IMG/VR virus record: IMGVR_UViG_3300027777_000031
Location: 1 to 64,000 of that record
Strand: one strand, 5' to 3'
DNA from: a virus
DNA length: 64,000 nt
Part shown: piece after piece, positions 1 through 64,000 of the stretch
How the letters are laid out: every line of letters begins with the position of its first letter
How positions within the stretch are numbered: the stretch's first letter is position 1
Program-made: the position numbers and the translations under genes
The notes under the pieces: model-generated
Database searches by the model: none
Seen by the model: only the letters and a program-made list of their open reading frames with translations
What the model was told of the DNA's origin: nothing

Positions 1-122
1 AAAAAATAAAATATTTTGCCCATCATTATGGTTTGGACCTTCCGGTGAAAATCCACACTTTAATATTTTTGAAAAAAAATGGGATATAATAAATGTAAAA
101 TATAATAACGGATTATTAATAT

Positions 123-932
123 ATGATGAGAAAATTTAATATGATTTCAGGCGCGTTTGCCCACGACGTTGGGTGTACCGTAAATAAAAAACCAACTTTT
201 TGGGAATGGGATTTTAGTACACAAGATAGTGACATTAGTTTTTATTTGGATGGGGATATTCAAAGAGGGTTTAATGACGCGAATAATGGTAAGAAAAAAT
301 ATTTGTGGACATTAGAATCACCCCAATTTAATAGTGACGTATTTAACACAATTAAAAATAATTTAGATAAAACACTTTCAACTTTTGAAATGATTTTTAC
401 GTATAATGATGAGTTATTATCTTTAAACGAAAAATTTAAAAGAGTTCCTGCTATGGGGTCTTGGATAAAAGAACCAAAAATACACGAGAAATCTAAATTA
501 ATGTCAATGATTGTGTCAAACAAACAATGGTCTTCTCAACAATCTTTTAGATTTAACTTTGCCCAAGATAATAAAGATAAGTTTGATTTATTTGGTAGAG
601 GTATAAATGAAATACCTCAAAAAGAAGATGGGCTAGTAAACTATATGTTTTCAATCTGTTCTGAAAATGACACATTTGACACTTATTTTACAGAAAAAAT
701 CTTAGATTGTTTTGCCACAGGGACTATTCCAATTTATTTGGGGACAAAAAAAATTACAAATTTTTTTGATGAAAACGGAATACTATTTTTAGATGATATA
801 GATTTAAATACCATAAATGAGGAATTATATTACTCAAAAATAGAAAGCGTAAAAAACAACTTCAATTTAGTCCAACAATATTTGTGTCCTGAAGACTTCA
901 TTGCTAAAAACTATATTTCAGATATCATATGA
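123..932 (+). CDS. Glycosyltransferase family 10 (fucosyltransferase-like)
   Basis: LESP motif and C-terminal Y-x-F-S-I-x-x-EN...YFTEKI-x-D-x-F-x-x-GTIPIYLG signature typical of GT10. Confidence 0.8.
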   Translation: MMRKFNMISGAFAHDVGCTVNKKPTFWEWDFSTQDSDISFYLDGDIQRGFNDANNGKKKYLWTLESPQFNSDVFNTIKNNLDKTLSTFEMIFTYNDELLSLNEKFKRVPAMGSWIKEPKIHEKSKLMSMIVSNKQWSSQQSFRFNFAQDNKDKFDLFGRGINEIPQKEDGLVNYMFSICSENDTFDTYFTEKILDCFATGTIPIYLGTKKITNFFDENGILFLDDIDLNTINEELYYSKIESVKNNFNLVQQYLCPEDFIAKNYISDII

Positions 933-2326
933 GAAAAGTAATATCATTTTCATTATTCGGAAATGACCCACTATATAATATTGGGATAATTAGAAATTCC
1001 GAATTAAAAAAAATTTTTTTCGTAGATTGGGAAATGTGGGTTTATTACGATAACACAGTACCAGAAAGTACAATAGAAACTTTAAAAAATAATGGTGTAA
1101 AATTGTTGTTATCTAATGGAATGTCATTTGAAAGGAGTATGTGGAGATTTCAACCGGCATCCGATAAAAATATTGACTATTTTATTTCTAGAGATGCGGA
1201 TTCTAGAATCTCAAAAAGAGATGAGGTGTCAGTAAATGAGTGGATTTTATCCGGAAAAGACTTTCACATTATTAGAGACCATCCGGTAGGTCATAATTGG
1301 TTTATGAATGCAGGTATGTGGGGATGTAAAGGTGGGTCCGTTACTGATATATTTTCTTTATACAAATCCTATATAAATAATTATAATGTTTATGACAAAT
1401 ATGTTGACCAACATTTTTTAAGAAATGTTATATACCCTATTTGTCAAAATTCATTATTTTCTCACGACGAATATTTTAACTACGAACCATTTGCCGAAAA
1501 AATTAAAAGAGATAGACAAATTGATAATTTCGCATTTATTGGTGAGTCTATAGATATTAATGATGAATCAAGATATACAAGTCAACCCGGTGACCAAAGA
1601 GTAACAATTATTGAAAGATATAATAAAAATCCAAATCATATGGATTTCACTTTTGGTATTATCACTGATGGGAATAGTTGTCAATTTGTTCAAAATCAAA
1701 TTGATAGTATTAAAAAACAAAATATTTTAAATTATGAAATTATTATTGTCGGAAATTGTGATATACCAACAGATAAAAATGTAACTATAATTAATTTTGA
1801 TGAAAATCAAAAAAATTCTTGGATTACTAAAAAGAAAAATTTAATAACCTATAATGCAAATTATGAAAATATTGTATTTTCTCACGACTATTTTGTATTT
1901 GAAGACGGTTGGTATGAAGGTCAACTTTTATCAGGTAATGATTTTGAAATTAGAATTGATAAAATTGTAAATTCTGACAATACTAGATATCGAGATTGGG
2001 TTTTATGGACAGGAGATAATGATGAACTTCATTCAATAGTTAAAGAAAATGCAATCCTCCCATATGATGTAAATTATATGTCAAAACACCAATATATTTC
2101 AGGTGGATATTGGATTTCAAAAAAACATATTATGGAAGAATTCCCATTAAATGAAACACTTTCTTGGGGTGAATCCGAAGATGTTGAATGGTCTAAAAGA
2201 GTTAGAGACAAATATAAATTTACTATGAATCAAAATTCTACAGTAAAATTATCAAAATATAAAAATAGGGTTTTTGAAATTATGAACGATTCTATTTTAT
2301 TAAACTTACAAAAAACATACTTATGA
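929..2326 (+). CDS. Two-domain glycosyltransferase-like fusion
   Basis: N-half has ISFSLFG, WRF, SRDADSR, FHIIRDHP, AGMWG, DQ-x-FL; C-half is GT2-like (FTFGIIT, EIIIVGN, HDY, WGESEDVEW). Confidence 0.65.
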   Translation: MRKVISFSLFGNDPLYNIGIIRNSELKKIFFVDWEMWVYYDNTVPESTIETLKNNGVKLLLSNGMSFERSMWRFQPASDKNIDYFISRDADSRISKRDEVSVNEWILSGKDFHIIRDHPVGHNWFMNAGMWGCKGGSVTDIFSLYKSYINNYNVYDKYVDQHFLRNVIYPICQNSLFSHDEYFNYEPFAEKIKRDRQIDNFAFIGESIDINDESRYTSQPGDQRVTIIERYNKNPNHMDFTFGIITDGNSCQFVQNQIDSIKKQNILNYEIIIVGNCDIPTDKNVTIINFDENQKNSWITKKKNLITYNANYENIVFSHDYFVFEDGWYEGQLLSGNDFEIRIDKIVNSDNTRYRDWVLWTGDNDELHSIVKENAILPYDVNYMSKHQYISGGYWISKKHIMEEFPLNETLSWGESEDVEWSKRVRDKYKFTMNQNSTVKLSKYKNRVFEIMNDSILLNLQKTYL

Positions 2327-3681
2327 AACTTATAATTTTTGATTTAGATGGTGTTTTAATCGATACTAAAAATATTCATTACGAATCTTTAAACTTAGCA
2401 TTATTAGAGATTGACCAAAAATATAAAATAACGATTGACGAACATTTAAAAAAATATGATGGATTAAAAACAAACCAAAAATTAAATATGTTAACTCAAG
2501 AAAAAGGGTTACCTCAATCATTACATAAACAAATATGGAACCGTAAACAAGAACTAACTTTAACTATGTTAGAAGATATTCAAGTAAATGATGATATATT
2601 GAATTGTTTAAAAAGTTTATCAAAAAATTATAAATTAGTTTGTTGTTCAAACAGTATTAGAAAAACTATTTTTGTGATATTAAATAGATTGAAAATAATT
2701 GAGTATTTTGATTTAATAATATCTAACGAAGACGTTGTTAATAGTAAACCTCATCCTGAAATGTACTGGAAAGCTATGGCGTGTTTTGGTTTTACTCCGG
2801 AAGAAACTTTAATAATTGAAGATTCCCCACACGGGTTATTAGCGGCGAATAGAGCAAATACAAACATTTTAAGAGTTGATAATTCTAAACAAATAACACT
2901 TGAAAATATTACAAATAAACTTAATAAAATAACAAACAATAATATGAAAATACCTAAATGGAAAAACGAAAAATTAAATGTCTTAATACCAATGGCTGGT
3001 GCTGGAAGTAGGTTTGAATCAGCGGGTTATACATTTCCAAAACCATTAATAGATGTTAATGGTAAACCAATGATTCAGGTTGTTGTTGATAATTTAAATA
3101 TTGAAGCAAATTACATTTATGTGGTTCAAAAAAAACATAGAGAGAAATATAATTTGGACACATTATTAAATTTAATAACTCCAAATTGTAAAATTGTAGA
3201 GGTTGATGTTTTAACTGAGGGTGCTGCTTGTACCGCATTATTAGCGAAAGATTACATAAATAATGATTATCCATTATTCTTTGCTAATTCAGACCAATAT
3301 GTTGAATGGGACTCAAATGAGTTTATGTACAAAATGACCGAAAGTGAGTGTGATGGAGGTATAGTTACGTTTAAATCTATTCACCCTAAATGGTCTTTTG
3401 TTAAAACAGATATAAATGGTTTTGCAACATCTGTGGCAGAAAAAAATCCAATATCAGATGACGCAACTGTTGGGTATTATTATTGGAAAAATGGTTCTGA
3501 TTTTGTTAAATACGCAGAAAAAATGATTTCAGATAATAAAAGAGTTAATAATGAATTTTATGTTTGTCCGGTTTTTAATGAAGCAATATCTGACGGTAAA
3601 AAAATAAAAATTTTTGAATCAAAAAAAATGTGGGGATTAGGAACTCCTGAAGATTTAAAAACATATTTAGAAAATTTTTAA
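2323..3681 (+). CDS. HAD phosphatase fused to sugar-phosphate nucleotidyltransferase
   Basis: FDLDGVL...KPHP...IEDS HAD motifs followed by LIPMAGAGSRF...PKPLI nucleotidyltransferase motif. Confidence 0.85.
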   Translation: MKLIIFDLDGVLIDTKNIHYESLNLALLEIDQKYKITIDEHLKKYDGLKTNQKLNMLTQEKGLPQSLHKQIWNRKQELTLTMLEDIQVNDDILNCLKSLSKNYKLVCCSNSIRKTIFVILNRLKIIEYFDLIISNEDVVNSKPHPEMYWKAMACFGFTPEETLIIEDSPHGLLAANRANTNILRVDNSKQITLENITNKLNKITNNNMKIPKWKNEKLNVLIPMAGAGSRFESAGYTFPKPLIDVNGKPMIQVVVDNLNIEANYIYVVQKKHREKYNLDTLLNLITPNCKIVEVDVLTEGAACTALLAKDYINNDYPLFFANSDQYVEWDSNEFMYKMTESECDGGIVTFKSIHPKWSFVKTDINGFATSVAEKNPISDDATVGYYYWKNGSDFVKYAEKMISDNKRVNNEFYVCPVFNEAISDGKKIKIFESKKMWGLGTPEDLKTYLENF

Positions 3682-3684
3682 AAA

Positions 3685-4464
3685 ATGATAGAAAATTATG
3701 AATTAAGACCGTTAAATTTTATAGAATTTGAACCTAAAATTAAATCTAATAAAAAATTTATCAATAATGTAACACAATCTGACTATTCTGCAGGAATATA
3801 TGGACATTATTGGACATTTGATTTTGTAAAAGTGATTTCAGATTTTATAGATTTTGAAGATATTAAAATAATTTTTGATGTGGGTAGTAGAGATTGTCTA
3901 CAAAGTCAAGAATTTTATAAATTTTTCCCTCAATCACACATATGGGCGTTTGAAGGTAACCCAAATTTATTTCCAATATGTGAATTAAACTCTCAGAATT
4001 ATCCTATTACATTTGTACCCAAAGCATTGACAAATTATAATGGGACGACTATTTTTAATGTTGTTGATGATGAAAATGTTGGAGCATCTTCTCTATTAAA
4101 AACAACGGATATTGGTAGGTCATCAGAATGGAAACAAAGAGAAGTAACGGTTGATTGTGTTAGATTAGACACTTTTATGGAAGATAATAATATACCACAT
4201 ATCGATTTACTTTGGGTTGATGTACAAGGAGCCGAAAAAATTGTTTTTGATGGGTTAGGAGATAAATTAAAAAATGTGAAAGCAATAAACACAGAAATAG
4301 GTTTACAACCATTATATCACAACTCAACAGAAGCTGAGGAATTTAATAACTATATGATTGAAAATGGGTTTATAAATTTAAAATCATATTATATGGATTC
4401 AGTTTTTGATAGAAATGATGAAATGGAGATAATTTATTTAAACAAAAAATATTTAAAAAAATAA
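3685..4464 (+). CDS. FkbM family methyltransferase
   Basis: FDVGS...AFEGNP...RLD...IDLLWVDVQGAE. Confidence 0.85.
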   Translation: MIENYELRPLNFIEFEPKIKSNKKFINNVTQSDYSAGIYGHYWTFDFVKVISDFIDFEDIKIIFDVGSRDCLQSQEFYKFFPQSHIWAFEGNPNLFPICELNSQNYPITFVPKALTNYNGTTIFNVVDDENVGASSLLKTTDIGRSSEWKQREVTVDCVRLDTFMEDNNIPHIDLLWVDVQGAEKIVFDGLGDKLKNVKAINTEIGLQPLYHNSTEAEEFNNYMIENGFINLKSYYMDSVFDRNDEMEIIYLNKKYLKK

Positions 4465-4466
4465 AA

Positions 4467-5111
4467 ATGATATACACTTTCGGAAATAGTCACGCTCATT
4501 TATTCACTGATTCAAAACCAGCAACATATGGTATTGGCGAAAATAAAAATAGTTCGTTTACAAGTATTTCACTCGGACCAACCATCGCATTCAATTTCTA
4601 TGAACATCATTTTAGTAGATTAAAAGAATACTTAAATAATTTACAATTTGATAAAGATAAAGATTTTATAATGTTAATAATTGGTGAAGTGGACTGTAGA
4701 TGGCATTTACCGTACCAATCAAGTATTCAAAATCAATCTAATGAGGAAATTGTTAAAGAATGTATTGATAGATTTTTTAGAGTGTACTTAGATTTAAAAA
4801 ACTTAGGGTATAATTTGATTGGGTGGGGAGGACACCCTTCAACAAGAAGAGGTCATAGTGATGATGCTTCCGAACCAATTTTTGGGGATTGTTTAACTAG
4901 AAACAAAATATCTTTAATGTGGAATAATCTTTTAAAATCAAAATGCGAAGAAGTCGGAATTCCCTTTATTAGTATTGTTGAAGAACTAATTGATGAGGAT
5001 GGATTAACATACGAAAAATATTTTTTAGATTATTGTCATTTAAATCATAATATGAGTAAAGATTTAATTAAAAATAAATTTAAAGAAATTAATATATCTG
5101 TTTATGAGTAA
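4467..5111 (+). CDS. SGNH/GDSL hydrolase-like protein
   Basis: FGNSH at the N-terminus, GEVDCR, and a C-terminal D-x-x-H (DYCHL). Confidence 0.6.
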   Translation: MIYTFGNSHAHLFTDSKPATYGIGENKNSSFTSISLGPTIAFNFYEHHFSRLKEYLNNLQFDKDKDFIMLIIGEVDCRWHLPYQSSIQNQSNEEIVKECIDRFFRVYLDLKNLGYNLIGWGGHPSTRRGHSDDASEPIFGDCLTRNKISLMWNNLLKSKCEEVGIPFISIVEELIDEDGLTYEKYFLDYCHLNHNMSKDLIKNKFKEINISVYE

Positions 5112-5796
5112 TAAAAAAGTTTTTATAAAACATCATTTGGGACTTGGGGACGCTATAGTACATAATGGGATGGTTAGAAAAATATTTGAAGAAAAAAATT
5201 GTGATATTTTTTTAGCGTCAAAATTTACTAACATAGATAATGTTAGGTTTATGTATAGAGACAATCCAAGAATAAATGTGGTAGGTGTAAACAATGACGA
5301 TGAAATGAATCAATTAATTAATAATAATCAATATGATGAGATTATATCGTCACATTTTGATACCGGTAGATTACGTTATGATTTAGATTTTGATGATTCT
5401 TTTTATAAAATTGTTGATATGGACCCAAATGTGAAAAAAGAATATTTTCACATAGAAAGGAATCAAAATAAAGAAAATGAAGTTTTTGATACATTAGTAA
5501 CTAAAAAAGATATTGACCGATATATTTTCTTACACGAAAAACCAACGGAAAACATTCTAATAGACAGAAATAAAATTAGAAATGATTTACCGATTATTTA
5601 CGCCGATAAACAATTTAAAACTTTTGATTTATTAAAAATTATTGAAAATGCTGAAGAATGTCACATAATTAGTAGTTCATTTTTATCTCTTTTTATGTGT
5701 AAAAAGTATAACAAAAATGTATTTGCTCATATGTACGCCGACAGAATAGAATTAAAAGATTACATTATAAAAAATAACATTCAAGTAATAATATAA
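5104..5796 (+). CDS. Putative glycosyltransferase (GT-B-like)
   Basis: HHLGLGD N-terminal motif, IENAEECH-x-ISSSF; lies in glycan cluster. Confidence 0.5.
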   Translation: MSNKKVFIKHHLGLGDAIVHNGMVRKIFEEKNCDIFLASKFTNIDNVRFMYRDNPRINVVGVNNDDEMNQLINNNQYDEIISSHFDTGRLRYDLDFDDSFYKIVDMDPNVKKEYFHIERNQNKENEVFDTLVTKKDIDRYIFLHEKPTENILIDRNKIRNDLPIIYADKQFKTFDLLKIIENAEECHIISSSFLSLFMCKKYNKNVFAHMYADRIELKDYIIKNNIQVII

Positions 5797-5802
5797 CTAA
5801 TT

Positions 5803-6672
5803 ATGATAATTAAATACCCCAATTTATTTCCTGACGACCCAGCGTTAAAATTAAACTTTGAAACACTTAACACATCGGACACTCCAAATATTGAATTTCA
5901 TATTGACCCTAGAAAAGATTTTGTAAGGGAACCTAATAAAAAATACATTTGTTTAAATTTAGAATTACCAAATTCTTTTGCCTTAGTTGAAGGTAGAAAC
6001 GACAATGTTTTCCATTATGAAAATTTATATGATAAAATTTTAACAATTTGTCCATATACTGTAAAAATAAGAAATAAAGTTTTAGGTAGAGAATTATATC
6101 AATATTGTTATTTTCCATCACCGTCATCCTGGAATAGAGAAAATGACAAAGAATTTGATATTATATATACAGGGTCCGGTTCAGAGTTTATAATCCCTAA
6201 TGGTTTTGAAAAATATAATTATAAAGTTATTAATCAAACTCAATGTAAGTATATTACTGATATGAATGTAGATTTTTCATCAAAGTTAGATTTAATTTCA
6301 AAATCAAAAATAACAATCGTTCATAATATCTTAAATTTAAATAGATGTGATTTAAATTTTGACACACATAATTATTTTGAATACCGAAGTGAAAAATTAG
6401 GTTTCCCGATTCAAACACAGCATAAATCAAGAGTTATTGAGGCGGCTAGATGTAAATCACTATTATTATGTAAAGAAGACGATTTTAATTTAATTGAAGA
6501 CCTTTTTGTTGAAAATGAAGATTTTATTTATTTCAATGATGAAAATTTCAATGAAAAAGTTGACCATATTTTAAATAACTATAATGATTACCAATTTATG
6601 ATTGAAAACTCATTCAATAAAGTTGAAACAAAATATAGTATAAAAAATTTTTATAACGATTTAATAAGATGA
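5803..6672 (+). CDS. Putative glycosyltransferase (CgeB-like C-terminal domain)
   Basis: DIIYTG, SKITI, KSRVIEAA-x-CKSLLL, LFVENEDFIYF. Confidence 0.6.
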   Translation: MIIKYPNLFPDDPALKLNFETLNTSDTPNIEFHIDPRKDFVREPNKKYICLNLELPNSFALVEGRNDNVFHYENLYDKILTICPYTVKIRNKVLGRELYQYCYFPSPSSWNRENDKEFDIIYTGSGSEFIIPNGFEKYNYKVINQTQCKYITDMNVDFSSKLDLISKSKITIVHNILNLNRCDLNFDTHNYFEYRSEKLGFPIQTQHKSRVIEAARCKSLLLCKEDDFNLIEDLFVENEDFIYFNDENFNEKVDHILNNYNDYQFMIENSFNKVETKYSIKNFYNDLIR

Positions 6673-7604
6673 ATTTATTTGTAATTACAACAACAATTAA
6701 TGTTCCGACAAAAGCAACTTTAAAGTTTTGTGAACTATCGGAAAAAAAAGATTTTAAATTTATAATAATTGGTGATTTAAAAACCCCTCACGAATTATAC
6801 AGAAATTTAGAAAAAAAATATAATAATGTGACTTATTTATCTCCGGATGAACAAGAAAATTTATATCCTGAAATAAGTGAACTTATAGGATGGAAAACAA
6901 TACAAAGAAGAAATATTGGATTCATTTATTCTTATTTGAATGGTGCTGAAATTGTCGCAACCATTGATGATGATAATATACCTTATGATGAATGGGGAGA
7001 TAATATCTTAGTAGGTAAAGAAATTGAAGTCGATTTATTTGAAAACACAGCTTGTGATTACTTTGATGCTTTATCAGTAACAAACCATTCAAATCTTTGG
7101 CATAGAGGATATCCAATAGAATATCTTTCTAAAAAAAATGATGTAGAATATAAAGGTAAAACAACAATAACCCCACTAATTCAAGCAGAATTTTGGGATG
7201 GAGACCCGGATATTGACGCCATATGTAGACTAACATTGAAACCAATTGTTAAATTTAATAATTTTGAACCGTTTACAACAAACCAATTAACTCCGTTTAA
7301 TTCTCAAAATACATTTATACATAGAAAAGTATTAAAGGATTATTCAGTATTTCCAAATATAGGAAGAATGGATGATATTTGGGGGGCATATGTTTTACAA
7401 AATTATCATCCTAACTCAATAATTTTCACAAAAGCTTCAGTATATCAAGAAAGAAACCCCCAAGATTTAGTAAAAAATTTAGAAAACGAAGTCTTTGGGT
7501 ATAGAAATACATTAAAATTACTAGAAGATTTGGAAAACTATAAAAATTATTTACCAGAAAATACAAATAAGTATTTTGATGAATATAAACAATATTTTAA
7601 ATAA
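6669..7604 (+). CDS. STELLO/RGP-like (DUF288-type) glycosyltransferase or mutase
   Basis: ITTTIN, GDLKTP, RRNIG, IDDDN, HRGYP, DPDIDAI, PFNSQNT, GRMDDIW. Confidence 0.7.
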   Translation: MNLFVITTTINVPTKATLKFCELSEKKDFKFIIIGDLKTPHELYRNLEKKYNNVTYLSPDEQENLYPEISELIGWKTIQRRNIGFIYSYLNGAEIVATIDDDNIPYDEWGDNILVGKEIEVDLFENTACDYFDALSVTNHSNLWHRGYPIEYLSKKNDVEYKGKTTITPLIQAEFWDGDPDIDAICRLTLKPIVKFNNFEPFTTNQLTPFNSQNTFIHRKVLKDYSVFPNIGRMDDIWGAYVLQNYHPNSIIFTKASVYQERNPQDLVKNLENEVFGYRNTLKLLEDLENYKNYLPENTNKYFDEYKQYFK

Positions 7605-7605
7605 A

Positions 7606-8646
7606 ATGAAAAAAGCACTAATTTTAGGTGGAGGAGGCTTTATAGGTGGACATTTAGCCAAAAGATTAAAAGAAAACGGATATTACGTTAGAGTTTGTGA
7701 TATTAAAGAACACGAATATTTCACTAAAGATGAATTCTGTAATGAATTTATTTTAGGAGATTTAAGAGACCCTTTAATTGTTTCACAAGTTATGTTTGCT
7801 CCCGGACAAACATCCTTAGAAGATAAAGAAAATAGTTTTGATGAAGTATATCAATTGGCTGCCGATATGGGAGGTGCCGGATATATTTTTACCGGAGATA
7901 ACGATGCAAATGTTATGCACAACTCCGCGTTGATTAATTTAAATGTTGTTCATTTTGCATCTAAATTTAATGTGAAGAAAGTATTTTATTCATCATCAGC
8001 GTGTATGTATCCGGAACATAATCAATTAGACCCAAACAATCCAAATTGTGAAGAAAGTTCTGCATATCCAGCAAATCCTGATTCAGAATATGGTTGGGAA
8101 AAATTATTCAGTGAAAGACTATTTTTAGCATTTAATCGTAATTACGGTTTAGATGTAAGAATTGCAAGATTCCATAACGTGTTTGGACCTTATGGTACTT
8201 GGAATAACGGTAAAGAAAAAGCTCCTGCGGCTATGTGTAGAAAAGCCGCTGAAACCGCGGATGGTGGAGAATTTGAAGTTTGGGGTGATGGAACTCAAAC
8301 TCGTTCATTTTTATACATCGATGAATGTTTAGAAGCGGTCTCAAGATTTATGGAACAAGACTCATTTTTAGGTCCGGTTAACATTGGGTCTGAAGAAATG
8401 ATTAGTATTAATGATTTGGCAAAAATGGCGATTAATATATCTAAAAAATCAATTAAAGTCACTAATATATACGGAGACAAATTTTTTGAAAAATATGGAT
8501 ATAAATGTCCTGTAGGTGTTATGGGTAGAAAATCTGATAATAATCTATACAAAGAAAAAATAGGTTGGTCTGTTTCAGAACCATTAGAACTTGGAATTAA
8601 AAAAACTTTTGAATGGATTCAAACTCAAGTGGAATCAAAATTATAG
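7606..8646 (+). CDS. GDP-mannose 3,5-epimerase-like NAD-dependent epimerase
   Basis: GGGGFIG, LAADMGGAG, SSACMYP, YGWEK, GKEKAPAA; start moved to the ATG of MKKALILG. Confidence 0.85.
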   Translation: MKKALILGGGGFIGGHLAKRLKENGYYVRVCDIKEHEYFTKDEFCNEFILGDLRDPLIVSQVMFAPGQTSLEDKENSFDEVYQLAADMGGAGYIFTGDNDANVMHNSALINLNVVHFASKFNVKKVFYSSSACMYPEHNQLDPNNPNCEESSAYPANPDSEYGWEKLFSERLFLAFNRNYGLDVRIARFHNVFGPYGTWNNGKEKAPAAMCRKAAETADGGEFEVWGDGTQTRSFLYIDECLEAVSRFMEQDSFLGPVNIGSEEMISINDLAKMAINISKKSIKVTNIYGDKFFEKYGYKCPVGVMGRKSDNNLYKEKIGWSVSEPLELGIKKTFEWIQTQVESKL

Positions 8647-9026
8647 ATAACCCAACGACCTTTGAAGTTGACACTTTTCTAAAAGAAAACTTAGAAGGTC
8701 AAAAAAAATTTAGATATTTTGAAAAAAGAGAAACGTCAATCATAAACAATCACACAAAAAAAATTTTAATCTATATTGATGATACTATTGCAGGGTATGG
8801 TCATATTGAATTTGAAGACAAATTTTGGTTAGGTATTATGGTTGGTGATAATTTTACAGGTAAAGGTTTGGGTAACATTATAATGGACGAATTATTAAAA
8901 AATATTACTCACCCAGTTTTTTTAACTGTTGATATCGATAATATCCCGGCAATAAATTTATATACAAAAAAAGGATTTGTTTTTGTGGAAAAAATAAACT
9001 ATTATTATTTAATGAAAAAAAATTAA
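8613..9026 (+). CDS. GNAT family acetyltransferase
   Basis: TGKGLG acetyl-CoA motif and N-x-x-AINLY-x-K-x-GF. Confidence 0.8.
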   Translation: MDSNSSGIKIIDNPTTFEVDTFLKENLEGQKKFRYFEKRETSIINNHTKKILIYIDDTIAGYGHIEFEDKFWLGIMVGDNFTGKGLGNIIMDELLKNITHPVFLTVDIDNIPAINLYTKKGFVFVEKINYYYLMKKN

Positions 9027-9029
9027 AAT

Positions 9030-9338
9030 ATGGCAGATACATTAGGAACTTTAATTGATAAATTAACCACAGTAGATTTAAAAATGTGGAATAATCAAGA
9101 ATTACTTTATAAGATAAGAAAAATGAACTTTGAAGAATATAAAGAAAAATATTTTTCATCTGAAGACGGAGCTAAAGAATTATGGGAAACTTTAAAAAAA
9201 GCAACAGATTTAAATGTTCAACGAAATCAACTAATTAATGAGGTTGATGAAAAAATCATAGAAATGATTAATAACAAATTTGATGGGGGTGATTTAGATA
9301 ACGGTAAATTTTTACAAAGGTCACATAAAACATATTAA
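9030..9338 (+). CDS. DUF4254-like helical protein
   Basis: TLG-x-LIDKL...K-x-W...LN-x-QRN-x-LI-x-E-x-D pattern. Confidence 0.5.
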   Translation: MADTLGTLIDKLTTVDLKMWNNQELLYKIRKMNFEEYKEKYFSSEDGAKELWETLKKATDLNVQRNQLINEVDEKIIEMINNKFDGGDLDNGKFLQRSHKTY

Positions 9339-9347
9339 AAAAACATA

Positions 9348-10238
9348 ATGCAAAAAGATTTTTTATTTTTAAATTACTCTTGGGTATGGGGGTCAACAAC
9401 ATACTTTAATTACTTCAGAGAAAAAGGTCATACTATTGACATTTTTAATGAAACTAACTTACCGACTCATTTAGAACACACATATAAAAATGTTGTTCTT
9501 TATTTACACGAAGGGTCAACAATACCTATTACCAATCATTTATTAAACAATTATCTTAAAGATTCTTTTTTAATACAGCACGATGATACCGATGAAGAAC
9601 AAATACAAGTTTGGTCAAACAGAAAACCTGACTTATATATGCAAAGAGAATTAACTAAAGACACTATAATTAATTCAAATACTCCGGTAATACCTTTCCA
9701 TTTTCCAATGAAAAGTATTTTTGATGAAAAATTAAATGAAGAAAAAATATACGATGTTTCTTTTGTCGCAAATATGACCAATCAAAGACGATGGAAATTT
9801 GTTGACTATATTATTGAACTATCTAAGAATGAATTAAGTCATTTAAATTGGTATATCGATGTTAAAGGTGCGGATTATACACCGGGTCACGCAACTGAAA
9901 ATTTTAAATCAGTTACAAATAAATCTAAAATTGGTCTTCATTATTTTGGAAACTCATATGACTCAACAAGAATATGGGAAATATTATCGTGTAAAACTGC
10001 GTTATTAATGCCAAAAATGAGAAATTTATCAGTATCTGATGATTTTATGCCATTAAAAAATTACACAGTTTTTAACGATGATATGAGTGATTTAAAAGAT
10101 AAAATTTTAGAATTATTAGATTCTGACAATTATATTAAAAAAGCTGAAGAAGGTTTTAATGAATATAATTCATACCATAATGTTGAAAAATCTTGTGAAT
10201 ATTACTATAACCAAATTATGAAATATTGTAAAAAATGA
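9348..10238 (+). CDS. Putative glycosyltransferase (GT-B)
   Basis: YDVSFVA, SKIGL...GNSYDSTRIWEIL. Confidence 0.55.
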   Translation: MQKDFLFLNYSWVWGSTTYFNYFREKGHTIDIFNETNLPTHLEHTYKNVVLYLHEGSTIPITNHLLNNYLKDSFLIQHDDTDEEQIQVWSNRKPDLYMQRELTKDTIINSNTPVIPFHFPMKSIFDEKLNEEKIYDVSFVANMTNQRRWKFVDYIIELSKNELSHLNWYIDVKGADYTPGHATENFKSVTNKSKIGLHYFGNSYDSTRIWEILSCKTALLMPKMRNLSVSDDFMPLKNYTVFNDDMSDLKDKILELLDSDNYIKKAEEGFNEYNSYHNVEKSCEYYYNQIMKYCKK

Positions 10239-11323
10239 TTCCAATATACAAACCATATTTAAATAAAAATATTACAAAATTTGCACATAACGCAATTGAT
10301 TCTACTTGGATATCTTCTCAAGGATATTTCTTAGATGCTGCTAAAGAAAAATTAAAAGAATTACTTGATGTTAAATACGTCATTTTAACTAATAACGGTA
10401 CAACAGCAACACATTTATTATCTAAATCAATTGAATATAAAAACAAAAATATCAAGAAAATTATTTGTCCAAATAACGTATATGTGGCGGCTTGGAATTC
10501 TTTTTTATATGATAAAAATTTAGAATTAATTCCATTAGATTGTAATTCAGATACTTGGAATGCGGATTTTACAAAAATTAATGAAGTACAGGATGATGAA
10601 GCTGTTTTAATTGTTCATAATTTAGGTAACATAATAAACGTACCTGAGTTAAAATTAAAATACCCAAATACGTTATTTGTTGAGGATAATTGTGAAGGGT
10701 TTCTTGGTAAATATAATGACAAATATTCCGGAACAGAAAGTCTTTGTTCTTCAGTTTCTTTTTTTGGTAATAAAACAATAACAAGTGGTGAAGGAGGGTG
10801 TTTTATAACTAATGATGATGACGTTTTTGATTATATCAATAATATTAGAAATCAAGGACAATCAGACGTAAAATTTATTCATAACAATTTAGGTTATAAC
10901 TATAGGATGACAAATATCCAAGCATCTTTATTATATGGTCAATTACTTTATATTGATGAAATAGTTGAAAAGAAAAAAATAATATTTGACAGATATTATT
11001 CAAATCTTAAAAATTTAGATAATGTCTTCTTTCAAAAACAAGAAGAAAATACGGAACATTCAAATTGGATGTTTTCAGTTGGTTTTAAAGATTTAACAGA
11101 AAATCAAAAAATAAAACTACAACATTTTTTATTTGATAAAAAAATTGAAACTAGAACTATGTTTTATGAAATAACAAAACATAATCATTTAAAAAATATT
11201 GAATGCGTTACAACTATTGCCGAAAAACTTAATAAAGAAGTTTTATTATTACCTAGCTACCCTGATTTAACTATAAATCAAGTTGACTATATTTGTGAAA
11301 GTGTAAAAAAATTTTTTAAATGA
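10235..11323 (+). CDS. DegT/DnrJ/EryC1/StrS aminotransferase (GDP-perosamine synthase-like)
   Basis: WISSQG, NGTTATHL, VEDNCE, SFFGNKTITSGEGG, GYNYRMTNIQA, LPSYPDL. Confidence 0.88.
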   Translation: MIPIYKPYLNKNITKFAHNAIDSTWISSQGYFLDAAKEKLKELLDVKYVILTNNGTTATHLLSKSIEYKNKNIKKIICPNNVYVAAWNSFLYDKNLELIPLDCNSDTWNADFTKINEVQDDEAVLIVHNLGNIINVPELKLKYPNTLFVEDNCEGFLGKYNDKYSGTESLCSSVSFFGNKTITSGEGGCFITNDDDVFDYINNIRNQGQSDVKFIHNNLGYNYRMTNIQASLLYGQLLYIDEIVEKKKIIFDRYYSNLKNLDNVFFQKQEENTEHSNWMFSVGFKDLTENQKIKLQHFLFDKKIETRTMFYEITKHNHLKNIECVTTIAEKLNKEVLLLPSYPDLTINQVDYICESVKKFFK

Positions 11324-11763
11324 TACTAATATCTCACAGAGGAAATATAAATGGTAAAAATCCAACAAGAGAAAATTCACCGGATTATATTATGGAAACA
11401 ATATCTATGGGATATGATGTGGAAATAGATATATGGTTAATAGATAACGATTTATTTTTAGGACACGATAATCCACAATATAAAATTGATATTGATTGGT
11501 TAAAAAACAATTCAAATAAATTTTGGATTCATTGTAAAAATATAGAATCATTATTGTTTTTTAAAAAAAATAATTTTGATTTAAATTATTTTTGGCACGA
11601 AAATGATAAAGTAGTCTTAACATCTAAAAAAAATTTATGGGCATATCCTACAGAAAAATTTCATAGTGGAACAATAGCAGTATTACCTGAGTTATTAAAT
11701 TCTATTGTAGATGATTGTGAAGGAATTTGTTCAGATTTTATTATAAATTATAACAAAAAATAA
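11320..11763 (+). CDS. Glycerophosphodiester phosphodiesterase-like protein
   Basis: ISHRGN, EN-x-P, DVEIDIW, LGHD, WIHCKN, GICSD. Confidence 0.7.
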   Translation: MILISHRGNINGKNPTRENSPDYIMETISMGYDVEIDIWLIDNDLFLGHDNPQYKIDIDWLKNNSNKFWIHCKNIESLLFFKKNNFDLNYFWHENDKVVLTSKKNLWAYPTEKFHSGTIAVLPELLNSIVDDCEGICSDFIINYNKK

Positions 11764-11765
11764 TT

Positions 11766-12671
11766 ATGGAAAAAAAAATATTAGTAACCGGAGGTAATGG
11801 TTTAGTTGGGTCATCAATTAATTCTGATATTAAAATTGGAAAACAATATGATTTACGTAACACACAAGAAACAAATAAAATGTTTGACTATTATAAACCA
11901 ACTCACGTTATTCATTGTGCAGGTAAAGTAGGGGGCCTTAGTGCAAATATGAATTATAAAGGTGAATTCTTTTATGATAATATAATGATTAATACGAATG
12001 TCATTGAATCCGCAAGATTACATAATGTTAAAAAATTAGTATCATTTTTATCTACCTGTATATTTCCGGACAATATTGAATACCCTTTAACTGAAAAAAA
12101 AATTCATATAGGAGAACCTCATTTCTCTAATTACCCATACGCTTACGCTAAAAGAATGGCGGACATTCAAATCAGAGCTTATAGAGAACAATATGGGTTA
12201 GAATATGTTTCAGTTATACCAACTAACATTTACGGACCTAACGATAATTTTTCATTAGATAATGGTCACGTAATCCCTATGTTATTACATAAAATGTATA
12301 AAGCTCAAAGAGATAATACGGATTTTATTGTTTGGGGTAGTGGTAAACCTCTTAGAGAATTTATTTATTCTAAAGATGTTGGAAGATTATCTGAATGGGC
12401 TTTAGATAACTACAATGAATCAGAACCAATAATTTTTAGTAATTCAGAAGAAATTAGTATTGAAGACTTAGTTGACTTATTAGTAAAAGAATTTAACTTT
12501 AAAGGAAATGTAATATTTGATAAAACAAAACCTGATGGTCAATTTAGAAAACCATCTGATAATTCAAAGTTAAAATCATACTTACCTAATTTTGAATTCA
12601 CCCCGATAGAACAAGGATTAAAAGAAACGATTAATTGGTTTATAGAAAATTATGAAAACACAAGAAAATAA
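11766..12671 (+). CDS. fcl: GDP-L-fucose synthase
   Basis: TGGNGLVG, AGKVGG, STCIFP, YAYAKR, PTNIYGPNDNF, WGSGKPLREF, KPDGQFRK. Confidence 0.93.
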   Translation: MEKKILVTGGNGLVGSSINSDIKIGKQYDLRNTQETNKMFDYYKPTHVIHCAGKVGGLSANMNYKGEFFYDNIMINTNVIESARLHNVKKLVSFLSTCIFPDNIEYPLTEKKIHIGEPHFSNYPYAYAKRMADIQIRAYREQYGLEYVSVIPTNIYGPNDNFSLDNGHVIPMLLHKMYKAQRDNTDFIVWGSGKPLREFIYSKDVGRLSEWALDNYNESEPIIFSNSEEISIEDLVDLLVKEFNFKGNVIFDKTKPDGQFRKPSDNSKLKSYLPNFEFTPIEQGLKETINWFIENYENTRK

Positions 12672-13641
12672 AATTGCATTAATTACTGGAATAAACGGAC
12701 AAGATGGGTCTTATCTTGCGGAATTTTTATTAGAAAAAGGTTATGAAGTTCACGGAACTTTAAAAAGAAATTCTGTCGCTGAAAATCAAACATCAAGATT
12801 AGATGATGTTTATACTAAAATTAAATTACATTATGCCGATTTAACTGATTTGTCATCATTGATAAATGTTATCCAAAAAGTTAACCCTGATGAGATATAT
12901 AATTTAGCTGCACAATCTCACGTTAGGATTTCATTTGACCAACCTCTTTACACAACAAACGTTACAGGTGTTGGGACTTTAAATCTATTGGAGGCGGTTA
13001 AATTAATAAAGCCAAATACTAAAATTTATCAAGCATCTTCTTCCGAAATGTTTGGTAATTCAATAGATGAAGATGGGTATCAAAGAGAAACTACACCAAT
13101 GAATCCGGTATCCCCATATGGATGTTCTAAAGTATTTAGTTACAACATTTGTCGTAACTATAGAAATTCTTATGGAATGTTTATCTCAAACGGTATTTTA
13201 TTTAATCACGAATCACCAAGAAGAGGTACTAATTTTGTCACCAACAAAGTATGTAAAGAAGCCGTTAAAATTAAACTTGGTTTATCAAATGAACTTAAAC
13301 TAGGTAACTTAGATGCGTCTCGAGATTGGGGTCACGCCAAAGATTATGTTAAGGCAATGTGGCAAATCCTACAATTAGAAACCTCTGACGATTTTGTTTG
13401 TTCTACAGGTATATCACATTCAGTACAAGATTTATGTGAATATGTATTTGGTAAGCTAGATTTAGATTGGAAATTATATGTCACACAAGATGAAAAATTT
13501 TTAAGACCGGAAGAATTACATAATTTAAAAGGTGATTCCTCAAAATTAATTAAAGCCACAGGTTGGTCTCACGACTATACCTTTGAAAGTATGTTAGACG
13601 AAATGATAGAACATTGGTTAAACTACTATAAACAACAATAA
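12652..13641 (+). CDS. gmd: GDP-mannose 4,6-dehydratase
   Basis: ITGINGQDGSYLAEFLL, YNLAAQSHV, QASSSE, NGILFNHESPRRG, LGNLDASRDWGHAKDYV. Confidence 0.96.
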   Translation: MKTQENKIALITGINGQDGSYLAEFLLEKGYEVHGTLKRNSVAENQTSRLDDVYTKIKLHYADLTDLSSLINVIQKVNPDEIYNLAAQSHVRISFDQPLYTTNVTGVGTLNLLEAVKLIKPNTKIYQASSSEMFGNSIDEDGYQRETTPMNPVSPYGCSKVFSYNICRNYRNSYGMFISNGILFNHESPRRGTNFVTNKVCKEAVKIKLGLSNELKLGNLDASRDWGHAKDYVKAMWQILQLETSDDFVCSTGISHSVQDLCEYVFGKLDLDWKLYVTQDEKFLRPEELHNLKGDSSKLIKATGWSHDYTFESMLDEMIEHWLNYYKQQ

Positions 13642-13648
13642 TTAAAAA

Positions 13649-14422
13649 ATGGCTGTAAGCAAAAGAAAACCAACCACAACACCAACTCCGGAAGTAACCG
13701 GTAAACCAATAAATAAAAAAGATTTAATTGGTCAAATAATAAAGAAAAAAACTAAGGAAAAGTTTTTAACTGCAAATCAAAAAAAGTATTACGATACTTT
13801 AATCGATAGTGAAATAACAGTTTGTTCAGGACCCGCAGGTGTTGGTAAAAGTTACATAACAATGAAAGCGGCAATTGACTTACTTTCAGATTCTACAACA
13901 CCTTACGAAAAAATAATAATTGTTAGACCAGCGGTTGAAGCTGAAGAAAAATTAGGTTCATTACCAGGTAATGTTGAAGAGAAGTTAGACCCATATATTT
14001 TCCCATCATATTATTTATTAAATAAAATAATTGGTAAAGAAGCTAGGGAAAAATTAAAAGAGATTGAAGTTATTGAAGTATTTGCATTAGCATTTATGAG
14101 AGGTATGAATATTGATAATTCAATATTAATTTTTGAAGAGGGTCAAAACGCAACCCCAAGTCAAATGAAATTACTTTTAACACGTATTGGGTTTAATAGT
14201 AAATTTTTCATCTCAGGTGACGTTGAGCAATCAGATAAATATAAAAACAAAACCCATAGTGGATTATGGGACGCAATTGAAAAATTTAGAGATAGTAACT
14301 ACATCTCAATATTTGAATTTAAAGACAAAAAGGATATTGTTAGAAACCCATTAATCAGTAAGATATTAAGTAAATACGATAACGTAGAAGATGACAAAGA
14401 TGAGGATAGCAATAGAAATTAA
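13649..14422 (+). CDS. phoH: PhoH family ATPase
   Basis: GPAGVGKS, RPAVEAEEKLGSLPG, AFMRG, EGQN, LTRIG, GDVEQSD, DIVRNPLI. Confidence 0.93.
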   Translation: MAVSKRKPTTTPTPEVTGKPINKKDLIGQIIKKKTKEKFLTANQKKYYDTLIDSEITVCSGPAGVGKSYITMKAAIDLLSDSTTPYEKIIIVRPAVEAEEKLGSLPGNVEEKLDPYIFPSYYLLNKIIGKEAREKLKEIEVIEVFALAFMRGMNIDNSILIFEEGQNATPSQMKLLLTRIGFNSKFFISGDVEQSDKYKNKTHSGLWDAIEKFRDSNYISIFEFKDKKDIVRNPLISKILSKYDNVEDDKDEDSNRN

Positions 14423-14996
14423 TGGGGTATTAAGAAATACCTTAGATAAGATAGAACAAACCTATCAAAAATATATGATAGATAAAACAGACGGGTTAGA
14501 AGATGAAGAATCTTTTAAATATGAAATTACCCCACCCATCAATAGTTTAAATCTTAGGAATCATTTTAAATTTCAAAACGATGAAGAATTATATTCATTT
14601 TTATATGAAGAATTTCCGATGGAAATTTTTGGACATTCACAATCAACCGAATATTCAACCTTCAACGATTTAAATGAAATATATTTAAATTTAAGAGATA
14701 ATCACGATATATTAATAGTGTCTGACGAAATTGGAAAATCAAAACCGGCGTCTTTATTTTTCCTATCAAAGTTTGGATGTTTGATAGAAAAAGTAAAATT
14801 TTATAGTAATTCCACAATAAATTCGATGTGGGATGAAATTGATGTTTTACTTACGTCAAACCCTGCACTATTATTAGAACATCCGGATGATAAAATAATT
14901 ATAAAATATCAAACGGAATATAATAAACATATCGAATCAAATAATTCAATAACAACGATTAAAGAATTAGAATTTGAATTAACAAAATTTACATAA
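14391..14996 (+). CDS. HAD-fold 5'(3')-nucleotidase-like protein with degenerate catalytic motif
   Basis: RIAIEINGVL in place of the canonical IDxDGVL; C-terminal YN motif. Confidence 0.5.
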   Translation: MTKMRIAIEINGVLRNTLDKIEQTYQKYMIDKTDGLEDEESFKYEITPPINSLNLRNHFKFQNDEELYSFLYEEFPMEIFGHSQSTEYSTFNDLNEIYLNLRDNHDILIVSDEIGKSKPASLFFLSKFGCLIEKVKFYSNSTINSMWDEIDVLLTSNPALLLEHPDDKIIIKYQTEYNKHIESNNSITTIKELEFELTKFT

Positions 14997-15274
14997 TGTT
15001 AAAAGTATTAGGAGAAAATTATTATTTGGATTTAGACAAAATAGACGATTATGTCCAAATTAAAGGTGAAAAAGTAGTTTCATCAGGTGTTACAGAATCA
15101 GCACATATCAGTATCATAAAATATGAAACAGTTAAATTAATGATGGAAATCATTATGGATGAACCGGAAGAAATTGATGAAACACTTGGGGCTAAAGGAA
15201 CAAATAACTTATCAATACCATTTAAAATTGCGTTTAATACGCTACTATATAAAAAATTACTAAACAAATTATAA
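14996..15274 (+). CDS. Hypothetical protein
   Basis: 92-aa ORF translationally coupled to its neighbours. Confidence 0.6.
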   Translation: MLKVLGENYYLDLDKIDDYVQIKGEKVVSSGVTESAHISIIKYETVKLMMEIIMDEPEEIDETLGAKGTNNLSIPFKIAFNTLLYKKLLNKL

Positions 15275-15275
15275 T

Positions 15276-16337
15276 ATGAATCAAGAACAAATTTCAAAAT
15301 TAGAGTTGTCAATTGAGAATATGAAAAATAAGAAATCAAGAATTTATCTTATTGCTCAAGACACAAAAGGTAATGCCAAAGCATCAATTGCTTATATCTA
15401 TAGATTAGGATTGGCATTGTTAAACGCCGGTTATAACCCAATCATTTTACACGAAACCCCTGATTATGCAGGAGTATCTGAATGGTTAGGTGAAGAGTAT
15501 ATGACTCTTCCACATAAATCGATTGAAGGTCAAAACTTGGAAGTTTCTCCTGAAGATTTAATAATTATCCCTGAGTTATATGGGTTTATTATGTCGCAAA
15601 TAACAAATTTACCTTGTGGTAAAATTGTATTATGTCAATCATATGATTATATGTTAGAAACATTACAACCAGGTCAAACTTGGAGTGAATTAGGATTTTT
15701 TAAATGTATTACAACTTCAAACAAACAAAAAGAACAAATTGAAACGGTTATGAGAAATGTATCATTTGATATCTTAACACCTTATATTTCAGATAAATTT
15801 ATACCTCAAGTATTACCAGCAAACCCAATCATTACAGTACATTCAAGAGACCAACGAGATACCGCAAATTTAATTAAAACATTTTATATTAAATTTCCAC
15901 AATATAGATGGATAACTTTTAGAGATATGAGAAATTTAACTGAAAAAGAATTTGCAACAGGATTGCAAAATTCTTGTTTATCAGTATGGATTGATGATGT
16001 TAGTGGTTACGGAACATACCCTTTAGAATCTATGAAATGTGGTGTTCCTGTGATGGGATTAGTTCCTAATTTATTACCTGAATGGATGACTGAAGATAAT
16101 GGATTATGGATTAATAATAAAATACAACTAGTTGATTATATTGCCGATTATTTACAAAATTGGTTAGAGGACAATGTAAATGAAAATTTATTTGTTGAAA
16201 TGAAAAAAACAGTTGATTCATTACCAACTAAAGAAACTTTTGAAAAAGAATCTGTAAAATTGTTTGAAGGTTATTTAACCACTAGACAAAATTCATTTAC
16301 AGAACAATTATCTAAACTACAAACAATTGAAGAATAA
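15276..16337 (+). CDS. GT4-like glycosyltransferase
   Basis: DLIIIPE and SGYGTYPLESMKCGVPV GT-B motif. Confidence 0.7.
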   Translation: MNQEQISKLELSIENMKNKKSRIYLIAQDTKGNAKASIAYIYRLGLALLNAGYNPIILHETPDYAGVSEWLGEEYMTLPHKSIEGQNLEVSPEDLIIIPELYGFIMSQITNLPCGKIVLCQSYDYMLETLQPGQTWSELGFFKCITTSNKQKEQIETVMRNVSFDILTPYISDKFIPQVLPANPIITVHSRDQRDTANLIKTFYIKFPQYRWITFRDMRNLTEKEFATGLQNSCLSVWIDDVSGYGTYPLESMKCGVPVMGLVPNLLPEWMTEDNGLWINNKIQLVDYIADYLQNWLEDNVNENLFVEMKKTVDSLPTKETFEKESVKLFEGYLTTRQNSFTEQLSKLQTIEE

Positions 16338-17151
16338 TATGGAAGAAATTAAAAAATTTGATGTATCGGTAATTTTACCAATTAAATCATCTAAAGTTAG
16401 AGATTTTGATGAATACTTTAAAAAATGTATTGAATCATTAAAAATACAAAAAACAGAGATAAACGAACTTGTAATTGTTCATACAAATGAAACTTCATTG
16501 GTTGAATACTTAAATGGTTTTGACTTTGGTGACTTACCTGTGGTTAAAATTGAATGGTCTAAAGAACCAAATTACGCAGCACAAATTAATTATGGCGTTA
16601 GAAGTGCCAAATCAACGTGGGTTTCTTTATTTGAATTTGATGATGAATATTCGTCAATTTGGTTTAAAAATGTTTTAAAATATTCTGAAATATATTCAGA
16701 TGTTCAAGCGTTCTTACCAATTGTGATTGATGTTGACAATAATGAAAAATTTGCAGGGTTTACGAATGAGGCAACATTCGCGGCAAACTTCACACCTGAA
16801 ATGGGTGTATTAACTAACGAAACTTTATTAGATTATCAAAATTTCCAATTATCCGGAATTGTAATTAAAAAAGAATCATTCATTGATTACGGATTATTAA
16901 AACCATCATTTAAATTAACATTTGGGTATGAGTTCTTTTTAAGAATGACCTATAATTCAATTAAAATTATGTCAATACCAAGAATCGGTTACAAACATAT
17001 GAATTTAAGAGAAGGTTCTATTTTTTGGAATTACAAAAACGGTGATGATGTTATTACACCAAATGAGGTTAAATTTTGGATTGAATCTGCAAAAAAAGAA
17101 TATCTTTTTATTAATGACAGAGCCATAAAATACGAACCACAAGAAGTTTAA
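16327..17151 (+). CDS. GT2 family glycosyltransferase
   Basis: VSVILPI, QINYGV, EFDDEY, EFFLRM...IPRIGYKH. Confidence 0.75.
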   Translation: MKNNMEEIKKFDVSVILPIKSSKVRDFDEYFKKCIESLKIQKTEINELVIVHTNETSLVEYLNGFDFGDLPVVKIEWSKEPNYAAQINYGVRSAKSTWVSLFEFDDEYSSIWFKNVLKYSEIYSDVQAFLPIVIDVDNNEKFAGFTNEATFAANFTPEMGVLTNETLLDYQNFQLSGIVIKKESFIDYGLLKPSFKLTFGYEFFLRMTYNSIKIMSIPRIGYKHMNLREGSIFWNYKNGDDVITPNEVKFWIESAKKEYLFINDRAIKYEPQEV

Positions 17152-17900
17152 TGTCCGAACCAATTAATTTAACAGGAGATACCAGTGTTGAGTTAAAGAA
17201 GAAAGGTAGAAAACCCACCCAATTAAATTATTTTGATGTTCGTGAAGAAATGGCTGTTATCCGGTTTTTAGAAACGGATTCCCCTCACGAAAGAAATAAA
17301 ATTTATAATGAGTTTTTATTAAAACCTTTAGATAAGATGATATCTTCAATTATTAGAAGATACAAATTATATAGAAAAGATATGGACTTTAATGAAATCC
17401 ATACAGATACTCACTCATTCTTAATAACAAAAATAGATAAGTTCAAGCCTTCTAAAGAAAAGAAGGCTTACTCTTATTTTGGAACCATATGTAAAAATTA
17501 TCTTATGGGACAAATTATTAAGGACCAAAAAGAAACTAATAGAAAAATTTCATACGAAGACATTTCAACTAGTTTAGAAAACGATGAAGAATTTGCCTAT
17601 TACATTGAAAATGACGGTGTAGATTCCGAAAGAGTTATTCATCATTTTTTAATAAAATTAGATTTATTTATTAAAAATGAAAATCTAAGCGAAAATGAAA
17701 TTAAACTTGGTCAGGCGTTATATGACTTATTTGACAACTATGAAAATATTTTTGTCGGGAACGACAATAATAAGTTCAACAAAAATATAATATTACTCTC
17801 GTTAAGAGAAATGACTAACCTTTCTACCAAAGAAATTAGAGGGTCTATGAAGAAATACAAAAATATGTATTTTGAATTGATTCAAACAATTATTAAATAA
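17151..17900 (+). CDS. Phage sigma-factor-like protein (T4 gp55-like late sigma candidate)
   Basis: NYF, region-2-like KIDKFKPSKEKKAYSYFGTICKNYL. Confidence 0.6.
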   Translation: MSEPINLTGDTSVELKKKGRKPTQLNYFDVREEMAVIRFLETDSPHERNKIYNEFLLKPLDKMISSIIRRYKLYRKDMDFNEIHTDTHSFLITKIDKFKPSKEKKAYSYFGTICKNYLMGQIIKDQKETNRKISYEDISTSLENDEEFAYYIENDGVDSERVIHHFLIKLDLFIKNENLSENEIKLGQALYDLFDNYENIFVGNDNNKFNKNIILLSLREMTNLSTKEIRGSMKKYKNMYFELIQTIIK

Positions 17901-17925
17901 AATCTAATGATAAATATTTATTGTT

Positions 17926-18306
17926 ATGGGAAGACCGACAAAAAAAGAAATTAATCTAAGTAAAGAATCAATGTTATCATTGATGCAGGAAATCTATAAT
18001 GAACTTGTAGAACAAAGAAATACTGCAATCAGAATTCAAAATAAAATGTTAACAATGATGAAGGACCCCGAAGATATGACAATCATAGGTCCGGTTATTG
18101 AAAAACAACAAAAAATTATAAATGATTGTGTTGAAAAAAAATTAACATTATCCAAACTACAAGCCGGTATGTGGGAAAAATCTAATAACTCAACTAATTC
18201 AGGTGGGGGATTCTCAATTACCGATTTAGGAGATGATGAATTATTAAGAACGTTAATGGAGAAAGATATTTCAAAAGATAACGATTCTTATAAAATGAAA
18301 AAATAA
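17926..18306 (+). CDS. Hypothetical coiled-coil protein
   Basis: 126-aa ORF with upstream TATTTAT motif; could be a small terminase but this is unsupported. Confidence 0.55.
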   Translation: MGRPTKKEINLSKESMLSLMQEIYNELVEQRNTAIRIQNKMLTMMKDPEDMTIIGPVIEKQQKIINDCVEKKLTLSKLQAGMWEKSNNSTNSGGGFSITDLGDDELLRTLMEKDISKDNDSYKMKK

Positions 18307-18312
18307 TATACT

Positions 18313-20211
18313 ATGCCATCATTAGACATAAATTTTGATTATAACAAAATTCAAAAAAAACTTAACGCGACTAAATCTTTTACAGATATTAAGTCGCAAT
18401 ATGATGAGGCAAATAAAAAGGCGGGAGAATCTTTTGAGAAGACAAAATCCCAAGTTTCCGAATCGTTAACAAGTGTTAAAAATCAAACTAAAAGATATCA
18501 AAAACAAGTTAAGAATCAGTTTGAACAACTTTTAGATTTAACCAATATGTCCGGAGGAAACGGTAGTGGTTCTCCAAAATATATTAAAAGACTTTTAATT
18601 AGAACAATTAAAAACGTTCAACCAAGATTACGAACAATAGTTATCAAAGATTGTTTAACCGCATTAGGTTGTGACCAGCAACAAACGTATACATCCTCCG
18701 GTCCTGTTTATGTGAGAGTTAGTTCTGTTGATTTATTTAATAGACTATTAATTGACCCTCAAGACGAAGTAGGCGCAATTATTTATGAGAAAAATTTACC
18801 TCAACCAGGTCAGATTCCATTCTCAATGAATAGACAATTACACGCATTAACAACACAAACTACAACTTATAATTACATCGGTAAATCAGGACAACCTTTA
18901 TTTGATATTTCATATACAAATTCAGGTCCAAATGGTTTGAATGGTGATTGGTTTAAAGTTGATTTGAGTGGAGCTAGAGCAAACCCTCTTAAAGTTGGTG
19001 AATTTATGGTGGATTATTATGATACCATAAGAATGTCTGAAGATACTGATATAATAGGTTCAATTATGGAATCTTTGTCCGGTGCAATATCTATGAAAAT
19101 TAATGCCGGAACATCACAAGTTCAAAACGCCAGTCAAGCCGAAGTAATATTAGCAAGAATATTAGGTCTTTGTTTTGATAGTGGTGGTAATGAAATAGAC
19201 ACTAGTGGTATTTCAAAACTTGCTGAATTAGATGGTATTGATGATTCATTTTTTGAGTTTACAGATATTGATTTAAGAAATATTGACATTAGAACCGCAA
19301 ACATTAAAAAAGGAGTTATTCAATTTGAAGATTGTGATAATATAGAACTACCTGTTAATTTTAACGAAATTGTTGGTGCATTAGGTCAATTGAATCATTA
19401 TGAAGGTTCTGAGTTTGAAAATGCAGCAAATAACGTAACTAATGTATTGGCTAATAATCCAGCTTGGGCTGGTATTGGTATAAACATTGACCCTCAAGTT
19501 GTTGTTGATACTAATTTTATAAAATTAATAACTAACGGAATGATTGGGGCATTAATCACTCCAAAAATGATATTACCAATAATTGTTATGTATAAAGCTT
19601 TAGGTAATATATTGGCGGATAATATAAAATCATTCACTGACTTCGCAAAAATATTTAAAAAATTCTTTATTAATTTAGTATCCAAAGTAGGTGCAATCTT
19701 TGTTGAGGAATTATATAAATTAATTAAAGAAGATATTTTAAAATTAGTTCAACAAGTTATCCAAGATATTGCTAAAGAAAAAATTGTTAAAAAATACGCA
19801 ATGATATTAAAATTATTGGCGTTATTATTGGCGATTATTGGATTAATAACTGATTATCGTAAATGTAAAAATTTAATTGACGATATTCTTGCATTATTAA
19901 ATTTATTAAATGTTCCGGGATTTGGTAGTGACATTCCATTACCAATATTATACGCAGCTCAATTATTGGATGGTTATTCAGAATCAAGAGCGTTTATTGG
20001 TGCTATTGAAGAAATGCAAAGTTTGGGTATCCCAACCGGAGCGATGCCAAGTGGTGCACCAAATTTTGATATATTAGGTAAATTTGGACAAATGAAAGCT
20101 ATGGCATTAGAAGAAGCCGAAAATAATAAACTTCAAGTCGCTGTTGGACCTTTAACGGTTACTCCCGCGTTTTTAACTGTTCCAACAAGTTCATACGGTA
20201 AAAAATTCTAA
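18313..20211 (+). CDS. Hypothetical protein, possibly virion or baseplate
   Basis: 632-aa ORF with a hydrophobic helical C-terminal region, upstream of a gp5-like gene. Confidence 0.55.
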   Translation: MPSLDINFDYNKIQKKLNATKSFTDIKSQYDEANKKAGESFEKTKSQVSESLTSVKNQTKRYQKQVKNQFEQLLDLTNMSGGNGSGSPKYIKRLLIRTIKNVQPRLRTIVIKDCLTALGCDQQQTYTSSGPVYVRVSSVDLFNRLLIDPQDEVGAIIYEKNLPQPGQIPFSMNRQLHALTTQTTTYNYIGKSGQPLFDISYTNSGPNGLNGDWFKVDLSGARANPLKVGEFMVDYYDTIRMSEDTDIIGSIMESLSGAISMKINAGTSQVQNASQAEVILARILGLCFDSGGNEIDTSGISKLAELDGIDDSFFEFTDIDLRNIDIRTANIKKGVIQFEDCDNIELPVNFNEIVGALGQLNHYEGSEFENAANNVTNVLANNPAWAGIGINIDPQVVVDTNFIKLITNGMIGALITPKMILPIIVMYKALGNILADNIKSFTDFAKIFKKFFINLVSKVGAIFVEELYKLIKEDILKLVQQVIQDIAKEKIVKKYAMILKLLALLLAIIGLITDYRKCKNLIDDILALLNLLNVPGFGSDIPLPILYAAQLLDGYSESRAFIGAIEEMQSLGIPTGAMPSGAPNFDILGKFGQMKAMALEEAENNKLQVAVGPLTVTPAFLTVPTSSYGKKF

Positions 20212-20213
20212 TT

Positions 20214-20435
20214 ATGAATAAAAAAGAAAAATCTGAAAAAGTATTACAAATTATTAAAGAATATAAAACATCTTCAAATAAAGATTTAATGCTTGCTATG
20301 GATTGTATTCAAGAAGATTTTGAATACACTAAAAACTTAGTATTAAAATCAACAGAACAATTAGATAAGTTAGAATTAACTTACAATACGATATTAAAAG
20401 AATATAACAAAAGAGTGAAACCAAATGGAAATTAA
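20214..20435 (+). CDS. Hypothetical protein
   Basis: 73-aa ORF packed into the operon. Confidence 0.55.
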
Positions 20436-21993
20436 TAATCAAAATATTCATCAAATAATATTTCCTGGTTATGTTTACGATAACCAAGACCCTATGATGT
20501 TAGGAAGACTTCGTGTTATTCCGGAAACAAAAAATTATAATGATATCATAGCGTCAGTAGCCAATTGGAATGAAGAAACAGATAAATGGACATCCAAAGA
20601 CCCGTTAATTTTTTTACCTTTATTACCGTTTTATATTAGCCAAACACCTAAAAAAGACGAATATGTTCATATTATTTATATGAACAAAAAATTCCCATTT
20701 CAAAACCAATTCTATATACAGGGTCCGTTTTCATCCCCAATGACAACACCTTTTGAAAATTTTCAAGGAGCTAAAAAATTCTTAGCCACAGGGGATAGAA
20801 TTAAACAAGGATTGAGTCTTAAAAATCAAGATGGAGAATATCGTGATGATAATAGTAAAGGTGTCTTCCCTGAACCGGGTGATAACGCTTTATTAGGTCG
20901 AGGAACTGCAGATGTTATTGTTAAAGAAAATGAAGTTTTAATTCGTGCAGGTAAAACAAAAGAATTGTCTAAAGATAAATTTCCAATAGGTAATCAAAAT
21001 AGAGCGTTTTTACAATTAACAAGGTTTACACAAACTAAACAAACGTTACCAACCGAAACAAATTATCGATTAGTTCAAGATATTCAATTAGTTAAGAAAA
21101 TGATTGTTTGGGATATATCAACTTTAAACTCAAGTGCCGACGCATTTACAGGTTCAGTTAAATTATATAATCTTAAACCAAGTGCTAAAATTAATACAGA
21201 AAATTTTAAATACGACACAATATTAAATTTAACTAGTGGTGAAGATTATGGTGTTGAATTAGAATCGGTATCATTTATGGGTAAAACTTTTACTGATTCC
21301 GTTAAAACTATCAACGATTTTATTTCTAAAGTATTTGACCCAAATGTAACATTTACAGGGATTACAATAAATAACCCACAAAATTTTGGTGGTCAATTCC
21401 CTTTTGTTGTAACACCGTCAAAACAAACATATGAAATTGGTAAAAAATTCGCACCAACATCCGCATTAGGTGAGATTCTTGAATATATTAATTACAAAAG
21501 ATTTTTTAATAATATTAAATTAAATAACTCAAAAGAAGATGGTTGGTTTTTGGTTTCTGATAATAAAGGGGGTAAACCATTATTTGGTCCTTTATCAAAT
21601 GTAAAAGAGGAATCTATTACTCCAACAACATTTAAAAGTGAGGATATCAGTTATGGTGTGTTAGGTGCTCAAAAAGTATTTTTATTATCTCAAAATTCTA
21701 CAAGTCCTAAAGGACAAATTAATATTGCGAATACATTATATGGTATACCACAAGATAAATTTGTTGGAGCGGGAGATACATTATTTGAAAAAACTTATTC
21801 AACCGTTAGAGGTGAAGAACTAATAAAACTAATTGAGAAAATAGTTGACTTCTTAAACAATCACGTTCACCCTCACGCCAATATGGTTCCGGATGAAGCA
21901 ACTCAAGGTTCTAAAACAACTAAGACCAGTATCAACCAATTATTATCCGATGTAAATAATACTGTCCTAAATCAAAATATTCGAATAAACTAA
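20425..21993 (+). CDS. Baseplate hub/spike protein (gp5/VgrG-like)
   Basis: N-terminal G[16 protein letters not shown] OB-fold motif, LLGRG-x-AD, C-terminal VRGEEL...HVHPH tip motif. Confidence 0.65.
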
Positions 21994-22015
21994 ATATTTA
22001 TTGTTAAAAGATTTT

Positions 22016-23476
22016 ATGTCAATTAACAATTCATATTTCAGTAAGAACAACACACTCATATCTCATAGCTTAACAAACACAGGAAGAAATCCTGTGACTG
22101 AGCTATTTTATGGTTCGTTAGCAACATCACAATATCCAAACGGTTTTAGCCGATTTATCTTTGATTTAGACCTAACTCTATTACAAGAAAAAGTTTCTGA
22201 TGGAACTATTTCAACAACTTGTAATGATACTATGGTTCATACATTAAGAATGGTTAATACATCAACTTTTAATCTTGAAACATTAAATACAACAACATCT
22301 CAAGGTAGATTAAGAGCAACATCATTTGATTTAATATTATTTAGAATCCCTAACAACCAATTATGGGATGAAGGGGTTGGATACGACTTCGCAGATTTGA
22401 TATACGATTATAGTAATTCTGATAAAAATTTCTCAACAAGACCATCCAATTGGATTCAAACCACAACATTAAGTGGTTGGACTGAACCGGGTATCTATAA
22501 CAATATTAATTCAGGTTCAACACCATATAGTGCCATAACAATAGTTGATACTCAACACTTCCAATTTGGAAATGAAAATATTTCATTTGATATGACAAGT
22601 GAAATTAATAGTATTTTAACGGGGGGATTAACCGGAGTTACTGGTTGGGGTATTGCTTATCTACCTCAAATTGAAAATTTAACAGGGTTAACCGAAAACT
22701 ATGAAGTTCAATTTTTTACAAGACATACCCAAACATTCTACGAACCATTCTTAGAAACAAACTACGATGACATAATTGATGATGATAGAAATAACTTTTC
22801 ATTAGGTAAAGTAAATAAGTTATACCTATATCTATATGAAGACGGTAACCCAATTAATTTAGATTCATTACCCTCAGTATCAATTTCTGACGCAAGTGGA
22901 ACACCAATACTTGGATTATCAACACCTAATTTAAGTGTTTGCCAAAGAACAAAAGGGGTTTATGAAGTTATTATCCCACCATTATTAGGATACAAAACAC
23001 CTTGTTCATTTTATGATGTTTGGAGCGATTTATACATAAACGGATTTCAAGTAGATGATATAACAAATAGTTTCACATTATACCCATTTAAAAAATCAAT
23101 CCAAATTGGAACAACAACTCAAGACCCAAAAGTTTATGGTTTTGATTTTTACGGTATCAAACAAGATGAAAAAATATACAACACAGATATTAGAAAAGTC
23201 GGAGTGGTTATCAAACAAGCTTACACTACTCAAAAATTATTACCAAACGTTGACGCTTATTATAGAGTATATGTTCGTGAAGGTCAAACTGAAGTTCAAG
23301 TTCAAGATTGGACAAAAATAAATAAAACCCCAAATGAATACTATTTTATGTTTGATACTCGAGATAAAATACCTAACGAATATTACATTGATTTAAAGGT
23401 AACTAGTAGTGGGGAAATAAACACATATAAAAAACAAATCAAATTCCAAATAGTAAATCTAAAATATTTGGAATAA
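22016..23476 (+). CDS. Putative virion structural protein
   Basis: Beta-rich, T/S-rich protein (WDEG-x-GYD motif) in the structural operon; ATG at 22016 preferred over TTG at 22001. Confidence 0.5.
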   Translation: MSINNSYFSKNNTLISHSLTNTGRNPVTELFYGSLATSQYPNGFSRFIFDLDLTLLQEKVSDGTISTTCNDTMVHTLRMVNTSTFNLETLNTTTSQGRLRATSFDLILFRIPNNQLWDEGVGYDFADLIYDYSNSDKNFSTRPSNWIQTTTLSGWTEPGIYNNINSGSTPYSAITIVDTQHFQFGNENISFDMTSEINSILTGGLTGVTGWGIAYLPQIENLTGLTENYEVQFFTRHTQTFYEPFLETNYDDIIDDDRNNFSLGKVNKLYLYLYEDGNPINLDSLPSVSISDASGTPILGLSTPNLSVCQRTKGVYEVIIPPLLGYKTPCSFYDVWSDLYINGFQVDDITNSFTLYPFKKSIQIGTTTQDPKVYGFDFYGIKQDEKIYNTDIRKVGVVIKQAYTTQKLLPNVDAYYRVYVREGQTEVQVQDWTKINKTPNEYYFMFDTRDKIPNEYYIDLKVTSSGEINTYKKQIKFQIVNLKYLE

Positions 23477-23500
23477 TCAGATATTTATAAATAAAAAATT

Positions 23501-23884
23501 ATGGCAAATAGATATTTTACAGGAACAAGCTGTGGTGATAGTTCATATATAACATTCATTGCTGATGACACAATCCTTACAGCGAATACACTTAACAAAA
23601 TTTATCAATTAGGTAGTGGTCAGTGTATTACCTTAACGGCATCAGGTGCAACCACAAACAATTACGTTACCGCAGGTATCTTTTATGGTCCTTATACTTC
23701 TTGTACTCAATGTATAACACCGGCTAACTCAGCAGGAAACACATCAATAATATGTGCCACTTGTGATGGCTCAACTTTTACTGCAACAACAGTTTCTCAC
23801 GGAATATACACTAACGGACAAAATAGAGCAATTTCACAAAATAACACGGTTTCCATCGGAGGCTTTAACGGATTAAATAACTAA
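23501..23884 (+). CDS. Small Cys/Thr-rich hypothetical protein
   Basis: Two CxxC motifs; upstream TATTTAT motif; followed by a terminator. Confidence 0.55.
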   Translation: MANRYFTGTSCGDSSYITFIADDTILTANTLNKIYQLGSGQCITLTASGATTNNYVTAGIFYGPYTSCTQCITPANSAGNTSIICATCDGSTFTATTVSHGIYTNGQNRAISQNNTVSIGGFNGLNN

Positions 23885-23887
23885 ATA

Positions 23888-23921
23888 AAAAAAGAGAAAT
23901 TAATTTTTCTCTTTTTTTTTT
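23888..23921. terminator. Intrinsic terminator
   Basis: A-tract, AGAGAAA/TTTCTCT hairpin, long T-tract. Confidence 0.6.
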
Positions 23922-23953
23922 ACCATTTTATTTTTTATTGTCAAAAATATCCT

Positions 23954-23961
23954 TACATTTG
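23954..23961 (+). promoter_or_regulatory. Bacteroidetes-type -7 promoter box
   Basis: TACATTTG matches TAnnTTTG, upstream of ORF 23987. Confidence 0.55.
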
Positions 23962-23986
23962 TACCATAAATAAAATCAAGGACAAA

Positions 23987-24427
23987 ATGAAAAGAATATT
24001 TAAATTTTTTAAAAGATTAGCGATTAGACGTATTGCAAAGGCAAGAAATCAATTTGATTACCAAGACCCGGGATTATTGGGTGATGTTCATATCTGTAAA
24101 GCAATCTGTCGTAAACTTATTACAAGTGAAGGTTCTAAATTTTTAATCGCACCATTATCAGCACAAAGATATATTAAACATTCTGAACTTGGAATATTCG
24201 TTATCCTTGACGATAAAAAAATTAGTGTAATCAATCACGAATACTACTATAGTAATATCTTAATGTCAAATAGAGATTGGGATAAACTAACAAAGATGTA
24301 TGATACAAAAGTAGAACGCATCCGACAAGAATTAAAAAATGAAATGAAATCTCAAATCAAATACTCCTTAAAGAATATTTTAGATAGAGTGGACAAATCT
24401 AAAAAAACAAAAACTCCTACTGAGTAA
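23987..24427 (+). CDS. Hypothetical basic protein
   Basis: 146-aa ORF with its own promoter box. Confidence 0.6.
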   Translation: MKRIFKFFKRLAIRRIAKARNQFDYQDPGLLGDVHICKAICRKLITSEGSKFLIAPLSAQRYIKHSELGIFVILDDKKISVINHEYYYSNILMSNRDWDKLTKMYDTKVERIRQELKNEMKSQIKYSLKNILDRVDKSKKTKTPTE

Positions 24428-24439
24428 GGGTTTTTTTAT

Positions 24440-25432
24440 TTAAAACATATCTTCAAGTTTATCTAAATGTTTTTTAACAATCTCTAAGTCACCAATGTCG
24501 GTATAATCAAATCCTTTACTCTTTAAAGTCTGAACCTCAGTGTGTAAATGTAACATCATTTGTTTAATCATATTTGACATTGTAGGATACGATTCAATCA
24601 TTTTATCCAAATGATAAGATTCTTTTGGTAATTTTAAAACATCCCCAATTTTCTTAACCCAATCCTTACCATAATTGTCCGCATCCATTTCCATCTCCCA
24701 ATAGATTTTAAAGAACTCTTCAAAATCCTCAATATCCCCCATATATGAATCCTTCATATCAAAATCCTTCATTTGTTGTTCGTGTTTTAATTCGTGGAAT
24801 AACACATAAACAAACGAGGCAAAATTGGAAAACATCTCAGGTGAACATATTATAATCATATTACTTGTTCTCACACCTTTAAAACCAGTGTTACAAGAAT
24901 TTAATACTTTTATCACATACCCTCTATCCTGAATAAAATCTTTTATCTTTTCAGCAATTAAATTAAAATGATTAATTTTATCCTCAGGAATATCTTTTCT
25001 AAATTTATCAATAACTCTATCGTAATTTGAACTTGTTTTTAGACCATTTGGGACAATATCTTCCAAAATGGTATCATTGGTTATCTCAACCCATTCTGTT
25101 ACAATAGGGACTATTTTCTGACCTTTTTTGCCGGGCGTTTGATTAATGTTATCACCATCATCATCATTCATCATAGGGTGATTTTTAATTTTTTTAGAAA
25201 TTTTTAAGGCTTCCCTCTCCATTTTAACAATCTTATTCTTTGGAGTACTCATTTGACCATCATAACTATCATACGCCAACTCAGCATCATCATATTTTGA
25301 TGTCGCCACAGTGAAAGGTTGTAATTGTTCTTTATTAAAAAGTCTAACACCCGGACTCATTGGAATTCTAAATGAACCCGAACCACCAGTACCTGTCGCC
25401 TCTTTAATCTGTATTTTGTTATTTTTGTTCAT
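24440..25432 (-). CDS. Putative HEXXH metalloprotease-domain protein
   Basis: FHELKHEQQ plus downstream E-x-DA; N-terminal IKEA leader. Confidence 0.55.
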   Translation of the reverse strand: MNKNNKIQIKEATGTGGSGSFRIPMSPGVRLFNKEQLQPFTVATSKYDDAELAYDSYDGQMSTPKNKIVKMEREALKISKKIKNHPMMNDDDGDNINQTPGKKGQKIVPIVTEWVEITNDTILEDIVPNGLKTSSNYDRVIDKFRKDIPEDKINHFNLIAEKIKDFIQDRGYVIKVLNSCNTGFKGVRTSNMIIICSPEMFSNFASFVYVLFHELKHEQQMKDFDMKDSYMGDIEDFEEFFKIYWEMEMDADNYGKDWVKKIGDVLKLPKESYHLDKMIESYPTMSNMIKQMMLHLHTEVQTLKSKGFDYTDIGDLEIVKKHLDKLEDMF

Positions 25433-25460
25433 ATACTTATAAATATACTAAAATTTAATT

Positions 25461-25685
25461 ATGGAACAACAACCTGAACTATTTGGAAAGTTATTTGAAT
25501 CAATCCCAATTCACACCGAAGAACACTTAGACGCAATCCTTGATACTATGACAAAGGAACACGCAATCTATTACCTAACACAAGCCGTAAAATACGCATA
25601 CCAAGCAGGAATATACTCAATAGGTGAATGTGAAGTAATCTCAAAATCAATTAGAATCACCAATAAAAAAGAAAAAGAGGACTAA
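25461..25685 (+). CDS. Hypothetical protein
   Basis: 74-aa ORF. Confidence 0.55.
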   Translation: MEQQPELFGKLFESIPIHTEEHLDAILDTMTKEHAIYYLTQAVKYAYQAGIYSIGECEVISKSIRITNKKEKED

Positions 25686-26371
25686 TTGTCCTCTAATATT
25701 TTATTCGACTTACGGATATTTTCCTCACCCCACATTGGTTGAAGATTATCCAAACACCAACACTTCATAAACTCCTCGTCTCCAATTTCCTGTATGTCAA
25801 ATGATGTAATAGGTAATTTATGGTCTACGTGCCATACCCCGTAATTTTCCCACGTCATATCATCCTTAAATTGGTTTTCTAAATGAACAATCAATTCCTC
25901 AGGACTATATTGTAGAACATCAAAGTAATGTCCGTTCTTCTCCACATTACTCTCCTTTAAAACCTGATATATCGCAGTTCTGAAATTAGAGATTAGTTTA
26001 TAGAGGGGGTCAGACGATTTACGATTTCTTTCGTAATCACGTTTTATTTGACGAATTTTATCTACATTATTTTCTCGGTACTCTTTAATATATTCATTCC
26101 ATTTATCTTTGTTATTTTCATACCAAATTTTATGTTTTTTAGATAATTTTTCTTTATTTTTTTCTCTGTATTTTTTATCAGCAACTTTTTTACCCCCAAT
26201 ATTTCTTCTACCGGATGGACCAAGAACAACACCATTATCTCTTAATGTATTTAGAACAATTGTTTTATGTATTTTTAATTTTTCACTAATAGTGGGGGAA
26301 CCTAATAAATCTTCAGTATAAAGTTTTATGATTTCACTGACCTGTGATTCTGTTAATTCTATTTTTCTCAT
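25682..26371 (-). CDS. HNH endonuclease with N-terminal HTH
   Basis: MTWENYG-x-WHVDH-x-x-P...LDNLQPMW-x-x-EN-x-x-K; start placed at MRKIELTE. Confidence 0.85.
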   Translation of the reverse strand: MRKIELTESQVSEIIKLYTEDLLGSPTISEKLKIHKTIVLNTLRDNGVVLGPSGRRNIGGKKVADKKYREKNKEKLSKKHKIWYENNKDKWNEYIKEYRENNVDKIRQIKRDYERNRKSSDPLYKLISNFRTAIYQVLKESNVEKNGHYFDVLQYSPEELIVHLENQFKDDMTWENYGVWHVDHKLPITSFDIQEIGDEEFMKCWCLDNLQPMWGEENIRKSNKILEDN

Positions 26372-26426
26372 ATTAATAAATATAATATATTTGTCCAAAA
26401 AATCAACTATAACAAAATTAAAATAA

Positions 26427-26452
26427 AAAAAAGGGACATATAGTCCCTTTTT
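26427..26452. terminator. Intrinsic terminator after the major capsid gene
   Basis: A-tract GGGAC-ATATA-GTCCC T-tract. Confidence 0.75.
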
Positions 26453-26474
26453 GTTAAATATTTTAAGATTTTGA

Positions 26475-28322
26475 TTATCTCAATTCTCTTAAATCGAATG
26501 TTCTAACACCATCAACAGTAATTCTTCCGTAAAAGCGATTGTTGACCATCTTCTTAGCGTAACGGGTCATAATACCTTTTATCGGTGTAAAGTTGAATGG
26601 GTTGTACATTGTTGGAGTTAATTGTAACGGTACATACGGTGCGTAGATGTATCCTGTGTCTAACAATGATGTTCCTTTGTGTCCTACTAACACTGTGTTA
26701 GCTGGGAAGTAAGGGTCACGGTAAACTTGGTAACGTCCTGCTAATGTTCCAACTCTCTCAATACCCATATTGTATTGGTCTTGCTCAGGAGACGCGTTAG
26801 ATACGTGGAAGTATTCTAAATCGTCAAAGATAGCAGAGATTTCAGAAGAAACCACAATCCAGTTAGCACCACCTCTTAAAGTAGATTTGTGGATTTGAGC
26901 TGATAATTGGTTAATCGCTGTGATTAACGTTTGGTTCCAGTCTTTTTGAGTGTAGTTTGTAGTTGCAGAAATTCTTCTCCATCCGTTGTAATCCCATCTT
27001 AAAGTCCAAGCTGCACCTTTACGTAAATCTCTTAAGATTTCACGGTCGATTTCAGCCGCAACTTGTTCAGATAATAAAGCTGTTAATTCAGCTTCAGCAT
27101 CGATGTTATGGAAAGCCGCAACGTCTTGAGCTAACTCAGGAGACCATTGTGCTCTTAATTTTCTTTCAGTTACAGAAACTGTTACAGAATCTAAGTCGAA
27201 AGAAACCTCACCGATTTTATCTTCGAATTCTAATTCTTCGTAACGTCTGAATACCGCTTTAATGTTAGTTTGACTCGCTGATACACCACTCCAAGTAGCT
27301 GCTAATAAAGTAGCTCCTGAGTATCCATCAGGTGTTGATTGACTACAAGATACACATACAGGTACTTGAGTATCAATTTCTAAGTAAATAGTACCTTGTG
27401 CAGAACAGATATTTTTGAATGAACCTCCATTACCATCTGATGCCCAAGAAGTTTGACTTGTACTACCATATTGAACAATTCCTTGACCATATTTTTGAGT
27501 AACAACTCTAAATAATAAGTTAGTAAATGTATTTGTTCCTAATTGAGCCGCAACTGCCGCGTTATCAGTATACAATTTAAGACCTGATAAGAATTCTTCA
27601 GTATCCATTTCTTGACCCATAGGACCAATTAATTTTCCATCACCTGTGTTAGAGAAACCTGACATAGCGATTAAGATTTTTCTAAATTCAGTGTTTGCTG
27701 TTGTAGTATATGCTGCAGGAATTAACGCTCCATTAGACCATTGTACTGTAGTACAAGATGCTGTAATAGCTGACCATCTACCTTTAGAATAATCAAATAA
27801 ACCTTCAGGGTCTAAACCTGGTTCAGTTCCTTCGTAGAATAAATCATAAAGGTTTTTTTGGTAAGCACCTGTGTCAGTACCATAACCAGCACCCGGATTA
27901 CCAGGATAGTTACCCGGAGAACCTACCGGTGCGTAGTGTTGACCTGAATTAGCCTCAATACCATTTGCAGAAGTCGCTCCTGTATATCCTTGAATTTTAG
28001 GTACAAAGAAGAATAATTTACCGATTGGTAAATTCATTGCTTGTACAGATACGATTTCATTCGCTAATAATTTAGAGAATACTCTTCTTACGATAGGGAA
28101 AACAACAGTTTCAAAAGCTCCGTTAGAACCTTCACCTGTAGCTTCGTTTATCAAGAAAGACGCTTGGTTCTCATATAACTGAGCTACGTTTTCTCTCATA
28201 TGTCCTTTAAGACCTTCTAGGAATCCTAATTTATCCCATTTGTTGATTGTGTCTTCTTTAATAACTTTAAGGTGTTTTAACCCAATGTTACCTACAAGAC
28301 CTGATTCTAATAATGCTCCCAT
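26475..28322 (-). CDS. Major capsid protein (T4 gp23-like)
   Basis: PIVRRVF, VSVQAM, RKLRAQWSPELAQD, IDAEAEL, EIDREI, YAPYVPL, GIMTRYA. Confidence 0.96.
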   Translation of the reverse strand: MGALLESGLVGNIGLKHLKVIKEDTINKWDKLGFLEGLKGHMRENVAQLYENQASFLINEATGEGSNGAFETVVFPIVRRVFSKLLANEIVSVQAMNLPIGKLFFFVPKIQGYTGATSANGIEANSGQHYAPVGSPGNYPGNPGAGYGTDTGAYQKNLYDLFYEGTEPGLDPEGLFDYSKGRWSAITASCTTVQWSNGALIPAAYTTTANTEFRKILIAMSGFSNTGDGKLIGPMGQEMDTEEFLSGLKLYTDNAAVAAQLGTNTFTNLLFRVVTQKYGQGIVQYGSTSQTSWASDGNGGSFKNICSAQGTIYLEIDTQVPVCVSCSQSTPDGYSGATLLAATWSGVSASQTNIKAVFRRYEELEFEDKIGEVSFDLDSVTVSVTERKLRAQWSPELAQDVAAFHNIDAEAELTALLSEQVAAEIDREILRDLRKGAAWTLRWDYNGWRRISATTNYTQKDWNQTLITAINQLSAQIHKSTLRGGANWIVVSSEISAIFDDLEYFHVSNASPEQDQYNMGIERVGTLAGRYQVYRDPYFPANTVLVGHKGTSLLDTGYIYAPYVPLQLTPTMYNPFNFTPIKGIMTRYAKKMVNNRFYGRITVDGVRTFDLRELR

Positions 28323-28357
28323 TTTTTTGGTTTTTATTAATTTTAATTTATTTATTT

Positions 28358-29914
28358 TTATTTTATTTTTGTCATTAAATCTTTCATTCTTAAGAACTGT
28401 GGATTCTCATATGTTTTAGATTCAATTAAGTTAACTGCTCCTGTAGAAGGTGATTTTGCAATTGTTCTCTCGATTGACTCATTCATAGATTGAGTTTTAG
28501 TTCCTGCAGATAATTCGTTTTTAACAACTTGATATAAATTTTTAGATTCTTTAATAGTTTCAACACTATCAAATCTTCTTAAAATGTTAATTTTTTCTTG
28601 TTTTGATGTTGAGTGTTCAGTGAACAAACGTGTAGCGTAAGCTAAGTTTGAGTTGAATACCGCAACCTCGTTTAATTTACTTCTAAAAACATTAAGTGCT
28701 TTTCTGTATTCTTCATTTTTTTCTCTAAGAATTTGTAATTCTTTGTTTGAAGAACTTTCTTTAATATTCGCATTAAAACTTGAATGAGCAAATGGTTTAG
28801 GTAAACCACCTTTTCTGAAATTAGACCCCATACCTAAAGTACGAACTCCTTCTTTAGTTTCAGATTTTTTCACAATAGGTTTTTTTGTTACTTCTTCTTT
28901 AGACTCAACTTTTTTAACCATTTTGTTTTTACCTAATTTATTACCAGCGTTTTCACCTTCTTTATATTCAAATTTAGGTTTTCCGGTAAATCTTGTAGGT
29001 TTAGCGTGGTCAGCGTGTTTCAACTTTGTTGGAGTTGCAAAACCATCACCTAAACTTGGATTTTTGTCGTATTTGAATTTAGATGGATTTCCAATGTTTT
29101 TACCAACAGGTTTTACAGACATTTTTTTAGATTCAGATTCGTAGATAGATTCATCCATCTCTTCTTCATCCTCTTCATCATCCATTTCGATTTCATAAAC
29201 GATTTCATCGTCCATATCATCTTCTTCATCCATTTCAAAATCTTTGTAGTGTCCATCACGTCTTTTAAAATCGTGGTCATTTCCACCCCATTCTTCGTCT
29301 TCGTCGTCCATATCTTCATCATCAGAACTAAACATTCTTTCAACAATACTTTCGATAGTTTCACCATCCATATCGTCTTCATCCATATCGTCTTCATCCA
29401 TTTCTTCCCAAGACTCGTCCATTTCTTCTTCTTCACCTTCACCAACAATCATATACTCTTTACCGGTTCCCTCATCTTTTAAGTGAGTGTTTCCTTTGTC
29501 GTCTTTTGTAACAACAATGTTATCATCCGGTCCCATAAGTTGAAATACTCTAAGTACTTCTTCATCGTCAGCATCAGTTAAGTCGATAGTGTCTTCGTCG
29601 TCCATATCTTCTTCGTCGTCACCGTCTTCATCTGAGTCGTCAGTATCATCAGTATCAATTTCGTCACCGTCATCTTCTGCATCATCACCAAATTTAATAT
29701 CGGCGATATCCTCAGAACCTTCAGGTCCTTCCATTTCAACGTCATCAGTTTCAACCTCATCATCTGCTTGTTCAGTTAGAGATTCTTTTACTAGGTCTTT
29801 GATTTCTTGTTTCATAGTAGAAGCAAGTATTCCTTTTGCGTTTTCAGCTACCGCTTCTTCCAAATTTTTCATTTGGATGATAGCCTCTTCAACTAAAGAT
29901 TTTTCTTTTGCCAT
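28358..29914 (-). CDS. Prohead core/scaffolding protein
   Basis: Very acidic coiled-coil protein directly upstream of the capsid gene, with many I/L-x-E sites. Confidence 0.75.
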   Translation of the reverse strand: MAKEKSLVEEAIIQMKNLEEAVAENAKGILASTMKQEIKDLVKESLTEQADDEVETDDVEMEGPEGSEDIADIKFGDDAEDDGDEIDTDDTDDSDEDGDDEEDMDDEDTIDLTDADDEEVLRVFQLMGPDDNIVVTKDDKGNTHLKDEGTGKEYMIVGEGEEEEMDESWEEMDEDDMDEDDMDGETIESIVERMFSSDDEDMDDEDEEWGGNDHDFKRRDGHYKDFEMDEEDDMDDEIVYEIEMDDEEDEEEMDESIYESESKKMSVKPVGKNIGNPSKFKYDKNPSLGDGFATPTKLKHADHAKPTRFTGKPKFEYKEGENAGNKLGKNKMVKKVESKEEVTKKPIVKKSETKEGVRTLGMGSNFRKGGLPKPFAHSSFNANIKESSSNKELQILREKNEEYRKALNVFRSKLNEVAVFNSNLAYATRLFTEHSTSKQEKINILRRFDSVETIKESKNLYQVVKNELSAGTKTQSMNESIERTIAKSPSTGAVNLIESKTYENPQFLRMKDLMTKIK

Positions 29915-30032
29915 TGTTTTTATATAGTTTTTAATATATAAATATCTCCCAATATGAAAAAAGTTTAAATTAAACTTAAATCACATTAGGTTTTTTATAC
30001 ATTGATAAATATCACCATAAAATAAAAAGCAT

Positions 30033-30060
30033 AAAAAAAGAGGACATATAGTCCTCTTTT
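30033..30060. terminator. Intrinsic terminator
   Basis: A-tract GAGGAC-ATATA-GTCCTC T-tract, near copy of the 26427 hairpin. Confidence 0.7.
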
Positions 30061-30081
30061 ATTTAATAATTAAGATTTTAA

Positions 30082-30291
30082 TTACTCAATAACTTCGTCG
30101 ATTTTACTTTCAACAATTGATGTGATTCTCCACTCCATTGTGTAATGTTCAAAAACTTTAGTAACTTTAGCCTCTACATCAGTAGGGTTGTAACCACTTA
30201 CTAATTTTTCTTCTCTCATTTTTTTAATCTTTCCTGATTCGTTATCAACTGAATCTAAGGTAACTTTTGCGATAAAATACTTTTCTTCCAT
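30082..30291 (-). CDS. DUF4494-like small protein
   Basis: YF-x-AKV...GKIKK-x-RE-x-x-LV...EAKV...I-x-SI-x-ESKI-x-EV pattern recalled from Bacteroidetes and their phages. Confidence 0.55.
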   Translation of the reverse strand: MEEKYFIAKVTLDSVDNESGKIKKMREEKLVSGYNPTDVEAKVTKVFEHYTMEWRITSIVESKIDEVIE

Positions 30292-30305
30292 TTTTTGTTA
30301 TTTAT

Positions 30306-31031
30306 TTAGTATCCCAAATAATCGTTTAATTTTTTCATTAAGTCAAGCGATTTGTTTCCGGAATCTCCAACGTGTCTTTCAACACTCATTTTTTTCTCTT
30401 CTTCTAAGTTCTCATCGTATAGATGTTTGTCATCTTTATTTAAGAATAGATATGCTCCCGGAGTTGAAGGTGACGATACTAAGTCAAAACAGATTAATTC
30501 AAAATCATCCTGTACTTCATTTTGTTCCCCAATTTTTTTAAGTGACCCTACACCTCTTGAAGAGATACCTAACGTAACTCCTTGTCTAAGGTAGTTAGCG
30601 GCTAAGTCACCTTTGGTTGACACAATCCCTCTTTCGTGGAATCCCGGTGAAGTAAGTAATTTAATCTTACCCATTAGGACATTACCTTCCCACCATACTT
30701 CAGTGATTGCGTGAGATACTCTATCTAAATCGATTAGAGATGATTCAGGGTGATTTAACTCAGATAGAGCAGTTCCCTTCTTAATCATTTTTTTATAGTT
30801 CTCAGCCTCTCTTTTTAATATACGTTCAGGATATGTTCTACCATTTCTATTTGGGGTGTCATATTTTTGTAATACGGCATAAAATTCAAATGGTTTTGAG
30901 TGGTCTAACATTTCGTTAGATTCTCTAATTAAAGTTTCATTACGAGTATCATTTGGGTTAACATACCCTGCATCGTATTCAACTAATATACCTTTTCCTG
31001 ATTCGTTCGGTTGTAATATTCTTAAACTCAT
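30306..31031 (-). CDS. Prohead core protein protease (T4 gp21-like)
   Basis: NRNGRTYP, ELNHP, VSH, GISSRGVGS, FDLVSSPSTPGA. Confidence 0.94.
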   Translation of the reverse strand: MSLRILQPNESGKGILVEYDAGYVNPNDTRNETLIRESNEMLDHSKPFEFYAVLQKYDTPNRNGRTYPERILKREAENYKKMIKKGTALSELNHPESSLIDLDRVSHAITEVWWEGNVLMGKIKLLTSPGFHERGIVSTKGDLAANYLRQGVTLGISSRGVGSLKKIGEQNEVQDDFELICFDLVSSPSTPGAYLFLNKDDKHLYDENLEEEKKMSVERHVGDSGNKSLDLMKKLNDYLGY

Positions 31032-31054
31032 TTCAAATGTTTTATTTATAAATA

Positions 31055-31525
31055 TTAAACATTCTCGGTTTGTAACGATTCTTCTATTAATTTGCTCTTT
31101 TTGGTTAGATAAAAATTAAAATTTTCATTGTTTAAAAAATTATCTTTAAAAATTTGATGTGTAATTTGTTGTAACGATTCTTTGATTTCATTTCCTTTAA
31201 AATCCATATCTTCTTGGATTAGGTAAAAATTTATTTCAAGATTCATAAATGATTTTTTATTTACATTTAGTCCGCTGGACCTTAAATCTAAATCTACTAT
31301 AAATTTTTCATCAAAAATTTTTTTGTTTATTGTCTCGTAAATTGAGTGTTTGATACTTCTACTTAGGTTAAGGACTGTTCTTGTCCAATTATCACATTCA
31401 TAAATTGGTTCGACCCAAGTTTGTATGTTTAAGTAGAGAGATTTGAGTTGGATTGAATCTACCGTTCCATATACAATTTTAGCTGTTTTGAATCCGTGTA
31501 GTAGAGAAGTTTTTCCCTTTTTCAT
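31055..31525 (-). CDS. Hypothetical protein
   Basis: 156-aa ORF divergent from rpsU. Confidence 0.6.
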   Translation of the reverse strand: MKKGKTSLLHGFKTAKIVYGTVDSIQLKSLYLNIQTWVEPIYECDNWTRTVLNLSRSIKHSIYETINKKIFDEKFIVDLDLRSSGLNVNKKSFMNLEINFYLIQEDMDFKGNEIKESLQQITHQIFKDNFLNNENFNFYLTKKSKLIEESLQTENV

Positions 31526-31597
31526 TAAATTTCATATTTTCCCGTTTATTTTTTAAAATAATAGGGATTTTTATGTGTAATGTCAAAACTTTTTTGT

Positions 31598-31603
31598 AGG
31601 AGG
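31598..31603 (+). promoter_or_regulatory. Perfect Shine-Dalgarno core upstream of rpsU
   Basis: AGGAGG 7 nt before ATG 31611 and 16 nt before ATG 31620. Confidence 0.6.
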
Positions 31604-31610
31604 AAGATAT

Positions 31611-31814
31611 ATGTATTATATGATAATAGTAAAACTAAATAACAACGTAACGATTGAAAAGGCTTTAAAACTTTATAAAAGTAAAGTTATTAAGACTCGT
31701 CAAAGTGGGGAACTTTTTAAAAGAAAGGAATTTGTTAAGAAGTCTGTTATTAAGAGAAATGAACTTTCTAAGGCTAAGTATGTCCAAAAAAAGTTCAATT
31801 CTGATAATGATTAA
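31611..31814 (+). CDS. rpsU: Phage-encoded 30S ribosomal protein bS21
   Basis: IEKALK-x-YK-x-K-x-x-KT...L-x-x-RKEFVK-x-SV-x-KR...KA-x-Y; opposite strand within the head module, as known for bS21-encoding phages; start may be 31620. Confidence 0.88.
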   Translation: MYYMIIVKLNNNVTIEKALKLYKSKVIKTRQSGELFKRKEFVKKSVIKRNELSKAKYVQKKFNSDND

Positions 31815-32530
31815 AGATTCTCTTTAAGATTCTTAAGTTTGAAGTACGTAAGTTTATCGTATTTTTCAGAAATCACTTTTGAAATAGTTTCATCAATTCT
31901 TGTTTGCATTGATTTATCAGTGCTAGCATCTTTCATTTCCGTTAGTTTCGTAACCACGCTTTCTTTGATTGTATTATATTTTTCATTCAATGTTGAATCG
32001 TCTTCTGATAACAAATCAATTAATTCTTTTTTATCCGATTCATTTAAACCATCAATATAACTTTTGATAGTTTTGTTTGCAACACTTACCATAGTTGATA
32101 ATGGTAGGTCAATTCCTTCAGTTTTTGTGATTGGTAATTTTTTAAGAGATTCTGAAATAACTTTTCTACTTTTGATTTTAGATTCAATAGTTAAAACATC
32201 GTTAGAGAATAACGTATCAATATCTGTATAGTTATTTTCAACATTTTTATTTCCAACCCAAGCAACGATTTTGTTGATATCCGATTGTTTTATTTTGTTT
32301 ACAGTATTCTCGTAAAGTTTAATACTCTCATTGATATAATCGTTACAGTAAGATTCACTTAATGATTTTGGAGAACCCAATTCATCGTATAAGTAAAACA
32401 ACTTGCAAATGTTTTTATTTTCAATAACAAGTTTCTTAAATGTTTTTAATTCGTTTTTGAATGTGTCGTTAGCGTATGATTCTAATAACACATTTTCTAT
32501 TCTTGATTTTAGTAATCCAAAATTTTTCAT
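31811..32530 (-). CDS. Hypothetical head-module protein
   Basis: 239-aa helical ORF downstream of portal, with several L/I-x-E sites. Confidence 0.6.
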   Translation of the reverse strand: MKNFGLLKSRIENVLLESYANDTFKNELKTFKKLVIENKNICKLFYLYDELGSPKSLSESYCNDYINESIKLYENTVNKIKQSDINKIVAWVGNKNVENNYTDIDTLFSNDVLTIESKIKSRKVISESLKKLPITKTEGIDLPLSTMVSVANKTIKSYIDGLNESDKKELIDLLSEDDSTLNEKYNTIKESVVTKLTEMKDASTDKSMQTRIDETISKVISEKYDKLTYFKLKNLKENL

Positions 32531-32552
32531 ATCTAATTTTTATTATAAATAT

Positions 32553-34433
32553 CTAATCTTTTAGAAGTTTACCTAATTGTTCTTCAATATCTCCTAAAGA
32601 ATTTTTTCCTTTGGATAAATCAATGTATGATTCATCTTCGGTTAATGATGCACTCTCAACTAAAATTTTTAAATTATCTCTCTTAAATGACTCAGGAGTT
32701 ACTTCACCACCCGGTGCTGGTGCCGGAGCTTCAGGTGCCGGAGCTTCAGGTGCTCCTGCTTCAGGTGCTCCACCCGGTTCAGGTCCACCTAAACTTTCCA
32801 TTCCTCCTCCGAAGCCTCCTCCTCCACCAGGAGGTGGTGGTGGGGATGACGGTGCCGCTCCACCTGCAGTTGTACCTGAAGGAGCGTTACCGTATAATTT
32901 ATCAATATTATCAAAGATTCCCGTATGAGTAATAATAGTTGCGGTGTTTGCTAATTCAGCTCCTACAGCCATCTCAATTCTTTGTTGTTGTAAATCAAGT
33001 TTAATTTCCTCATCTGAGAATCCTAAAATATGTTTCTTAGCCCACGATACAGATACCGGAGCGATTCCCGCAATTGCTGCAACACCTTGTTGGTATAACG
33101 CAATTTTTTCTTTCCAAAGTTCAATTTTTAATAAATCGGCTTGTGATGATGGATTTGTTAACGCTAGTGTAAAGTTTGATAATTCATCTTCAAAACCTAA
33201 TAGAAATAAATGAATGATTGCAATTTTATTTAATTCAGCAATCATAGATTTTTGAATTTTATTAATTGTTCTTGCAAAACGAATATCCATTAAAGATAAA
33301 TTTTTACCATCACCAGCAGTTTCCTCAAAACCTAAGAACGCTTTTGGAACACGAAGTGCTGTTAATAATTTCTTTTGGATATATTCGATATCGGCAATTT
33401 CAGATAAGTTTGTTGCTCCCGGTAATGTATCAATTGGTGATGCGGCCGCTGGGTCTCTAACAGGAATAAAGTAATCTTGGTCAACGGCCATTTGATTAAA
33501 TCTCATATCCACATTACCTGTTTTAGAATCCACAACTTGGTCTCTTTTAAATTTGTTCGCCACACGTTGTACATACGCTTCAACATCTTTATCATCCATA
33601 TTCCCAACGAATACTTTGAATACACGTCTTTCAGGGGCTCTTGATGTTCTATAGATTAACATCGCGTCTTCAGACAACAATAATTGTTTCCAAATACGTC
33701 TTGCTTTTTCTAACATAGATGTTCCGTATGGGAGTTTTCTGTCATCACCTAATAATCTAAAGTGAGCAATCTCCCAAGAGTTGAACTCCATATCTTTGGC
33801 TTTCCATTTAAATCTTAGTCCTTTATTTTCCGCAGGTTCTTCAATATTTGCAGATTTGGCCGCCATACCTCTTTCCAAACGCTCAATTTCAATGTTTGGT
33901 AATTGCATACAACCAACAATACCTTTATCAGAATCCAATTTTAAATAAACAAAGTTATCACCATATTTACAAGTATTTCTTGTCCACATAGTTAAGTTTG
34001 TATTGATATCTAATACATTGTTAAATAAATCGGCTAGTATGGATTTTATTCTTTTTGATTCGGAATAAATTTGTAACATATAACCATTCTCATCAACAGT
34101 TGTTGATTCTTCACCATAAATGTCTAACGCCGCTGATATTTCAGGGGTATATTCCATTGACTCGTAATCATAGAATGAAGCTAAACGAGTTGGTTCATAA
34201 TAAACGGCTTGAGTATATAAGTTACTTTCAATTTTAGTCCATTGATTAGATAAATAAAAAGTTTGTTGAGCTTGTAATTTTTCTCTTTCATATTCGGCTT
34301 GAGAAGTAGTTTTTAATAACTCTTTTTTGTCAAGCTTATATGTTGGGTAGTCTTGATTTAATAGGGAATTTGGACCAAAGGCTCTTGATAACCTCTGCCA
34401 AACCGTTAAATCGTTATTTTGATTATTTTCCAT
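32553..34433 (-). CDS. Portal protein (T4 gp20-like)
   Basis: PEISAALDIY, YG-x-SMLE, EDAMLIYR-x-x-RAPERRVF, DYFIPVR, IDTLPG, DIEY, ALRVPK, DIRFARTI; G/P-rich tail. Confidence 0.95.
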   Translation of the reverse strand: MENNQNNDLTVWQRLSRAFGPNSLLNQDYPTYKLDKKELLKTTSQAEYEREKLQAQQTFYLSNQWTKIESNLYTQAVYYEPTRLASFYDYESMEYTPEISAALDIYGEESTTVDENGYMLQIYSESKRIKSILADLFNNVLDINTNLTMWTRNTCKYGDNFVYLKLDSDKGIVGCMQLPNIEIERLERGMAAKSANIEEPAENKGLRFKWKAKDMEFNSWEIAHFRLLGDDRKLPYGTSMLEKARRIWKQLLLSEDAMLIYRTSRAPERRVFKVFVGNMDDKDVEAYVQRVANKFKRDQVVDSKTGNVDMRFNQMAVDQDYFIPVRDPAAASPIDTLPGATNLSEIADIEYIQKKLLTALRVPKAFLGFEETAGDGKNLSLMDIRFARTINKIQKSMIAELNKIAIIHLFLLGFEDELSNFTLALTNPSSQADLLKIELWKEKIALYQQGVAAIAGIAPVSVSWAKKHILGFSDEEIKLDLQQQRIEMAVGAELANTATIITHTGIFDNIDKLYGNAPSGTTAGGAAPSSPPPPPGGGGGFGGGMESLGGPEPGGAPEAGAPEAPAPEAPAPAPGGEVTPESFKRDNLKILVESASLTEDESYIDLSKGKNSLGDIEEQLGKLLKD

Positions 34434-34545
34434 ATTATAAATTTAATTATATTTTTTCTTATATAAATACTTGATAATTCTACATTCCACTTCCGTCATA
34501 ATTATCGGTTGTTAATATTTCTAAAATTGTTCCGTTATAAAAAAG

Positions 34546-36204
34546 TTAATCTTTTATTAATCTCACTGAGAGTCCATTAGCTTTACTAATTACACTACTA
34601 TTGATATTAGTACTATTATAAGCAATATATCGGTAATAAGCGAATGTTAATATAAAGTCTGTTGAACTCCACCATAATCCCTGATTATTAATAAGGTTAA
34701 AGGATGTTGTACGTATTCCTCCACCAAACGCTGAAAATCCGCTAGAATTAGTTGCCTGATTAGGTGTTAACCAATGACAACCACCCGTTTCTTTCATTGC
34801 TCCACCAGCAGGACTTATTCCTCCTAAATAATTTACAAGAGTTGTCCATTCGGTATCAGAAGGAATGTGATAACCGGTTGGGGCCAACCCTCTTGGGTCA
34901 GTTACCGCATACCAATTGTATAATTTTCCGTAAGTTGTTCCTGTAACCGAATCATTGTTATAGTAACACCAAGCACCTGTGGTTAAATTATTCCAAGTTG
35001 TTTGGTCAGTAACTTGAGGAATTACATCACCGTTACGATAAGTTGTTACATCTAAATTACATTTTGACCACGTTTGAGTCCCAATTGTTATATCCTGTAC
35101 CGTACAATTTGGGCACGGATTTAATGTCGGTGTAGGTGTAGGTGTTTTAGTAAGTGTAGGTGTAGGTGTTTGAGTCGGAGTTAAAGTATTCGTTGGTGTA
35201 AGTGTTGGCGTAGGTGTAGGTGTTGGTGTGTTTGTATTTGTAGGTGTCATTGTAGGTGTCATTGTAGGTGTAGTACTTGGTGTTGGTGTGTTAGTACTTG
35301 TTTGAGTAGGCGTTGGTGTTTGAGTCGGAGTTAAAGTATTCGTTGGTGTAAGTGTTGGCGTAACCGTAGGAGTAACCGTAGGAGTTGGCGTAGTAGTTGG
35401 TGTAGAAGTAATCGTAGGTGTTGGTGTTGGTGTTAATGTAGGTGTTATTGTTGGAGTAGGTGTTGGGGTAGGGCAAATAAACGTACCACAAGCAGGAATA
35501 TCGTCAAAATTTGTTATTATTGTTATTATACCATCCACAACTGTTACGACATAAAGAGGTGGTGTATATATATCCGGATTTGAGGGGTATGAATTAGGTC
35601 CATACACATAATTACCTGTGAATATTTCCGGAATCCCAAATGAATTGTAAAATTGTGTTCCAACATTAAAACCAATCTTTGAATAATAATAAAACTCAGA
35701 CCCATTTACTTGGACTAAAGGATTAAAGGCTTTAGTAAAGTAACATTTTACATCACCAACCCCTAACGAACTAAAATTCCAATTTAGTACCCCGCAAATC
35801 GTAGCACTATACGATAAAATCACAATTGAGTATGTAGGTATAAATGTTGGTGTAATACTTGGTGTTGGTGTTATAGTTTGAGTTGGAGTAAGTGTTGGAG
35901 TAAGTGTTGGCGTAATAGTTGGTGTAGGTGTTGGAGTCGGAGGATTACCTTCACTTATAGAACTAGGTTTAGGAAAATGTTTTGTAATGTTAAGGTTATC
36001 TCCATTTTTAACATTAAAAATCCCTTGACCATTCACATTAAGTTTTGAGCCCGCAATAATATTACCTGATTTTTTTCTACTAACAAAATCACCCCCCTTA
36101 AAATTGTTTTGAACAATTACTTGGTTTGGTTTTGTTTCTTGTGTTAAATCTAGATTTATACTAACTGGAACTTCAATACTTCTCTTTCTATCTGAGATAC
36201 CCAT
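34546..36204 (-). CDS. Pro-Thr repeat protein with C-terminal Fibrobacter succinogenes major paralogous (FISUMP) domain
   Basis: IGTQTW-x-x-CNLDV-x-x-YRNGD, [11 protein letters not shown]-x-GYHIPSD-x-EW, [21 protein letters not shown]; long TPTP tracts. Confidence 0.85.
35125..35470 (-). repeat. Mucin-like (TP)n coding repeat
   Basis: About 115 aa of TPTPT/TPTxT; a shorter tract lies near 35840-35945. Confidence 0.85.
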
Positions 36205-36227
36205 TTATTCTTTTTAAATAAATATTA

Positions 36228-37994
36228 TCACATACCAAATAACCAACCATATTTTTGATAATCTTCACGACTAACTTGTTGGCTACCAAATTGATTAATT
36301 CTATCTTGGTAATGTGGAATAACAGGGTCAAAATTAATATTCTCTTTAATTGCTTCATTATTACTCACAGACCAAGAATCAATCATTGCTTTGGTTTGTT
36401 CGGTAACCTTACTTAATTTACTAAAAGAAGATTCTGCGACGTAAGTTGCCATCGCAATTGACATAATTAAGTCATCGTGATGTCCTTTTTGGTGGTCAGG
36501 ACGACCATTGATATAAACAAAGGTATTCATCTCGTTGTATAAACGAGCACTATAAATTCTAAATTTATGTCTCATCACTTCTTCAAATGACGCAATAATT
36601 TGAACCCTTTTATTGTTAAAATTTATTCCAGGAATTTTATCCATTGCTTTTGGGTCATATTTCCATTTGTTTGATAAATCAAGACCATCAACATATAAAT
36701 CCCGATAATTCATTTCTTGTAGTTTTCTGGCGGTTGAAACACCCATTCCACCGGTGATATCAATAACCACAAAACAAGAATATATTGTCGCCCATTTATG
36801 ACAAATTTCCGCCATTGTATCAGGAGGTAATTTTCCCACATATTCCGCAACTTGTTCCTGAGTATCAAAATCTATAATTTGAAATGAACTAAAATCTTCA
36901 GAATCCCCACGGGAAACATCGACACCCATAATATATTTGTGACCAACAACCGGTTCTTTCCAAATCCAAAGAGCGTTACCCATCATTTTACTAATAGGTT
37001 CAAGAACCATATTTTCACGAATATTTTGCATCATAAGAGAATCAAATACATTATCTCCGGAACCTAAGAAGTTACATTCCAACTCCTGAGATACTTTACG
37101 TTTATCGTATTTTAATTTCTTTACCATCGCCTCAAACCAAGATGAACAGGGTTTGTATCCGTCAGCCATTAGTAATTTAACATCATCAAAGTTTCTTGCA
37201 TCATATGATTTACTACCCCAATCAATAAAATCATTAGGGTTATATTCTTCTTTGTTTAATAAATAATGGATTATGTTTTCCGTTTTAACAAAATATAAAT
37301 CTTTTGTATATCTAGGGTCTCTATACCAAAACATCTCCGTAATTTTGAAGTCATTCATATTACGTAACGCTTGGTCATATATTTCATAGTAAATTGGGTC
37401 ATATCCGTTAGGTGTTGAAACCACAATTACTTTACCCCCCGTAGATAGGGATGCCATACAGGCAGACCAGAAATCACTATCGGCTTCAATAAACGCAGCC
37501 TCGTCAAATACAAGTATGGTAGGTGTAAATCCACGTAACGCATCCTTAGATGTTGCAACGGCTTTAACCTCACACCCGTTTGTTAATTTATAGTGTCTTT
37601 GGGAATTTTTTGATTTATCAAAATCTACACCGGTCCAAGATGGCCATTGACCAACAAAGGATTTAATTTTGTTTGCCATCTCCAATGAAGTATCCAACTT
37701 ATTGGCGATAATCAATATTTTCTCGGGAGTTTCTTTTCTTGCAAATACTAGTTTTTTAGACATCCAAGCCGCGGTAACGGTTGATACCCCGGCCTGTCTG
37801 TATTTTAATGCAATGTTTTCGTTGTAGTTTTCGTAATCATCTAATAGAGTAATTTGGTCAGGGAAAAGTTCCAATGGAACATATTTTTTCACCGTGTTAT
37901 CATAAGTTTCTAAATACGTTCTTAATGCGTATTCAGTATCTCTATTACATTTTACGTACTCTATTAGTACTTGTTCTCTTGTTAAATTCGACAT
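36228..37994 (-). CDS. Terminase large subunit (T4 gp17-like)
   Basis: KYRQAGVST Walker A, LVFDEAAF Walker B, VSTPNG, QELECNF, GVDVSRG, HHDDLIMS. Confidence 0.95.
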   Translation of the reverse strand: MSNLTREQVLIEYVKCNRDTEYALRTYLETYDNTVKKYVPLELFPDQITLLDDYENYNENIALKYRQAGVSTVTAAWMSKKLVFARKETPEKILIIANKLDTSLEMANKIKSFVGQWPSWTGVDFDKSKNSQRHYKLTNGCEVKAVATSKDALRGFTPTILVFDEAAFIEADSDFWSACMASLSTGGKVIVVSTPNGYDPIYYEIYDQALRNMNDFKITEMFWYRDPRYTKDLYFVKTENIIHYLLNKEEYNPNDFIDWGSKSYDARNFDDVKLLMADGYKPCSSWFEAMVKKLKYDKRKVSQELECNFLGSGDNVFDSLMMQNIRENMVLEPISKMMGNALWIWKEPVVGHKYIMGVDVSRGDSEDFSSFQIIDFDTQEQVAEYVGKLPPDTMAEICHKWATIYSCFVVIDITGGMGVSTARKLQEMNYRDLYVDGLDLSNKWKYDPKAMDKIPGINFNNKRVQIIASFEEVMRHKFRIYSARLYNEMNTFVYINGRPDHQKGHHDDLIMSIAMATYVAESSFSKLSKVTEQTKAMIDSWSVSNNEAIKENINFDPVIPHYQDRINQFGSQQVSREDYQKYGWLFGM

Positions 37995-38015
37995 ACATAA
38001 TGTTGTCGGTAATTT

Positions 38016-39404
38016 TTAGAATCCTAACGAAGATAAATCAATATCGTCTAAGTCATCTAAGTCATCAAATCCGTAATCTCCATAATTTTCACTATCATCC
38101 TCATCATCTTCGTCATCGGACATTTTTGTTTCGTATTCGTGTTTTTTAAGGATTTCAACGATTTCGTTAACCATTCTATTTATTACCTCTTTTGCTTCTG
38201 GTTTATCGGCTATAATAGCTTTTGCTAATACCATAAAATCTTTTGCCTCTAATTGAGACAATTTCATAAATAAATATTGTTGAAGGTGTCTTTGGTCGTC
38301 TTCATATAATTTGTCAGGCCAAGCCTCTCTAAATTTTTCCCAAAATATTGGTCCTAATCTTGAATCCCATATTTCTGCCGGTAACGTATCTTCAGCACCA
38401 ACAACCATACTTCTTTGAACTGGGTCGTTTGGTAAGCCTTGGTCACCATATAATGAATAAATACCTTTAACTATTTCGTGAACTAATAACGGAAATGTAA
38501 ATGCCTTTGCTTTAATTGTTGGTGGGTCAGTTTCAGGGTCAGATTCTGATTGTCCCATTTGACCACCACCTGAACCAGCCATACCTTCCATATCAGGGTA
38601 TAACCAATATAAGTGTTCCATTAGTGATTGTGTTACACCATATAAATTTAATAAGTTTGGACTTAATCTATTTATTTCATCACTAACTAAAGTATACATA
38701 TGACCACCTTTAAATGCCGCTCCTTGAACTAATGAATTAATCAATCTTCTTTTTGCTTTTTCTAAATTGAATTTTTCCATAGAATCCATAAAGTCTTCCA
38801 TTTCTTCTTGGTGTTCTTCACTTTCTTTGAAAGCTTCTTCCACATCTTCTTCATCCGGTTGTTCTGGTTGGGTTTGCATTCCTTCAGACGCCCCCATTGG
38901 TCCATTAACCAATTCTACATCAAATTGTAATTGTCCTTCAGGAATACCTAATTCTTTTTTAACTAAATCAACCGCTAAGTTTTCAAGATATTCTTTATTC
39001 TGAACTTCAACTCTTTTAATTTGTTGTAAACTATTCATTACAGAACTCATTAATCCCATCATAGGATTATTCCCCTGAATTGGTGTAGTATCACCTAAAA
39101 ATCTTCTTACTTTATCAACAGAGTCTTTAAATCTTTGAGAAGACATCATTTCAACAAAATCTCTATCCCCTTCTTGAGGTAATGCAGGATGTTCTGCGTA
39201 TGGAGTTCTTTTTTGATTGATTTGATTTTCAATTCCCGGTTCCATTCTTTCAGGTCCTTCATAACTAACAGGTGCCTCATTTAAACGACGATTAATTTCG
39301 TTTAACATAGTTTGTTGGTTATTAGTTAAACCTTCGTTAACTAATTTTTTATCTAAGTCACTTTTGACTTTCAATATTTTATCCATTTTTAAATTTGCAC
39401 TCAT
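38016..39404 (-). CDS. Hypothetical protein, possibly internal head protein
   Basis: 462-aa ORF with LVNE/LNEA sites near the N-terminus and an acidic tail. Confidence 0.55.
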   Translation of the reverse strand: MSANLKMDKILKVKSDLDKKLVNEGLTNNQQTMLNEINRRLNEAPVSYEGPERMEPGIENQINQKRTPYAEHPALPQEGDRDFVEMMSSQRFKDSVDKVRRFLGDTTPIQGNNPMMGLMSSVMNSLQQIKRVEVQNKEYLENLAVDLVKKELGIPEGQLQFDVELVNGPMGASEGMQTQPEQPDEEDVEEAFKESEEHQEEMEDFMDSMEKFNLEKAKRRLINSLVQGAAFKGGHMYTLVSDEINRLSPNLLNLYGVTQSLMEHLYWLYPDMEGMAGSGGGQMGQSESDPETDPPTIKAKAFTFPLLVHEIVKGIYSLYGDQGLPNDPVQRSMVVGAEDTLPAEIWDSRLGPIFWEKFREAWPDKLYEDDQRHLQQYLFMKLSQLEAKDFMVLAKAIIADKPEAKEVINRMVNEIVEILKKHEYETKMSDDEDDEDDSENYGDYGFDDLDDLDDIDLSSLGF

Positions 39405-39406
39405 AA

Positions 39407-40405
39407 TTATTTTTGATTAAGACCTAACGAATTAAATTTTAAAAAACTTGGTAATTCTCTTTTAATTGCCTTTGGAGCCCCTTGTTTACTTGGGTCCGGA
39501 GCAAAAGGATGTTTTGGAGTTGTATTTGGTCTAACCTTTGGTTTTGCCGGAGCAACTTCAGTATTTTCACCCATTTCTTTTTTCATAGCCTTTGGTGCAC
39601 CTTTTTTTTCCGGGTCCGGTTGGAACGGGTGTTTTGGTTTTGTTCCTGGACTAACCTTTGGTTTTGCCGGAGCTGTTTTTGTGTCACCTTCTAAAAGATT
39701 TTGAAAATCTTTTTTAGACATTTTTGGTGTGATGTGTTTTTCTACAAGTCTCATAATTTCTTTCTCAATTTTACTTTCTCCCATAGTAAGACCTGGTTTC
39801 ATTTGAGTCAGTTTAGCTTTACCAAGTTTAGTTAAAGCTCCCCCAACCATATCCATATAACTTTCTTTTGTCTCTTTTTTCTTTTCAGGAAGTTTGGCAA
39901 AGTTAGTCTTTTCTGCGAACTCATCAGCCATTTTACACCATTTTTTTTGTTCTTTTGTTTTTCCGTCACCACATTTAGCAAAGAAATATTTTTGTTGTTT
40001 TTTTGACTCAAATTTTTCGTCAATTTCTTTTTCCTCCATCATACCTGAACCGTCTTGATAATTTTCAAACCCATCATCAGTGCTTGGACCTTTTTGAATT
40101 GGGTCTTGAGTAGTTCCCCCTTTAGATTCATCATCTTTATCAAGTTCAATATCAGTTTGTTCATTAGGCATAGCCATAAAAGTCCCATCAGGATTTTTCT
40201 TTACATTATATCCTTTAGGTGTTGCAGGTAAATTACCACCTTTTTCTCCGACTTTATACGCTGTTTTAGCCGGTTCTGTTACGGGAGTGATTTGTTCTTG
40301 TAATTTACTAAATAATAAATCAACCTGACTATCAGTCATTTTATTTAGAGTTGAGGCTTTGATACCTTCTTTCACTAGTTTCAATTTTTTTTGATTAGTG
40401 TTCAT
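39407..40405 (-). CDS. Lys/Pro-rich hypothetical protein with duplicated APAKPKV...KHPF-x-PDP...GAPKA motif
   Basis: Start placed at MNTNQKK to avoid a long overlap; the motif occurs twice near the C-terminus. Confidence 0.55.
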   Translation of the reverse strand: MNTNQKKLKLVKEGIKASTLNKMTDSQVDLLFSKLQEQITPVTEPAKTAYKVGEKGGNLPATPKGYNVKKNPDGTFMAMPNEQTDIELDKDDESKGGTTQDPIQKGPSTDDGFENYQDGSGMMEEKEIDEKFESKKQQKYFFAKCGDGKTKEQKKWCKMADEFAEKTNFAKLPEKKKETKESYMDMVGGALTKLGKAKLTQMKPGLTMGESKIEKEIMRLVEKHITPKMSKKDFQNLLEGDTKTAPAKPKVSPGTKPKHPFQPDPEKKGAPKAMKKEMGENTEVAPAKPKVRPNTTPKHPFAPDPSKQGAPKAIKRELPSFLKFNSLGLNQK

Positions 40406-40805
40406 ATTCAATTGTTTTTTCAAATTCCAATACGATATCTCTTTCGTATAATTTATCTTTGACTGATTGTTCTGTTTCACCAAACTTGAAAACCAATCTT
40501 TTTTGACGAGTGAAATCAACATCTTCACTTTCGTTTTCCCAACATAATGCGATTATATCATCCATTGAATCTATCATCGAAAAATAGTCAGAGTTTTGAA
40601 TTACTGACATTGTGATTTGGTCATTCTTCAAAACTCCTACTTTTTTAATATGTTCTATGTCCGGTGGAAGTGGATAACCATTTGATGGTTTTGACTCCCA
40701 AGCTTCACCCCAAACATCTTCAGAACTATCCGAGAAAATAAATTCATATATGTTATCACCCTTATAGTTAGGACCTAATTCATTAACATATATTAAATAA
40801 CTCAT
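40395..40805 (-). CDS. Hypothetical protein
   Basis: 136-aa ORF coupled to its neighbours. Confidence 0.6.
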   Translation of the reverse strand: MSYLIYVNELGPNYKGDNIYEFIFSDSSEDVWGEAWESKPSNGYPLPPDIEHIKKVGVLKNDQITMSVIQNSDYFSMIDSMDDIIALCWENESEDVDFTRQKRLVFKFGETEQSVKDKLYERDIVLEFEKTIEYEH

Positions 40806-42166
40806 TAGATTATCTGACCTTTTGTATTAACTCTTAATTGTTCGTCATTCATTTCAAATACCAAGTTTTGTTTGTTTGTTTTCCCAACCAATTTAGCGTT
40901 TGGATATTTTTCCATTAATTTTCTTGCACCAACTTCTTGAGAAATACTTTCAGATAATTGTTTGATTTTATTAATTTTAGCTTTTTTACTTTCAGTAACT
41001 AATTTAGCTTGTCTTTTTTTAGATTCTAATAATTTTTTTTCTTTATTATCTATTTTAAAGTAACCTTCGATAATTTTATCAACCTTAGATTCTGAAAAAA
41101 TTCCTTCAATCATATCTTCAATATGACCTGCGTGATGAGGTTCAATATGTGGATGGTGTAAACTTCTATGTTTTGGGTGTCTTGGTTTAGAATCACCATT
41201 ATCCCATTTTGTTTTATATGATGGCATATCATCAGGAATACCTAAACCGTCGTATTCATCTTCATCAAAATCGTCAAAATCACCAAATCCTTGAGGCATT
41301 TCACCTTCAGGTTCCATACCTAATTCATCGTCACTAATACCTTCTTCTCCGGTTGGTTCTTCACCACCTTCTTCATCAGGGTTAAAATCACCCATACCTT
41401 CTTCTTCAGCCCCTTCAATTTTGTCAACAATCTCTTCTTTATCATCTTCGTCCATAGATTCTAAATCTAACGCCGATAAAATTGAGTTGATAACGTATTT
41501 TGAATCTTTAGAAGTCATTTCATCTTTACCTTCTTCAGTTTCTTGGAACGCTCTTAATTTTTGAGCTAACTTACCTGTTAATTTTTGAATAGATTTTAAA
41601 GTAACTTCTTCATTATCATCATCTTCAACATCTACATCTACATCAACATCTTCAGGAGCCGGAGCCGGTTCTTGTTCAGGTGCTGGTGCAGGTGCCGGAG
41701 ATGGTGCAGGTGCCGGAGCAGGTGCAGGTGCCGGAGCTGGCGCCGCTTGTTCTGATGTTTCACCACCATTCATTTTTAAAATATACTTAGTAGCCTCTTG
41801 AGGACTTTCGTAAAATAAATTAACATTCTTTTCGTTACCTTCATTAACATTAACTTCTTTAGCAACTAAATTAAGTCTTTTTAATGCTTGAGAATATGAT
41901 GAATAGTATTTTCTATTTTTCATAGGCTCCATATAATCAAACTCATTAGTTGATTCAGTTAAACTACACTTAAGTACATATCCACTTTTTTCTTTATCAA
42001 TTTTATAAGTTTTACCATTAGCTAAAACTTTAGTATATTCAGTAGATTTATCCTCATTAATTGGCGTAGGTATATTTTCTTTGTATCTAGCGATTTCCAT
42101 AATACGTTGGATTTTATCCATTCCTTGTAGTTTTTCGCTACCAACCGGTCTTAAATTGTTTCCCAT
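40805..42166 (-). CDS. Acidic (PA)n-containing hypothetical protein, possibly prohead-associated
   Basis: Low-complexity linker, many I/L-x-E sites, upstream TATTTAT. Confidence 0.55.
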   Translation of the reverse strand: MGNNLRPVGSEKLQGMDKIQRIMEIARYKENIPTPINEDKSTEYTKVLANGKTYKIDKEKSGYVLKCSLTESTNEFDYMEPMKNRKYYSSYSQALKRLNLVAKEVNVNEGNEKNVNLFYESPQEATKYILKMNGGETSEQAAPAPAPAPAPAPAPSPAPAPAPEQEPAPAPEDVDVDVDVEDDDNEEVTLKSIQKLTGKLAQKLRAFQETEEGKDEMTSKDSKYVINSILSALDLESMDEDDKEEIVDKIEGAEEEGMGDFNPDEEGGEEPTGEEGISDDELGMEPEGEMPQGFGDFDDFDEDEYDGLGIPDDMPSYKTKWDNGDSKPRHPKHRSLHHPHIEPHHAGHIEDMIEGIFSESKVDKIIEGYFKIDNKEKKLLESKKRQAKLVTESKKAKINKIKQLSESISQEVGARKLMEKYPNAKLVGKTNKQNLVFEMNDEQLRVNTKGQII

Positions 42167-42250
42167 TTTATATGTTTTTGTTTGGAATTATTTTATATAT
42201 AAATATGTTCAGAATTAAAAATGTTATAATTCTGAATGGTTTATTGTTAA

Positions 42251-42988
42251 TTATATTGATTTTTCCTTTAAAGAAAGTTTTTTATCTTGATACTCATTTT
42301 GAAAATCAAATAGTTTTTGAATATAACCATTTCTTCTCAAAACTTTAAATACCAAATTTTCATCAGACATTTCCCCACCATCTTCAAGACCAGCAGTTCT
42401 ATATTTTTTTAATTTATCTTTAACTTTATTAATACTATCCATACCGGATTCTATTGATTTGTCATCTGAATCCTCAATTACCTCATCAATAATTTTCATC
42501 CAATGTTTAGATTTATTTTGAATAAGTTCCGTATCAATTTCAACGTCTTCTTTTTTAGGTTTGGTTTTCCACTCATCAAATAAAACAGAATACTCACCAC
42601 TACTAAAATGTGCCTCAACATCATTTTGAACATAAAGTTCCACATCATAACCATAGATTTTGATATTGTGTTTGTCGTTAAATAAAGCTTTTTTTAATTT
42701 GAAAAGTTCTTCATATAATGGAAGTTCTTTTTCTGAGAATTGGTCAAAGTCCGCAATTAAGTGTAAATCAACATCGGAATATTGTGACCAATTGTAATTG
42801 GCTAACGAACCTGTCATAACAACATCTGATATTACAACATCAACACCTAAAAATTCAATGAACTCGTATGCGATTTGTAATAGACGTTCTCTAACCTTAG
42901 AAGACATTTTATCAGACGATTCCCAAATCTTTGGATTTAGTTCGTCCTGTAAATGAAAACTAGATAATATACTTTTTAGATTACTCAT
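42251..42988 (-). CDS. Nucleotidyltransferase (pol-beta superfamily)
   Basis: MTGS-x-ANYNW-x-x-YSDVDLH motif plus DVELY. Confidence 0.8.
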   Translation of the reverse strand: MSNLKSILSSFHLQDELNPKIWESSDKMSSKVRERLLQIAYEFIEFLGVDVVISDVVMTGSLANYNWSQYSDVDLHLIADFDQFSEKELPLYEELFKLKKALFNDKHNIKIYGYDVELYVQNDVEAHFSSGEYSVLFDEWKTKPKKEDVEIDTELIQNKSKHWMKIIDEVIEDSDDKSIESGMDSINKVKDKLKKYRTAGLEDGGEMSDENLVFKVLRRNGYIQKLFDFQNEYQDKKLSLKEKSI

Positions 42989-43018
42989 TAACTATAAATA
43001 CTTAAATATCTATAATTG

Positions 43019-43261
43019 TTAGATTTTTTTGTGTTTGTAAGTTTTAACTATTTTTGACGAAAAGAATTTCCCTTGAGATTCCGCCATTCTGAATTGAGTA
43101 TATACTTGGTGTGGAACTTCATCATATTCATATAATGAACCATTATTGAATTCTACGACTAACTTTTTAGTTTCGGTGTCGTATTCTGTTTTCTTAACAT
43201 TTGACGATTGGATTTCATTAATAATCTTCGTCCCTTGAATTGTTTCTTTTAATATTGCCAT
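43019..43261 (-). CDS. KTSC domain protein
   Basis: SSN...YD...L-x-VEF-x-NG-x-x-YEY-x-x-VP...A-x-S-x-GKFF. Confidence 0.88.
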   Translation of the reverse strand: MAILKETIQGTKIINEIQSSNVKKTEYDTETKKLVVEFNNGSLYEYDEVPHQVYTQFRMAESQGKFFSSKIVKTYKHKKI

Positions 43262-43559
43262 CTTTTAAAGGTATTTCTAAATCTATTTGTTTTAATTTAC
43301 TCATAATATAATTAGTAAGCTCTTCATTGTCAATATTCCCAAAATAAGATATTAATTCACTTTTTAAATCATTAATTAAATTTCCCAGTTTATGGTATCC
43401 ATTCATAATATCCTGTGGATAATATGGTGGTTTCTTCAAATCTTCTTCACCCCAACCCTCTCTATTAAATGCGTGACGAAGTTTTCTATAAAGATTAGCC
43501 AATTCAGATTCCGGATGAATCGTGTCCATATATTTTTTCCAAGCAGCTTTCTTTTCCAT
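43218..43559 (-). CDS. Hypothetical protein
   Basis: 113-aa ORF with upstream TATTTAT. Confidence 0.5.
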   Translation of the reverse strand: MEKKAAWKKYMDTIHPESELANLYRKLRHAFNREGWGEEDLKKPPYYPQDIMNGYHKLGNLINDLKSELISYFGNIDNEELTNYIMSKLKQIDLEIPLKDGNIKRNNSRDEDY

Positions 43560-43670
43560 ATTTATAAATATAATTTAAATTTGTTTTGTCCATCCAAATA
43601 TTTGTATTACTTTTGTCGAACCATTTGAAATAATGGAATTAACCCTTATACTTAAATAAAACAATTAATT

Positions 43671-45716
43671 ATGATAGAATCTATGGATGGTGGAAGTAAT
43701 AGTGGAAATAAAGCAGTTAAGACTGACTCATCAACACCCGTATTAGACAATTTTAGTAGAGATTTAATTAAACTTGCCGAAGAGGGTAAACTTGACCCTG
43801 TAATTGGTAGAGAAAGAGAAATCACACGAATCGCCCAAATCCTTTCACGTAGAAAAAAAAATAACCCAATTATCATTGGAGAACCTGGTTGTGGTAAAAC
43901 CGCAATCGTTGAAGGTCTTGCCATTATGATTTATAATGGGGAATGTCCAAGAAACTTAATGGACAAACGTATCGTATCATTAGATATGACATCAATTGTT
44001 GCCGGAACCAAATATCGTGGACAATTCGAAGAAAGAATGAAAGTTATTATTGAAGAACTTCAGAACGCACCGAACATCATTGTATTCATTGATGAAATCC
44101 ACACAATCGTAGGTGCAGGAAATTCGTCAGGTTCAATGGACGCATCAAACATCTTTAAACCGGCACTTGCCCGTGGCGAGATTCAATGTGTTGGAGCAAC
44201 AACCTTAGATGAATACCGAAAAAACTTTGAGAAAGATGGAGCGTTAGAGAGACGTTTCCAAAAAGTTGTGGTGGATTCGGCGACCAAAGAAGAAACTTTG
44301 GAAATCCTTAAAAACGTAAAAGATAAATACGAGAACTTCCATAAGGTAACTTATACGGATGAAGTATTGTCAGTATGTGTTGATTTAGCGGACCGTTACA
44401 TCACCGATAGAGAATTTCCGGATAAAGGGTTTGACATCATTGATGAGGTTGGAGCAAGAAGTCAAGTTGAAATTAAAATGCCAGAATCAATTGAGAAGTT
44501 AAAACAACAAGCCGCAGACATCAAACAAGAAAAAGTGGATGTTGTAAAACAACAACGATATGAGGAGGCAGCAAATCTTCGTGATAAAGAAAAACGCATC
44601 TTAACCAAACTTGAAGTTGAAAAGAAAAAGTTTGAGGAAGAACTTCTTTCACACAAAAAAGAAATCAGTTTGGATTTAGTTTATGAGGTGGTTTCCAATA
44701 TGACCAAAATTCCGGTAACCAAATTAAACGCAGACGAAACCAAATTATTATCTGATATGGAGACAAACCTATCCGATAAAGTTATTGGACAATCTGAAGC
44801 CGTTTCAAAAATTGCAAAATCAATTCGTAGAAACAGAATCGGAATCAAGGACCCAAACAAACCAATCGGTTCATTCATCTTCTTAGGGTCAACAGGTGTT
44901 GGTAAAACATACTTGGCAAAACAACTAGCGAAACAAATGTTCGGTAGCGAAGATAATATGATTCGTGTGGATATGTCCGAGTATCAAGAAAAACACACCA
45001 TTTCAAGATTAATTGGAGCACCTCCGGGATACGTTGGATACGATGAAGGTGGACAATTAACCGAACAAGTGAAAAACAAACCTTATTCTGTAATTCTATT
45101 TGATGAGATTGAGAAAGCCAATAAAGATATTTTTGGAACTCTTCTTCAAGTATTAGACGATGGTCACCTTACCGATGGTATGGGGAGAAAGATTAACTTC
45201 AAAAATTGTGTCATCATTATGACATCAAACGTGGGTGTTAAAAAATTACAGGATTTTGGTTCAGGTGTTGGTTTCAAAACTGGTAATAGTTCTTACGCTG
45301 AAGAAGAGTACAAACGTGAGGTTCTTAAAAAAGAACTTAAAAAATTCTTTACACCTGAATTCTTAAACAGAATTGATGAGGTCGTTATCTTCAACTCTTT
45401 GGTTAAAGAAGATGTTAAGAAAATTGTGACTTTGGAGTTGGATAAATTATCTAAAAGATTGGTTGGATTAAAATATAACATCACATTTGATGAAACTATT
45501 TTAGAATTAATTTCTGAAGTTGGATTTGACGAAACCTATGGGGCTCGACCAATCAAAAGAGCAATCCAAGATAAGATTGAGGATTTTGTATCCGAAGAGA
45601 TTATCAAAGGAAATATGGTGGAGGGTGTTCCATACACCCTTATAACCGTAGATAAAGAAGTGGTGGTTAAATCAGAACCTGTTAAAAAAACAAGAAAGAA
45701 AAAAGAGGATAATTAG
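43671..45716 (+). CDS. clpC: ClpC-like AAA+ ATPase lacking the N-terminal Clp repeat domain
   Basis: Two AAA modules ([14 protein letters not shown] and [16 protein letters not shown]), UVR-like [12 protein letters not shown] loop, YGARPIKR. Confidence 0.85.
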
Positions 45717-45770
45717 TCCTCTTTTTTTTGTTCTAAAAATATAAGAAAAAAAAAGAGACCGAAGTCTCTT
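45700..45770. terminator. Pair of terminators between convergent genes
   Basis: AGAGGA/TCCTCT hairpin with T-tract, then A-tract AGAGAC-CGAA-GTCTCT. Confidence 0.65.
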
Positions 45771-46347
45771 AATATTTTATTTTTTTTCTACAATCATTAC
45801 AAATCCACAATAATTCATTTTTTACTTGGGAACCTTTTCCTTTAGCATCATTCATTAAACATTTAATATTTGTTTCACAATGAGGTATTCCTAAAGTATG
45901 TCCAATTTCGTGAACCACAACTTTAACCATTTCATCAGAATGATTTTTACCTAATCTTTTAACTGATACAACACAAGGTTTACCACTCATAAGACCTAAA
46001 CCAAAAATACCCCAATTATGATATAATTTACCGTTTAGTTCTCTATCGGTAGAAATATCAACATCTGTTAAACCTAATACTTTACCATCACAATTTGAAT
46101 ACTTTGACTCTAAATAATTAAGTATTTGGTCTGCGTTATATTTTTTTAGACCATTAACTTTTGTTGATTTAGGAACCTTAATACGGTTTAATACTACAAC
46201 ATTAAAAGAATAAAATTTGTTTAATTCTTTTGAGCTCAATTCAACATCATCATTTGAGATGTTTCCCATAGGGACCAAATATATTGTTGGTTTACGTGTG
46301 GTAAATCCAAACAATAAAAATACGGATATTAATAATATTTTTTTCAT
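45769..46347 (-). CDS. Archaemetzincin-like (M54) zinc metalloprotease with signal peptide
   Basis: HEIGHTLGIPHC-x4-CLM...C-x-x-C; hydrophobic N-terminus. Confidence 0.85.
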   Translation of the reverse strand: MKKILLISVFLLFGFTTRKPTIYLVPMGNISNDDVELSSKELNKFYSFNVVVLNRIKVPKSTKVNGLKKYNADQILNYLESKYSNCDGKVLGLTDVDISTDRELNGKLYHNWGIFGLGLMSGKPCVVSVKRLGKNHSDEMVKVVVHEIGHTLGIPHCETNIKCLMNDAKGKGSQVKNELLWICNDCRKKIKY

Positions 46348-46351
46348 ATCA

Positions 46352-46359
46352 CAAAGATA
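46352..46359 (-). promoter_or_regulatory. Bacteroidetes-type -7 box
   Basis: TATCTTTG ending 4 nt before ATG 46347. Confidence 0.6.
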
Positions 46360-46370
46360 CGAAAAAAAAA

Positions 46371-47606
46371 TTAAGCAACCTCTTCTATTTTAGGTAACAT
46401 TTGACCTAAAGATTCAAGATTAGGACATTGTTGTGAATCTTCACCCATTGCTTTGAAGAATTTATCATTTTGAACTAAATAATTATTTTGAGTTTCACCA
46501 ATAATAAAAACTAACGCACCGACTGCATATGGTCTTGCAATTTTTAAAAAGTCTTCAGGAAGATTAATACAACCATATGATTTGTTAAATTTAGAAGTAC
46601 CTAAATATTGTTCAACAGTTTTTATAAATGAATCCGGAATACTTTCAGATTTTGGTGATGCACTACTACCCATAGCTTTTTTAAGTTCTCGCATTGCTTT
46701 TACTCTTGGAGCTTCATTATAAAATCCGTGAATAGCGTTTGCTAAACTTTCGCCGTCTAAAGTTGTTACATTAAAGATATTATTATCACCACCAACATAA
46801 TCCTCATCAGTTTTTAACGCATTAATAGAATAAATTCCTTTAGGAAAAAATCTTGATTTATTTTTATTTATATAATCGTAAATTAATTCCTTATCATATT
46901 TTTTACCACCACCAGTTTTATCTTTATATTCTTGTGATTTCACATCATATTTAAAACCCGCAGCATTGGCATATTCGTCCCAAGACCATAATGCTTTAGC
47001 TATTGATTTAGCGTCTTGAGATTGAGCATTTAACCCATCTATCGTATATGATTTAGCAACAAAATCGCCTTTTTTGTTAAACAAATAAATGTTATTATCT
47101 CTTGTATCAATAACGAAAAAATTTCTATTACTAAATTTAGGTCGTATACCAACATATGAAATTTCACAAGCACTTCTTACAGGAACACCATTAGAAATTA
47201 ATTCTCCACCAACTTTTTGATATTGACTCATTTTTGTCAAATCAACCCCTTTAGTACTAGGTATTGAAGGACAAAAATTTTGAGATGTTTTATCATCTTT
47301 TTTAATTGGTGTTTCAGGTTTTTTAATTTGCATAGTCTTATCACCAATAACTTGTTTAATACTAGTTATTGATTTATGATTTTTAGCCTCTTTCCAATTA
47401 GGGTACTTGTCACCATATTTTGTATTTTCTTTACCTTTAAAATAATATTTACCATTTTCAAATTTATAATCATACGCATTATCGTGGTCAGTAACTATAA
47501 TTGGAGACACACCTTGTTCACTTAAATAGTGACGTTTAGTTGCACTTTCGTGAAGATTTAATATTCTATTTTTTTCTTCTTCGTTAATTATAAATAAATT
47601 TTTCAT
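46371..47606 (-). CDS. L,D-transpeptidase (YkuD-like) domain protein with EKNRIL leader
   Basis: FFVID...IYLF, PKGIY, AIHG...SYGCINL; start placed at MKNLFIINEEEKNRIL. Confidence 0.7.
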   Translation of the reverse strand: MKNLFIINEEEKNRILNLHESATKRHYLSEQGVSPIIVTDHDNAYDYKFENGKYYFKGKENTKYGDKYPNWKEAKNHKSITSIKQVIGDKTMQIKKPETPIKKDDKTSQNFCPSIPSTKGVDLTKMSQYQKVGGELISNGVPVRSACEISYVGIRPKFSNRNFFVIDTRDNNIYLFNKKGDFVAKSYTIDGLNAQSQDAKSIAKALWSWDEYANAAGFKYDVKSQEYKDKTGGGKKYDKELIYDYINKNKSRFFPKGIYSINALKTDEDYVGGDNNIFNVTTLDGESLANAIHGFYNEAPRVKAMRELKKAMGSSASPKSESIPDSFIKTVEQYLGTSKFNKSYGCINLPEDFLKIARPYAVGALVFIIGETQNNYLVQNDKFFKAMGEDSQQCPNLESLGQMLPKIEEVA

Positions 47607-47607
47607 A

Positions 47608-48426
47608 TTATTTCGGAGTTGTTGGGGTATAACCCTTAAATTCAGGGAATGATTTAGCTTTGAACTGTGAACCCGCAGCTGTCGGTGCTCCCGCAGTTGG
47701 TGGATTAGTTCCAGCACCCGGTTGCCCTATTAAATCATTGATATCGATTTCAGAATATCCTGAACCTCCACCAGCAGCTACACCACTATTTTCTGTACCG
47801 GTTTTTTGACCTCCGGTATTAGCACCTGTAGTTTGAGCACCTGTTGATGCACCTTGAACACCAGTTTCAGCGGTTTTCTTAATTGCTGCCGATGACGCGT
47901 CGGTAGTATTGTTGGTTGGTTGAGTTGTAGTAGTTGTTGTGGTTGCGTTTGTATCTGTTTTTGGTAAATTTTGTAATGACGATAAAATACTTGCAGATGT
48001 TTTAGGTCCATATTTACCATCCGGAGTTAATCCGGCTTGAGATTTTGTATTTAATAAAGTTTGTAATTCAACAATTGAAGGGTATTTAACCCCTATTTTA
48101 ATAGGTGTCACTGGTGGTGGTGGTGTTGTTGCTGCCGGTGGAGTAGTTCCTGCAGCTGTTGGTGGAGTAGTTCCTGCTGCTGTTGGTGGAGTAGTTCCTG
48201 TGTTAGCACCTGTAACACCACCAATTTCTACACCAGGTTTAGACCCACCAATCGTATTTAGAGATTGTTTAATAGCATCAACCACTTTTGGGTCTAAATT
48301 TCCATAATTCCCTGAGTCAATGTTTCCAGCAATAGTTTTAACATCCTGTTCAGAAATAACAATACCTCTTTTATACCCCAAAAGGTATTTCATATTTTCA
48401 ATTTCTTTTAATATATTTTTTTTCAT
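47608..48426 (-). CDS. Peptidoglycan-binding domain protein, T/P/A/G-rich
   Basis: IVELQ-x-LLN...LTPDGKYGPKT; repeated TTPPTAAG. Confidence 0.7.
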   Translation of the reverse strand: MKKNILKEIENMKYLLGYKRGIVISEQDVKTIAGNIDSGNYGNLDPKVVDAIKQSLNTIGGSKPGVEIGGVTGANTGTTPPTAAGTTPPTAAGTTPPAATTPPPPVTPIKIGVKYPSIVELQTLLNTKSQAGLTPDGKYGPKTSASILSSLQNLPKTDTNATTTTTTTQPTNNTTDASSAAIKKTAETGVQGASTGAQTTGANTGGQKTGTENSGVAAGGGSGYSEIDINDLIGQPGAGTNPPTAGAPTAAGSQFKAKSFPEFKGYTPTTPK

Positions 48427-49142
48427 TATCTTGGTCTATTTGCGTTTGCTTGTAATTGTTTTATTGCATCATTAAGTTGGTCTGAAGTCATACCAACTTG
48501 TTGTTGTGCTTGAGCGATACCTCCAGCGGGTGTTCCTGTTGTTGGAGTTGTTGTCCCAGCAGCAGCTGCTGGTGGTGTTGTAACCTCTGATTTAGGAGTA
48601 TCTTGTGGTTTACCATTTAATTTTTCATTAATTTTTTGTAACAAACCGGAATCCATAATACCTGTTTCAGGTAAACCTAAGAATTTTTGAATAGCCTTAG
48701 TATTTTCAGTTGTTTTAGCAACAATTTGTTGTTTATATTGTTGTAATTTTTTTGCCTTGTCATCAGTTGTTACCGCAGTTTTAAATTCAGGGTCATTACA
48801 AGAATATTTTTCAGATTTATTATTGGCAACAGGTTGTTTACGTTTATAACCATTATTATAATACACATAACCTTTTATTATATATGCTGTCGACCCGTCT
48901 GATAATTTAGTTGGTTTAACCCCTTGACTAGGGACACACGAATATATTCCTTCCCAATTTTTTTCTCTAGCAAGACCATCTTTCTTACCAGCACCTGCTT
49001 GAGCATTAAATCCAAGTGGATTATTTGGTATTGCTCCAAATGGTGAAGTTTGTTCATTCAAATATTGACGTTTTGTTGCACTCTCGTGAATATTTAAAAT
49101 TCTATTTTTTTCTTCTTCGTCTAAGAAATATAATTTTTTCAT
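48426..49142 (-). CDS. EKNRIL-leader protein with peptidoglycan-binding-like motif
   Basis: Leader nearly identical to ORF 47606; TKAIQKFLGLPETGIMD. Confidence 0.6.
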   Translation of the reverse strand: MKKLYFLDEEEKNRILNIHESATKRQYLNEQTSPFGAIPNNPLGFNAQAGAGKKDGLAREKNWEGIYSCVPSQGVKPTKLSDGSTAYIIKGYVYYNNGYKRKQPVANNKSEKYSCNDPEFKTAVTTDDKAKKLQQYKQQIVAKTTENTKAIQKFLGLPETGIMDSGLLQKINEKLNGKPQDTPKSEVTTPPAAAAGTTTPTTGTPAGGIAQAQQQVGMTSDQLNDAIKQLQANANRPR

Positions 49143-49193
49143 AAAATATTTTATTTATAAATATCATATAAAAAAAAAAGAGACCGAAGTCTC

Positions 49194-50015
49194 TTAGAAT
49201 AAATTTTTAAATTTTGGTTCTGATTTATATTGGTATTTCTGATATCCCAATCCTTCAATCATTTTTTTACCAGTTTCAATTCCATTATAAACATCCTCAA
49301 CTACAACATATTCATTTCTTGTGTGATAGTCGTAATAACCTATTGCAAAATTGATACAGGCAAAATCAAAAGTATTCTTTAATGCGTAAACATCGGTATA
49401 AGGGTTTGAGAAGTATTCTTGTTCCCCATTGAAACTCTCGTTTAACACATTATTACAAGTCTCAAAGAACTCACTATCTCTTTCAAATAATCTTGTTCCC
49501 ATACAAACTTCAGTAACCATTCTATTACCCGGAGCGTCAAACTGAATCCCATAACCAACATTCATAAAGAAGTTTGGGTCGGCTTTTTTAGACCCGTGAC
49601 ATCCGGTTTCTTCTGATACGAAAAATGCTGCTTTCAGATTTGGTAATTCTTTTAATAATTCCAAACACGCATAAACACCACATTTATCATCACCACCAAT
49701 TCCGGTTGGTTCATCAAAATCGTTATAAGCCTTTAAAGCCGGTTTAATTTCATACTGACTATTCTGTAACATTTCCTCACGAATATTGATTGAGTCAATA
49801 CTATGAACTGTATCAGTGTGAGCTATTACGCAAGGGAAGTAATCGACAAATTCATCCGTTTGTTTAACAGCGTAAATATTGTAATGTTCATCCACATTGA
49901 AGGGAATCCCATTTTCTTCTAACCAATTGGTTATAAATTCAACCATAAGGTCTTCTTGATAAGTTTTTGTCGGAATTGACAAAACCTCTTTTAATAATTC
50001 GTAATTTCTTTCCAT
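49194..50015 (-). CDS. M20/M28/M42-type zinc peptidase
   Basis: AHTDTVH, GGDDKCG, SEETG, QFD, YH. Confidence 0.85.
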   Translation of the reverse strand: MERNYELLKEVLSIPTKTYQEDLMVEFITNWLEENGIPFNVDEHYNIYAVKQTDEFVDYFPCVIAHTDTVHSIDSINIREEMLQNSQYEIKPALKAYNDFDEPTGIGGDDKCGVYACLELLKELPNLKAAFFVSEETGCHGSKKADPNFFMNVGYGIQFDAPGNRMVTEVCMGTRLFERDSEFFETCNNVLNESFNGEQEYFSNPYTDVYALKNTFDFACINFAIGYYDYHTRNEYVVVEDVYNGIETGKKMIEGLGYQKYQYKSEPKFKNLF

Positions 50016-50019
50016 AGAG

Positions 50020-50027
50020 CAAATATA
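50020..50027 (-). promoter_or_regulatory. Bacteroidetes-type -7 box
   Basis: TATATTTG ending 4 nt before ATG 50015. Confidence 0.55.
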
Positions 50028-50057
50028 GGAAAAATAATTTGAATATTAACTATTATT

Positions 50058-51419
50058 TTAATTTATTCTAATAAACCCTTCAAATAACTCAGGTGAAACT
50101 AAAAAATTATTAAATTCTTCTTCAGTATAACTTCTATCTTCTATTCCCACACTACCGTCTTTTTTAAACACCTGAACAAGTATTCTATTATTTTTTGGGT
50201 TAATTCCTCTATAGAAAAATTCTCTTCCGGATTTAGTTGTATATCTGTTATTAATTTTAAATTTAGAATCAAGTCGTTTATATAATTCACCATACTCGTA
50301 GATATCGACATATTGAGATTCGTCCTCAAGTTTATCAATAATTTTATCCAAGTATCTTGAACATTCGGAATCAAAATATTCTTGGTCAAAATCCACAGCA
50401 TCTATTTCATAAATATAATCACCCCATCCAGTAATCTCCATATCTGAACCAATTCTAAACAATAATTCACTTATAGTTAATGTTTTATCTCCCATTGTAT
50501 CGTATAGAGATAATAACATCCCAACACTTGTAAAATATTCTCTAAAACAATGTTTTGTAAAAATTCCGTAATTGTAGAATGGGTTACAAAAATCGTCTTT
50601 TATCATTTGGTTAAACCCTCTGGTTTTAGATTCATTTGTTTGTGAAGTATACTCGTAAATCATTGACTCTACCTCATTCCCAAACATATTAAGTAATTTT
50701 TGACCTGCTTCCGATTTTTGGTCATCAGTATCTAATGGAACTGACTGTGGAGAAATGATTGAAAGAATTTGTTTTACCTTTGTAAGGTTTTCTTCATTAA
50801 ATTGATTAAAAAAATATCCATCCTTAAAATCTTGGGTTGCCTGATAATCATCTTCCCACTCATAGGTATCGTAGTTCCCGGTAATAGCGTTGTAATACCA
50901 CATATCATCATCACTAGGATTGAATAACTTAATATAGTCATCCTCGTCAAAACTTAAATCTATTTTACTTTTGAACGGAGCTTTTGGTGTGTATTTAAAA
51001 TCGTAAATAGCATCGTCAGCATTCTCTAACTCACGACTACTAACTTGTTCACCCTTGGCAATTTTAGTTAATAACTTATACGTTTCACCAACACCAATAA
51101 TATCATCAACAACTGATTTAACCTCATCGGGAAAATTATACAGAATATCATTTTTTGGACGAGCAGTACCATAGGTATTATAATATTCAATCTTACCATC
51201 CTCTTTATGAATCGTATAAGTAACCAAACCATTATTTAATTGGAGATTTTTATCTATAATAAAGTAAGTATCCCCCTCTCTAAATTGATTCCAACTACCT
51301 TTAAATTTTTCCGGAGCGTAATACACAAAGGCATCATAGTCCAATGGGTCTACAACCAACCAATCGTCATTGTCTAATAATATGTTTTTCATTCCGTGAA
51401 AGCTCTTTGTATCAGGCAT
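50058..51419 (-). CDS. Hypothetical acidic protein
   Basis: 453-aa ORF with upstream TATTTAT. Confidence 0.6.
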   Translation of the reverse strand: MPDTKSFHGMKNILLDNDDWLVVDPLDYDAFVYYAPEKFKGSWNQFREGDTYFIIDKNLQLNNGLVTYTIHKEDGKIEYYNTYGTARPKNDILYNFPDEVKSVVDDIIGVGETYKLLTKIAKGEQVSSRELENADDAIYDFKYTPKAPFKSKIDLSFDEDDYIKLFNPSDDDMWYYNAITGNYDTYEWEDDYQATQDFKDGYFFNQFNEENLTKVKQILSIISPQSVPLDTDDQKSEAGQKLLNMFGNEVESMIYEYTSQTNESKTRGFNQMIKDDFCNPFYNYGIFTKHCFREYFTSVGMLLSLYDTMGDKTLTISELLFRIGSDMEITGWGDYIYEIDAVDFDQEYFDSECSRYLDKIIDKLEDESQYVDIYEYGELYKRLDSKFKINNRYTTKSGREFFYRGINPKNNRILVQVFKKDGSVGIEDRSYTEEEFNNFLVSPELFEGFIRIN

Positions 51420-51451
51420 TGATATTTATTTTAATAATAAATATAATTTTA

Positions 51452-51482
51452 TTTGGATTTATCCAAAAATGTATTATCTTTG
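51452..51482 (+). promoter_or_regulatory. Bacteroidetes-type promoter of the tmRNA
   Basis: TTTG-N19-TATCTTTG. Confidence 0.75.
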
Positions 51483-51496
51483 TGGTATCAAAATAT

Positions 51497-51890
51497 GGGA
51501 GCGACACGGAATTGATTATTAGTAATAGTTATTCGGGGCACGTAGTGAGATGTTCTCTATCACTTAAATCTATGGGTACAACAATTTAGACGGAAACGTT
51601 TTAAACAAAATGGCTCTAGTAGGTCTTGTACGTCAAGACGAGCTTGTGAACGTAGCGTAAGCAAACTCACATTGGGGTCGGTGGACATATAACCCAGCAA
51701 CAGGAGTCCCTACAAAGGTGTGGTACCTATCCGAAAAGGTACAAGTGGAGGATTAGTTCTCAGTAAACCAAACCACTCTAAAAATAAGGGAATTGTGAAA
51801 TTTTGGATTGTTAGCTTAAACAATATCCTAAACGTGTAGTCCTTAATAGGTAGTACAAATAAGACCGGAGTTCGAGTCTCCGCGCTTCCA
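51497..51890 (+). ncRNA. ssrA: tmRNA
   Basis: GGGAGCG pairs with CGCTTCC-A (G3:U70 Ala identity); T-arm CGGAG-TTCGAGT-CTCCG; tag ORF 51592-51660 after TAGAC; no encoded CCA; smpB 1 kb away. Confidence 0.93.
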
Positions 51891-51925
51891 CTTCCACCGG
51901 AGAGTCCCGACACCTCCATCAAAAG

Positions 51926-51953
51926 AAAAACCCATCATATGATGGGTTTTTTT
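51926..51953. terminator. Bidirectional intrinsic terminator after the tmRNA
   Basis: AAAAACCCATC-ATAT-GATGGGTTTTT. Confidence 0.8.
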
Positions 51954-51977
51954 GTTATCAGTTCAAATGTTTATTTT

Positions 51978-52343
51978 TTAATCTTGTAGTAAATCCTTTG
52001 ATACCGGAGTTACATTTAATTTATTTATTAATTTATCAAATCTTGAATCCATAATTCTATATACTTCATCAAAACCTTTATGTGTTTCGTCAGCTCTAGC
52101 ATTAATATACCTATTTGTTTCCGTATATAATTCGTCTGTTCGTTTAATCTCACCATCTATACGACGATGTAGTTCCTCACTTACTCTGTTTATATCATTA
52201 AAGATAAGTCCTTGTACTTGTTCCAATTGGGAACATTTTGATTTTAATCTTTTAATTTGAATGTACATCATAACCACAACTCCAACTCCCAGTATCCCGA
52301 GAACCAAACCTATACCCATAATGAACGATGTTAAATCTACCAT
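51978..52343 (-). CDS. Single-pass membrane coiled-coil protein
   Basis: N-terminal hydrophobic helix followed by heptad repeats. Confidence 0.6.
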   Translation of the reverse strand: MVDLTSFIMGIGLVLGILGVGVVVMMYIQIKRLKSKCSQLEQVQGLIFNDINRVSEELHRRIDGEIKRTDELYTETNRYINARADETHKGFDEVYRIMDSRFDKLINKLNVTPVSKDLLQD

Positions 52344-52441
52344 AATTTCTTTTTTTTATTTGTTTATTATTGAACTGATAATTAAGTATAATAAAAAAAG
52401 GGACTATTTCAAGTCCCTTTATTATATAGTATTTTTATATT

Positions 52442-52903
52442 TTAATTTTCGTCATCATCAAACATTCCCATTTCATCACCCCAAGATTGTAAAAAATCTT
52501 GTTCTTCTTCGTGGCTAGGTTCCTCATCATCTTTAGTATATTCCCAAGCTTGAACTTCATTCTTAAATTTATTAAATGAAAAATTAATTTCGTCTAAATC
52601 AAAACCTAATTTATAATCATTAAAAACATTTTTCATATCATCTTTAATGTTATGTTTCATATATCCAACCATAACTTTGAAATACTTACGTAAATGATTT
52701 TCATTAAATGGTTCTCCAATAACTTCATCTAAAACGTGTTGGAAATGAGCGTCTATATAAAACTCCCAAGCTTTAGATAATGTTAAAACTTTTTTGTTTG
52801 AACCTAAACTATCATCTTCTTTAATCACATTTTTTTTACCTGAGTGCATCTCAAGGATTCTATTTTTCTCTTCTTGAGAAATGTTATTTAACAAATTTTT
52901 CAT
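52442..52903 (-). CDS. EKNRIL-leader hypothetical protein
   Basis: MKNLLNNISQEEKNRILEMHSGKKNVIKE leader. Confidence 0.65.
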   Translation of the reverse strand: MKNLLNNISQEEKNRILEMHSGKKNVIKEDDSLGSNKKVLTLSKAWEFYIDAHFQHVLDEVIGEPFNENHLRKYFKVMVGYMKHNIKDDMKNVFNDYKLGFDLDEINFSFNKFKNEVQAWEYTKDDEEPSHEEEQDFLQSWGDEMGMFDDDEN

Positions 52904-52946
52904 ATTATTAGTTTTTTATTATAAATATATTAAAATTAAAAAAAAA

Positions 52947-53384
52947 TCATTTCAAGTCTCTTTTCATATCTCTATCAATGTCCCGAGATTTTATACTATC
53001 TCGTTTATCGTGGAGTTTTTTCCCTTTGGCAAGAGCAATCTCCATCTTAACTAATCCGGTGTCATTTATGAAGACACGATAAGGAATGATGGTTGTCCCG
53101 TTGATTAACTCACTCTCCAACTTATTCAGTTCTTTTCTCTTGGCTAATAGTTTTCTATCCTTAACGGTCTCGTGGAATGACCCAAACCCATAATCTGAGA
53201 TGTTCATTCCTTTAACAAATAACTCATTATTATTGAAATAACAATAACTTTCCGAGATGGAGACCTTTCCCTGACGGATGGATTTCACTTCTGAACCAAC
53301 TAGTTTGATTCCCACAATTAAAGTTTCCAAGAAGGAATATTCAAACTTGGCTTTCTTATTGACTATGTTAATTGATTTTTTCAT
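52947..53384 (-). CDS. smpB: SsrA-binding protein SmpB
   Basis: NKKAKFEY, GIKLVGSEVKSIR, RKLL, ALAKGKKLHDKR; start placed at MKKSINIVN. Confidence 0.95.
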   Translation of the reverse strand: MKKSINIVNKKAKFEYSFLETLIVGIKLVGSEVKSIRQGKVSISESYCYFNNNELFVKGMNISDYGFGSFHETVKDRKLLAKRKELNKLESELINGTTIIPYRVFINDTGLVKMEIALAKGKKLHDKRDSIKSRDIDRDMKRDLK

Positions 53385-53388
53385 ATGA

Positions 53389-53419
53389 CAAAGATAATAT
53401 AAAAATTGATATAAACAAA
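53389..53419 (-). promoter_or_regulatory. Bacteroidetes-type promoter of smpB
   Basis: TTTG-N19-TATCTTTG ending 4 nt before the ATG. Confidence 0.7.
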
Positions 53420-53478
53420 AAACCCCAACCAATTAAATGGTGGGGTTTTTATAATTTTATTTTTTTTAATAAAATATA

Positions 53479-53886
53479 CTATCTAGGTCCTAAATCATAT
53501 TCATTATCATCTTCATCTTCATCATCATTACTATCTTCAACAGGAGTCACACTTAGTATGTTAAATCTTTTAGAAAATTTAGGAATTTTTGTTACATTAA
53601 TTATAGATGAACTACTTCCAAATTCTGTTGAGTATCTTACTATCACTTTCTCATCATTACTATCTTCAACAGGATTTACACTTCGTATATTAAATCTTTT
53701 AGAAAATTTAGGAATTTCTTTTACATCAATTATAGATGAACTACTTCCAAATTCTGTTGAGTATCTTACTATTACTTCCACACTTTCATTTATTGTTTCT
53801 TTAGTAATAATACTCTTTTTATTTGAGTGCATCTCAAGTATTCTATTTTTTTCACCTTGTGATATATCATTAAATAAATTTTTCAT
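53479..53886 (-). CDS. EKNRIL-leader protein with a tandem 43-aa repeat
   Basis: MKNLFNDISQGEKNRILEMH leader; two 129-nt copies encoding VIVRYSTEFGSSSSII...PVEDSND. Confidence 0.65.
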   Translation of the reverse strand: MKNLFNDISQGEKNRILEMHSNKKSIITKETINESVEVIVRYSTEFGSSSSIIDVKEIPKFSKRFNIRSVNPVEDSNDEKVIVRYSTEFGSSSSIINVTKIPKFSKRFNILSVTPVEDSNDDEDEDDNEYDLGPR

Positions 53887-53920
53887 AATATTCTTTTAAT
53901 ATAAATATATGATATAAACA

Positions 53921-53953
53921 AAAAAGGTGATACAAATTAATGTACCACCTTTT
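53921..53953 (-). terminator. Intrinsic terminator closing the large ncRNA
   Basis: Minus strand AAAAGGTGGTACA-TTAATT-TGTATCACCTTTTT. Confidence 0.75.
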
Positions 53954-53954
53954 G

Positions 53955-54800
53955 GCTTAATACGATGAGAATACTCGTCTTATTGAGAATCTTCGGAAGC
54001 ATTATTTTTTCGCTTCTTTTCCACCATCTTTTGAATGGTAATCCTCATTGCCGATTGGTTAGACCAATCACTCCTTGAGATATCATCTACTCTCTCATTA
54101 TTCAACTCTCTTCAATCTTGCGAACTGACTCCGGATTCGACTCCGTAGAGGTTTTTGGCGAGAATACATTCAGACTTGCGGTCATCCTGTGCAACGAACG
54201 GCTCGTTACTATGTAGGCAACTTGTCGACGATACCTGACAGACACTTTTGCTCTTTTCTGTTTAGTTTTTCACCATATTGAAAATAGTTAACGTGTTGTG
54301 GATGTGTCCAAGTAGAGGTCTGTCTTAGGCTTCATCATCTTTTGGACGAAGAAATACCAACCTACTCGGTAGAGTGTCCCCACTCTCATATTTTAAGAAT
54401 TCTTCAAATCAAAATCTTGGTAGATGTTTGATAAGGATAATGACAGCACCACCTGTTACTTATCTTGTCTTTCGACTTTAAGATTTCTCTCATATTGGAA
54501 CCCGCAATAATTAAGTTGGATAACCTAACTTCTTACTTGATTCCTATCACTTATTCCTGTTGGAGTTCCCCCCTCAACCGAAAGACCCACATCTCCCGGT
54601 CACCCAACCACTTTCTCTAAAGCGTCGCCCTCAATACTGAAGGTCAGATGGTATGTGACTTGTATACTCGAGTCCCATTTCTGAGACCGCAAACCTGTTA
54701 ACACAACAGATTCACTTTAGCCCGGTTTCCCGGTTTATTTAAGGATGATATACCACCCATTATCGTTTTTATAATACCTAAGTACTATATGGATAATCTA
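53955..54800 (-). ncRNA. Large structured ncRNA, GOLLD-like
   Basis: About 850 nt with no ORF of 60 aa or more, raised GC, GNRA-capped hairpins on the minus strand (CCGG-GAAA-CCGG, GTC-GAAA-GAC, GAC-CGCAAG-TC, TCAGTT-CGCAAG-ATTGA), own promoter and terminator, next to tRNA-like genes. Family assignment is from recall and needs a covariance-model search; ends approximate. Confidence 0.7.
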
Positions 54801-54841
54801 AAATGTTTAAGAACGTTTTGAGGTTTCCCTCATTTGTTTTA

Positions 54842-54872
54842 CAAAGGTAAGTGATTTTTTTGAGAAGTCAAA
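54842..54872 (-). promoter_or_regulatory. Bacteroidetes-type promoter of the large ncRNA
   Basis: TTTG-N19-TACCTTTG. Confidence 0.75.
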
Positions 54873-54892
54873 CACTTTTGTATTTTTTTTTA

Positions 54893-55090
54893 TTATTTAA
54901 TATTTTGTAGTTCCCAATCAAAATTTTTTCCCCTCATAACATCATCTGTCATTAACTTACTTTTATGTAAATCCCAAATAACCTCAATCTTTAAAAATGG
55001 GTTAAAACCACTAATTAATAAAAGATATTGTTCATTATTGTTTGTTTTATTAGTTATAATATAATAACCACTTTCAAGTTTTGTGTCCAT
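54893..55090 (-). CDS. Small hypothetical protein
   Basis: 65-aa ORF preceded by an A-rich (A7-8)T repeat leader. Confidence 0.5.
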   Translation of the reverse strand: MDTKLESGYYIITNKTNNNEQYLLLISGFNPFLKIEVIWDLHKSKLMTDDVMRGKNFDWELQNIK

Positions 55091-55127
55091 TTTTTTTATT
55101 TTTTTTATTTTTTTTATTTTTTTTTAA

Positions 55128-55246
55128 TCTGTGATAAGACCTTAAGATTTACAAATTCGTAGGTCACCCATTCTTTACTACCTAAAACTCGCACTCCCGG
55201 CAGGGATAGTCTGCTGTAATAGGTCTATCTGCTATCTTATCACAGA
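55128..55246 (-). ncRNA. Unknown structured RNA closed by a 12-bp stem
   Basis: TCTGTGATAAGA/TCTTATCACAGA perfect inverted repeat with nested pairings (TTACAG/TTGTAA, TCCC/GGGA, TAGGT/ACCTA). Confidence 0.55.
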
Positions 55247-55253
55247 ATAAATT

Positions 55254-55342
55254 ATGTGTGTGTACGCTCTACCATTATAGCTAAACCTTGGTCATCACGA
55301 TTACGGTTGTTGGAATCGAACCAACGACTTTACACTACACAT
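55254..55342 (-). ncRNA. Circularly permuted tRNA-like RNA (T-arm, closed acceptor, D-arm)
   Basis: ATGTGTaGTGTA, AAGTC, GTTGG-TTCGATT-CCAAC, AACC-loop-GGTT, TAGCTATAATGGTAGAGC, G, TACACACACAT. Confidence 0.8.
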
Positions 55343-55346
55343 TTTG

Positions 55347-55438
55347 TGGTATCGGCAGGGTTCGAACCTACGGCACAGAGTCTTTCGTTACTCCTGCTCT
55401 ACCAAAGGAAGACGAATCCCCCACTGAGCTACAATACC
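55347..55438 (-). ncRNA. Atypical tRNA-like RNA with a hairpin inserted in the D-loop and a non-canonical anticodon loop
   Basis: Acceptor GGTATTG/CGATACC-A; D-arm GCTC/GAGC containing GGGGGA-TTCG-TCTTCC; anticodon stem GGAGT/ACTCT with 8-nt loop AACGAAAG; T-arm GTAGG-TTCGAAC-CCTGC. Confidence 0.8.
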
Positions 55439-55449
55439 ATTATAAGTTA

Positions 55450-55524
55450 GTGGACGTATGCTCTACCATCTGAGCTACAGCTTTTAATCACCGGAGGGAT
55501 TTGAATCCTCGACACAACGTCCAC
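55450..55524 (-). ncRNA. Circularly permuted tRNA-like RNA (T-arm, closed acceptor, D-arm)
   Basis: GTGGACGT, TGTGTC, GAGGA-TTCAAAT-CCCTC, CGGT-loop-GCTG, TAGCTCAGATGGTAGAGC, AT, ACGTCCAC. Confidence 0.75.
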
Positions 55525-55562
55525 CTATATTTTCAATAATTTTAAGAACTTTATTTCTTCTA

Positions 55563-55594
55563 CAAAGATAATACTTTTATTTTAATATATCAAA
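55563..55594 (-). promoter_or_regulatory. Bacteroidetes-type promoter of the tRNA-like array
   Basis: TTTG-N20-TATCTTTG followed by boxA-like GTTCTTAAA at 55541-55549. Confidence 0.7.
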
Positions 55595-55753
55595 TTATTT
55601 TAAAAATAATTTTATTAATTGAGTTAATCCTCCCATACAACATATTCCCGCACAAAAATAACTAAATCCGGGATTTCTACCATTCTCTTTTTGTGTTTTT
55701 GCGGAGAATAGGTTTAATCCCATCAATCCGAATTGTAATAATACTATTTCCAT
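55595..55753 (-). CDS. Small membrane protein (52 aa, not in the ORF track)
   Basis: MEIVLLQFGLMGLNLFSAK...FSYFCAGICCMGGLTQLIKLFLK with two hydrophobic segments. Confidence 0.5.
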   Translation of the reverse strand: MEIVLLQFGLMGLNLFSAKTQKENGRNPGFSYFCAGICCMGGLTQLIKLFLK

Positions 55754-55775
55754 AATTTTTATAATTTAATGTTTG

Positions 55776-55848
55776 TAGTCAGGACAGGACTCGAACCTGT
55801 AACTTTATTCCACTACACGGTTTGCGTCTACCATTCCGCCACCTGACT
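55776..55848 (-). ncRNA. tRNA-Leu-like body with collapsed anticodon arm
   Basis: Perfect acceptor AGTCAGG/CCTGACT-A, D-arm TGGCGGAATGGTAGACGC, T-arm ACAGG-TTCGAGT-CCTGT; only 3 bp in the anticodon stem and no long variable arm. Confidence 0.75.
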
Positions 55849-56000
55849 ATGTTTCGTTAATGTTAAAAACTGATTCAATCCTCCTAAAAAACACTAACTT
55901 GCTACTTACTGATATTGGCTCGCCCATCCATTTCTCATATTGATTTACCTGAAACTTCTTCGGGTTGTTGATTGACCACTCCCGCTTACTCAAGTAGTTT

Positions 56001-56255
56001 TTACATACTCATCATCCAACCCATTCGGTTTTGTTCTTGATACTGAGAATAAGTACATTTTCTCATTGACTTATAATCCGGTCTCAACTTAGTGTGAGTT
56101 GGGTATTTCTTCTCGTGTTCTTTCTGTTCTCTCATAACACGAGCATACGCCTCTCTTTTACTTGGTGCCCACACATCATTAAATCCACCACCAATCCAAT
56201 TAAACAAATATAGGTATTCACCATTAACACTTCTATACAATTTCTCTTTAGCCAT
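56001..56255 (-). CDS. Hypothetical basic protein
   Basis: 84-aa ORF downstream of a TAnnTTTG promoter. Confidence 0.65.
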   Translation of the reverse strand: MAKEKLYRSVNGEYLYLFNWIGGGFNDVWAPSKREAYARVMREQKEHEKKYPTHTKLRPDYKSMRKCTYSQYQEQNRMGWMMSM

Positions 56256-56276
56256 AATTTATCCGTTTTGTGAGTA

Positions 56277-56307
56277 CAAAGATAAGCATTAAATTCAAAC
56301 TACCAAA
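56277..56307 (-). promoter_or_regulatory. Bacteroidetes-type promoter
   Basis: TTTG-N19-TATCTTTG. Confidence 0.7.
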
Positions 56308-56360
56308 CTTTTTTTAATTTTTTTTTATTTTTTTTACTACAACGATTCCGTAAATTTTTG

Positions 56361-56376
56361 TGGCATAGAACTTGAT
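56361..56376 (+). promoter_or_regulatory. Sigma54-like -24/-12 element
   Basis: TGGCAT-AGAAC-TTGAT (GG-N10-GA) upstream of the small lipoprotein. Confidence 0.4.
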
Positions 56377-56438
56377 ATAGTGGGTGTAATAAACTATAAT
56401 TTTAACGAACTTAAAATTAACATTAAAAACAAATTATT

Positions 56439-56600
56439 ATGAAAAAAGTATTTTTAGCCCTTGCAGTAGTAGCGACGTTATCTTTAACATCTTGCAAACA
56501 CGAAGCAAAAACTTCTGAAACTGAAGTTGTTGCCGATTCAACATCTGTAGATTCTACATCAGTTGATACCACTCAAGTAGACACTACTGAAGTGAAGTAA
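56439..56600 (+). CDS. Small lipoprotein with D-S/T-T repeats (53 aa, not in the ORF track)
   Basis: MKKVFLALAVVATLSLTS-C lipobox, then ADSTSVDSTSVDTTQVDTT; followed by a terminator. Confidence 0.85.
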   Translation: MKKVFLALAVVATLSLTSCKHEAKTSETEVVADSTSVDSTSVDTTQVDTTEVK

Positions 56601-56606
56601 AACAAA

Positions 56607-56632
56607 CAACCCCTCTTCGGAGGGGTTTTTTT
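56607..56632. terminator. Intrinsic terminator
   Basis: AACCCCTC-TTCG-GAGGGGTT plus T-tract. Confidence 0.8.
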
Positions 56633-57266
56633 ATTTTAATAATTGTTTGATTCTATCTATATCGTTAATTATTCGTTTTTGTTTACTTTCGTTTAAACCA
56701 AACATTGGTTTAGCTACTTTGGAAATCATATCTATCATAAAATTTTGACCGAATTTTTTAGCTCCTTCCTCACTATCCGCCTCATCTCCACTTGAACTAC
56801 CATCATTTGATGAACTACCAACATTATTAGAAACGTGAATATGGTTTTCGTGTTTTCCATCACTAAATCCAAAATATAAAACAGCCTTATCATTTCCTGA
56901 TTCACGATTAATCGTATAACTATAACCATTGGACAATTTATTTACAAATGCTATAATACTATCATAGATTCCATTTTTTTTGGCGTCCGCCACAGAACTC
57001 CATCCTTTACCATTAATTCTATTAATATCAATAGCCTCACCTGTTTTATGTCTACTTTGATTACCTGACGATGTTGTATCTCTATGTCCGGAATTTGCGG
57101 TCCCAATAGTCACTGTTATACCAACAGCATCAGCAGCATTATCAATATCTTCAAGTAATGATGAGTTTATTTCATCTGATGCTGCACTACCCTCCCATTT
57201 TATATTTGGATAATCCGATGTGTTAACAGCACTAACATCTTCCATTAAATTGATTAACTTTTTCAT
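56631..57266 (-). CDS. Peptidase M15-like peptidoglycan hydrolase
   Basis: SRH-x-x-G-x-AIDI and H-x-x-HIHV zinc motifs. Confidence 0.75.
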   Translation of the reverse strand: MKKLINLMEDVSAVNTSDYPNIKWEGSAASDEINSSLLEDIDNAADAVGITVTIGTANSGHRDTTSSGNQSRHKTGEAIDINRINGKGWSSVADAKKNGIYDSIIAFVNKLSNGYSYTINRESGNDKAVLYFGFSDGKHENHIHVSNNVGSSSNDGSSSGDEADSEEGAKKFGQNFMIDMISKVAKPMFGLNESKQKRIINDIDRIKQLLK

Positions 57267-57267
57267 A

Positions 57268-57873
57268 TTATTGTTCTAAATGGTTCATTAATACACCACC
57301 AATAGATGTTGAATAAACCAATAAATGATTTACCGATTCTTCATTTAATTTTGTTTTTTTCTTGGTATAATCAATACCTAACATACCAATAAATCGACCT
57401 TCAATACATTTTATCGCAAAAAGATAACCTGATTTACATCCAGTATCTTCAGCAATATATTTTAACCCAAAAGTTGCTATAGTTTCATCTTTAAAGTCAG
57501 ATATTTCAATTTTATCGTGTTCTAATAATTGATTAATTGAACGGCTAAATAAATTAACAGGTATATTGTGAAAATTCCCCTGTATTGAAGATACTGATGG
57601 TGCCACAGATTCATATATAATACTGAATTTTGCCATCGATTTCCCGGTTGGGTAAAAATTACCTCCATTATGAAATTGTGCAACCCAAACTCTATCTCCT
57701 TTTAATTCTTCTTTAATATGGTCTAATTTTGTCATTACAAGTTCACTGACTTTTAACGTTTCCAACACCATATCCGGTTTTTCTTCTTTTTTCTCTAATT
57801 TATTCTTGATGAATAATAATAGAACGGGACCTAATACCCCCGTAATAAACGCTACTATTATAGATGCACTCAT
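57268..57873 (-). CDS. Membrane protein with GAF-like domain (holin candidate)
   Basis: One N-terminal TM helix, then DRVWVAQFHNGG...IGMLGIDY; adjacent to the M15 peptidase. Confidence 0.55.
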   Translation of the reverse strand: MSASIIVAFITGVLGPVLLLFIKNKLEKKEEKPDMVLETLKVSELVMTKLDHIKEELKGDRVWVAQFHNGGNFYPTGKSMAKFSIIYESVAPSVSSIQGNFHNIPVNLFSRSINQLLEHDKIEISDFKDETIATFGLKYIAEDTGCKSGYLFAIKCIEGRFIGMLGIDYTKKKTKLNEESVNHLLVYSTSIGGVLMNHLEQ

Positions 57874-57878
57874 AAATT

Positions 57879-58430
57879 TTATCTTAAATTACCAAAGTTT
57901 TTTAAGAATTGTTCCTTAGTAATTTGTAATTTTTGACCACTTTTAGTTCTAACCACCATCATTTCAGGTTTTTTAGGTGTGGATTCAACAATTTTTTTCT
58001 TTGGAACTTCAAAAACTTTAGGTTTATGGTTTTCAACCACTTTAACTTTTGGTTCTTCAATAATAGGTTCTTCCTGTTGGAAAACCTCAACAGTTAATCT
58101 TGGTTTTTCTTCTTGTTCTTGTTCAGAAACAACCACATTAACTTTTTTGTTTGTTTTTACACCAAAGTCAGAACTCCAAGGCTCAAAATAGACATCGTCG
58201 GCAATGACCTCTAATCTCATATTACCTTTTGTTCCTTCAGGTAAAAAATGTTTAGTTTTTGGGATATTTACTTCACACACTCCTGTATTTTCAATAGCAC
58301 CATTAAACATATAAGACATTTCATCTGTCTCAATTACTAATCTTACTTTAGATTTCGCTAAAGAAGTTCCTTCAATTTGTATATTACAATTGAATTTATT
58401 CGGTTTGTCTGTATATAAAAAGTAACTCAT
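57879..58430 (-). CDS. Hypothetical protein
   Basis: 183-aa ORF, beta-rich N-domain (LEVIADD-x-YF-x-PW), upstream TATTTAT. Confidence 0.6.
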   Translation of the reverse strand: MSYFLYTDKPNKFNCNIQIEGTSLAKSKVRLVIETDEMSYMFNGAIENTGVCEVNIPKTKHFLPEGTKGNMRLEVIADDVYFEPWSSDFGVKTNKKVNVVVSEQEQEEKPRLTVEVFQQEEPIIEEPKVKVVENHKPKVFEVPKKKIVESTPKKPEMMVVRTKSGQKLQITKEQFLKNFGNLR

Positions 58431-58444
58431 AGCTAATAAATATC

Positions 58445-58771
58445 TTAATCTTTTATAATTGTCACATCAACTTTAATATTTTTCTGTTCTTTCATCAATA
58501 CTTCCACATCTTTTAACTTTACTGTGACTTTATTGTTCTTAGTTTTATTAACTCTTGTCTCAAATTCAATCTCATCAACATCTAATCTTACAAATAATCC
58601 AATTAAGGTTGCGACTTCGTCTTGCCTTAATTCTTTCATTTTTTTACGGATTCTTGGTCCAATACCTCCTGCACCAACAATTTTCTGAATTACGCAAGCC
58701 TCTTTCCACGTAAATGGTGTCTCCATCCACGCGAAAGGTGTATCATCCCAAGAATAACAAATGCTTCCCAT
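58445..58771 (-). CDS. Hypothetical protein
   Basis: 108-aa ORF with N-terminal W-x-x-TPF-x-W repeats. Confidence 0.55.
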   Translation of the reverse strand: MGSICYSWDDTPFAWMETPFTWKEACVIQKIVGAGGIGPRIRKKMKELRQDEVATLIGLFVRLDVDEIEFETRVNKTKNNKVTVKLKDVEVLMKEQKNIKVDVTIIKD

Positions 58772-58809
58772 ACTATTTATAAATAACTAAAAATTTGTAA
58801 AATTGTAGT

Positions 58810-61800
58810 ATGTCTGATATTTCTAATCAATTAATTAAGGATTCATATAATTATGTCCTACAATCTGACCTATCAACCGGTAATATTTACCGTATTGGTG
58901 GGGGTATTCCCGTTAATCCAATATTTTTATCCGGATTAACAATTATCTCAAGTTTTAAATTTTCAAATGGTTCTGAAAGAGCAGGATATGTTTTAACATC
59001 AGATGGTTCAGGTAATGCAACTTGGAGTCCTGTTTCAAATCAAAAAATAATATTAAAAAAAATTGATTTAGGCACTAGATTAATTAATGGATTGGGTAAT
59101 GTTGTAGTTAATTTAGTTAATGTTTGGGATAGGTTAACTAATTCTATTATTGGTAAACAACTTTACTATTCCGGAGTTAAAGTTGATTATTATTTTACTT
59201 ACAATAATCCAAATAATGGTATTAGAACTAAAGAATTATGGACAACTCAAACATTTAATGTAAATCTCAATACATCATTTGCGTTTAGTGGTATTTGCAA
59301 TTATATTAGTCAAAATTATGAAACAACATTAGTGAATTTTTATTGTGAAATTTATTTAAATTTAAATCAAAATTATTTATCTCCAACACAAGTTAGATTA
59401 ACCAATCCACTATTTAATTCATTAAATCCGTACAAATATAGTAGAGGTAAAAATTATACAGGTGAGGCTGAGTTTGTACGAAGTAATAATAACTTACCAA
59501 AATCATTGAATTCTATTGAAAATAATTTTATAAATGGCTGGCAATATTATTACGACGTTGGAGCTTCAAAAGATATTGTGAAAAAAGTATATGATATAAT
59601 TTCAACACCTGAATTTTATGGTCCATTCTCGGCAGAGTCACAGTCAATATTAATTTTTGACACTCCATATTCAAATGAAAGTAGAGAGGTTATTAAAAAT
59701 AGTGTCTATGTTGAAACTTTAACCGGATTTTATTCAAAATTTAAAATACCGGTAAATCAACACGGATTTTTCGAATCTTGTGTAAAATTATTTAATAATT
59801 TTTATGGTAATTTATTGTATGATATTGTTAGTGGCTCTACACCTACAATTAATAGTCACGCATCAATAGATGGGTATAATTCATCATCATTCTATCAAAT
59901 GATTGACACTTATCGTATTTACCCCAAAGGAACACCAGGAATAATTTATTACACGGTTAATTTTAAATTAAATGATTTACTTTTTTCAATGGGAATAGAT
60001 AAACATCTAAAATATATTGGAAAATTTAGACAAAAGTCATATGTTCAAGTATTGCCGTATTATCAAAACGTTTATATATTAAAAATAAGTGTTAATGGGG
60101 ATAATAATCCACTATTATTTATTAATAATTTAATTAATAATTATCTTCAAATTAATGACTCGTCACTAAAAAGTAAAATCATCGATAACACCCCTAATCC
60201 TTATTGGACTAACGGGAATTATGGTTATATGGCTAATGAAAATTATTTTTATAATTATAACCCTTATGGTCCGTATTTGGTAATTCAATCAACGGATGAA
60301 AAGATGTATCAACTATCTCAAAACCCAATTTATACTGCGAGTAGTGTGGATACCATTTATATTGGGGGTGGTTTTACTAATTATAATCACAACGGAGCAA
60401 ATTATATTATTAACTTAAATACGGATGGCTCAGTTAATTCCACATATAATTCAGGATTTGATAGTTATGTTCAGGTAATTGTAATACAATCAGACAATAA
60501 ACTATTAGTTGGCGGTAATTTTTATAGTTATAACGGAACCGGAGCAAGTAGAATTATTAGATTAAACTCAGATGGTTCAGTTGATTCATCATTTGTTTAT
60601 GGTTCGGGATTCAATGGTAAAACAACTGTTCAAACAATTGCAATACAATCAGATAATAAAATATTGGTTGGCGGTGGTTTTAATAATTATAACGGAACCG
60701 GAGCAAATTATATCATTAGATTAAATTCAGACGGTTCGGTTGATTCATCATTTGTTTATGGTGATGGATTTGATGACCTTGTTAATATAATTACAATACA
60801 ATCAGATAATAAAATATTGGTTGGCGGTGGTTTTAATAATTATAACGGAACCGGAGCAAATAGAATTATTAGATTAAACTCAGACGGTTCGGTTGATTCA
60901 TCATTTGTTTATGATGATGGATTTGATAGTGATGTTCAAACAATTGTAATACAATCAGATGGAAAAATATTGGTTGGAGGTTATTTTAGGAATTATAACG
61001 GAACCGGAGCAAATAGAATTATTAGATTAAACTCAGACGGTTCGGTTGATTCATCATTTGTTTATGGTTCGGGATTTGATAACCTTGTTAATATAATTAC
61101 AACACAATCAGACAATAAAATATTGGTTGGTGGTTATTTTAATAGTTATAACGGAACCGGAGCAAATTATATCATTAGATTAAACTCAGATGGTTCAATT
61201 GATTCATCATTTGTTTATGGTTCGGGATTTGATAACCTTGTTAATATAATTACAACACAATCAGACAATAAAATATTGGTTGGTGGTTATTTTAATAGTT
61301 ATAACGGAACCGGAGCAAATTATATCATTAGATTAAACTCAGACGGTTCGGTTGATTCATCATTTGTTTATGGTGATGGATTTAATACGTTTGTTCAAAC
61401 AATTGCAACTAAAGTAATAACAAATTCAATTAATGTTGACGCAATTTATAAAGGAACATCATTTAAACCATTTATTTATCCATTAAATTTAAATCAATTA
61501 ACTTTAGAAGTTCCGGTAACAGATGATAATAATCAGTTTTTTATGGATGGAACCAAAGAATTAAGATTTATAATAAAATATATTAAATTACAACAATATG
61601 ATGTTTCAACGGCACAAATAAAAGTAACAACTATTAGAAATGAAACTTCTGATAATAAATTTTTTACATTAACCCTATCTACGAATGACTCATTTGAAAG
61701 CACTGTTTTAGGTGAAATAAGTCATACTAATCGAAAACAATTTAGACCTGGAAATGTTGAAATATATTTATCATTTTTTGATACCAATACTAATGAAACA

Positions 61801-61893
61801 AGTTTAATACCGAATTATAAAATAATCATTGCAAAATATGGTGATAATGAGGTATTTAAATTAATAAAGGGTCCAAACGTTATCAATATTTAA
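58810..61893 (+). CDS. Fibre-like protein with delta-60 (DUF5122-type) beta-propeller repeats
   Basis: GYVLTSDGSGNATW fibre motif; about 7 repeats of IQSDNKILVGG-x-F-x-x-YNG...IIRLNSDGSVDSSF. Confidence 0.8.
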   Translation: MSDISNQLIKDSYNYVLQSDLSTGNIYRIGGGIPVNPIFLSGLTIISSFKFSNGSERAGYVLTSDGSGNATWSPVSNQKIILKKIDLGTRLINGLGNVVVNLVNVWDRLTNSIIGKQLYYSGVKVDYYFTYNNPNNGIRTKELWTTQTFNVNLNTSFAFSGICNYISQNYETTLVNFYCEIYLNLNQNYLSPTQVRLTNPLFNSLNPYKYSRGKNYTGEAEFVRSNNNLPKSLNSIENNFINGWQYYYDVGASKDIVKKVYDIISTPEFYGPFSAESQSILIFDTPYSNESREVIKNSVYVETLTGFYSKFKIPVNQHGFFESCVKLFNNFYGNLLYDIVSGSTPTINSHASIDGYNSSSFYQMIDTYRIYPKGTPGIIYYTVNFKLNDLLFSMGIDKHLKYIGKFRQKSYVQVLPYYQNVYILKISVNGDNNPLLFINNLINNYLQINDSSLKSKIIDNTPNPYWTNGNYGYMANENYFYNYNPYGPYLVIQSTDEKMYQLSQNPIYTASSVDTIYIGGGFTNYNHNGANYIINLNTDGSVNSTYNSGFDSYVQVIVIQSDNKLLVGGNFYSYNGTGASRIIRLNSDGSVDSSFVYGSGFNGKTTVQTIAIQSDNKILVGGGFNNYNGTGANYIIRLNSDGSVDSSFVYGDGFDDLVNIITIQSDNKILVGGGFNNYNGTGANRIIRLNSDGSVDSSFVYDDGFDSDVQTIVIQSDGKILVGGYFRNYNGTGANRIIRLNSDGSVDSSFVYGSGFDNLVNIITTQSDNKILVGGYFNSYNGTGANYIIRLNSDGSIDSSFVYGSGFDNLVNIITTQSDNKILVGGYFNSYNGTGANYIIRLNSDGSVDSSFVYGDGFNTFVQTIATKVITNSINVDAIYKGTSFKPFIYPLNLNQLTLEVPVTDDNNQFFMDGTKELRFIIKYIKLQQYDVSTAQIKVTTIRNETSDNKFFTLTLSTNDSFESTVLGEISHTNRKQFRPGNVEIYLSFFDTNTNETSLIPNYKIIIAKYGDNEVFKLIKGPNVINI
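60350..61410 (+). repeat. Tandem 153-nt (51-aa) coding repeats
   Basis: AACGGAACCGGAGCAA recurs at about 60532, 60691, 60844, 60997, 61150 and 61303. Confidence 0.9.
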
Positions 61894-61992
61894 GACCCAT
61901 AATGAGGTGATGTCCGTTAAGGATAATGAGTTACCGTAAAAAGGGGGTAGTTGTTATTAATATTCTATCCCCATATTTTTAAAAAAAAATTA

Positions 61993-64000
61993 ATGAGATA
62001 TAATATTAAACTAAATTGGGGTTACTCAACCGATGTTAAACCAATAACATCACAAATTGGTGATAGATTTTTAGAAATCGATACTCAATTAGAATATGTA
62101 TTTTTAGATTACAATCAGTGGAGTTTAATAGGTTCAAATACAAACACATTCTCCGGTGGAACCGTTTCAGGTGCAACCAATTTTACAAACGGTTTAAGTG
62201 CTAACACAATATCGGCAACAACTTATTATAATTTACCACAAGATATTTATGTTACCGGAGGTACCTATTCATCAGGAACAGCGATATTTACTAACAATAC
62301 CGGAGGAACATTTAATGTTACAGGTTTTAAAACAAATGATGTTTTTGTAACAGGAGGTACATATTCAGCAGGAACAGCAATATTTACTAACAATACCGGA
62401 GGAACATTTAATGTTACAGGTTTTAAAACAAATGATGTTTTTGTAACAGGAGGTACATATTCTAATAACAAATTTACCTACACTAATAATACAGGTGGAA
62501 CTTTTAGCGTATTATTCAATACGGTTACGGGATTAACAATCAATGGTGATTTAACTGTTACCGGAAATACATCACTACAATCGTTAAGTGCAAGAACAAT
62601 ATCCGCAACAACTTATTATAATATTCCAATTAAATATTATGCAGAATATTCGGGTTCACCAACGACATCACCAATTGTTTTATCAACCAATAGTATTGCT
62701 ATTGGAGATGGTGCTCAAGCAAATAGTTCTTCTATGTTTGTTGTGGGTTTAAATGTCGGTTATCAATCAACGGGTGTTACAGGCTCAAACTTTATTGGTC
62801 AAAATGCCGGTCAACAAGCATCAAATTCAAGTAATTCAAATTTCTTTGGTGTAAATTCCGGTTATCAAGCGTCAAATTCAAACGATTCAAACTTTATTGG
62901 TAGACAATCAGGTTATCAATCAACAGGTACAACTTACTCAAACTTTATAGGTTATTCTGCCGGTCAACAAGCATCAAATTCAAGTTATTCAAATTTTATT
63001 GGTCAAAATTCCGGTTATCAAGCAACAAGTTCAATTTATTCAAACTTTATTGGTATACAATCAGGTTATCAATCAACAGGTGTTACATCCTCAAACTTTA
63101 TTGGTTTTAATGCCGGTTATGTAGCGTCAAATTCAAGTTATTCGAATTTCTTTGGATATCAATCGGGTCAACAAGCATCAAATTCAACTTATTCAAATTT
63201 CTTTGGTCAAAATTCCGGTTATCAAGCGTCAAATTCAACTTTTTCAAATTTTATTGGTCAAAATTCCGGTTATCAATCAACAGGTACAACTAACTCAAAC
63301 TTTATTGGTCAAAATGCCGGTTATGTAGCGTCAAATTCAACTTTTTCAAATTTTATTGGATTTCAATCGGGTCAACAAGCATCAAATTCAAGTTATTCAA
63401 ATTTCTTTGGTGTAAATTCCGGTTATCAAGCGTCAAATTCAAACGATTCAAACTTTATTGGTAGACAATCAGGTTATCAATCAACAGGTACAACTTACTC
63501 AAACTTTATAGGTTATTCTGCCGGTCAAGGAGCAACAGTTTCAAGTAATTCAAATTTTATTGGTCAAAATGCCGGTTATCAAGCAACAGGTGTAACTAAC
63601 TCAAATTTCTTTGGTTTTCAATCAGGTCAAGGAGCAACAGTTTCAAGTTATTCAAACTTCTTTGGTCAAAAATCAGGTTTCTTGGCTACAGGGGTAACTT
63701 ATTCAAACTTCTTTGGTTACCAAGTTGGTTCAGGTATGACGGGTACTAATAATATTATAATTGGGACAAATATTTCATTACCAATCAATACAAATAACTC
63801 TATTAACATAGGTGGTGTTTTATTTGGTACCGGTGCATATAGTACAACATCAGGTAATCCATTTACTGGTGCAACAAGTACAGGTAAAATTGGTATTAAT
63901 GTTGTCACACCATCAGAGGCCTTACACGTATCAGGAAATACATTAGTTCAAGGTTCTTTAACCGCAAATACAATATCAGCAACAACATATCAAAACTTAC
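61993..64000 (+). CDS. Tail-fibre-like repeat protein, truncated by the window end
   Basis: Open frame from ATG 61993 (MRYNIKLNWG...) with no stop seen to 64000; SANTISATTY motifs, 32-aa VTGGTYS repeats, 14-aa SNF-x-G-x-x-S/AG-x-Q repeats. Confidence 0.8.
   Translation, partial: MRYNIKLNWGYSTDVKPITSQIGDRFLEIDTQLEYVFLDYNQWSLIGSNTNTFSGGTVSGATNFTNGLSANTISATTYYNLPQDIYVTGGTYSSGTAIFTNNTGGTFNVTGFKTNDVFVTGGTYSAGTAIFTNNTGGTFNVTGFKTNDVFVTGGTYSNNKFTYTNNTGGTFSVLFNTVTGLTINGDLTVTGNTSLQSLSARTISATTYYNIPIKYYAEYSGSPTTSPIVLSTNSIAIGDGAQANSSSMFVVGLNVGYQSTGVTGSNFIGQNAGQQASNSSNSNFFGVNSGYQASNSNDSNFIGRQSGYQSTGTTYSNFIGYSAGQQASNSSYSNFIGQNSGYQATSSIYSNFIGIQSGYQSTGVTSSNFIGFNAGYVASNSSYSNFFGYQSGQQASNSTYSNFFGQNSGYQASNSTFSNFIGQNSGYQSTGTTNSNFIGQNAGYVASNSTFSNFIGFQSGQQASNSSYSNFFGVNSGYQASNSNDSNFIGRQSGYQSTGTTYSNFIGYSAGQGATVSSNSNFIGQNAGYQATGVTNSNFFGFQSGQGATVSSYSNFFGQKSGFLATGVTYSNFFGYQVGSGMTGTNNIIIGTNISLPINTNNSINIGGVLFGTGAYSTTSGNPFTGATSTGKIGINVVTPSEALHVSGNTLVQGSLTANTISATTYQNL
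62750..63730 (+). repeat. Tandem 42-nt (14-aa) coding repeats, roughly 23 copies
   Basis: TCAAA(C/T)TT(T/C)(A/T)T(T/A)GG recurs every 42 nt. Confidence 0.85.

What the first reader, a model, noticed from the sequence alone, without database searches (positions are those of the whole stretch)
55128..55848. Array of anticodon-less tRNA mimics, including two circularly permuted ones
Seen: within 720 nt on the minus strand, four RNAs keep the D-arm (TAGC or TGGC...TGGTAGA.GC) and T-arm (TTCRA) that form the tRNA elbow, and each lacks a usable anticodon in a different way: two are opened at the anticodon loop, one has an 8-nt loop without U33, one has a collapsed arm. Three of them plus a stem-closed RNA are spaced only 4-11 nt apart behind one promoter. 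Stems stay paired although the sequences differ, which argues against random decay. Inference: a repertoire of elbow-presenting decoys or regulators for tRNA-binding proteins (anticodon nucleases, tRNA-modifying toxins, stringent-response or processing enzymes) that cannot be disabled by anticodon cleavage. This is the best candidate for an undescribed system in the window.
Basis: partly seen in the sequence, partly recalled or inferred. Interest (0 to 1): 0.9.

Follow-up and report, generated by a model that had tools for sequence, protein, structure and literature searches.

The report
Phage operon of anticodon-less tRNA mimics
A lake jumbo phage carries a conserved small operon of tRNA-shaped RNAs that cannot read codons, two of them built like bacterial YrlA Y RNAs but with no Ro60 partner, so they probably imitate the tRNA body for a binding partner that is still unknown.

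Summary
On the minus strand, 55525-55128 holds four tightly packed structured RNAs behind one host-type promoter.

- A and C are circularly permuted tRNA bodies: T-arm, closed acceptor-like hairpin and D-arm, with the ends in an 'anticodon' stem.
- B is a full tRNA body with a hairpin grafted into the D-loop and an 8-nt loop in place of the anticodon loop.
- D is a 118-nt stem-closed RNA.
- T1 (55848-55775), a fifth tRNA-like gene with a weak anticodon stem, lies upstream.

About 30 related contigs of ~310-kb freshwater phages keep A and B. Pairing is 98% in both, with double-sided changes in 11 of 21 pairs (A plus C) and 9 of 28 pairs (B).

The closest known kind is YrlA, but three YrlA defining features fail. 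Scores are 25-35 bits against a gathering score of 69. The GNCGAA motif is absent. No TROVE gene was found in this record or in five 96-100% complete relatives.

The decoy function is unproven. Context fits a tRNA conflict: own tRNA set, Rnl1-type ligase, tmRNA with SmpB, and GOLLD next door.

Other agents of this scan reached the same reading on relatives' DNA. Verdict: real, and a new variant of a known kind.

The parts
55563..55594 (-). Host-type (TTTG-N-TAnnTTTG) promoter-like site in front of A-B-C-D
   Evidence: Pattern match: 11 matches in the window against 5.03 expected, and 3 of 100 shuffles reach 11. Near-identical -7 boxes stand before the tmRNA, smpB and GOLLD. This is a consensus match only.
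55541..55549 (-). GTTCTTAAA motif in the leader (boxA-like; the same motif follows the GOLLD promoter at 54814-54806)
   Evidence: 3 matches in the window against 2.41 expected. Two of them sit just downstream of the two RNA promoters. Only the placement is suggestive.
55441..55530 (-). A: permuted tRNA-body mimic (closing stem 55525-55517 with 55457-55449; T-arm; short closed acceptor-position hairpin; D-arm)
   Evidence: R1 105.4 bits. Rfam YrlA 34.6 bits, E 3.1e-5, below the gathering score of 69. The minimum-free-energy fold gives the four-way junction.
55347..55438 (-). B: full tRNA body with a 6-bp hairpin inserted in the D-loop and an 8-nt loop (two bases, then a pair closing GAAA) instead of an anticodon loop
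   Evidence: Rfam tRNA 39 bits. R3 105.3 bits. 97.8% of cells paired and 9 of 28 pairs with double-sided change.
55247..55346 (-). C: second permuted tRNA-body mimic, with a longer acceptor-position hairpin
   Evidence: R1 37.6 bits and R2 72.6 bits. Rfam YrlA 25.3 bits, E 0.016. Orthologues in 5 SmpB loci and 8 orf84 loci.
55128..55245 (-). D: 118-nt stem-closed RNA of no known family
   Evidence: 12-bp closing stem, z-score -3.12. 94-98% identical in 8 loci, and in 6 more as a long form with an insert of about 128 nt. No Rfam match. No covariation.
55775..55848 (-). T1: tRNA-like gene with intact acceptor, D and T arms but a weak anticodon stem (3 of 5 pairs); loop reads G-U-GUA-G-U
   Evidence: Rfam tRNA 43.3 bits with the anticodon arm skipped. 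ARAGORN 'Tyr gta'. Relatives keep the same acceptor and T-arm around interiors of 74-115 nt.

Best explanation
A, B, C and D form one transcription unit of stable RNAs that cannot decode.

**Shown**
- A and C are free-standing tRNA-body modules of the YrlA design. The D-loop/T-loop elbow and both coaxial stacks are kept. The acceptor end is sealed by a hairpin of free sequence. The chain ends sit in a 9-10-bp helix where the anticodon stem would be.
- B is a complete tRNA body. Its anticodon loop is replaced by a closed, GNRA-type cap, and an extra hairpin sits at its elbow.

**Inferred**
- The precursor starts near 55556.
- Host RNase P and RNase Z cut it at B's acceptor stem. This would free A on one side and C plus D on the other.
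- The products fold and are modified like tRNA.
- They act by shape. They occupy (titrate, or recruit) a factor that recognises the tRNA elbow and body rather than the anticodon or the CCA end.
- This happens in an infected cell where tRNAs are contested.
- They do not act through Ro60.
For: **Structure is conserved**
- A plus C, 13 distinct rows: 98.2% of cells paired and 11 of 21 pairs with double-sided change. Slid controls pair at 28-61%.
- A alone, MAFFT alignment: 98.6% paired, 4 of 21 pairs with double-sided change.
- B: 97.8% paired, 9 of 28 pairs with double-sided change.
- D- and T-arm sequences are invariant within the A family, while the sealed acceptor hairpin varies freely in stem and loop.
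- The tertiary elbow pair 19:56 reads G:C in most A copies, G.U in L158 and U:A in L017 (my reading).

**A cap, not an anticodon**
- The base 5' of GAAA and the base 3' of it change together: C..G in 10 rows and U..A in 3 (pair 52:57).
- In L028, B's place is taken by a 76-nt tRNA-like RNA with a 7-bp stem capped by GGAA.

**The models are specific**
- There are no strong R1 or R2 hits in normal tRNA arrays.
- Weak hits in distant phages turned out to be junctions of tandem tRNAs.

**No Ro60**
- TROVE: 0 of 6 records, five of them 96-100% complete.
- The GNCGAA motif is absent from the cluster.

**Context**
- 20 normal tRNAs lie at 71-80 kb.
- An Rnl1-type RNA ligase is present in 5 of 5 records, with an AAA_33 kinase beside it.
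- tmRNA and SmpB are present.

**Expression hint**
- RNA-library contig X9 record 16 covers 55131-55334 without a mismatch.
Against: - No binding, processing or modification datum exists. The partner is unnamed.
- The expression hint is one contig in 1 of 4 RNA runs, at depth 6.5. DNA carry-over in that library cannot be excluded.
- A and C lack the anticodon loop and the CCA end. Known anticodon nucleases and acceptor-end toxins read those features, so the classical decoy targets are unlikely partners.
- Much of the covariation comes from a few lineages of one phage clade, so it counts sequences rather than independent events.
- The A plus C alignment was fitted to the model.
- Strong hits were found only in this clade, so there is no independent second lineage to test against.
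Confidence: 0.4

Rival explanations
1. A and C are true Y RNAs. They bind the host's Ro60/Rsr, or a phage Ro-like protein too divergent for Pfam, and tether it to a nuclease such as PNPase, as YrlA does.
For: - The topology matches YrlA, and the Rfam YrlA model aligns full-length at E 3.1e-5 and 0.016. In relatives it scores 38.9-41.5 bits.
- The promoter type suggests a Bacteroidota host. One Bacteroidota control genome has TROVE but no YrlA hit above cut-off. Y RNAs of that phylum may therefore differ from the Rfam model.
Against: - The GNCGAAN0-1G motif is absent from the window cluster. It is present in only 2 of 14 homologues, and there it lies 34 nt upstream of the element.
- TROVE is 0 of 6, DUF2828 0 of 5 (that control rang nowhere) and RtcB 0 of 5.
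- The closing stem is a plain 9-10-bp helix with no bulge and no long paired extension.
- Scores are far below the gathering score.
Confidence: 0.15
2. The tRNA-like units are only processing and stability devices. They would be RNase P/Z punctuation and a folding chassis for the co-transcribed RNAs (D, perhaps read-through into GOLLD), with no function of their own in trans.
For: - The units are 5-10 nt apart, and B has a full 7-bp acceptor stem that covaries.
- Relatives keep one acceptor and T-arm 'chassis' around very different interiors of 74-115 nt.
- D comes in short and long forms within the same closing stem.
- RNA contig X8 record 8 runs from 55085 to 54254, across the GOLLD promoter.
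Against: - A and C have sealed acceptor ends of 3-4 bp, which is not what RNase P or RNase Z needs.
- Their D and T loops and the elbow pair are conserved. A mere spacer would not require that.
- L017 has A and B but no D by BLAST.
Confidence: 0.15
3. The mimics work with the neighbouring GOLLD RNA cage, as cargo, adaptors or assembly partners. B's GNRA cap or elbow hairpin would serve as a docking element.
For: - A is present in all 23 loci with a near-full GOLLD match of 76% identity or more, and B in 22 of those 23.
- GOLLD forms a hollow 14-mer, lies near tRNA islands, and sometimes carries tRNAs in its interior linker (bioRxiv 10.1101/2024.12.08.627333, passages).
- A Mycolicibacterium GOLLD embeds a tRNA-Phe (PMC12990946, passage).
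- GOLLD is covered in 4 of 4 RNA runs.
Against: - Of the 30 GOLLD-motif loci, about 20 come from contigs outside this clade, and none of those has a strong R2 hit.
- Four more distant loci with GOLLD lack A and B.
- L017 has a GOLLD core 100% identical to the window's but a very different A (73% identity) and no C or D. The parts therefore do not co-vary.
- All the linkage comes from one syntenic clade.
Confidence: 0.1
4. B, and perhaps T1, still decode. B would be the phage's tRNA-Phe with an enlarged loop, possibly a four-base decoder. T1 would be a weak tRNA-Tyr.
For: - Every B loop contains GAA. In L013, L014 and L016 it reads like a Phe loop with one extra base.
- Neither this record (20 normal tRNAs) nor a complete relative (18) has a normal tRNA-Phe.
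- B keeps a covarying acceptor stem and an A at the discriminator position.
- T1 has U33 and GUA, and its loop is identical in L017.
Against: - 10 of 13 B rows lack U next to the putative anticodon, and that base covaries with the base beyond GAAA as a closing pair.
- L028 replaces B with a GGAA-capped stem.
- The D-loop hairpin is conserved.
- A real tRNA-Tyr lies at 79509-79590.
- T1's stem has two A.A mismatches.
Confidence: 0.06
5. The elements are decaying tRNA genes, with no selection on the mimic shape.
For: - T1 has only one close orthologue, and its anticodon stem is degenerate.
- In distant phages the conserved upstream gene orf84 sits inside ordinary tRNA arrays: 14 of 80 loci have 8-25 tRNA calls. 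The site may therefore descend from a tRNA array.
Against: - Compensatory changes occur in every helix class of A, B and C.
- The permuted order is conserved in 33 of 80 orf84 loci.
- The inserted D-loop hairpin itself covaries.
Confidence: 0.04

Closest known systems
YrlA (Y RNA-like A; Rfam RF02553) of bacteria and mycobacteriophages (Chen et al. 2014, PMC4201824; structure in bioRxiv 10.1101/312249)
   Same: The order T-arm, closed acceptor-position hairpin, D-arm, with the RNA ends in the stem that stands for the anticodon stem. [quoted passage not shown] The Rfam model aligns over its whole length.
   Different: Scores are 25-42 bits against a gathering score of 69. There is no GNCGAAN0-1G motif. 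No rsr/TROVE gene lies within 4 kb or anywhere in six records. The closing stem is short and plain, with no Ro-binding module. The elements sit in an operon with a full tRNA-body mimic and beside GOLLD.
Canonical tRNA (Rfam RF00005)
   Same: B and T1 have an acceptor stem, D-arm, T-arm and variable region, and score above the tRNA gathering score (39 and 43.3 bits against 29).
   Different: B has a 16-nt hairpin in the D-loop and an 8-nt loop with a covarying closing pair around GAAA. T1 has only 3 of 5 anticodon-stem pairs. Neither is counted among the phage's 20 ordinary tRNAs.
Circularly permuted tRNA genes of red algae and some archaea (recalled; only search listings seen)
   Same: The 3' half is encoded before the 5' half.
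   Different: Those genes yield normal tRNAs after circularisation and need a 7-bp acceptor stem and a splicing endonuclease. Here the acceptor position is a 3-4-bp hairpin of free sequence, so no tRNA can result.
tRNAs next to or inside GOLLD RNA (Kretsch et al., bioRxiv 10.1101/2024.12.08.627333; review PMC12990946)
   Same: tRNA-shaped RNAs lie within 1 kb of a GOLLD gene on the same strand.
   Different: The published cases are ordinary tRNAs. These are non-decoding mimics, and they are not inside the GOLLD linker.
Phage 'stem plus ACAGCAA handle' RNAs beside a Ro60-shaped (DUF2828-type) protein. This comes from this scan's own unchecked AI notes, not from print.
   Same: Phage small RNAs that display permuted tRNA parts.
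   Different: There is no ACAGCAA in the cluster: 3 matches in the window, all elsewhere, against 4.64 expected. No DUF2828 match in 5 records (the control rang nowhere, so this is weak).

Membership tests
YrlA (RF02553) | tRNA-like domain in the order T-arm, closed acceptor-position stem-loop, D-arm, with a variable-region linker | tested here: met
   Full-length alignment to the Rfam model. Minimum-free-energy fold. Covariation.
YrlA (RF02553) | Score at or above Rfam's gathering score (69 bits) | tested here: not met
   34.6 and 25.3 bits in the window; 38.9-41.5 bits in four relatives.
YrlA (RF02553) | GNCGAAN0-1G motif near the 5' end (likely Rsr contact; Chen et al. 2014, passages) | tested here: not met
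   0 matches in 55100-55900. 2 of 14 A/C homologues have one, 34 nt upstream of the element. Background is 0.16 per kb per strand.
YrlA (RF02553) | Encoded within 4 kb of a Ro60/Rsr (TROVE) gene on the same strand | tested here: not met
   PF05731 gave no match in this 89,863-nt record. It gave none in five relatives that are 96-100% complete. The control rang in 2 of 14 genomes.
YrlA (RF02553) | Bound by Rsr in vivo | not testable with these tools
   Needs immunoprecipitation. The host is unknown.
tRNA (RF00005), for B | Cloverleaf body above the gathering score | tested here: met
   39 bits against 29. The acceptor, D and T stems pair and covary.
tRNA (RF00005), for B | Seven-base anticodon loop with U33 | tested here: not met
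   The loop is 8 nt. The base before GAA is C in 10 of 13 rows and covaries with the base after GAAA.
tRNA (RF00005), for T1 | Five-pair anticodon stem with a seven-base loop | tested here: inconclusive
   The loop has U33 and GUA, but only 3 of 5 stem positions pair (4 of 5 in L017). The Rfam alignment skips the arm.
Permuted tRNA genes (algal/archaeal type) | The halves can form a 7-bp acceptor stem that is opened to give a normal tRNA | tested here: not met
   The acceptor position is a 3-4-bp hairpin with loops of 3-17 nt.
Phage ACAGCAA-handle RNAs (scan notes only) | Terminal stem next to ACAGCAA; DUF2828-type protein gene nearby | tested here: not met
   The motif is absent from the cluster. 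PF11443 matched in 0 of 5 records, but its control rang nowhere.

The most novel reading that the evidence does not exclude
These are Ro60-independent, free-standing tRNA-elbow mimics that a jumbo phage makes early, together with GOLLD. They would jam or redirect a host factor that senses tRNA shape, such as an immune sensor or nuclease, a processing enzyme or a ribosomal site. Because they have neither an anticodon loop nor a free CCA end, they could be neither cut nor charged. On this reading, B would be a second kind of mimic that keeps the acceptor end but hides the anticodon.
Probability: 0.25. Interest if true: 0.85.

Novelty: new variant of a known kind. Interest (0 to 1): 0.62.

Why it matters
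The role of the tRNA-like half of YrlA Y RNAs has been open since 2014. The structure paper ends by saying that the conserved D and T stems may bind an unknown factor (bioRxiv 10.1101/312249, abstract).

Here the same module occurs stripped of everything else. It has no Ro60 site and no Ro60 gene. It is kept by selection in a clade of ~310-kb phages, next to a different, acceptor-bearing mimic and the GOLLD cage RNA.

That gives a minimal natural construct for asking what reads a tRNA elbow on its own. It also gives a concrete RNA set to test for a link between GOLLD and tRNA-shaped RNAs.

If they are decoys, this would add an RNA-based layer to the phage-host fight over tRNAs, beside spare tRNAs and tRNA repair.

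Tried and rejected
- **Public phage records.** blastn of 55120-55560 against 50,697 phage records found no match.
- **Ro60 route.** TROVE, DUF2828 and RtcB were not found. The DUF2828 control rang nowhere, so that negative is weak.
- **CCA-adding-type nucleotidyltransferase.** Found in only 2 of 5 records, so it is not a clade feature.
- **orf84 (56255-56001) as a dedicated partner.**
  - It is conserved: 169 protein clusters and 80 viral loci.
  - Only 33 of the 80 loci have the mimics.
  - 14 have ordinary tRNA arrays instead.
  - 7 loci that I picked from the rest gave no Rfam match at all.
  - Rejected as a specific partner.
- **Weak R2 hits in distant orf84 loci.** These scored 20-33 bits. 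I checked 11 hits in L158, L188, L196, L198 and L212. The nine in L188, L196, L198 and L212 lie at junctions of tandem tRNAs, the artefact that Chen et al. warn of.
- **T1 as a descendant of tRNA-Tyr.** It does not align with five real phage tRNA-Tyr genes outside the T-loop. Not supported.
- **B as a descendant of tRNA-Phe.** No tRNA-Phe was available in the near clade. The ordinary tRNAs that R3 scores best are Met, Arg, Gly and Thr. blastn against E. coli genomes gave nothing. The Phe likeness rests on the loop letters and on my recall of tRNA-Phe.
- **Wider spread.** R2 found nothing strong in the roughly 20 GOLLD-motif loci from contigs outside the clade, nor in the more distant SmpB loci. 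I could not run a model over whole public collections.
- **RNA runs.** A, B and T1 had no cover in the four contig sets laid. Contigs cannot show absence.
- **Print searches.** Searches found no paper describing these RNAs.
- **Supplements closed.** Supplementary tables of Chen et al. list their phage YrlAs. I could not check them.
Full report
**Where the window lies.** The window is the first 64 kb of an 89,863-nt IMG/VR virus record, judged about 30% complete. Its relatives are freshwater phages of 282-322 kb, five of them 96-100% complete.

Around the finding, the minus strand reads in this order:
- orf84 (56255-56001)
- T1 (55848-55775)
- a 52-codon membrane-like ORF
- a promoter-like site (55594-55563)
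- A, B, C and D (55525-55128)
- an A-rich tract
- a non-conserved 65-codon ORF
- GOLLD RNA (Rfam 298.8 bits for 54369-53962)
- a 135-codon ORF
- smpB (53432-52947; Pfam SmpB, 160.5 bits)

A standard tmRNA lies on the other strand at 51497-51893. Twenty ordinary tRNA genes lie at 71.1-80.2 kb of the record, outside the window.

**Checking the observation.** ARAGORN calls only two genes in the window, and both are odd. One is 55346-55438 as 'Thr ggt' (93 nt). The other is 55775-55848 as 'Tyr gta'.

At a relaxed threshold Rfam gives:
- tRNA for T1 (43.3 bits) and B (39 bits)
- YrlA for the two 'permuted' elements: 34.6 bits with E 3.1e-5, and 25.3 bits with E 0.016. Both align over the whole model, and both are far below the gathering score of 69.

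Free folding of A returns the proposed four-way junction: a 9-bp closing stem, a T hairpin, a 4-bp hairpin in the acceptor position and a D hairpin.

B reads as follows:
- a 7-bp acceptor stem and a D stem
- a D-loop interrupted by a 6-bp hairpin with a UUCG loop, just before the conserved GG
- a 5-bp stem with an 8-nt loop
- a variable region and a T-arm
- an A at the discriminator position (and the alignment)

The gaps are 10, 5 and 9 nt.

**Conservation and covariation.** Loci fetched through SmpB (71) and later through orf84 (80) gave many homologues.

By BLAST among the SmpB loci:
- A is in 23. A 24th hit, in L065, is a 23-nt tRNA-like match.
- B is in 22, C in 5 and D in 14.
- The GOLLD core is in 27.

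Model R1 was built from 10 distinct A sequences. It found A in the window plus 23 loci and C in the window plus 5 loci. The only other matches were three of 17.6 bits. It hit nothing in the phage's normal tRNA arrays.

| Alignment | Rows | Cells paired | Pairs changed on both sides | Slid controls |
|---|---|---|---|---|
| A, MAFFT | 10 distinct | 98.6% | 4 of 21 | 33-57% |
| A plus C plus the L017 variant, fitted to the model | 13 distinct | 98.2% | 11 of 21 (1 of 500 shuffles reaches this) | 28-61% |
| B, MAFFT | 13 distinct | 97.8% | 9 of 28 | 41-51% |

- In the A alignment, the double-sided changes are three in the closing stem and one in the acceptor-position hairpin.
- In B, they fall in the acceptor stem, the T stem, the anticodon-position stem, the inserted D-loop hairpin, and the pair that closes GAAA (C:G in 10 rows, U:A in 3).

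Two further details come from my reading of the alignments.
- The tertiary elbow pair 19:56 of A is G:C in most copies, G.U in L158 and U:A in L017.
- In L028, B's place is taken by a 76-nt tRNA-like RNA whose anticodon arm is a 7-bp stem capped by GGAA.

Both details point to selection for an intact elbow and a closed, non-decoding tip.

Caveats:
- All sequences come from one phage clade, so cells are not independent events.
- D is almost invariant and gives no covariation: 0 of 35 pairs, with changes only in predicted loops.

**T1.** T1 is the weakest member. Its acceptor, D and T arms are intact. Its loop has U33 and GUA and is identical in the one close orthologue (L017). Its stem pairs at 3 of 5 positions, against 4 of 5 in L017.

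Other relatives keep the same acceptor stem and T-arm around interiors of 88-115 nt. One of these has two T-arm-like hairpins. T1 does not resemble five real phage tRNA-Tyr genes. It could be a poor tRNA, a chassis for other modules, or a decaying gene.

**Is it a Y RNA?** Chen et al. (PMC4201824, passages read) define YrlA by three features:
- a tRNA-like domain in the order T-arm, acceptor-position stem-loop (AS), D-arm
- a GNCGAAN0-1G motif near the 5' end
- a position within 4 kb of rsr on the same strand

They also warn that tandem tRNAs give false hits.

Here the first feature is met. The motif is absent from 55900-55100. It occurs in only 2 of 14 A/C homologues, and there it lies 34 nt upstream. 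TROVE is absent from this record and from five near-complete relatives. RtcB is absent too.

Notes of this scan pointed to a 'stem plus ACAGCAA' handle and a DUF2828-type Ro-like protein in other phages. Neither is here, though the DUF2828 control rang nowhere.

The tandem-tRNA artefact does occur with my model in distant phages. It does not occur at A or C, which have closing stems and no tRNA halves beside them.

I therefore file A and C as working like the tRNA-like module of YrlA, but not as members of the Rfam family.

**Context that bears on function.** All five records tested encode an Rnl1-type RNA ligase (PF09511, 67.7-72.8 bits). In this record it lies at 65556-66071, with an AAA_33 P-loop kinase two genes away. 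In T4 this pair repairs tRNAs cut by an anticodon nuclease. That is established knowledge, summarised for jumbo phages in PMC7824862 (passages).

With its own tRNA set and tmRNA plus SmpB, the phage clearly invests in keeping translation running.

GOLLD is a hollow 14-mer of unknown function. It is found near tRNA islands and sometimes has tRNAs in its interior linker (bioRxiv 10.1101/2024.12.08.627333, passages).

Within this clade the mimics always accompany GOLLD. About 20 GOLLD loci from contigs outside the clade lack them. L017 has an identical GOLLD core but a very different A and no C or D.

**Expression.**
- Six lake metatranscriptome runs hold parts of 53900-55900.
- In the four that I laid, contigs cover GOLLD in all four.
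- One contig (X8) runs from 55085 across the GOLLD promoter to 54254.
- One 208-nt contig (X9, depth 6.5, no mismatch) covers 55131-55334, that is D and most of C.
- This is a weak hint of transcription. It says nothing about ends or levels.

**Most likely mechanism.** Shown: four adjacent RNAs with conserved, covarying tRNA-type folds that cannot decode, and no Ro60 module or gene.

Inferred:
- One precursor is made from the promoter at 55594-55563.
- It is cut by RNase P and RNase Z at B, the only unit with a free-ended 7-bp acceptor stem.
- The products are stable, tRNA-like in fold, and act by shape.

In A the acceptor hairpin is free to vary, while the D and T arms, the linker and the elbow pair are fixed. 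The surface under selection is therefore the elbow and body. Partners that read the elbow include RNase P, RNase Z, T-loop and D-loop modifying enzymes, and the ribosomal L1 stalk and A-site finger. That list is from established knowledge and was not tested here.

My confidence:
- about 0.4 for titration or recruitment of such a factor
- about 0.9 that these are real, selected, non-decoding RNAs

The rivals are true Ro60 partnership, mere processing devices, GOLLD partnership, residual decoding by B or T1, and decay. They are weighed in their own sections.

**Novelty.** My searches found no paper on Ro-less permuted tRNA mimics in phages, on a tRNA body with a D-loop hairpin and capped anticodon stem, or on such RNAs beside GOLLD.

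The design of A and C has been in print since 2014, so this is a new variant of a known kind. Other agents of this scan reached the same conclusions on relatives' DNA. I re-tested those claims here rather than relying on them.

Noticed in passing
window 53962-54369 (-), transcript probably about 53955-54835: GOLLD RNA (Rfam 298.8 bits). Lake metatranscriptome contigs cover it in 4 of 4 runs laid, and one contig (X8) continues upstream to 55085 across the GOLLD promoter.
   Followed up: partly
window 51497-51893 (+) and 52947-53432 (-): A phage-encoded one-piece tmRNA (74.9 bits) and SmpB (Pfam 160.5 bits) lie within 2 kb of GOLLD.
   Followed up: no
window 54806-54814 (-) and 55541-55549 (-): The same GTTCTTAAA motif follows both RNA promoters by 15-30 nt. 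Relatives show GTTCTTAGAAA at the GOLLD leader. It may be a boxA-like antitermination signal.
   Followed up: partly
window 56001-56255 (-): orf84 is a basic 84-residue protein with no Pfam match. It is highly conserved (169 clusters, 69-98% identity among the 120 listed). In distant phages it sits inside ordinary arrays of 8-25 tRNA genes.
   Followed up: yes
L127:1126-2151 (-) and L127:2516-2920 (-), which is 65.2-67.0 kb of the record, just outside the window: An Rnl1-type RNA ligase (PF09511, present in 5 of 5 related records) with an AAA_33 P-loop kinase close by. This is a likely tRNA-repair pair.
   Followed up: partly
L008:3320-3423, L017:1702-1816, L023:2223-2315, L024:3754-3841, L014:4314-4407: These tRNA-like genes share T1's acceptor stem and T-arm but have quite different interiors of 88-115 nt. 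The L014 one holds two T-arm-like hairpins.
   Followed up: partly
L008:4465-4615 and L024:4640-4800: A further stem-closed RNA of about 140 nt sits between A and B in some relatives. It is absent from the window.
   Followed up: no
L005:4792-5020: A long form of D: the same closing stem and 3' half, with about 128 extra nt in place of the inner hairpin. Seen in 6 loci.
   Followed up: partly
record 71140-80183 (outside the window) and the relative G001: The normal tRNA sets lack Phe and Pro here (20 tRNAs). In a complete 308-kb relative (18 tRNAs) they lack Phe, Pro, Trp and His.
   Followed up: partly
window 58810-61893 (+): A 1027-residue protein with seven DUF5122 beta-propeller repeats (Pfam E 6.8e-98).
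   Followed up: no
window 54893-55090 (-): The 65-codon ORF between D and GOLLD has no counterpart in any of the 71 related loci. It may not be a gene, and it is preceded by an A-rich repeat at 55086-55130.
   Followed up: partly
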